32,000 bases of DNA from Erysipelotrichaceae bacterium MTC7 (GCA_001695645.1 LVZN01000009.1:17177-49176), one strand, 5' to 3'. Numbered from the stretch's first letter, positions 1 through 32,000 are shown. The notes: generated by a model from the sequence alone, not told the origin. Translations and numbers: made by a program.

Positions 1-676
1 TGGAAACTAATGAGGAATAACATACGATTTTATCATTGCTGAAAGAAGTACGTTGTACCAGCAGTCCATATTGAGGTTGCTTACAAAGAAGCATTTTGCA
101 TTCATACTCATTGAGTTCACATGCTTGAAAGGTCTCGATTGCGCGATTGATTTGAATGTTGTAAGTCTCGTCCAACGTTTGATATAGCGGTTGATTGTCT
201 AAATCGATTTCAATTACGAATTTATACTCCATCGGAAAGAATGTCTTTTCAATAATGATGGGTGTTTGCTCGTCACAACGTAACCGCTCAATATAGATAA
301 CTTCATCATGCTCATTGATTCCCAATTCTCGAGCAACTTTTTTATTTGCTTGTATAATTTTTTTATCAACAAGAATTGTGTCACTAATCTTTCCTTGTTT
401 TTCCATTTCTTTTGAAAAGGAATATACGTTACCAAGGTTTTGAAGAATACTTGTTCCTACAACAAAGGTACCTTTACCTTGTATCTTTTCTAACTTTCCT
501 TGATTTGCAAGTAAGTCTATGGCGTTGCGTACAGTAATCCTAGACATATCATACATTTTGCACAACTCACGTTCAGAAGGTATGGGTTTTCCTTTTTTCC
601 ATTCACCGCTAGATATCTTTTCTTCAATGATATCTGCCAATCTATAATATAAAGGTTCTCGTTCTTTTTTATTCAT
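1..676 (-). CDS. GntR/HutC-family transcriptional regulator (3' end of gene runs off window start)
   Basis: My own minus-strand translation from the ATG at 676 gives MNKKEREPLYYRLADIIEEKISSGEWKKGKPIPSERELCKMYDMSRITVRNAIDLLANQGKLEKIQGKGTFVVG... This is a GntR winged-helix N-domain followed by a UTRA-like effector domain. The frame stays open to position 1, which explains its absence from the ORF track. Confidence 0.85.
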   Translation of the reverse strand, partial: MNKKEREPLYYRLADIIEEKISSGEWKKGKPIPSERELCKMYDMSRITVRNAIDLLANQGKLEKIQGKGTFVVGTSILQNLGNVYSFSKEMEKQGKISDTILVDKKIIQANKKVARELGINEHDEVIYIERLRCDEQTPIIIEKTFFPMEYKFVIEIDLDNQPLYQTLDETYNIQINRAIETFQACELNEYECKMLLCKQPQYGLLVQRTSFSNDKIVCYSSLVS

Positions 677-704
677 AAAAGTTCTCCATCTTAACTTAAA
701 TATA

Positions 705-839
705 ACTGGTTATAACAACTATGTCAATTACATACAAATTGAATAATTTTGAAAAATATTGACTTACTGGTTATAACCAGTTATACTGTGGGTGACAAGA
801 GCTCTAGTCATAGTTTTATATTTACTGGTTATAATGACA
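705..839. promoter_or_regulatory. Three copies of a 16-bp palindromic operator ACTGGTTATAACCAGT (HutC-type GT-N-TA-N-AC core)
   Basis: The copy at 766-781 is a perfect palindrome. The copy at 705-720 matches 14/16 and the copy at 824-839 matches 12/16. All three lie between the divergent GntR gene and the SIS/PTS operon. Confidence 0.75.
759..787 (+). promoter_or_regulatory. Sigma-70-type promoter of the SIS/PTS operon
   Basis: TTGACT (759-764), a 17-nt spacer, then TATACT (782-787). The perfect operator at 766-781 fills the spacer. The RBS GGAGAG precedes the ATG at 860. Confidence 0.65.
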
Positions 840-859
840 TTACCAATTAGGAGAGAACT

Positions 860-1594
860 ATGAAGTATTTAGAATATTATGAAATTATCAAAGCTCAGAT
901 GGATCTTCAAATGAAAGAGACTTCTGAGAAGTTGGAAGCGGCAGCGATTTGCTGTACAAATTCGATAGTAGAAGGAAGTGTCGTACATGTGTATGGTTGT
1001 GGACATTCACAAATGTTTGCAATGGAGGTGTTTTATCGAGCAGGCGGATTGGTTCCGGTTAATGCATTGTTGGTTCCACATTTAGCGCTTTTTCCCAAAG
1101 CAAAACTTAGTACGTTTCAAGAACGTGTGGAAGGTTTTTCACCAGAGTATTTAAATCTGATCAATACGAATAAAAATGACACCATGATTATCGTGTCAAT
1201 ATCTGGAAGAAATTCGGCGGTGATTGATATGGCAATCGAGGCAAAAGCGAAAGGAATGAAAGTTATTGCATTAACTTCATTAACATTTAGTGACAAGGTG
1301 ACTTCGCGACATTCAAGTAATAAACTGTTACGTGATTTTGCGGATGTTGTAATTGATATCAAGTGTGAAGCCGGAGATGCTTGCTTATCACTAGAAAGTC
1401 TTCCTGTTAAATTCAATGGAACGAGTACAATTCTAGGAATGTTGGTAATGAATTGTATAACTTCCAGAACCATTGAATTGTGTGTTGAACGAGGTGTTAC
1501 TCCACCAATTTATGTAAGTTCAAATTTAGATGAAGGTGATGAAATCAATCGCACATATATACAGAAGTATCGGAATAAAATTAACTGCTTATAA
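860..1594 (+). CDS. SIS-domain phosphosugar isomerase/deglycase-like protein (UPF0309-like), paralog 1
   Basis: 244-aa ORF with an RBS. It has the SIS-type glycine-rich motif VHVYGCGHS and an IIVSISGRN nucleotide/phosphosugar-binding strand. It is paralogous to the next ORF and shares the same C-terminal ...N(C)L ending. Confidence 0.7.
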   Translation: MKYLEYYEIIKAQMDLQMKETSEKLEAAAICCTNSIVEGSVVHVYGCGHSQMFAMEVFYRAGGLVPVNALLVPHLALFPKAKLSTFQERVEGFSPEYLNLINTNKNDTMIIVSISGRNSAVIDMAIEAKAKGMKVIALTSLTFSDKVTSRHSSNKLLRDFADVVIDIKCEAGDACLSLESLPVKFNGTSTILGMLVMNCITSRTIELCVERGVTPPIYVSSNLDEGDEINRTYIQKYRNKINCL

Positions 1595-1608
1595 AAGGGG
1601 GAATTGAA

Positions 1609-2358
1609 ATGAGAGCATTTGAAACGTATTTTGAAGTAATGGATAAGATAGTAGGTGAAATAAGAGAAAGCCAAGTTGATAACATTATGAAAGCAGCAAC
1701 ATTATTGGCCGATACTACCGAAAATGGCGGGCTTATTTATGGTTTTGGTGTTGGACATTCATACAATGTTATCGGTGATGCATTTTGGCGAGCAGCAACA
1801 CCTGTAAACTATTGTGCAATTGTTGAGCCAAGTGCAACTGGTCATTTTGAAATTACAAGAAGTCATTTTGTAGAAAACACCTATGATCTTGGTCGCCATG
1901 TCATTGATTATCATGAAGTTACACCAAATGATTGTGTCATCATTATTTCGAATTCAGGGAATAACATCATGCCTGTTGATGCAGCCATTCGTTGCAAGGA
2001 ATTGGGAATTCCTACAATTGCAATTACTGCTGTAAACTACAGCAATTATTTAAAGACGAAACATCGTGATGGGGTTAAATTAAAAGATGTATGTAGTATT
2101 GTCTTAGATAATTGCACACCAATAGGTGATGCTGCAGTAGAGATTGAAGGATTTGGTATGAAATTAGGATCAACAAGTACAATACCCAATGTGTATTTAC
2201 AAAACTATATTTTGATAGAAATGATTGAAATACTGACGCAACGTGGATTCACGCCAGATGTATATTACAACGGGCACCTTGAAGAAATGGGAGATACATA
2301 CAAAAATCATAATGAAAAAATGGTGAAAAAGTATAAAGGTAGAATTCGCAATTTGTAG
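1609..2358 (+). CDS. SIS-domain phosphosugar isomerase/deglycase-like protein, paralog 2
   Basis: 249-aa ORF preceded by the RBS AAGGGGG. Motifs LIYGFGVGHS and IIISNSGNN are collinear with the upstream paralog. Confidence 0.7.
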   Translation: MRAFETYFEVMDKIVGEIRESQVDNIMKAATLLADTTENGGLIYGFGVGHSYNVIGDAFWRAATPVNYCAIVEPSATGHFEITRSHFVENTYDLGRHVIDYHEVTPNDCVIIISNSGNNIMPVDAAIRCKELGIPTIAITAVNYSNYLKTKHRDGVKLKDVCSIVLDNCTPIGDAAVEIEGFGMKLGSTSTIPNVYLQNYILIEMIEILTQRGFTPDVYYNGHLEEMGDTYKNHNEKMVKKYKGRIRNL

Positions 2359-2404
2359 TTTTATTGATTTATGTTGATTTGTGTTTTTATTTAAAGGAGA
2401 GATT

Positions 2405-3202
2405 ATGGAATTATTACAAATTTTGATGTTGGCAATTGCAACGTTTATTTTTGCGATTGATCAATTTTCATTAACGGAAGTTATCTACCGGCCAATTGTT
2501 GCATGTCCGATTATCGGTTTGATACTGGGGGACTTACAAACGGGACTACTGGTTGGTGGAACTTATGAATTGATGATGGTTGGGAATATGCCAGTTGGAG
2601 GTGCCCAACCACCAAATGCAGTACTCGGTGGAGTTGTTGCGATGGTGTTTGCAATTAAGGCAGATATGGGAATTGATGCAGCTTTAGGAACAGCGGTTAT
2701 ATTCTCAGTGTTTGGACAATACGCCGTGACGTTAACATTTACTGTTATGTCAGGATTGATGGCAAAAGCCGATCAAGCTGCAATTAAAGCAAGTAAGAAA
2801 GGTATTCGAAATGTAAATATGCTTTCAATGCTATTGCTTGGAACTCTATTTGCTTTGATGTCAATACTTGCATATGTTGGAGGAAGTGCTGCAGCTAAAC
2901 CATTACAAGAATTTGCAGCAAACTTCTCATGGGTTATGGGAGGACTTGATGCAGCTGGAAAAATGATGAAGTATGTCGGTTTTGCGATTTTACTAAAAAT
3001 TATGTTATCGAACGACTTATGGGGAATTTACTTAGCTGGGTTTGCAGCGGCAGCATTGCTTGGTAATGTTGATGCAACAAGAGGAGCAACACTTGTGCTT
3101 GTAGCATTTATTGGGGTTGCACTTGCAATCAATAACTTCGTAACTGCTGTACAGATTCGTAACAATGGAAGTAATTCAGGAGGTATGTCTGATGGAATCT
3201 AA
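2405..3202 (+). CDS. PTS mannose/fructose/sorbose-family EIIC component
   Basis: Polytopic hydrophobic protein with MELLQILMLAIATFIFAIDQF... and GNMPVGGAQPPN, typical of ManY-type IIC. I prefer the ATG at 2405, which has AGGAG 5 nt upstream, over the track start at 2381. Confidence 0.85.
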   Translation: MELLQILMLAIATFIFAIDQFSLTEVIYRPIVACPIIGLILGDLQTGLLVGGTYELMMVGNMPVGGAQPPNAVLGGVVAMVFAIKADMGIDAALGTAVIFSVFGQYAVTLTFTVMSGLMAKADQAAIKASKKGIRNVNMLSMLLLGTLFALMSILAYVGGSAAAKPLQEFAANFSWVMGGLDAAGKMMKYVGFAILLKIMLSNDLWGIYLAGFAAAALLGNVDATRGATLVLVAFIGVALAINNFVTAVQIRNNGSNSGGMSDGI

Positions 3203-4145
3203 TGTAACTAATTATAACAATTTGACACCAGCACAAACACTGGATAAAAAAACCGTTCATAAAATGGTATGGATGTCGACTATGTTACAAGCTTCTTTCA
3301 ACTATGAAAGAATGCAAGCAGCCGGTTGGCTATGGGCAATATTGCCTGGACTTGAAAAGATTCATACCGATAAAGATGATTTAAGTATCTCAATGCAACA
3401 TAACTTGGAGTTCTTCAACTGTCATACATATACGGTTACCTTTGTCATGGGACTGGTACTGTCCCTTGAACAACAGAAAGCAGATATTAATACCATTCGT
3501 TCGGTCCGTGTTGCTGCGATGGGTCCGCTTGGTGGAATTGGTGATGCACTAATTTGGTTTACGTTAATGCCAATTACCGCAGGAATTACTGCCAACATGA
3601 CAATAGCAGGGAGTATATTTGGTCCAATTCTTTATTTCATTATCATCTTTGGTGCACAGATGGGGCTACGCTATTGGTTGTTTAACTGGTCGTACTCACT
3701 TGGGAAAAATGCAATTGGAGCAATCACAAAATACGCAAAAGAGTTTACGCATGCGGCTTCAATGATTGGAGTATTTGTTGTTGGGGCACTGAAATGTAAC
3801 TATGGAAATACAGCTCTTGGAATGATGATTCCAAATGGAACTATGATAGATGAAGCTGGAAATGAAGTTGCAAACTTTATTAATGTACAAGGTTTGCTTG
3901 ATGGTATTTTACCAGCGTTAATACCATTGGCATTAACCTTGATGTGTTATTTCTTAATTAAGAAAAAGAACTGGCGTCCAACTCAACTTATTGCTTTATT
4001 ATTGGCAATTGGAATCGTTGGATGTGCATTTGGACTATGGGCAGGAGATGCAGGACAAATTGTTGATAGTGATAATGATGGTATTTATGATTCTAAGTTA
4101 CCACAAGGATATGAGTCTTTAGTACCTGTACCTTGGCATGATTAG
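3192..4145 (+). CDS. PTS mannose-family EIID component with hydrophilic C-terminal tail
   Basis: The N-terminal LDKKTVHKMVWMSTMLQASFNYERMQAAGWLWAILPGLEKIH is the ManZ-type IID signature. I prefer the ATG at 3192, which has AGGAGG (3178-3183) 8 nt upstream and overlaps the IIC stop. Confidence 0.85.
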   Translation: MESNVTNYNNLTPAQTLDKKTVHKMVWMSTMLQASFNYERMQAAGWLWAILPGLEKIHTDKDDLSISMQHNLEFFNCHTYTVTFVMGLVLSLEQQKADINTIRSVRVAAMGPLGGIGDALIWFTLMPITAGITANMTIAGSIFGPILYFIIIFGAQMGLRYWLFNWSYSLGKNAIGAITKYAKEFTHAASMIGVFVVGALKCNYGNTALGMMIPNGTMIDEAGNEVANFINVQGLLDGILPALIPLALTLMCYFLIKKKNWRPTQLIALLLAIGIVGCAFGLWAGDAGQIVDSDNDGIYDSKLPQGYESLVPVPWHD

Positions 4146-4165
4146 CAAAGAGAGGTAATCCTCAA

Positions 4166-4200
4166 AAGAAACCGGGAGATAGACAGGCTTCCGGTTTCTT
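4166..4200 (+). terminator. Hairpin downstream of the PTS operon
   Basis: Perfect 10-bp stem AAGAAACCGG/CCGGTTTCTT with a 15-nt loop. The U-tract is poor apart from the stem's own UUUCUU. Confidence 0.5.
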
Positions 4201-4250
4201 GCGTAAAAGTATGAAAAAATGTGAATAGAATTGAAGATTACATAAAAGAA

Positions 4251-4283
4251 AAATGAGATTGCAACTGTGTAGCAATCTCATTT
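4251..4283 (-). terminator. Rho-independent terminator of the endonuclease gene
   Basis: Stem of up to 12 bp, AAATGAGATTGC/GCAATCTCATTT, with a 9-nt loop. On the minus strand it is followed by CATTTTTCTTTT. The stop codon (4278-4280) is embedded in the stem. Confidence 0.75.
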
Positions 4284-5777
4284 TATGTCTTTTATATGGG
4301 AATTGATAATTGATTCTAGATACTTTTTGTTTATCCAAAAACATTGTTTTGTCATCCATTCACCGTTAGGTAGTTGATCTGCATGTCTTTCAATATTTCC
4401 TTTATGAAAACCGTTGTTCAAGAGATATGCAGACTTACTTGCATGTGGCCTGATGTGTATAATAGATGTATTTTTTTCTCCCAATAAGCTGTTAAAAACG
4501 CTAGCTCCACTTACTTCAAAACTGACGCCAAGTTTAAATTGATTAATGTAGTTTTCCCATTCGTGTTTAACGATTTCATCAATATCATGTATTGGCATGT
4601 TCCATAGAAAACAGCCCTTCAATATATATTCAGTTCCATTGTTAACATATACAACAAATAAGAATTTTGTTTCTGATAAAGTATTATACAAAGTTGAACT
4701 ATCCCATTCTTCTTTGATTAATTCCATGATTTCAAAGTTTGGAAATGGCATAGATTCTCTTATTCTTCCATTTTGTTCAACGCGAATGGATTTTACTTTG
4801 ATACTTGCTTTTGTAAACTCTTCTGCTTGATTACTTTTTACGCCTAGCATTCGAAATGCAAAGTCAGCGAATTTGCTCTTATTGCTTTTTACATCTGGAA
4901 ATATTGAAAATAATTCAGATTCTGATTTTCCAATATACGAGTTTATTTTGCTCGTAATAAAACTTTCAAAGGTTGAAGTTAATTTCGTGTCATCTTTAAG
5001 TATTCTTTCTTCTTCGTTTTCATTCAGAATAAGTTTATGAAGAACGTAATTCATGTAACTTTGCTTAAGTGAGAAAGCTCGTTTTTTTGTTAAAGTGTGT
5101 TCACCGTAATATTGTGGAACAACATCCTCTTTATTTCTAGCCTTTGTACAAGCTCCAAGGTACATTGTATCACCTTCACTTAACATGTGAGCTTGACCGG
5201 CTTTGATTTTATTATTAATTGTTTGATAATCTTGTTTAATAATTTCTAGGTCTTCTTTTGAAGGCGTAAACAAATTTACATACTTGATGATATTGTCATA
5301 CTTATCTTCAAGGTTACGATCGCGTAAATAGTGAATTAATAAGATTTTTTGGATTTTGTTCCAAAGATGACTTCTATCAAAATCATCTTCAACAGCTTTG
5401 TTAAAAGCAATGTTGGTAATTACAAGACGTTCTCCAGCACGGTATGAACCATCCTTTTTAATATCAATAGGGGCTTGTTTCAATTCTAAACCTACTTTTG
5501 GAAAATCGGGGCGTTGATCACTGTTTGGTTTGTATCCAAAATAGTTTTTCTCAATAATGTTACCAAAGTTACCTTTTGCATTGTTGTCTTTGTATGATGC
5601 TCCATACGCTGAAGGTTTATCTGCAACTTTATAAGCGTCCAAGCTGTGTGCCTCTTCGTAGTTTTTATATGCGGATTTGTCCCATTCATCAATGATTTGG
5701 TTGAAGGATTGTCCAATTAATCGATTCGCATACTGAAGGATGCTTTGGATATCATCGTCTTTATAATCAAATAGCAT
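4278..5777 (-). CDS. Type II restriction endonuclease, Sau3AI/MutH family (probable GATC specificity)
   Basis: 499 aa. It carries the MutH-like catalytic region ...DFPKVGLELKQAPI. Several segments recall Sau3AI as I remember it: KQDYQTINNKIKAGQAHMLSEGDTMYLGACTKA, KKRAFSLKQSYMNYVL and EWMTKQCFWINKKYL. It is paired divergently with a C5-MTase, as in the Sau3AI system. Confidence 0.8.
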   Translation of the reverse strand: MLFDYKDDDIQSILQYANRLIGQSFNQIIDEWDKSAYKNYEEAHSLDAYKVADKPSAYGASYKDNNAKGNFGNIIEKNYFGYKPNSDQRPDFPKVGLELKQAPIDIKKDGSYRAGERLVITNIAFNKAVEDDFDRSHLWNKIQKILLIHYLRDRNLEDKYDNIIKYVNLFTPSKEDLEIIKQDYQTINNKIKAGQAHMLSEGDTMYLGACTKARNKEDVVPQYYGEHTLTKKRAFSLKQSYMNYVLHKLILNENEEERILKDDTKLTSTFESFITSKINSYIGKSESELFSIFPDVKSNKSKFADFAFRMLGVKSNQAEEFTKASIKVKSIRVEQNGRIRESMPFPNFEIMELIKEEWDSSTLYNTLSETKFLFVVYVNNGTEYILKGCFLWNMPIHDIDEIVKHEWENYINQFKLGVSFEVSGASVFNSLLGEKNTSIIHIRPHASKSAYLLNNGFHKGNIERHADQLPNGEWMTKQCFWINKKYLESIINSHIKDIK

Positions 5778-5806
5778 AATAATCTCCTAATTTTTCATCT
5801 AAGATC

Positions 5807-5881
5807 TTGAATCAGAGTAAAAAGTTTAGTATACTAAACTAGTACTAAAAAGATTATAACAAATATAGAGATGAACTTAAA
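5807..5881. promoter_or_regulatory. R-M control region with interdigitated promoters and an 18-bp perfect palindrome
   Basis: On the plus strand: TTGAAT (5807-5812), 17 nt, TATACT (5830-5835), pointing toward the MTase. On the minus strand: TTTAAG (5876-5881), 17 nt, TATAAT (5853-5858), pointing toward the REase. The palindrome AGTTTAGTATACTAAACT at 5823-5840 overlaps the MTase -10. Confidence 0.5.
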
Positions 5882-5908
5882 CTTTGTATATAGAATGGAG
5901 ATTCAAAT

Positions 5909-7159
5909 ATGGAAAAAACAGTGGTTGAATTGTTTGCGGGTGTTGGTGGATTTAGAGTTGGTTTAAATAAAATTAAAAATATTGATAAAAATGGAAGGGC
6001 TGTTGAAAACGGTCCTTGGTCTTTTGTATGGGCGAACCAATGGGAACCATCAACAAAGGTTCAACATGCGTTTGACTGCTATAATATGCGCTTTGGTAAG
6101 TCTCAAAATCACTCTAATGAAGATATATCAATTGTAGATAAATCATCAATTCCAAATCATTCGTTACTAGTAGGTGGATTTCCTTGTCAAGATTATTCAG
6201 TAGCTCGAACACTTTCTGGTGAAAAAGGGATACAAGGAAAAAAAGGTGTTTTATTTTGGCAGATAAAAGAAATATTAGATAAAAAAAATACACCATTTGT
6301 ATTGTTGGAAAACGTTGATCGCTTGATTAAATCTCCAGCAAAACAACGAGGACGTGACTTTGGAATTATGTTAAGGACATTTTATGAATTAGGTTATGAT
6401 GTTGAGTGGCGCGTTATCAATGCTGCTGAATATGGGGCAGCTCAAAAACGTAGAAGAGTGTTTATATTTGCATGGAAAAAAGACACAGACTATGGAACTT
6501 CTTTATCTGATGATAAAGGGCTTATTATGCAAAGTGAAGGTTTATTTGCAAATGTATTTCCAATACACAATTTTAATATAAGTAAGGTGAATAATAAGAA
6601 TTTAACAGTATATAAAGACGCTGTAGAAATGACTGAAGATTTCGAATGGACTTTTCAAAATTCTGGTGTTATGAAAGATGGAGTTGTATCTACAATAAAA
6701 ACTATACCTATTGGAAAACAACCAATACCGTTAAGTGAGACAATTGAGACTGGAAAGATTAGTGATGATTTTTTTCTTGATAGTAAAGCTAAAGAAAAAT
6801 TTGAGTACCTGAAGGGTGGAAAGAAAATTAATAGAGTAAAGCCAAATGGAGAACACTATGTATACTCTGAAGGAAGCATGTCATTTCCTGAAGATTTAGA
6901 CCAACCTGGAAGAACGATGTTAACGAGTGAAGGTACAACAAATAGAAGTACACATGTTGTTGCCGATTATCAAACAAAAAAACTACGCTTAATCACTCCA
7001 ATAGAAGCGGAAAGATTACAGTCATTTCCTGATGATTGGACAAATACAGGTATGCCAAACAGAAGACGTTACTTTATGATGGGGAATGCACTAGTGACAA
7101 AATTAATAAGTGATTTATCAGAAACACTAGAGGAAATCATTGAAAGAGAAAACCGTTAG
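5909..7159 (+). CDS. DNA (cytosine-5)-methyltransferase
   Basis: Contains motif I ELFAGVGGF, motif IV GGFPCQDYS, motif VI LLENV, motif VIII QKRRRVF and motif X MGNAL. The RBS GGAG precedes the ATG. Confidence 0.95.
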   Translation: MEKTVVELFAGVGGFRVGLNKIKNIDKNGRAVENGPWSFVWANQWEPSTKVQHAFDCYNMRFGKSQNHSNEDISIVDKSSIPNHSLLVGGFPCQDYSVARTLSGEKGIQGKKGVLFWQIKEILDKKNTPFVLLENVDRLIKSPAKQRGRDFGIMLRTFYELGYDVEWRVINAAEYGAAQKRRRVFIFAWKKDTDYGTSLSDDKGLIMQSEGLFANVFPIHNFNISKVNNKNLTVYKDAVEMTEDFEWTFQNSGVMKDGVVSTIKTIPIGKQPIPLSETIETGKISDDFFLDSKAKEKFEYLKGGKKINRVKPNGEHYVYSEGSMSFPEDLDQPGRTMLTSEGTTNRSTHVVADYQTKKLRLITPIEAERLQSFPDDWTNTGMPNRRRYFMMGNALVTKLISDLSETLEEIIERENR

Positions 7160-7188
7160 TTTGCTACATGCGAACTAACGGTTTTTTT
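7149..7188. terminator. Bidirectional terminator shared by the MTase and phosphoesterase genes
   Basis: Perfect 13-bp stem AAAACCGTTAGTT/AACTAACGGTTTT with an 11-nt loop and a T-run after it on the plus strand. It lies between the convergent stops. Confidence 0.8.
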
Positions 7189-8299
7189 AGTGCTCCATCA
7201 TCATATTGACAATGACAATTTCCGATTCACTTCCTAGTCTAGCAGGAACTCCCCAAGTACCAGCACCACTAGTTGTGATCATTTGATAGGGTTCTTTAAA
7301 GTAACCATATGAATGAGGAAACTGAATTGCAACTAATAGGTTGTAAGGGAATATTTGTCCATCATGGGTATGTCCAGATAGTTGTAAATCCACATCATGA
7401 TAATCATCAATAATTGGTTGGTGATCAAGTACGATGATTGGCTTTGTTGGATCTGCTTTTTTAGCGAGTGATTCCAGTGTTGGTCGATCTTTGTGGTTGG
7501 AATAATCATCGCGACCAATCAATTGAATATCATCAGCAACAACCATAACATCATCAACAATTGGTGTAATACCTGCATCTTCAAGTGTTTGATAATAAAT
7601 GTCAAGGTTCTTACGATGTTCCTCATGATTACCAAATACATAATAACTACCATAAGAAGGATCAAGTTGTTTAAATACATCAATTGATTTTTTTAAGTGG
7701 TAGTCATTTGTAAGTTCATCAAAGATGTCACCACCAAATAAAACAATATCGGGATTGGCATTGTTTACTTTATCCACAATGCTTTGAAGTTTCTTTATAT
7801 CAATCGAGTTGCCTAAATGGATATCTGCTAGATAAGCGATTCTAAGCTCTTTATGGACACTTTCTTTGTTAACGTGCACATAATAACTAGTCATTTGTAT
7901 TTGCCTAGCATGGACGGTTGAATACGTTCCTACGATAATTGAGAATACCATGAGTATTGCGATAATATCTCTTCGTGGAACATACCATTTTCTAATCATT
8001 CTTTTTTGAATGATGTTGTATATAGAGACAAATGCAAAGAATGCAAATGACAATATAATAAACATAAAGAAAACACTCGTACTCCAAAGTATGAAAAGCA
8101 CATACCAGCCATGAGTTGATAATCTTGGCAATAAAAAGAAACGTAAAATAAACATAAATTGGAAGAAATACAAGAATGTATACAATCCTCTTTTTACTTT
8201 CTTGTTTTTAATACGCAAAATACCAATGTATTTGTATGCTGTATAACCTGTGATAATAATTAGAAACACAAGTAGTAATAATTTAAATATACTAACCAT
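7187..8299 (-). CDS. Membrane-anchored metallophosphoesterase (calcineurin-like)
   Basis: About four N-terminal TM helices, followed by the phosphoesterase motifs LADIHLG, GGDIFD, GNHE and SGHTHDG. Confidence 0.85.
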   Translation of the reverse strand: MVSIFKLLLLVFLIIITGYTAYKYIGILRIKNKKVKRGLYTFLYFFQFMFILRFFLLPRLSTHGWYVLFILWSTSVFFMFIILSFAFFAFVSIYNIIQKRMIRKWYVPRRDIIAILMVFSIIVGTYSTVHARQIQMTSYYVHVNKESVHKELRIAYLADIHLGNSIDIKKLQSIVDKVNNANPDIVLFGGDIFDELTNDYHLKKSIDVFKQLDPSYGSYYVFGNHEEHRKNLDIYYQTLEDAGITPIVDDVMVVADDIQLIGRDDYSNHKDRPTLESLAKKADPTKPIIVLDHQPIIDDYHDVDLQLSGHTHDGQIFPYNLLVAIQFPHSYGYFKEPYQMITTSGAGTWGVPARLGSESEIVIVNMMMEH

Positions 8300-8446
8300 G
8301 ACTATATTTTATCATGGAATTTCCAAAAATGAGTTAGAAATCTTCGTTCTATGTGTAATAACAGAAATTTATGTTGATACATTTTTCGACATTTTAATTA
8401 TATGAAACTAACCAATTCAAATTATTATTTATCTAATTCGAATGAT

Positions 8447-10366
8447 TTATACACGATTTAATATTTGTTTTAAATCAGATAATGATGAACATTCTTTAAG
8501 TTGTTTTGAATCTTCATCATTTGATGCTATTCTCATGATTTTCCGAAAGAGAAAGTTATAATTGCTACTATCAGAATCGTTCGCAGCAACTAAGATTATT
8601 ATTTTGGCTTCTTCATCGTCCCATTGTATGCTTTTTGAAAGATTAACTACAACAATAGTTGATTGTCTTACAAAATCTTTTGCTCCGTGGGGCAGTGCGA
8701 TTCCTCTTGCTATATATGTACTACTGATTTCTGTTCGCGATATAACAGATTCATAAAAGCCCTTTCTCACATAATTGTTATTGTATAGATATTCGCAGTA
8801 TTTTTGTAGGAATTCATACTTATCACGTATTTTATCATTGAAAAACAATAGATAGTTATTATATATTTCATTGATGTTATTAGAGGCTAATGATGATTTA
8901 GAAAGTAGAAAATGACTTATTTTTTTATAGTCTTCACTAGTAAAGTTTGTATTAATATTTACACTGTTTTTCGCATTTATAATATTTGTTGAACTATTCA
9001 ATATTAATCCATAATTATTTGGGTTTAGTAAATTGATTGTGTTTTCTCGGTATATCTCAGATATATGTATTTCTTTAAAATAAGACTCGATTATATTTTT
9101 CAAAAAAATCTCAAATGATAATCCTTCATTACATATGAGCGCTGTTTTGAGTTTCTTTATATTAGAAGGCCTATTGATTGCGGCGACGATGTGTAAGCAA
9201 ATATACCCAATTTCATTGGAATCAAAATACACATTTTCAATAATTTCTAAATCCTCAATTGTAGTAATAACCGCCATATATACTTCTGTGTAATTTATTC
9301 TTATTTGCTCAAGTAATGGGTTTTCGTTTGTCATGCCGTGTTTCATTCGATTAATAGCTGGCTTTAAGTGGCTCATTAATGTTTGTTTTAATTCAAAATC
9401 ATTTGAAAGTTCAACATTCAATCTCATGCTTAAAAGGTTAATGAATTTTTCCAACATGCCATATTCTTGAATAGAATTAGTGAAATTCACTTGTTTTCTA
9501 GTTCCAATCAATAAAACTGCAATATAGTCAATTTCTGATTTTGCTAAAGCAATGTCAAACTCTTTTTCGATATAGTTTTTAATAATTGTTGAGTAGTAAT
9601 ATTCTTGAGTGTTTTTTATATTATAAAATTCTTCATTACTTATAGTATAGCCTAAATATATCCGTACGATTATTATAGCAAACTGTACACTTAAAAAGTT
9701 ATAATCTTCATCACAAAAATTAGTGTTAATAATTTTTTCGCTTATTTGCATAATATCTACAATTTTTGCAGTTTCTGTTTCAAGCATAAGTGAAGACAAT
9801 ATACTAACAGTTTTCTTTGTTAGTCTAGGGTATGTAGATACTGAAAGTTTTGTTTCATAGTTACTAAACGAAGTTAGAAAACTATGAAATAGTTTCCTAA
9901 CTTGAGATTCTTTTCCCAAAATTCGAATTCTATTTTTTTCATCACGAACCTTACATTCATATTTGTTTGCGAAATCAAAAACTTCATCTAACAAATGATT
10001 AATGGTTATTTGTGGTAGATTCGTTTTCTCAGATAGTTTGGCTTGACTATAAGTTTTATTTGTAGTTAATAGAAGACTCATTATTTTATAAAAGTCATTT
10101 TCTAATCCAGTATAGAAACTAAATGATTTTTCTTTTAGTTTAGATCGTATGTGTTGCTTAGTTAAAGTGTTAGCTTCAAGAAGAATACCTCTATTGGTAA
10201 TTTTTTTAATATAGCCAGGGTATATAATTGCATTTAATTCTTTGGAGTCGAGATAGTTGTGAATTGTTCTTGATGATACACCGATTTTCTCTGATAGATT
10301 TTTTATTGTTGTAAATTCAGTTTCATCTAATAATAATTCAATTAGAATTGAAATATTTTTCTTCAT
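8447..10366 (-). CDS. PTS-controlled transcriptional regulator, MtlR/LicR/ManR type (HTH, PRDs, EIIB-Gat-like, EIIA-Mtl-like)
   Basis: 639 aa. It has an N-terminal HTH (IKNLSEKIGVSSRTIHNYL), central PRD-like repeats, an ALICNEG EIIB-like cysteine segment, and a C-terminal EIIA-2 motif GIALPHG. Confidence 0.8.
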   Translation of the reverse strand: MKKNISILIELLLDETEFTTIKNLSEKIGVSSRTIHNYLDSKELNAIIYPGYIKKITNRGILLEANTLTKQHIRSKLKEKSFSFYTGLENDFYKIMSLLLTTNKTYSQAKLSEKTNLPQITINHLLDEVFDFANKYECKVRDEKNRIRILGKESQVRKLFHSFLTSFSNYETKLSVSTYPRLTKKTVSILSSLMLETETAKIVDIMQISEKIINTNFCDEDYNFLSVQFAIIIVRIYLGYTISNEEFYNIKNTQEYYYSTIIKNYIEKEFDIALAKSEIDYIAVLLIGTRKQVNFTNSIQEYGMLEKFINLLSMRLNVELSNDFELKQTLMSHLKPAINRMKHGMTNENPLLEQIRINYTEVYMAVITTIEDLEIIENVYFDSNEIGYICLHIVAAINRPSNIKKLKTALICNEGLSFEIFLKNIIESYFKEIHISEIYRENTINLLNPNNYGLILNSSTNIINAKNSVNINTNFTSEDYKKISHFLLSKSSLASNNINEIYNNYLLFFNDKIRDKYEFLQKYCEYLYNNNYVRKGFYESVISRTEISSTYIARGIALPHGAKDFVRQSTIVVVNLSKSIQWDDEEAKIIILVAANDSDSSNYNFLFRKIMRIASNDEDSKQLKECSSLSDLKQILNRV

Positions 10367-10425
10367 TTTATCCTCCGTAAGTTCTAAATCAATTATAACA
10401 AAAATATTAGATAATTATTTCATGA

Positions 10426-10460
10426 TTAATTGCAACATTTTAACCTATTGTTGCAATTAA
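10426..10460. promoter_or_regulatory. 12-bp perfect inverted repeat TTAATTGCAACA-N11-TGTTGCAATTAA upstream of the mannosidase operon
   Basis: Read directly from the sequence. It lies in the divergent intergenic region between the regulator and the GH38 gene, so it is a candidate regulator binding site. Confidence 0.5.
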
Positions 10461-10532
10461 TTAAGTGATTTAAGAGTTTATTGTTGAAATAATGCGGTGT
10501 TATTATTTGCTTAGATAAGAGGAGGTATAAAA

Positions 10533-13211
10533 ATGAAGAAGATTGCGCATTGTATACATCATACACATTGGGATCTTATTTGGTATTTTACTGCACAAGA
10601 TGCAGCGGTTCAGTTTAGTTATAATATGAAAGAAATTCTTCGTGGTTTCCACCAAGGGAGAATTGACAGTTTTTTTATGGATGGACAAACAGCACCTATT
10701 GATGAGTATTTATCTTTACATCCGGAAGATTATAGTTATATGAAAGAATTGGTTTCGGATGGTAGACTTGTTATTGGACCATTTAATTCTCAACTTGATT
10801 GTTTTATTTCAAGTGGAGAATCAGTAATTAATAACTTACGCCTAGGAATAAAAACATCAAAAAAGTTAGGTAAGGTTTCAAAGGTAGCATATTTACCCGA
10901 TTCATTTGGACATTCATATGACTTTCCAAAAATTTTCAATAAATTTGGAATTGAGAACTTTGTAATAACTAGAGGTGTCGGTGATGAGTATGGATTAGAC
11001 AGTGAGTTTTATATGTCATCAAATGATGGAAGCAAACTACTTGTCTATGTTATGATTGCCGGATATGGATATGGATGTTATGGATTTAAAAGTGGACATC
11101 TATTTGAAGAAGAAGCATTGGATTACAATAAAATAAGTGTATCTACATTAATTGAAAGATTATTAAAATATACCACGGTTAAAGATGAATTTGTTTTTCC
11201 TTTAGGTTTTGATCAAAATCCAGCGATTCTAGATATTGATAATATGATTTCCAAATATAACGATGAACAGAATGAATATGAATTTAAATCAACAACCTGG
11301 GAAAAATATCTTGGGCATGTAAGAAAATGTGGGAAAAATTTAAAAACTCATAATGGTGAACTCTATTCAACTCAATATCATAGAATTCATAGAACGATGT
11401 TTTCTGCACGTGCCGATATTAAAGCGATGCAGGATAAATGTGAACGTATTTTAACTTATGAATTACAACCATTGATGGTAATGCTTGATTCATTAGGTAT
11501 CATGTATGATCATGGTATTTTAGATAAAGCATGGGATACACTTATAAAGTGTCAAACACATTCGTCTGCGACATTAACTGACGAAACTAATGATTATATT
11601 GAAAGAGAAACAACTAACGCGCTGAATCTAGTGACTTCACTAAAAACGTTCCTGATGAAATTAGTTTCAATATCACTTGATTTAAGTACAGAGACAAAGT
11701 ACCCAATTACTATTTACAATACTTTGCCTATTAAGAGAAAAATGGTTTTTGAAGCAAAGGTTCTTACAAAGACAAAAAACTTTGAAATCTTTCACAAGGG
11801 AGAAACAGTCCCTTTTACTGTAAAGCAGTCCATTAGAAAAAACTGTGGTGTGCTTAGAAAAGATAAAGAGTTAATTAATCATGAAAAGTTTTATTTTGAA
11901 ACAGATATTGTTATTGAGACAACAGAGTTTAATGGAATATCATACAAAACATATGATGTGATTGAAAAAGAAAATGCAAGAATGTCATATTTATCAGATG
12001 ATAAGTTCTACATTGAAAACGAGTTTTATAAGATATATCAATCAGAAGACGGTATTTCGATATATGATAAAGTGCAAAATAAATTAAATACTAAGGCATT
12101 TTATATCGAAGAATCAGGAGATGAAGGAGATAGTTTTGATTACTCATATCCAAAAAATGATATGTTTAATTATAACTACCTGGAATATAGTAACGTTTCA
12201 TATAAGTCTTCGAGAGAATTACAGCAAATGGTTCTTACTGGAAGTTTGATGGTGCCATCAAACCTCGAAATGCGTACTAGAAAAATTAATGATTCCGAAC
12301 TTGGATACAGAATTGAAGTTTCTTTGAAAAAGAATAGCTCAATTATAGAAATTAAAGGTTACTTTGATAATGCAGCTGAGCAGCACAGGGTTCGTCTAGT
12401 TTTTCATGGTAACGATAAAAACACTTCATCAATTGCTGGTACACAATTTAGTTTTATTAAGAGAAACGTTTATCAAAAAGAAATGAAGACATGGAGGGAA
12501 GATAATTGGTTTGAAGAACCAAGTGCCAATTATCCATTGCTAAATCATGTATCGATAAAAAATGACAAAGATAGTATGTTAACATTATTTACTAGAAGTA
12601 GCAAAGAATATGAGTTGATTGGTGATGGATATTCTGATTTGGCTATCACAATTTTTAGATCTTATGGTGCGATGGGATATCCAGATTTAAATCGACGACC
12701 TGGCCGTCCAAGTGGACTAGACTATATGGTTTTTGATTCGCCCAAATGTCAAATGAAAAAGCGAAACAATTTTGACTTGAGTTTAAAATACTACAATTCA
12801 TTTGATTCTAATTTAGTATTTAATGATTATATGATAACTGCGACAGAAACACCGTATTATCAAAAGCAAGATTTTGATAAGTCAATTAATCCAATTGCAT
12901 ATTTTCCAACAAATCCCTTAGACTACAAACTACCTACTGATTATGACTACTTATTGATTGACAATTTAAAAAGTTGTTTTGGTAGTCTCGTGAAATCTGA
13001 CAGTGATAATGGATATCTCTTGCGAATGTTTAATGCTGCGACAGAGAAACTGATTGGTGGTGAATTATGCATACACAATTCAGGAGAAATTAAACTATGT
13101 GAGACTGATCTTATTGAACAAAATGAAAACGAATTAAATGAAATGATTAGATTTGATTCGGGAGAACTGAAAATAATAAAAATAAAGAAAAGTGAGGAAA
13201 AAGAATTATGA
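10533..13211 (+). CDS. GH38 alpha-mannosidase, MngB-like (mannosylglycerate hydrolase type)
   Basis: 892 aa. The N-terminal HHTHWDLIWYF, DGQTAPIDEY, VIGPFNSQ and AYLPDSFGHS are collinear with E. coli MngB as I recall it. The RBS GAGGAGG precedes the start. Confidence 0.9.
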   Translation: MKKIAHCIHHTHWDLIWYFTAQDAAVQFSYNMKEILRGFHQGRIDSFFMDGQTAPIDEYLSLHPEDYSYMKELVSDGRLVIGPFNSQLDCFISSGESVINNLRLGIKTSKKLGKVSKVAYLPDSFGHSYDFPKIFNKFGIENFVITRGVGDEYGLDSEFYMSSNDGSKLLVYVMIAGYGYGCYGFKSGHLFEEEALDYNKISVSTLIERLLKYTTVKDEFVFPLGFDQNPAILDIDNMISKYNDEQNEYEFKSTTWEKYLGHVRKCGKNLKTHNGELYSTQYHRIHRTMFSARADIKAMQDKCERILTYELQPLMVMLDSLGIMYDHGILDKAWDTLIKCQTHSSATLTDETNDYIERETTNALNLVTSLKTFLMKLVSISLDLSTETKYPITIYNTLPIKRKMVFEAKVLTKTKNFEIFHKGETVPFTVKQSIRKNCGVLRKDKELINHEKFYFETDIVIETTEFNGISYKTYDVIEKENARMSYLSDDKFYIENEFYKIYQSEDGISIYDKVQNKLNTKAFYIEESGDEGDSFDYSYPKNDMFNYNYLEYSNVSYKSSRELQQMVLTGSLMVPSNLEMRTRKINDSELGYRIEVSLKKNSSIIEIKGYFDNAAEQHRVRLVFHGNDKNTSSIAGTQFSFIKRNVYQKEMKTWREDNWFEEPSANYPLLNHVSIKNDKDSMLTLFTRSSKEYELIGDGYSDLAITIFRSYGAMGYPDLNRRPGRPSGLDYMVFDSPKCQMKKRNNFDLSLKYYNSFDSNLVFNDYMITATETPYYQKQDFDKSINPIAYFPTNPLDYKLPTDYDYLLIDNLKSCFGSLVKSDSDNGYLLRMFNAATEKLIGGELCIHNSGEIKLCETDLIEQNENELNEMIRFDSGELKIIKIKKSEEKEL

Positions 13212-13525
13212 AAAAAATTATTGCTGTATGTGCTTGCCCTGCTGGTATTGCACATACATATATGGCAGCAGAGAATCTAGAAAACTATGCCAAGAAAAAT
13301 GGATATGATATTAAAGTTGAGACAAATGGCTCAAGTGGTGTAGAAAACAGATTAAACGAAAATGATATTACTGCGGCAGATTATGTGATTATTGCCGCAG
13401 ACACAAAAGTTGAAATGGAACGGTTTAAGGGAAAACTATTACTTGAAACATCTGTTTCTACTGCTGTGCGAAAAGTCGATGATATTTTTAAAAAAATAGA
13501 AAATAATGAACTGAAAGAGTACTAG
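13208..13525 (+). CDS. PTS fructose-family EIIB component
   Basis: 105 aa with KIIAVCACPAGIAHTYMAAE, which includes the phosphorylatable Cys motif. Its start overlaps the upstream stop in an ATGA arrangement. Confidence 0.9.
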   Translation: MKKIIAVCACPAGIAHTYMAAENLENYAKKNGYDIKVETNGSSGVENRLNENDITAADYVIIAADTKVEMERFKGKLLLETSVSTAVRKVDDIFKKIENNELKEY

Positions 13526-13536
13526 GAGAGAATAAT

Positions 13537-14586
13537 ATGAAATTTGATACGAAAAAGTTTTATAATCATTTAATGTCAGGTGTTTCTTACTTTCTGCCTT
13601 TTGTAATTGCAGGAGGAATCATGATGGCGTTTGCTTATTTGTTAGATGCTGGAAATGCAAGCTCTGCTACATTTGGTTCATCAACTGCAATCTCTGCATG
13701 GTTACTTGAGATTGGCGGAATCGCAATGAGTTTTATGTTTCCTATGCTTGCTGCATACATTTCATACTCAATTGCTGATCGTCCAGGTATTTTACCAGGT
13801 ATGGTAGCTGGTGTTATGGCTAGAGATGGTGGGTCTGGATTTCTTGGGGCAATTGCTGCTGGGTTTATAAGTGGGTATATCATTTTTGGGCTTAAGTATG
13901 GAACGAAAAAAATGCCTCGTTCATTAGAAGGAATAAAAACCTTATTAATTTTTCCTCTTTTAGGTCTATCGTTAGCTGCATTATCGATGCTAGTAGTGAA
14001 TGCGCTTGTTGAACCAATTAACTCTGGTCTAACTGGATTTCTATCTTCAATGAGTGGTACTAATGCAGTACTTCTTGGTGCAATAATTGGTGTTATGGTT
14101 GCTGTAGATTTAGGAGGGCCAATTAATAAAACAGCATACTTCTTTTCCGTAGCTACATTAACTGCGGCAGACGGCTCTCCTATACCAAGTGTAGTTATGG
14201 CGGCTTGTGGATGCAGTGCAATGGTTGTAAGTACAAGTTGTGCTGTTGCGGCAACGTTATTTCCAAAAAAATTCAGTGAAAATTTAAGAGGTGCAAAAGT
14301 TGGAGCATATGTTATGGGATTAAGTTTCTTTGTTGAAGGTGCAATACCGTACGTGATGGAAAAACCTAAACAAGTACTTCCTTCAATTTGTATAGGTGCT
14401 GGAGTAACTGGAGCTTTAGTTTCACTTTTTGGAGTTACACTCGCAGCTCCGATAGGTGGGTTGGAAACCCTTCCATTGGTTAGTAATATTCCTTTATATC
14501 TATTTTCTTTTGCAGTAGGGACGCTAGTCGCTGTAGTTATTATGTTCTTGTTAATGAAAAACGAAAAAAACATAGAAATAGAGTAA
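13537..14586 (+). CDS. PTS fructose-family EIIC component
   Basis: 349-aa polytopic membrane protein with glycine- and alanine-rich TM segments typical of FruA/MngA-type IIC. It has an RBS. Confidence 0.85.
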   Translation: MKFDTKKFYNHLMSGVSYFLPFVIAGGIMMAFAYLLDAGNASSATFGSSTAISAWLLEIGGIAMSFMFPMLAAYISYSIADRPGILPGMVAGVMARDGGSGFLGAIAAGFISGYIIFGLKYGTKKMPRSLEGIKTLLIFPLLGLSLAALSMLVVNALVEPINSGLTGFLSSMSGTNAVLLGAIIGVMVAVDLGGPINKTAYFFSVATLTAADGSPIPSVVMAACGCSAMVVSTSCAVAATLFPKKFSENLRGAKVGAYVMGLSFFVEGAIPYVMEKPKQVLPSICIGAGVTGALVSLFGVTLAAPIGGLETLPLVSNIPLYLFSFAVGTLVAVVIMFLLMKNEKNIEIE

Positions 14587-14590
14587 TTAG

Positions 14591-15049
14591 GTGATTTCGG
14601 TGAAACTGATAGATGAAAAACTCATTAAAGTAAATATAGAGTTAAATAATAAAAAAGAAGTAATTAAAGAATTCTCAAATTTACTCTCTATAAACGATAG
14701 GATTTCTAATAAAGAGTTATTTGAAAAGGATGTAATTGAAAGAGAATCTGAATTGTCAACAAGTATGGGCTATGGAATTGCAATTCCTCATACACAATCA
14801 GAGAGTGTATCAGAGACTTCACTTGTTTTTTTGAAACTAAGTGAAGCAATAGATTGGGACAATGATAAAGTTCAAATGGTACTTGGCATTGCAGTTCCTT
14901 ACAGTAAGAGAGAAGAAAAACATTTGAAAATTCTATCAGCACTGGCAAGAAAACTAATGAATGAAGAATTTAGAGAAGGATTACTAAATGTTACTTTACC
15001 TAGTGAAGCAATGCAGTATTTGTCGTTCTTGAACTTGGAAATAGAATGA
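14591..15049 (+). CDS. PTS EIIA type-2 (fructose/mannitol family)
   Basis: 152 aa with the active-site motif GIAIPHT. It starts at the GTG at 14591; the GTG at 14600 is an alternative. Confidence 0.85.
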   Translation: MISVKLIDEKLIKVNIELNNKKEVIKEFSNLLSINDRISNKELFEKDVIERESELSTSMGYGIAIPHTQSESVSETSLVFLKLSEAIDWDNDKVQMVLGIAVPYSKREEKHLKILSALARKLMNEEFREGLLNVTLPSEAMQYLSFLNLEIE

Positions 15050-15091
15050 ATGACAATATTCATTTGAATCAATAATAATGACGAATTTATT

Positions 15092-15140
15092 AAAACTCAC
15101 TTGTTAAATCAAAGATTAAGCTAGTGAGTTTTTTTATTTA
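15092..15140 (+). terminator. Terminator of the mannosidase/PTS operon
   Basis: 10-bp stem AAAACTCACT/AGTGAGTTTT with a 21-nt loop, followed by TTTTTATTT. Confidence 0.7.
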
Positions 15141-15288
15141 ATTAGAAGATTTTAACAACCTATATATTGTTATTTAATGACTGATAACCCTTTTTGAAAG
15201 TTAGCACAATGTAAATGTCGCATTACATGATGAGCTTACAGACATCTTACAAATGAAACCAGTAAGCTATTATGTGACGTTGCAAAAT

Positions 15289-15323
15289 AAAGATGAATAA
15301 TTCATACATTCATCTTTTTCTTT
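15289..15323 (+). terminator. Second, orphan intrinsic terminator upstream of the guaA promoter
   Basis: Perfect 10-bp stem AAAGATGAAT/ATTCATCTTT with a 9-nt loop, followed by TTCTTT. No annotated gene ends here. Confidence 0.6.
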
Positions 15324-15369
15324 AGTGTGAAAAATGGTACACTAATTGAGATAAAAAAAGGAGAAAATG

Positions 15370-16911
15370 ATGGCTGATAAAATTATTGTATTAGACTTTG
15401 GTAGTCAATATAACCAGTTGATTGCGAGACGTATTCGTGAGTTTGGAGTATATAGTGAGTTACATTCACATGATATGTCTTTAGCAGAAATAAAAGCTCT
15501 TGGTGATGTAAAGGGAATTATCTTTAGTGGGGGTCCAAACAGTGTATATGATGAGGACGCTTTTAAAGTAGATGAAGCAATTTTTGAATCGGGAATTCCT
15601 ATTCTAGGTATTTGCTACGGAATGCAAATGACACACTATATGAATGGTGGAAAAGTTAAAGCATGTGACTCTAAAGAATATGGAAGAACTGAAATTGAAG
15701 TTGTTAATGATTCACCAATTTTCAAAGGACTTCCAAAAAAACAAACCGTTTGGATGTCTCATGGTGATCAAGTTAGCGAATTAGCAAATGGATTTGTTAC
15801 AGATGCTTCGAGCACAACATGTACATTTGCTGCGACAAGTAACGATGCAAAAAAGATTTACACTCTACAATTCCATCCTGAAGTACGTCACTCTGAGTAT
15901 GGAAATGATATCTTGAAAAATTTCGTCTTTGAAGTATGCCAAGCAAAAGCTGATTGGTCAATGCATAATTTTGTTGATGCAGAAATCGCAAAAATCCGCG
16001 AACAAGTGGGAACTGACAAAGTATTGTTAGCACTTAGTGGAGGAGTAGATTCTTCTGTTGTTGCCGCATTATTACATAAAGCGATTGGTGATCAACTTTA
16101 CTGTATGTTTATTGATCACGGATTATTGCGTAAAGGTGAAGCTGAAGGTGTTATGGAAATGTTTGGTAAAGAAATGAACATTAACTTGACTAAAGTTGAT
16201 GCAAAAGAGCGTTTCTTATCAAAACTTGCTGGCGTAAGTGACCCAGAAGAAAAACGTAAAATCATTGGTAATGAATTTGTTTATACGTTTGATGAAGAAG
16301 TAAAAAAACTTGTCCAAGGTGAAGATATTAAATGGTTAGCACAAGGTACGTTATATACAGATGTCATTGAATCAGGTACAAAGACCGCACAAACAATTAA
16401 ATCACACCATAACGTTGGTGGATTACCTGAAGATATGCAATTTAAATTAATTGAACCATTAAATACATTATTTAAAGATGAAGTTCGTGCATTAGGCACA
16501 GAACTTGGACTTCCTGAATCAATGGTATGGAGACAACCTTTCCCAGGACCTGGATTAGGTATTCGTGTTCTTGGTGAAATCACTGAAGAGAAACTAGAAA
16601 TCGTACGTGATTCAGATTTCATTCTGCGTGAAGAAATTGCAAAAGCAGGATTAGATAGAGAGATTTGGCAGTACTTTACAGCACTGACAAACATGCGCTC
16701 TGTTGGAGTTATGGGTGATCAAAGAACATATGACTACGCAGTTGCAATTCGTGCTGTAACATCGATTGATGGAATGACTGCTGACTGGGCACATATTCCT
16801 TTTGATGTGCTATCAGTTATCTCGGGTAGAATTGTTAATGAAGTTAAGCATGTGAATAGAGTACTGCTAGATATTACTAGTAAGCCTCCAGGAACGATTG
16901 AGTGGGAGTAG
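15370..16911 (+). CDS. guaA: GMP synthase (glutamine-hydrolysing)
   Basis: Starts [24 protein letters not shown] and has the GATase triad region ILGICYGMQ, the ATP-PPase P-loop SGGVDSSV, and the C-terminal ...[14 protein letters not shown] lies 6 nt upstream of the ATG at 15370; the track start at 15367 leaves only 3 nt. Confidence 0.97.
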
Positions 16912-17193
16912 TTCGAAGAAGTTTATGAGATACGCAAAAGTCCGCTTTTTTAGCAGATTTTTTGTATGTTGGAGTTAAGAATAATGAGAAAAAAGCTGTT
17001 AGTGATGTCAAAATGATGTCAAATAATTGAACAATGCATTAAGCACTCCTAAACTTAAGCTAATCCAAAACGATTAGTATTTACTTAATTTGAACAAAAG
17101 TGGACTTGATTCCGATTTGGAATGGCTAAAACATTCTAGATGATACATTCTTGGAATGCATGTTTATGGTTTGAATTGCTCTAAAGAAAGCAT

Positions 17194-17219
17194 AAAAATC
17201 CACCTATTGGTGGATTTTT
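17194..17219 (-). terminator. groESL terminator (bidirectional hairpin)
   Basis: Perfect 11-bp stem AAAAATCCACC/GGTGGATTTTT with the loop TATT. There are U-runs on both strands. Confidence 0.85.
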
Positions 17220-17307
17220 ACCGTTTCTCAATACAGTTACTTGAAGTCTGAAAATGACAACAAATAGACATAACGAGAATTTGATTTACAATACTCAATT
17301 GTAAATA

Positions 17308-19199
<1,892 letters not shown>

Positions 19200-19232
19200 G
19201 ATCTATTCCTCCTATTCCTGTAATTGACCTAT

Positions 19233-19259
19233 GTAGCACTCTTGTATCACGAGTGCTAA
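19233..19259 (-). promoter_or_regulatory. CIRCE operator (HrcA binding site)
   Basis: gTAGCACTC-N9-GAGTGCTAA matches the consensus TTAGCACTC-N9-GAGTGCTAA at 17/18 positions. It lies between the promoter and groES. Confidence 0.9.
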
Positions 19260-19266
19260 CGCCAAT

Positions 19267-19295
19267 ATTCTAGAATTGAAAGTAAAATTTGTCAA
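19267..19295 (-). promoter_or_regulatory. groESL sigma-A promoter
   Basis: On the minus strand: TTGACA (19295-19290), a 17-nt spacer, then TAGAAT (19272-19267), directly upstream of CIRCE. Confidence 0.75.
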
Positions 19296-19317
19296 GTTAT
19301 CAATTAAAAAAAATAAA

Positions 19318-20439
19318 TTACTTAATAGTCTCGATCATTATTGGATTAGAATTACTATTAGTTAATGTATCATTGAGTTGATTTGAAGCAATCTTATCTA
19401 GGAATGATGCGAGATGGTATTGTTTATTAGGGTATAGATGAGAGTAAGTACGAAGTGTCGTTTCGATTTTTTCATGCCCAAGTCTGTCCTGAACAATGTT
19501 TGGTTGAATTCCTTGTTCAATGAGTAGAGAGGCATGAGAATGTCTTAAATCATGAATTCGTATTCGCTTAACATTCGCAATCTTAGCATATTTTTCAAGT
19601 TCTCTTGAAAGCCGACTCTTGTTAGTCATAAAAACTTGTTCTTCCTTATCGATAAAGTAGTATCGGTCAACGTAATCTTTTATCATTTGAGTCAGAAACT
19701 GAGGTATTGTTACTATTCGTTCTGACTTTTTTGTCTTAGGTTTGGTGAAGATATATTCACCATTTTCATATTGAGCAGAGTGTGTTATTTCAATATGTCC
19801 TCGGTCAAAATTAATATTCTTTAGTCGAACTGCAATTAATTCACCAACACGAATTCCTGTATAAAATAGTACATTGAATTGTAATCTTGATGATTCATCG
19901 TCGACAACGGATATAAACTTATCAAATTCTTCTTTTGTCCAGAAGTTCATACTTGAAGGATGTTTAGAACCAATTGCAGTAGTTTTCTTTAATGGATTTC
20001 TTTGAAGTTCATAGAAACGTTCTGCATGATTGAAGATAGCTACAAGTTGATTGTTGATGGATCGTGCATAGGTATCTTTAAAATGAAATCCTAGAATCTT
20101 ATTTTGCCACTTAATAATATCAGGTGTTGATATCTTGGCAAGTTTCTTAGATCCGAGATAAGGTTGAATATACTTATCATAAATCACCCGTTTATTCTTA
20201 ATGGTATTGTAACGGAGTTTATTTGAAATATCACTCAAATAGACTTCATAGAATTCATTTAGTGACATATCAATTTCTACTTCGTTACTTAAATTACTGA
20301 GATATTCAGTTTCCCATTCTTTAGCCTCCCGTTTGGTAGGAAATCCACGTTTAGCTCGTCGCTTCTCTTTACCGTCAATATCAGTATAACGTAGGGTTAC
20401 GACCCATTTACCAGTTTTCTTATCTTTATACGCTGACAT
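19318..20439 (-). CDS. int: Tyrosine site-specific integrase (Tn916/phage-integrase type with N-terminal arm-binding domain)
   Basis: 373 aa. It has the N-terminal arm-type domain KKTGKWVVTLRYTDIDGKEKRRAKRGFPTKREA and the catalytic residues R (GIRVGEL), HDLRHSHAS and GHEKIETTLRTYSHLY. Confidence 0.95.
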   Translation of the reverse strand: MSAYKDKKTGKWVVTLRYTDIDGKEKRRAKRGFPTKREAKEWETEYLSNLSNEVEIDMSLNEFYEVYLSDISNKLRYNTIKNKRVIYDKYIQPYLGSKKLAKISTPDIIKWQNKILGFHFKDTYARSINNQLVAIFNHAERFYELQRNPLKKTTAIGSKHPSSMNFWTKEEFDKFISVVDDESSRLQFNVLFYTGIRVGELIAVRLKNINFDRGHIEITHSAQYENGEYIFTKPKTKKSERIVTIPQFLTQMIKDYVDRYYFIDKEEQVFMTNKSRLSRELEKYAKIANVKRIRIHDLRHSHASLLIEQGIQPNIVQDRLGHEKIETTLRTYSHLYPNKQYHLASFLDKIASNQLNDTLTNSNSNPIMIETIK

Positions 20440-20620
20440 GATGGCTTACCTCCGTATTATGAATGTAATAGTTTTCGTAGAAGAATTTACGGGATGTCTT
20501 TCCTTGGACAGTACGATATCCTTTTTCTTTAAGAGATTGATTTAAATCAGAGATAATGCGATAAGCACTGGACCTACTAATTCCAAAAAGAGTCATAATT
20601 TCATCTACCGTTATTAACAT
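20426..20620 (-). CDS. Excisionase-like small HTH protein (DUF3173-like)
   Basis: MLITVDEIMTLFGISRSSAYRIISDLN... It overlaps the int start by 14 nt. The track start at 20635 is ATGGAGGAATCAATTATG, whose GGAGG is a perfect RBS 8 nt upstream of the second ATG at 20620. I therefore prefer the shorter 64-aa form. Confidence 0.7.
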   Translation of the reverse strand: MLITVDEIMTLFGISRSSAYRIISDLNQSLKEKGYRTVQGKTSRKFFYENYYIHNTEVSHHVSV

Positions 20621-20640
20621 AATTGATTCCTCCATTTCAT

Positions 20641-20668
20641 TAAAAAACCAATTGAACTAATCAATTGG
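20641..20668 (-). terminator. Weak intrinsic terminator/attenuator between the XRE gene and xis-int
   Basis: On the minus strand: CCAATTG-attagtt-CAATTGG followed by TTTTTTA. The 7-bp stem spans the XRE stop codon. Confidence 0.45.
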
Positions 20669-20920
20669 TGGTAGGGTGTGTGATTCAAGTAATTCTGACA
20701 ATGTGATGTCAAATGCACGAGCAATTTTTCCAAGGACATAAATAGTAACATTGCGTTTACCCATTTCTACATCATATAGATACTGTGGGTGTAGTTCTGC
20801 TTGCTTTGCAAGTTCTGCGCGTGGTAGTTCTCTTTCAGAGCGAAGGAGTGCAATCTTTAAACCAAGACTGGTTACAAGTTGCTTTTCTTCACCCATCATT
20901 TCTTTTGTTGCAAATCCCAT
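20657..20920 (-). CDS. XRE-family HTH transcriptional regulator (cI/Cro-like)
   Basis: 87 aa with LGLKIALLRSERELPRAELAKQAELHPQYLYDVEMGKRNVTIYVLGKIARAF, an HTH_3 pattern. AGGAGG (20929-20934) lies 8 nt upstream of the ATG. Confidence 0.9.
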   Translation of the reverse strand: MGFATKEMMGEEKQLVTSLGLKIALLRSERELPRAELAKQAELHPQYLYDVEMGKRNVTIYVLGKIARAFDITLSELLESHTLPPID

Positions 20921-20940
20921 AATGATTACCTCCTAGGACA

Positions 20941-21494
20941 GTTGGTTTTCGCAACACAACACTATCACATGTTTCTCAACATATCTATCAGAATATGACT
21001 TAATAACACAAGCGAGTGATCCAGCTCAAAAAGGACTGAATCACTCTATCTGTTATCAAATCAAAAGATGATTTGTTTAAAAATGTTAAATTGATATTTT
21101 CGTATCTACGAAGTAATCATCTTCGTAGCATTGTTAGGCGTAGTTTGAAATCACTGCTTCACTGGAGTTTCACCGCTCCCAATCAAGGAAGCACCTATTT
21201 AGCCTGCGACGGTCTTATCACGCTCGGACGTCCAAAGGTGGAGTATCATTATCACTATCAAAGTTTTGGCATCATAGTTTTTCAAACTATTTCATCATCT
21301 AAGTTTCATCGCTCTCTAGGTTTCTTAAGGTCACAGCGCACTGATGAAAGTTGCTCGGTTGATAGATAAAGTCACTAACAATGGCTATTCAATTTTCAAA
21401 GAACATTCTCACTAAATTGAAGTGAGAAGAGGAGGATAAAAATCAACCCCTCTATAGTGATAAGGAATCTCCGAGCACTTTGACAACCAAAAAA
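20941..21494. ncRNA. ORF-free, GC-elevated, hairpin-rich region: candidate large structured RNA or long regulatory leader (strand unresolved; flanking genes are on the minus strand)
   Basis: No ORF of 60 aa or more on the minus strand. G+C is 104 of 240 (43%) in 21121-21360, against visibly AT-rich flanks. A long-range helix pairs 21346-21358 with 21471-21481. Local hairpins lie at 21014-21046, 21106-21128 and 21408-21426. See findings for details. Confidence 0.35.
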
Positions 21495-21908
21495 TCAAAA
21501 AACAATCAAATTTCTTAGTTTATTGATGATTTTTTCATGTTTTTTACTAATACTCTGCTTTGTAACACCAATAGCTTGTGCATATTCAGTTTGAGTAAGT
21601 TCTTTAAAGTATAAAGCTATGATTAGGTCTTTTTCATCATCAGTAAGTGAATTAATTGATTGGTAAAGTTCTTCGTATCGTTCCATTTTAAGCACCTCGT
21701 TTCTTGTAGGGTCTAAATCCTCGATTAATTGAATTTCTAATGTGTTACTTTCATACTCACCAAAAAGATGGTCTAAGTATATCCAACTCTTGCGAATTTG
21801 CTTTGTAAGATAACGTTCATGCTCAATACTTTTCCAATATTCTCTATAAACATCTTCGTTAACGTTGACTGCTTGATCATTAATGTAGATTACATATGTA
21901 TCTTTCAT
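21495..21908 (-). CDS. Sigma-70 region-4-like HTH protein (Tn916 ORF7-type conjugative-transposon regulator)
   Basis: 137 aa counted from the ATG at 21908, which has AGGAGGA 8 nt upstream. The C-terminal LTDDEKDLIIALYFKELTQTEYAQAIGVTKQSISKKHEKIINKL is a sigma region 4 / LuxR-like HTH. The track's longer form (to 22019) has no RBS and runs through a terminator hairpin. Confidence 0.75.
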   Translation of the reverse strand: MKDTYVIYINDQAVNVNEDVYREYWKSIEHERYLTKQIRKSWIYLDHLFGEYESNTLEIQLIEDLDPTRNEVLKMERYEELYQSINSLTDDEKDLIIALYFKELTQTEYAQAIGVTKQSISKKHEKIINKLRNLIVF

Positions 21909-21920
21909 ATAGATTTTCCT

Positions 21921-21955
21921 CCTGTTTCTGTAATCTTTGTTTGATTTGAAACAGG
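21921..21955 (-). promoter_or_regulatory. Hairpin overlapping the RBS of the sigma-like gene
   Basis: On the minus strand: CCTGTTTC-N19-GAAACAGG. The 3' arm runs into the AGGAGG Shine-Dalgarno sequence, with a 3-nt overlap. Confidence 0.45.
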
Positions 21956-21980
21956 GTGGTGCTCTAGCACATGGAATACT

Positions 21981-22035
21981 AAAAAACCTCCATTCTAAAT
22001 GAGTTTGACGTGATGCCAAACTTCATTTAGGGAGG
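21981..22035 (-). terminator. Intrinsic terminator in the leader of the sigma-like gene
   Basis: On the minus strand: CCTCCCTAAATGAAGTTTG-gcatcacg-TCAAACTCATTTAGAATGGAGG. This forms about 17 bp with one internal loop and one bulge, followed by TTTTTT. It lies downstream of a candidate promoter (TTGATT, 16 nt, GATAAT) near 22095-22125. Confidence 0.65.
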
Positions 22036-22206
22036 CTCACTAAAAAAGCAAGAAAGCGATTCCATTGGCTATACATTTAGTGTAATTCAATGTTTAAAAA
22101 TTATCATCCCTTAACAAAGGTAATCAAATTAATCAAGTAACATTTAATGTTTTTCAAGGGTAAACTTTATAATGGAAAGGATAATTTTTTAATGAAAAAG
22201 GTGAAT

Positions 22207-22809
22207 ATGGAACAATATGGATATGTCAGAGTATCAACAAAGGATCAAAATGAAGAACGGCAAATTGTAGCACTTAAAGAATTCGGGATAAAGAATGATT
22301 ATATTTACTTGGATAAAGAGAGTGGGAAGGATTTTAATCGAAGACAATATAAAAAACTCCTTCGTAATGCAAAAGAAGGAGATCTGATTGTAGTTAAAAG
22401 TATTGATAGGTTGGGTCGAAATTATAAAGAAATACTTGATCAATGGAGAAAAATCACGAAAGAAAAAGGAGTTAATATTTTTGTTTTGGATATGCCACTT
22501 CTTGATACAAGAGAGACTGAGAAAGATTTAACGGGAACTTTTATTGCAGATTTGGTACTTCAAATATTGTCGTACGTTTCAGAAGTTGAAAGAAACAATA
22601 TAAAACAACGCCAAGCAGAAGGTATAGCGATCGCGAAAGCTAAGGGTGTAAAGTTTGGACGAGAACCCAAGGCAATACCTATTAATTTCGAGCGTGAATA
22701 TGAATTATGGAATAGAAATGAAATCTCTGCGAGAGAAGCTGGGCGCAGGCTATGTGTTAATCATTCGACATTTTTAAAGTGGGCACGGGAAGTTAAAAAT
22801 GATAGTTAG
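22207..22809 (+). CDS. Small serine recombinase (resolvase/invertase family)
   Basis: MEQYGYVRVSTKDQNEERQ carries the catalytic Ser motif. It also has VKSIDRLGRN, EVERNNIKQRQAEGIAIAKAKGVKFGR and a C-terminal HTH. I prefer the ATG at 22207 (AAGGTG upstream) over the track start at 22147. Confidence 0.9.
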   Translation: MEQYGYVRVSTKDQNEERQIVALKEFGIKNDYIYLDKESGKDFNRRQYKKLLRNAKEGDLIVVKSIDRLGRNYKEILDQWRKITKEKGVNIFVLDMPLLDTRETEKDLTGTFIADLVLQILSYVSEVERNNIKQRQAEGIAIAKAKGVKFGREPKAIPINFEREYELWNRNEISAREAGRRLCVNHSTFLKWAREVKNDS

Positions 22810-22975
22810 TGTCTCGTTTTGATTATAAAGGTTCACTTTCAAATCCGTTAATGTTATACTTAATCTAAAGTGGGATTAGCTTGTTTTATTTGAATATAAT
22901 GCAGTAATTTGATTAAAATTCATTGGCTATAAAAGTGAGCTTTCCCACCATTTAGAAATATAGGGAGGTTTTAAA

Positions 22976-25900
22976 GTGAAAAAACTTAGAATAACGACAC
23001 TAATTTTAGTGATAATGTCTTTGTTTTTGTCTGTTTCAAATGTATTTGCTGAAACAAGCAGTAATGCAAATAGCGATGATGAACCAAAAGAAATTGGAGA
23101 ACGAATCGGGAATTCAGATATAAACATATTGGACACTAGTTTAATTGTGTTTACAGATGATTCTGGTGCAATTATTGAGAATCCGACAATTAATGCAAAA
23201 GTAAACATTCGGTTTGATTGGTCATTTGAAAATTCCGAATCAATTCTCATACAAGAAGGAGACTATTTTACATTTCAATTACCAAATGATTTCAAAATTA
23301 ATACTGAAATGTCGGGAAGTCTTGGAGAATACGGGATCTTTATCATTGACACTCAAGGAAATGTAAAATTCACGTTTAACGATGCTGTGAGTCAAAACTC
23401 AAATGTGCATGGTTTTATAGAATTCAGTGCGCGTTTGAATGAAGAAACTATTGGAGATCCTGGTGAGAAAGTGATTGAGTTACCAATCAGTGAGAACAGT
23501 GAATTCAAGTTCAATGTTACACCTACCATTAAAGACACCACAATAGATAAGACAGGGGATTTTGATAAAGAGTTGAATCCTGGATATATCACATGGGAAG
23601 TCAAAATTAATAAAGCATATGAAACGCTTAATGATGTTGTGGTTACGGATGATATACCCGAGGGTTTAATTCTTGAAGAAATAGAGATTGTTCCCTTAAA
23701 TCTAAATCATGATGGCAGTTTTAAATCATATGGTGACAAATTATCCGAGTCAGAGTAGACAACGGATGACTCGGTAGTTCGTTTTAACCGCTCAATCAAT
23801 CAGCCGTATGCTATTCGTTATATTACAAAAATCGATGATGCTGTAAAACCTAACGATGGTGGCGAAGTGGAGTTTAAAAATTTTGCGAAAATGACATCTA
23901 ATGAGAATGAAGAAATAACAACAGATTCAACAATTTTTGCAAAATATGGAAAACTATTAACAAAAACAAAACCATCTTACAACGCTAACGAACAATCTTT
24001 CACGTGGACAGTTGAATATAATTATGGTGAAAAAACAATTGTGAACCCACTTTTAGTGGATGTTTTTGATGAGGATTTAGAGTACGTTGAAGGATCACTT
24101 GTTATCACAGATTCTAAAAATCAAAAAGTTGAATATGATTATACACTTACCAATAGTCCAAAGAATAAACTGGATATTCAATTTAATGAATCTGTTTCTG
24201 AAGCATTAAAAATCAGTTACAAAACAAAAGTAAAAGACGGAAGACTTGTTTTGGAAAATGAAGATTTTGAGAATAGTATTTCAACCGGTGGAACGACTAG
24301 TGGCAATACAGGAACTGCCCAACCACGTATGATTATTAAGTATTCACCAGCTATTGATTATCAAAACAAGAGAATTGATTGGCAGATAGATGTTAATATC
24401 AATCGTTATGAAATACATGATTACGAATTAATTGACACTTACTTATATAGAGGATTAAACCTCTTAGATTCGTCTTTTGAGATTTACGATGTTACTGCGA
24501 ACAAAGTGGTAGAAGCATCTAACTATGATTTAGTTAAAACTACAGAGGCTGGTGTTGAAATAGGATTCACACTTTTATTTAAAGGTGACTATGCTACTAC
24601 ATCCAGTCAATTACAAGTTCGCTTCACAACAGACTATGATGTAAATGATTTAATCGCTGGAAATGGTTCTACATTTAGAAATCATGTGAAATTAGAATGG
24701 ACAGATCAGTACGACAATAAACACACGCATTCAAGCCAAGCAGATAGGGGCGTTAATTCACAGACTGTGAATAACGGTCAAAAGTCTGGTAGCTATAATG
24801 CTGTTTCAAAAGAAATCACGTGGAAAGTTGATGTTAACTATAATTCTGAGAATTTAAGTAATGCAAAGATTGTTGATAAAATACAAGAGGGACAAACCTT
24901 TGTTGAGGATTCCTTGATCATTAGAACCTATACAGTAAATTCAGATGGAACATTGACGATCAGTGATGAATCAGAAGATTTGAGCAAATTTGTTATTGAA
25001 TATCCGAATCAAGAAAATGAATATGAATTGATCATTTCCTTGCCAAATGATAATGAGAAGAAATACTCAGTTGAATTTAGAACATCAGTAGACAGCCAAG
25101 CAGTTAAGACAAACTATCAAAACAGAGCTGTTTTCACTAATGATCAGTATACTCGCAATTTAGATGCTTCAGTGACTGTTACGAATGGTGATAAATTCGT
25201 TACTAAAACCGGAAATCAAGAAGGTTCTCTAATTCATTGGTCAATAGCAATCAATGAATCGCAATCGACAATAAAAGATGCAGAGATACATGATAATCCT
25301 TCAATCAATCAAATTCTGATTGAAGAGTCATTTAAATTGTACCCAGTTATTGTTCAGACTGATGAAACATATGAAGTTGATTACAACAATCCACTTCAAA
25401 TAGATACAGATTACTCTTTAGAAATAAGTACAGACCTACAGGGTAAACAAACATTTGTGCTTAAGTTCGTTGATGTAATTGAAAGAACTTATGTGCTTGA
25501 ATATGATTCGCAAATTAGCACAACTCCAGATGATACAACTATCTCAAATACAGTAACACTTAAAGGAAATGAAATTAGCTATGAGGATGGAAATGGCGAA
25601 ACATCCATTGTCATTGACGTTAATCAAGCAGGTGGTGGTGCTGTTGGAGTTAAAGGAACACTCACAATCCAAAAAACAGATGAAAATGGTAATCCACTTG
25701 AAGGTGTAGAATTTGAATTATACAATCCATTACAAAGAAAAGTTGCAACTCAATTAACAGATGTTGAAGGTAAGATTGTCTTCCAAGGTCTTGTTTATGG
25801 TGACTATACAATCAAAGAGACACAAGCTTTAGAAGGCTATGTGATTAGTGATGAACTCTTTGTCGGTAAAAATTTGATAGTTAATGAAGAAACATCAGAT

Positions 25901-27184
25901 CCAAATCATGTTATTGTCCTAGAGAACAGAATGAATTCACTAATAATTCACAAAACGGATGGGGATGGTCAAGCGCTTAATGGTGCGGTGTTCAAACTTG
26001 AAGTACAAAACGAGGAACTTTACGAATTGGTAAATCAAGATATTACGATTACTGATGGTAGTGTTACTTTAAAAGGTTTGAAAGCTGGAATGTATCGTCT
26101 GAGCGAACTTAAAGCACCACAAGGATATATTCGTAATGTAGAACCTTTAGAATTTAAGATTGAAGCAAACGCTAATGGTCAAGAAATTGATTTGAGCATT
26201 GACTTTGTAAACTATAAAGGAAGTGTAAAACTTTCAAAAACTGATTCTTTAGGAGAGACTCTAACAGGAGTAGTCTTTGATTTATTTGACTCTAATGATG
26301 AAGTAATCTTGGAAGGACTAACTACTGATGAAAACGGAGAAATTCTGATTGAAAATGAACTTGCTCCCGGAAATTACTATTTTAAAGAGAAGGAATCAGT
26401 TAACGGAAATATAGTAAATGAAACTCCAATTAGGTTTGTGATTTCTAATGACACTAGTGGTGTCCCAGAAGTAGTTGAAGTTAAAGCAACTAATTTCAAA
26501 GGATCTGTAGAGTTCAAGAAAACAGATGATCAAAATAATGGTTTATCAGGAGTGGAATTTGAACTTTACTATGAAAATCAAAGTGAACCATACGTAGTCG
26601 TAGTTTCAGATGAAAACGGTGTTGTCCGTGTTGATCAACTTGCGCCTGGTACATATCAATTTAGAGAGAGTAAAGCACAATTCGGATACATATTAAACAC
26701 GGACACTATCAACTTCGTGGTTCCCGAAAAGACTCAGAATGAATTTGTATTGATAGAACTGGATAATTTTATCAACTACAAAGGCGGAGTAAATGTTAGA
26801 AAAGTTGATGAAAAAGGAAATCTACTTAAAGAGGCAACTTTCGAACTTAGAGATGATAAGAGAAATATATTAATCTCAAAAGTAACAGAGAACGGTCAAG
26901 TATCGTTTGATGAACTTAGTCCAGGAAAATATATACTCGTGGAAACTAGTGCACCCGAAGGCTATGTTCTAGAGGAAAAGGAAACACAGTTTGAAATTGC
27001 TGAACAATTTGTAGGGGAATATACTTTCAGTACAATTGATATTGTAAACAAACTTAAACCGAAGTTACCTGGTGAGATGCCACCTACTGGAGTATCGAAT
27101 GATTTATTCTATACCTCTTTGCTGGCTATTGCAGTCGGTTCATTATTGTTAATTATTAGTAGAAAAAAGAAAAAACATATTTAA
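22976..27184 (+). pseudogene. Cell-wall-anchored Cna/SpaA-type adhesin (~1402 codons) interrupted by one in-frame TAG at 23756-23758
   Basis: Track ORFs 22976-23758 and 23867-27184 are in the same frame. Translation across the gap, ...LSESE*TTDDSVVRFNRSINQPYAIRYITKIDDAVKPNDGGEVEFKNF..., contains no other stop and continues the repeat pattern. The protein has a signal peptide MKKLRITTLILVIMSLFLSVSNVFA and five collagen-binding-like modules (the W.V.(I/V)N motif occurs 5 times). It also has five SpaA/Cna-B repeats and a C-terminal MPPTG followed by a hydrophobic segment and RKKKKH. Confidence 0.85.
25655..27049 (+). repeat. Five tandem ~94-aa (~282-nt) SpaA/Cna-B-type repeats within the adhesin
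   Basis: The repeats start with GTLTIQKTDENGNPLEGVEFEL, SLIIHKTDGDGQALNGAVFKL, GSVKLSKTDSLGETLTGVVFDL, GSVEFKKTDDQNNGLSGVEFEL and GGVNVRKVDEKGNLLKEATFEL. Each ends with a ...P.GY... segment. Confidence 0.85.
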
Positions 27185-27189
27185 TGATT

Positions 27190-27222
27190 AAGCTCCAAGC
27201 GATACATACTTGGAGCTTTTAA
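27190..27222 (+). terminator. Adhesin gene terminator
   Basis: Perfect 10-bp stem AAGCTCCAAG/CTTGGAGCTT with a 9-nt loop, followed by TTTTAAAC (counting the arm's terminal Ts). Confidence 0.7.
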
Positions 27223-27360
27223 ACACCATATATGTATTTTAATATCTACATAAGTATGTTTGTTTGCGTTTACAGTTTAAAGTCTTCTGTTAATAAGATA
27301 GGACTGTGTGACATTATCCATAGGACAGCAAAATCATACACCTATCCCTTGGTGGAAGAC

Positions 27361-27618
27361 TTATTTTAAAATTTCATATACATTACTCGATTTTCCACCA
27401 TTATGTCGATAGCGCTGGATTCTGAGTATGTAACCCTGAGACTCAAGTTCATTCAACATGCGACTGACAGTTCTTACAGATAGGTTGCAATTTGAAGCAA
27501 TGGTTCTAATTGAATGGAAGCATTGCTTTTTTCGTGCACCATGTCGATCAAGATAGAGGTAAATGAGAACCGCATTTGGATTCATGTTATCGTTAAATAT
27601 TTCAAGACGGTTACTCAA
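27361..27618 (-). CDS. Small winged-helix/HTH DNA-binding protein of the transfer module
   Basis: 85 aa with SIRTIASNCNLSVRTVSRMLNELESQGYI, an HTH pattern. It overlaps the T4CP stop by 8 nt, suggesting translational coupling. Confidence 0.7.
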   Translation of the reverse strand: MSNRLEIFNDNMNPNAVLIYLYLDRHGARKKQCFHSIRTIASNCNLSVRTVSRMLNELESQGYILRIQRYRHNGGKSSNVYEILK

Positions 27619-29314
27619 GTTTAAGGACTCCTTTCTTAGGTCTAGCAGTCATTTGAGGTGATTCTGTTATAGAGTTTAGAATCTCTTGCTTTGTGGTATA
27701 TCCCACCTGTTGTTCGGAATTGATGGGGACATGATAAGGTCCTTCAAAATAAATTCCCCATTTCTCATAAAGCATGAGTTTCGTTTTCATAGGATTCGAG
27801 CCAGTCTTCATGACAATGAACTGTCCTTTTGGCATTGATTTCAGTTCATCTGATGTCATTAGGGGACGTTCTATCATTTGAAGGCTCTGTGATGATTCAC
27901 CTTTTCCTCTACTGACTGATCCGCTTAGTATGGTCTGAGTTCCGAGATTTTTAGATAGAGTTTCTGCAGTCTCGGAGTTTGGTGCAAAACCACCAAAGAT
28001 TGATAACTGACAGTTATCCACAATAATTTCAGCACCTAGTTTGTCATAGTTTTTTTCAAGCTGCGCTAAAGATTGAATAATGGCCACAATAGAGAGTCTA
28101 CGAGAACGCGAAGCACTAAACATCATTTCAATGGAATCAATTCTGGGAATCGTTCCAATTTCATCGAGGTAAAACATAATACGCTCTTTTAGTTTTCCGC
28201 CTTGTTCATCTGCTACCACTAGGATTTCGCGATAAAGTTGTTGAATGATGAGGGATATAATAAAGTGTTTCGTGTTGTCTTCTTCTGGTAAAACTAGAAA
28301 GATAGCCGACTTTTGATTGCAAAACGTTTCGGCATCAATATCAGTATAAAAGCACAGGATTTGTTCAAGCTCTGAATCAATAAATGTATTAAGACGAGCG
28401 AGTGCAGTAGACATAATTGATTGCATCGATTGATCGGATGTATTGAGTGCAGCACCAGCAAACCAACGTGTCTTATGGTTCTCTGGTAAATGATTTAAAA
28501 GATCTTTGAATTCAGTGGACTTCATACCAGAGGGTGCCATAAGGTCTTGGATTAGTTTAAAGACAGATACGATATGACGTTTATCTTTTTGACCAAACTC
28601 CGCTAAGATTAAGATTGTAGCAGTTAAGAGTCCTTCTGCAGAATCATAGAAAAATTGATTTTGACCAAAGTCCATACTGGTGCCACTTGAATAGATGATG
28701 GTTTTCGCAATGATCTTTGCGTATTTTTCTGCCTTTGCTTTAAGGGTTACATTGGTAGGATTTTCTAAGTATTGATCCATATACTTATTAACAAGATGAA
28801 GCATGTTGAAATGATGGCTTTGTAGTGGATTACGTAAATCTATAACCGATATTTTATAACCATAGTATTTCTCTGCAATTGGTGCAACATTGCGAAAGAC
28901 ATCACCTTTAGTATCGGTAACCATAAAAGACATACCACTAGCGCAGGCATACTCAAGGTTAGGATATAAGAAGAAGGCGGTTTTACCGACTCCTGCTGAC
29001 CCAATCATTAAGGCATGTACATCGTGTTCATCAATCAGTGCATAGACTTTTCCTTTAACTCTTTTAGATCCAACGATAATGCCTTGGTAGCGCGGTTGTG
29101 TGGCACCAGTTCGCCATTTTTGTGGTTCATAAGGGATAAGTCGCAAAGTTGACTTAATCTCACTGTTGCTCGCAAAACGCGCCGTTCCATGTTGTCCATC
29201 TCCGACTTGTTTATTCTTAATGGAGTTAAGATTGTAGTTTCTTCCTGATAGAATAGCAACCAGTGCTATTCCTAAACCTAAGACACTTAAGATGATGATT
29301 GCTTCTGGATTCAT
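27611..29314 (-). CDS. Type IV secretion coupling protein (VirD4/TraG family)
   Basis: 567 aa. It has an N-terminal TM helix, the Walker A motif GSAGVGKT, the Walker B-like motif IMFYLDEIG, and IVAIIQSLAQL, typical of T4CP ATPases. Confidence 0.9.
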   Translation of the reverse strand: MNPEAIIILSVLGLGIALVAILSGRNYNLNSIKNKQVGDGQHGTARFASNSEIKSTLRLIPYEPQKWRTGATQPRYQGIIVGSKRVKGKVYALIDEHDVHALMIGSAGVGKTAFFLYPNLEYACASGMSFMVTDTKGDVFRNVAPIAEKYYGYKISVIDLRNPLQSHHFNMLHLVNKYMDQYLENPTNVTLKAKAEKYAKIIAKTIIYSSGTSMDFGQNQFFYDSAEGLLTATILILAEFGQKDKRHIVSVFKLIQDLMAPSGMKSTEFKDLLNHLPENHKTRWFAGAALNTSDQSMQSIMSTALARLNTFIDSELEQILCFYTDIDAETFCNQKSAIFLVLPEEDNTKHFIISLIIQQLYREILVVADEQGGKLKERIMFYLDEIGTIPRIDSIEMMFSASRSRRLSIVAIIQSLAQLEKNYDKLGAEIIVDNCQLSIFGGFAPNSETAETLSKNLGTQTILSGSVSRGKGESSQSLQMIERPLMTSDELKSMPKGQFIVMKTGSNPMKTKLMLYEKWGIYFEGPYHVPINSEQQVGYTTKQEILNSITESPQMTARPKKGVLKLE

Positions 29315-29316
29315 AA

Positions 29317-30897
29317 TTATTGAAAGTCCATACCGTCATAGTTATGATCCACAGCAATTGGTTCAACATATTCAGTAATGATAGATAGCGCTTCTTCATA
29401 ACTTTGAGATGCATAGATTCGGGTTGTCATTTCTTGTGCCTGTTCGTGCAGTCCTTCTTTTTTGAGTGCTTTTGAGGCAATTCCAATAAGGTTAAAGATA
29501 TTGCCATCCGCACCGATAATTTGAGCTTTGGGTTTATTTTGATTCATATAATGCGTTCCTTTCTGATAAAAATAAAAAACATGAGTGTAGATGCAAAGTT
29601 TTGCAAGACTCATGAGTGATTGAATGAGTTGATGTTTGTCATCAACAGTATGAAATGTTTTAGTTAGAAAAATGTTTTTTATGATATTTAATTCTTTGGT
29701 GAATTGTGAAACATCAGCATTTGTATCAATATGATGCATTACTGTGTCATTGACCTGTATCAACTCTAAGAGTTCACCGAGTGAATACGATAATTCGAGA
29801 TGACGGTATTGTTGACGCGCAAGCAGTAAAGCATAGCCAGCACAATCAAGTAGAGATTGATAAGCCTGTTCTTGTTTCTTGAGAATAGGGGAGTTGTAGG
29901 TGTAGTAAAATGATGAGAATTGATTCATCAAGTCTTTGAGTGATTTATCTTTACTGGAGGAACAGGCTTCAGCGATGAATTTCGTAGCGATATTGATTGA
30001 TTTTTTTAGAGTATCGTAAATACCATCAATAACAGGATGACCGTGAATAAATTTGAGGTCTTCGTTGAAATCTTTGAAACGGGGTCTTATACATTGCATT
30101 TCATAATGCGTATGTAATTGCAGTTCTTCAATAATAGACGCTGTAGCTTTTAAACCATGAATATCATTATCAAGGCATAAGTAGACTTTTACGATGTGCT
30201 CATGATCAGATAAGTATTGATGGAGACTTTGTGATGAGAGACCACACAGGGCAAGATAAGAATGTTCTTTCCAATGTTCTGGATTTAAGGTAATAAATGA
30301 TAATAAGTCAATTGGAGCTTCGAAGACATAAAGTGATTCACTAGTCCCTGGAATATTAAATGAGTAACGACTATCAGATCCTAAAGTATTACCTTTATAG
30401 AGTTCATTGGATAAATGAGTACTGTGTCGATGGATGTGTTTGATGGATCCACCAGGACTTTGTCCAACAAAGATACAATTTTTGTAATTATGTTCTTCAT
30501 AAAGAACGCCTTGGTTTATAATGTCATTGATGACATTTTCATCAATAAATCTAAAATGTTTGAGGTATATTGATACAGCGTGATGATTATAATTTTGAGG
30601 TGGTCGATACAGTGAATCTGGCGGTAACTCGGACGTCTGAGTTACAGCATCATCAAGGTTGTTTAGAATAAAATCAATGGCTTCATATTCACTATAATTA
30701 AAAAAAATGATGAGAAAATCAATGGGTAGTCCACCACGTTTTTGAGAGTGTTGATACCAAAGATTGTCTTTCATAGAAACCGAAAGGTGTCGTTGCCATC
30801 GTGTTGTTTTTCCAACTTGCTTTAAGGACTCTCCTAATTTTTCAAGTAATGTTTTTATAGGAATTGTGTTGGCTGTGTATTTGTCTCGGATTGACAT
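29317..30897 (-). CDS. DUF3991/TOPRIM-domain protein (primase-like conjugation protein)
   Basis: 526 aa. The N-terminal LWYQHSQKRGGLPIDFLI resembles the DUF3991-type region. The TOPRIM motifs are LYVFEAPIDLLSF (the Glu) and YLCLDNDIHG (DxD). The stop lies 2 nt from the T4CP ATG. Confidence 0.75.
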   Translation of the reverse strand: MSIRDKYTANTIPIKTLLEKLGESLKQVGKTTRWQRHLSVSMKDNLWYQHSQKRGGLPIDFLIIFFNYSEYEAIDFILNNLDDAVTQTSELPPDSLYRPPQNYNHHAVSIYLKHFRFIDENVINDIINQGVLYEEHNYKNCIFVGQSPGGSIKHIHRHSTHLSNELYKGNTLGSDSRYSFNIPGTSESLYVFEAPIDLLSFITLNPEHWKEHSYLALCGLSSQSLHQYLSDHEHIVKVYLCLDNDIHGLKATASIIEELQLHTHYEMQCIRPRFKDFNEDLKFIHGHPVIDGIYDTLKKSINIATKFIAEACSSSKDKSLKDLMNQFSSFYYTYNSPILKKQEQAYQSLLDCAGYALLLARQQYRHLELSYSLGELLELIQVNDTVMHHIDTNADVSQFTKELNIIKNIFLTKTFHTVDDKHQLIQSLMSLAKLCIYTHVFYFYQKGTHYMNQNKPKAQIIGADGNIFNLIGIASKALKKEGLHEQAQEMTTRIYASQSYEEALSIITEYVEPIAVDHNYDGMDFQ

Positions 30898-30920
30898 AGA
30901 TTTCCTCCTTTAAAATATTC

Positions 30921-30944
30921 GCAATATATGGGTTAATATATTGC
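30921..30944. repeat. 9-bp perfect inverted repeat GCAATATAT-N6-ATATATTGC between the relaxase stop and the TOPRIM gene RBS
   Basis: Read directly from the sequence. On the minus strand it abuts the relaxase TAG (30945-30947) and precedes AAGGAGG. Confidence 0.6.
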
Positions 30945-32000
30945 CTAGTTTTTATGGGTATCATTTTCATGTTGACCCAGTGCAATCTTTTGCTTTCTTA
31001 TTTTAAGAATAATTTTGTGATCAACCTGATAATTGTGTGCACGCTTTATCATGTGCGATTCAAAGAGATTGCTGACATGATAAAGAAGTTTTATACTTGG
31101 ATTTAATACGATTGGATGATCAATGACATTAAGTGCTTTTTCATCGGAATCATTTTGGATTTTAGCGCTACTATGAGTAAGTGATCTTGATCCTACAATT
31201 GGTGGAAGAGGGGATTCTTCTGGAACTTCCAATTTGACTTCATGCATTGGATTAATAAGTTGATCATTTTTATTTGGTGCCGCAATAGGGGTTAAGTCTT
31301 TTGCATTTTGATGAATTCTATTTGTATTGATTTCCTTGGCGAGTTTTATTATCGTATTTTTAATTGATTTGAATTCATTTAAGTCGGATAAATGATGTAT
31401 TTCTTCACGTTTGGTAGTGTAGGTATTTAGGACTTCTTGACGTTGTTGATACCAAAGGTTAAAAAGCTCTTGAACTTGCGGAACTGATGATAATTCATCG
31501 ACGATATCATCAACTTGTTTCTTAAGTGGTTTAGGTAAGTAACCATATTGATGTTTTCCAGGAAGGGTTTGAAGTGATTGTGATAGGATGATCAGTTGTT
31601 TTTCAATTTTAGGATTGATATTAAATTGTTGATTAATGTTTTGAATCTGCTCTTGTATATATTTTTTGCTGGCTAGCTTTAAATCATCGCGAGCTTGTGT
31701 TTGTTCCTGATAAATATGTAGCAGGTCATCTTTAAAGATTTCTTTAGCAAAAGCAGAACGAATCCCATGCATTGATGTTTGATTGAGATAACCTTGTTTA
31801 CCATCTTTGGCATACATAATTATGTGAACATGAGGGTGATGCGCTTCATCATGAAAAGCAGCAAACCACTTGAAATTATCAGGATCAATTTTAAGTTGTT
31901 TCGCAACTTCATTTTGTTTCGATTGTTTATTGTAATTTAAAAGTGGACCATTTTCATGGCATGTTGCCATTGAAAAAGGGACCACTTGTTTTTTTATACT
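30945..32000 (-). CDS. Relaxase/mobilisation nuclease (MobA/VirD2 family), N-terminus beyond the window
   Basis: FHDEAHHPHVHIIMY is the HxDxxxxPHxH histidine-triad motif. The frame stays open upstream of the track start through position 32000 (..SIKKQVVPFS..), so the gene is truncated by the window. Confidence 0.85.
   Translation of the reverse strand, partial: SIKKQVVPFSMATCHENGPLLNYNKQSKQNEVAKQLKIDPDNFKWFAAFHDEAHHPHVHIIMYAKDGKQGYLNQTSMHGIRSAFAKEIFKDDLLHIYQEQTQARDDLKLASKKYIQEQIQNINQQFNINPKIEKQLIILSQSLQTLPGKHQYGYLPKPLKKQVDDIVDELSSVPQVQELFNLWYQQRQEVLNTYTTKREEIHHLSDLNEFKSIKNTIIKLAKEINTNRIHQNAKDLTPIAAPNKNDQLINPMHEVKLEVPEESPLPPIVGSRSLTHSSAKIQNDSDEKALNVIDHPIVLNPSIKLLYHVSNLFESHMIKRAHNYQVDHKIILKIRKQKIALGQHENDTHKN

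Follow-up and report, generated by a model that had tools for sequence, protein, structure and literature searches.

A structured RNA with a pemK core in the regulatory module of an Erysipelotrichaceae mobile element is probably a canT-type processive antiterminator

In Erysipelotrichaceae bacterium MTC7 a gap of 554 nt separates a sigma-like gene from an XRE-type repressor gene in the regulatory module of a mobile element, which raises the question of what this stretch encodes. We analysed the gap within a stretch of 32,000 nucleotides (LVZN01000009.1:17177-49176), here called the window, and all positions are counted from the first letter of that window unless another sequence is named. The features of the locus, in the order in which the minus strand is read, are:

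21992–22019, minus strand: promoter-like site TTGGCA-16-TAGAAT upstream of the sigma-like gene (consensus scan only), a candidate transcript start
21495–21908, minus strand: gene for an Orf7-like small protein with sigma-70 region 4 (PF04545, E 2e-8)
20941–21494, minus strand: conserved non-coding module, the 554-nt gap between the sigma-like and XRE genes
21073–21369, plus strand: spurious antisense ORF of 98 codons, analogous to orf5 of Tn916
20657–20920, minus strand: XRE-type repressor gene
20647–20669, minus strand: intrinsic terminator overlapping the stop codon of XRE and preceding xis, with a 9-bp stem followed by UUUUUU
20426–20635, minus strand: gene for an Xis-like protein
19318–20439, minus strand: tyrosine integrase gene

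Upstream of the sigma-like gene and co-oriented with it lie genes for a MobL relaxase, a DUF3991/Toprim protein, a type IV coupling protein and an HTH_36 protein, while the host groES/groEL genes come after the integrase gene on the same minus strand. This gene content and order place one end of an integrative mobilisable or conjugative element inside the window; the far end, where an insulating terminator equivalent to T1 of Tn916 would be expected, lies beyond it. The nearest protein relatives belong to Erysipelothrix rhusiopathiae. As cargo the element carries a collagen-binding surface adhesin, and the genome is of the Erysipelothrix type.

An earlier, sequence-only reading had set the bounds of the gap at the stop codon of the sigma-like gene (21495–21497, minus strand) and the ribosome-binding site of the XRE gene (AGGAGG, 20929–20934, minus strand), and these bounds are correct. 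Its hand count of G+C over 21121–21360, 104 of 240 positions, is likewise exact (43.3%); the gap as a whole has 37.2% G+C, the window 33.8% and the flanking genes 30–34%. Also as described there, the sole ORF of at least 60 amino acids in the gap is the TTG-started plus-strand frame at 21073–21369, none being co-oriented with the flanking genes, whereas the limit of 16 codons given for minus-strand mini-ORFs was too low, as frames of 28, 24 and 19 codons with TTG starts are found. The 98-codon ORF is whole only in the window and in one 99%-identical copy (L001) and is split in the other homologues.

Homologous loci were gathered through relatives of the sigma-like protein, after which the encoding loci were retrieved. 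Across at least 13 related elements the DNA of the gap is 83–94% identical to the window, and in the same loci identity to the window is 67–84% for the sigma-like gene, 71–92% for XRE, 70–97% for xis and 77–92% for int, so that none of the neighbouring genes is as well conserved as the gap in nucleotide sequence. Gap length is constant (~570 nt) in loci that keep the XRE gene and have a contig across the gap, and the module is also kept where the downstream genes change to another integrase module (L007, L017) or are missing (L009). Because the gap is conserved above its flanking genes and holds no conserved ORF, it is under selection as non-coding sequence. A blastn search of the gap against the PLSDB plasmids gave nothing at E ≤ 1e-5, a threshold that blocks as short as the shared ones do not reach; plasmid copies were recovered when Tn916 and IMG/VR cores served as the query.

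What this conserved sequence encodes is, we propose, probably a cis-acting processive antiterminator RNA of the canT type, with the Rfam pemK motif as its core. The parts of the predicted RNA, from 5′ to 3′, are:

21406–21494, minus strand: 5′ leader, with a phage-shared motif at 21438–21489 and hairpins at 21428–21453 and 21408–21426
21254–21405, minus strand: 5′ domain closed by the long-range helix LR1, with internal hairpins and blocks common to Tn916 canT
21359–21365, minus strand: 5′ strand of LR1, CUAUCAA, pairing with 21255–21261
21255–21261, minus strand: 3′ strand of LR1, UUGAUAG, directly 5′ of the pemK motif
21135–21253, minus strand: pemK/canT core, with the conserved AUAAUGAUAC, helices P0, P1, P2 and P3 and the start of P4 (RF02913 and model R1)
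21250–21252, minus strand: AUA opening the pemK motif, the positional equivalent of the canT(S3) bases
21202–21229, minus strand: conserved P1 insertion GUCCGAGCGUGAUAAGACCGUCGCAGGC, nearly identical in Tn916 and IMG/VR loci
21140–21157, minus strand: P4 hairpin, just past the pemK motif, with compensatory changes in 3 of 5 pairs in the window family
21106–21128, minus strand: P5 hairpin CUACGAAG/CUUCGUAG, specific to the window family, 8 bp, 2 compensatory pairs
20997–21062, minus strand: P6, a long imperfect hairpin specific to the window family, 26 predicted pairs, 3 compensatory

The core was identified in two ways. A cmscan of the whole window, on both strands and against 4227 Rfam families, matched pemK (RF02913) to 21159–21252 on the minus strand; the score is 36.8 bits (gathering score 34.8), model positions 1–61 of 61 are covered with a ~45-nt insertion in P1, and the match recurs at an equal offset in L001–L004. 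We also built a covariance model, R1, from 15 sequences of other families only, with no window-family sequence among them; its seeds were Tn916, Tn1549, a Tn5397-like element, two other plasmid loci and ten IMG/VR loci. The single R1 match in 32 kb lies at 21135–21253 on the minus strand (59.6 bits, E 1.8e-13), and R1 matches all window-family loci at the corresponding place. Two observations count against the canT-type reading, namely that the RF02913 score exceeds its threshold by only 2 bits and that P3 and P4 of the window copy contain C-A mismatches. The resemblance to large RNAs of the ROOL or GOLLD type raised by the sequence-only reading did not hold up, pemK being the only family above its gathering threshold in the cmscan; ROOL, GOLLD, HEARO, OLE and raiA gave nothing at gathering threshold in the window and nothing at E ≤ 10 in 20600–21900.

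Within the core, P1 closes a conserved insertion of ~41–45 nt and the P3 loop is GGUGAAACUCC; the conserved strings are AUAAUGAUAC at 21243–21252 and GGUGAAAYUCC at 21164–21174. Between Tn916 and the window the sequence of the insertion, GUCCGAGCGUGAUAARACCGUCGCAGGC, hardly varies, and a shorter variant of it occurs in the Tn1549 and Tn5397-like loci. In a cross-family alignment of 33 sequences (A7), 96% of cells pair and 15 of 17 pairs show compensatory changes, with 143 cells changed on both sides against 43 ± 5 in shuffles; none of 500 shuffles matched the observed covariation score, and in slid controls pairing falls to 40–54%. The predicted helices P0–P3 are thus supported by covariation across families. 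RNAalifold on the cross-family 3′ alignment misplaced P1, which was set by hand and with model R1, and by eye (alignment A5) the inner P1 helix GUC/GGC and the apical GCG/CGC are invariant or broken without compensation.

The window RNA and Rfam pemK share AUAAUGAUAC, GGUGAAAYUCC, helices P0–P3 and a setting in Bacillota mobile elements. They differ in extent, in that the Rfam model spans 61 positions, whereas here conservation reaches over at least 270 nt with the motif as its core, ~550 nt in the window family, and the P1 insertion, which the model handles as a loop insertion, is here ~41–45 nt long and conserved. Rfam types pemK as 'Cis-reg', with no mechanism stated in the material searched. 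In some related loci the downstream gene encodes a PemK/MazF toxin, hence the name of the motif. The pemK RNA motif is reportedly due to Weinberg et al., NAR 2017, in the main text of which it is not named.

A mechanism is offered by Tn916, in which canT is a 452-nt antiterminator RNA between orf8, which follows the sigma-like orf7, and xis (Wirachman and Grossman, PLoS Genet 2024, PMC11658703). The canT stretch was formerly annotated as an antisense gene, orf5, which proved dispensable; canT is sufficient alone, works in one orientation only and only in cis, is processive, and is effective at a distance on heterologous terminators and on multiple terminators in tandem (PMC11658703). Two changes inactivate it, a 162-bp deletion and canT(S3), in which ATA at nt 283 after the orf8 stop is changed to TGC (PMC11658703). 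In the Tn916 copy that we used, L023 on pCF10, the functional fragment is 2666–3117, and a pemK match lies within it at 2823–2923 on the canT strand (55 bits, E 9e-9). The 162-bp deletion corresponds to L023 2769–2930 and takes out the whole pemK motif, and canT(S3) corresponds to L023 2823–2825, the first three bases of the AUAAUGAUAC of the motif; the equivalent AUA is kept among the aligned sequences, with variants such as ACA or GUA in a few of them. The Tn916 study mentions neither pemK nor Rfam (PMC11658703), and a link between pemK and canT was not found in the literature searched.

The two systems are alike in gene order, an Orf7-like sigma-region-4 gene being followed by the RNA and then by the excision/integration genes on one strand, as well as in having a spurious antisense ORF over the RNA; terminators follow canT, and downstream of the window RNA a conserved candidate for read-through lies between XRE and xis. 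At the level of the RNA they share the pemK core, the conserved P1 insertion, a long-range helix abutting the pemK motif, and the 5′ blocks UGUUCUUUGAAAAYUGAAUA, CGCCAUGACC and GAGCGAU. They differ in that Tn916 has orf8 and no XRE gene, whereas the window has no orf8 and places XRE between the RNA and xis; in that the window RNA has ~140 nt of extra 3′ structure (P5, P6) with no Tn916 counterpart; and in that the window element, unlike Tn916, carries a MobL relaxase and a DUF3991/Toprim protein. The proteins are distant, with no BLASTP match to Tn916 for the sigma-like protein or Xis of the window and 24% identity for Int (BLASTP). Because an element so far from Tn916 in its proteins keeps the same RNA, the RNA and not the proteins would be the most constrained part of the regulatory module.

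The order of sigma-like gene, RNA and xis/int recurs in six further element families, including Tn1549 and the Tn5397-like element. A region-4 protein is encoded upstream of the RNA in Tn916, Tn1549, L039–L041 and three IMG/VR loci (tested with Pfam), and no region-4 CDS is listed upstream of the RNA in L042. The gene after the RNA varies, encoding Xis, TnpW, a PemK toxin or XRE, and is followed by a tyrosine or serine recombinase. Taken with the shared core, the gap RNA is a long form of the canT/pemK kind and not a separate class.

Relatedness extends 5′ of the core. The 5′ domain contains the blocks UGUUCUUUGAAAAUUGAAUA (21386–21405), CGCUGUGACC (21329–21338) and GAGAGCGAUGA (21306–21316), and an nhmmer profile of the window-family 5′ domain, made without the pemK part, had its seven best matches directly 5′ of a pemK core and on the correct strand, each in a different locus from outside the window family, with E values from 6.8e-6 (L035) to 0.13. 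The match in Tn916, at 2660–2760, is borderline (E 0.023) and overlaps the 5′ part of the functional fragment. By these comparisons homology to canT has weaker support in the 5′ domain than in the core. The hairpin CGCCAUGAC/GAGCGAU is strong and covarying in other families but weak in the window. A cross-family MAFFT alignment of the 5′ domain had its helices out of register, so that RNAalifold predicted no pairs, and an anchor-based duplex comparison was used in its place.

That comparison concerns LR1, predicted to form between the bases right after the conserved RAUACNUU and those right before AUAAUGAUAC. Within the window family 3 of its 7 pairs show compensatory changes, and the pair at columns 147–246 of alignment A2 occurs as AU in 6, CG in 4 and GC in 4 sequences. 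In other families a helix of unrelated sequence occupies this position, such as CGAUAAGAA/UUCUUAUCG in Tn916 and CUCUUUGUG/CACAAAGAG in L031. Duplexes average −10.4 kcal/mol with the strand's own partner against −5.0 kcal/mol with a cross-family partner, in a set where the anchors were mis-set for L035 and L039 and uncertain for L027 and L032 and from which L034 was dropped. A short helix GCA/UGC (21352–21354 with 21269–21271) seems by eye to covary between families and was not placed in Tn916.

For the window family as a whole, RNAalifold on 14 sequences gave a consensus of 126 pairs with 98% of cells paired, and 18 consensus pairs showed compensatory changes against 7.9 ± 1.8 in shuffles; these figures are no independent test, because the structure came from the same alignment. 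The predicted hairpins 21428–21453 and 21408–21426, LR1, P2 of pemK, P4, P5 and P6 are well supported by the family comparison. A hairpin at the place of P4 is also seen by eye (uncounted) in aligned sequences of other families. In P6, 97–98% of cells pair, and many of its pairs are G-U, which would be mismatches on the other strand.

Several of these elements had been proposed in the sequence-only reading, and all of the complementary strings that it quoted are present, two of them displaced by 1–2 nt. Its hairpins at 21408–21426, 21428–21453, 21106–21128 and 21014–21046 are kept in the 14 homologues with pairing preserved through sequence changes, which are two-sided in three of the four and mostly one-sided exchanges between G-C and G-U in 21428–21453; the hairpin at 21014–21046 turns out to be the tip of the 66-nt hairpin at 20997–21062. 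Its long-range pairings fared differently. The helix said to close a domain between 21348–21358 and 21471–21481 pairs in 58% of alignment cells and the suggested loop pseudoknot in 65%, neither with an excess over shuffles, and neither can be upheld as a conserved feature. The pairing of TATCACTAT with ATAGTGATA is complementary in 94% of cells, but its variation never compensates, and an alternative partner, GUGAUAAG, lies in the pemK P1 insertion. Helices 1–2 of the family fold, which join the leader to the P1 insertion, are likewise invariant or broken without compensation, and this predicted pairing is doubtful because the leader may act at the DNA level, as a promoter or operator.

The strand of the RNA is indicated by several measures. 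The minus (sense) strand of the gap has a minimum free energy of −149.8 kcal/mol (z = −4.4 vs shuffles) and the antisense strand one of −126.8 kcal/mol (z = −3.2 vs shuffles), and the family fold pairs 98.0% of cells on the sense strand against 87.5% on the other. Since model R1 matches the minus strand only, and since 201 G-U cells of the family fold become mismatches when read on the other strand, the RNA is assigned to the minus strand. Conservation together with covariation shows that a multi-helix fold is under selection. Conservation and covariation in homologous elements had been named beforehand as a test of the idea that a large structured non-coding RNA lies in the regulatory module of this mobile element; both were found, and the idea is borne out by conservation exceeding that of the flanking genes, by the covariation and by the match to a curated RNA family.

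The leader differs from the rest of the RNA in its relationships. Its motif matches phage phi1605 at 88%, and three tandem copies of the motif, located upstream of a recombinase gene in phi1605, match the first ~50 nt of the gap; the pemK core is absent from that phage. The leader could work at the DNA level, and more generally a role as DNA, in a promoter or operator, is possible for ~60 nt at the start and ~55 nt at the end of the gap. Hairpin 21408–21426 is followed by a U-rich tract and is terminator-like (21406–21428).

With Tn916 canT as the model, transcription would begin upstream of the Orf7-like gene and continue into the gap, within which a consensus scan found no minus-strand promoter-like site. 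The nascent RNA would fold into the LR1-closed 5′ domain, the pemK core P0–P3 with its P1 insertion, and hairpins P4–P6. By analogy with canT, for which antitermination is demonstrated and contact with polymerase only suspected (PMC11658703), the folded RNA would remain on its own polymerase and make it resistant to terminators. A plausible target of read-through is the terminator at 20647–20669, whose counterparts in seven other loci are also hairpins with a T-rich tract, their stems differing in sequence (for example CCAAUUGA/UCAAUUGG vs CCAGUUGA/UCGACUGG); the modified polymerase could pass it and allow xis and int to be expressed. After excision, polymerase may cross the joined ends into the co-oriented relaxase and transfer genes, as read-through across the joined ends into transfer genes has been proposed for Tn916 (PMC11658703).

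Among other explanations, the one that survives best is that the gap is an ordinary cis-regulatory leader for the adjacent XRE-xis-int genes, acting as an attenuator, a riboswitch-like sensor or a protein-binding leader without processivity, which we regard as unlikely. It agrees with the cis-regulatory type that Rfam gives to pemK, with the terminator-like hairpin in the leader and the terminator after XRE, and with inverted repeats in the last ~55 nt of the gap that are a possible XRE operator. Yet the Tn916 homologue acts on distant, heterologous and tandem terminators, unlike local attenuation (PMC11658703), the conserved core and the terminator stem do not overlap, and the module stays unchanged although the next gene may be XRE, another integrase module, a PemK toxin or Xis. 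The suggestion in the sequence-only reading of a long regulatory leader for XRE-xis-int was thus close to the best explanation, which is itself a cis-acting antiterminator of the canT type.

That the gap instead gives rise to a trans-acting RNA or a protein sponge, with the sigma-like protein, a toxin or a host factor as possible targets, is decidedly improbable. High sequence conservation, the recurrence of GUGAUAA and GAGCGAU as possible protein-binding sites, and the PemK toxin genes downstream of the motif in some families would all suit such an RNA, but canT supplied in trans neither complements a mutant nor disturbs the wild type in Tn916 (PMC11658703), and the gap has neither an internal minus-strand promoter-like site nor a discrete terminator ahead of XRE.

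Even less probable is a structured single-stranded DNA, for instance a single-strand origin or a priming site, that serves in replication of the conjugative or rolling-circle type. A hairpin-rich, orientation-specific region in a mobile element would fit this reading, which also suits motifs tied to plasmids and conjugation. Against it, the 201 G-U cells are better tolerated in RNA, sso916 and canT are separate entries in the legend of the Tn916 element map, and canT is active in a chromosomal transcription reporter that has no replication or transfer functions (PMC11658703). A decayed or unrecognised protein-coding gene, an alternative that the 98-codon plus-strand ORF might suggest, can practically be discarded, as that ORF is interrupted in most homologues, the gap alignment contains single-nucleotide indels that are not multiples of three, a Pfam search of the ORF gave no match, and gene callers placed no gene in the gap in any of six look-ups with a contig spanning it.

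The canT-type RNA of the window also invites comparison with other antitermination systems. The conAn system, consisting of the conAn2 RNA and the ConAn1 protein, occurs on pLS20, pCF10 and other Gram-positive conjugative plasmids (Miguel-Arribas et al., NAR 2021, PMC8191782). Like the window RNA, conAn2 is a large element after a small protein gene, and it heads the transcription of conjugation genes and brings about antitermination in cis (PMC8191782). ConAn1, however, belongs to PF17362, whereas the protein upstream of the window RNA has Sigma70_r4 only, and the prgR-prgS region of pCF10, where PrgR is the ConAn1 homologue (PMC8191782), contains no pemK match and no R1 match. With no sequence relation either, membership in conAn was rejected; conAn is a functional analogue of the gap RNA and not a relative. 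Among RNA-only antiterminators that are processive and act in cis, the put RNA of phage HK022 and EAR from the eps operon of Bacillus subtilis have been cited as analogues of canT (PMC11658703). Neither family has an Rfam match in the window, and both differ from the window RNA in size, fold and genetic context.

For the window alone the result is an annotation; its added value lies in the connection between pemK and canT and in the partial fold. Mapping the canT mutations onto the pemK motif gives that Rfam family a testable function, and the comparative data provide a first covariation-backed partial architecture of canT-like RNAs, with an LR1-closed 5′ domain beside the pemK core, which can steer mutagenesis and structural work. 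More broadly, we lean slightly towards the view that pemK is the conserved core of a widespread canT class of large (~270–550 nt), multi-helix, cis-acting processive antiterminators in diverse conjugative and integrative elements of Bacillota, nearly always accompanied by an Orf7-like sigma-region-4 protein, with the window as a long form in which P5/P6 and the XRE-xis terminator add a regulatory layer. If so, many existing pemK annotations would acquire a function, and a covariation-supported fold would be at hand for a canT-type RNA. Antitermination of this kind would time the expression of excision and transfer genes in a conjugative element, and hence govern how its cargo spreads.

Immediately 5′ of the functional canT core, the minus strand of the window carries a hairpin (21406–21428) followed by the U-rich start of a conserved block, UUGUUCUUUGA, an arrangement that resembles an intrinsic terminator. 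The hairpin covaries and was found again in other families, with equivalents at the same position in L023, the Tn916 copy on pCF10 (about 2643–2668), and in L025, an IMG/VR locus. The active Tn916 fragment, as published, begins 3′ of the equivalent terminator-like hairpin. This hairpin could gate entry into the antiterminator.

The RNA contains several short sequences more than once. GUGAUAA is found in the P1 insertion as well as at the pemK motif's start, and GAGCGAU of the 5′ domain reappears as GAGCGUGAU in the P1 insertion. In other families, blocks resembling CGCCAUGAC are present in two places. Such repeats may represent binding sites in multiple copies or alternative partners for base pairing; those of the window lie at:

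21243–21258, minus strand: recurring short sequence
21209–21216, minus strand: recurring short sequence
21306–21316, minus strand: recurring short sequence

Further upstream in the RNA, the leader motif UGGUUGUCAAAGUGCUCGGAGAUUCCUUAUCACUAUAGAGGGG (21438–21489, minus strand) shows an 88% match to Erysipelothrix phage phi1605, in which three degenerate tandem copies (L043, 1501–1690) are followed by a small ORF and a gene for a site-specific recombinase. The pemK/canT core is absent from this phage locus. A promoter or operator role is possible for the motif (TTGTCA-17-TTATCA), which recombination modules would have in common.

In several IMG/VR loci (L025, L031, L033 and L037), the RNA is followed by a gene for a PemK/MazF toxin (PF02452, E 1e-37), and a large serine recombinase comes next. 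In these four loci, no obvious antitoxin ORF separates the RNA from the toxin gene.

Four of the metagenome-assembly contigs (L019–L022; three from public-run assemblies, one from a MAG) stop inside the gap, 55–408 nt past the stop of the sigma-like gene. Assemblers break contigs where several distinct elements of a sample share the same sequence, and these contig ends fit with unusually high conservation of the RNA. One relative, L016, seems to be a copy in decay, its RNA and recombinase degenerating together: a 9-nt deletion in its RNA (3415–3975) takes out part of the pemK P3 loop (GGUGA/GAAG), its score against R1, a covariance model of the core from other element families, is down to 35.6 bits, and its integrase (4464–5585) is broken into two ORFs.

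The HTH_36 and sigma-like genes lie about 390 nt apart in relatives such as L012; in the window, they are separated by an insertion (22147–27184) that carries a serine resolvase and a collagen-binding, Cna-B-repeat LPXTG adhesin, the adhesin being in two parts with a split reading frame (22976–23758 and 23867–27184).

At the other side of the module, the integrase ends close to groES/groEL:

19318–19320: integrase stop codon, ~20 nt from the groES/groEL promoter
19295–19267: groES/groEL promoter, near-consensus TTGACA-17-TAGAAT
19259–19234: CIRCE operator of groES/groEL, TTAGCACTC-N9-GAGTGCTA

The element is therefore the immediate upstream neighbour of the heat-shock operon and has the same orientation. 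No clear terminator was seen between integrase and groES/groEL (19234–19320), and terminator-resistant transcription leaving int could run on into groESL.
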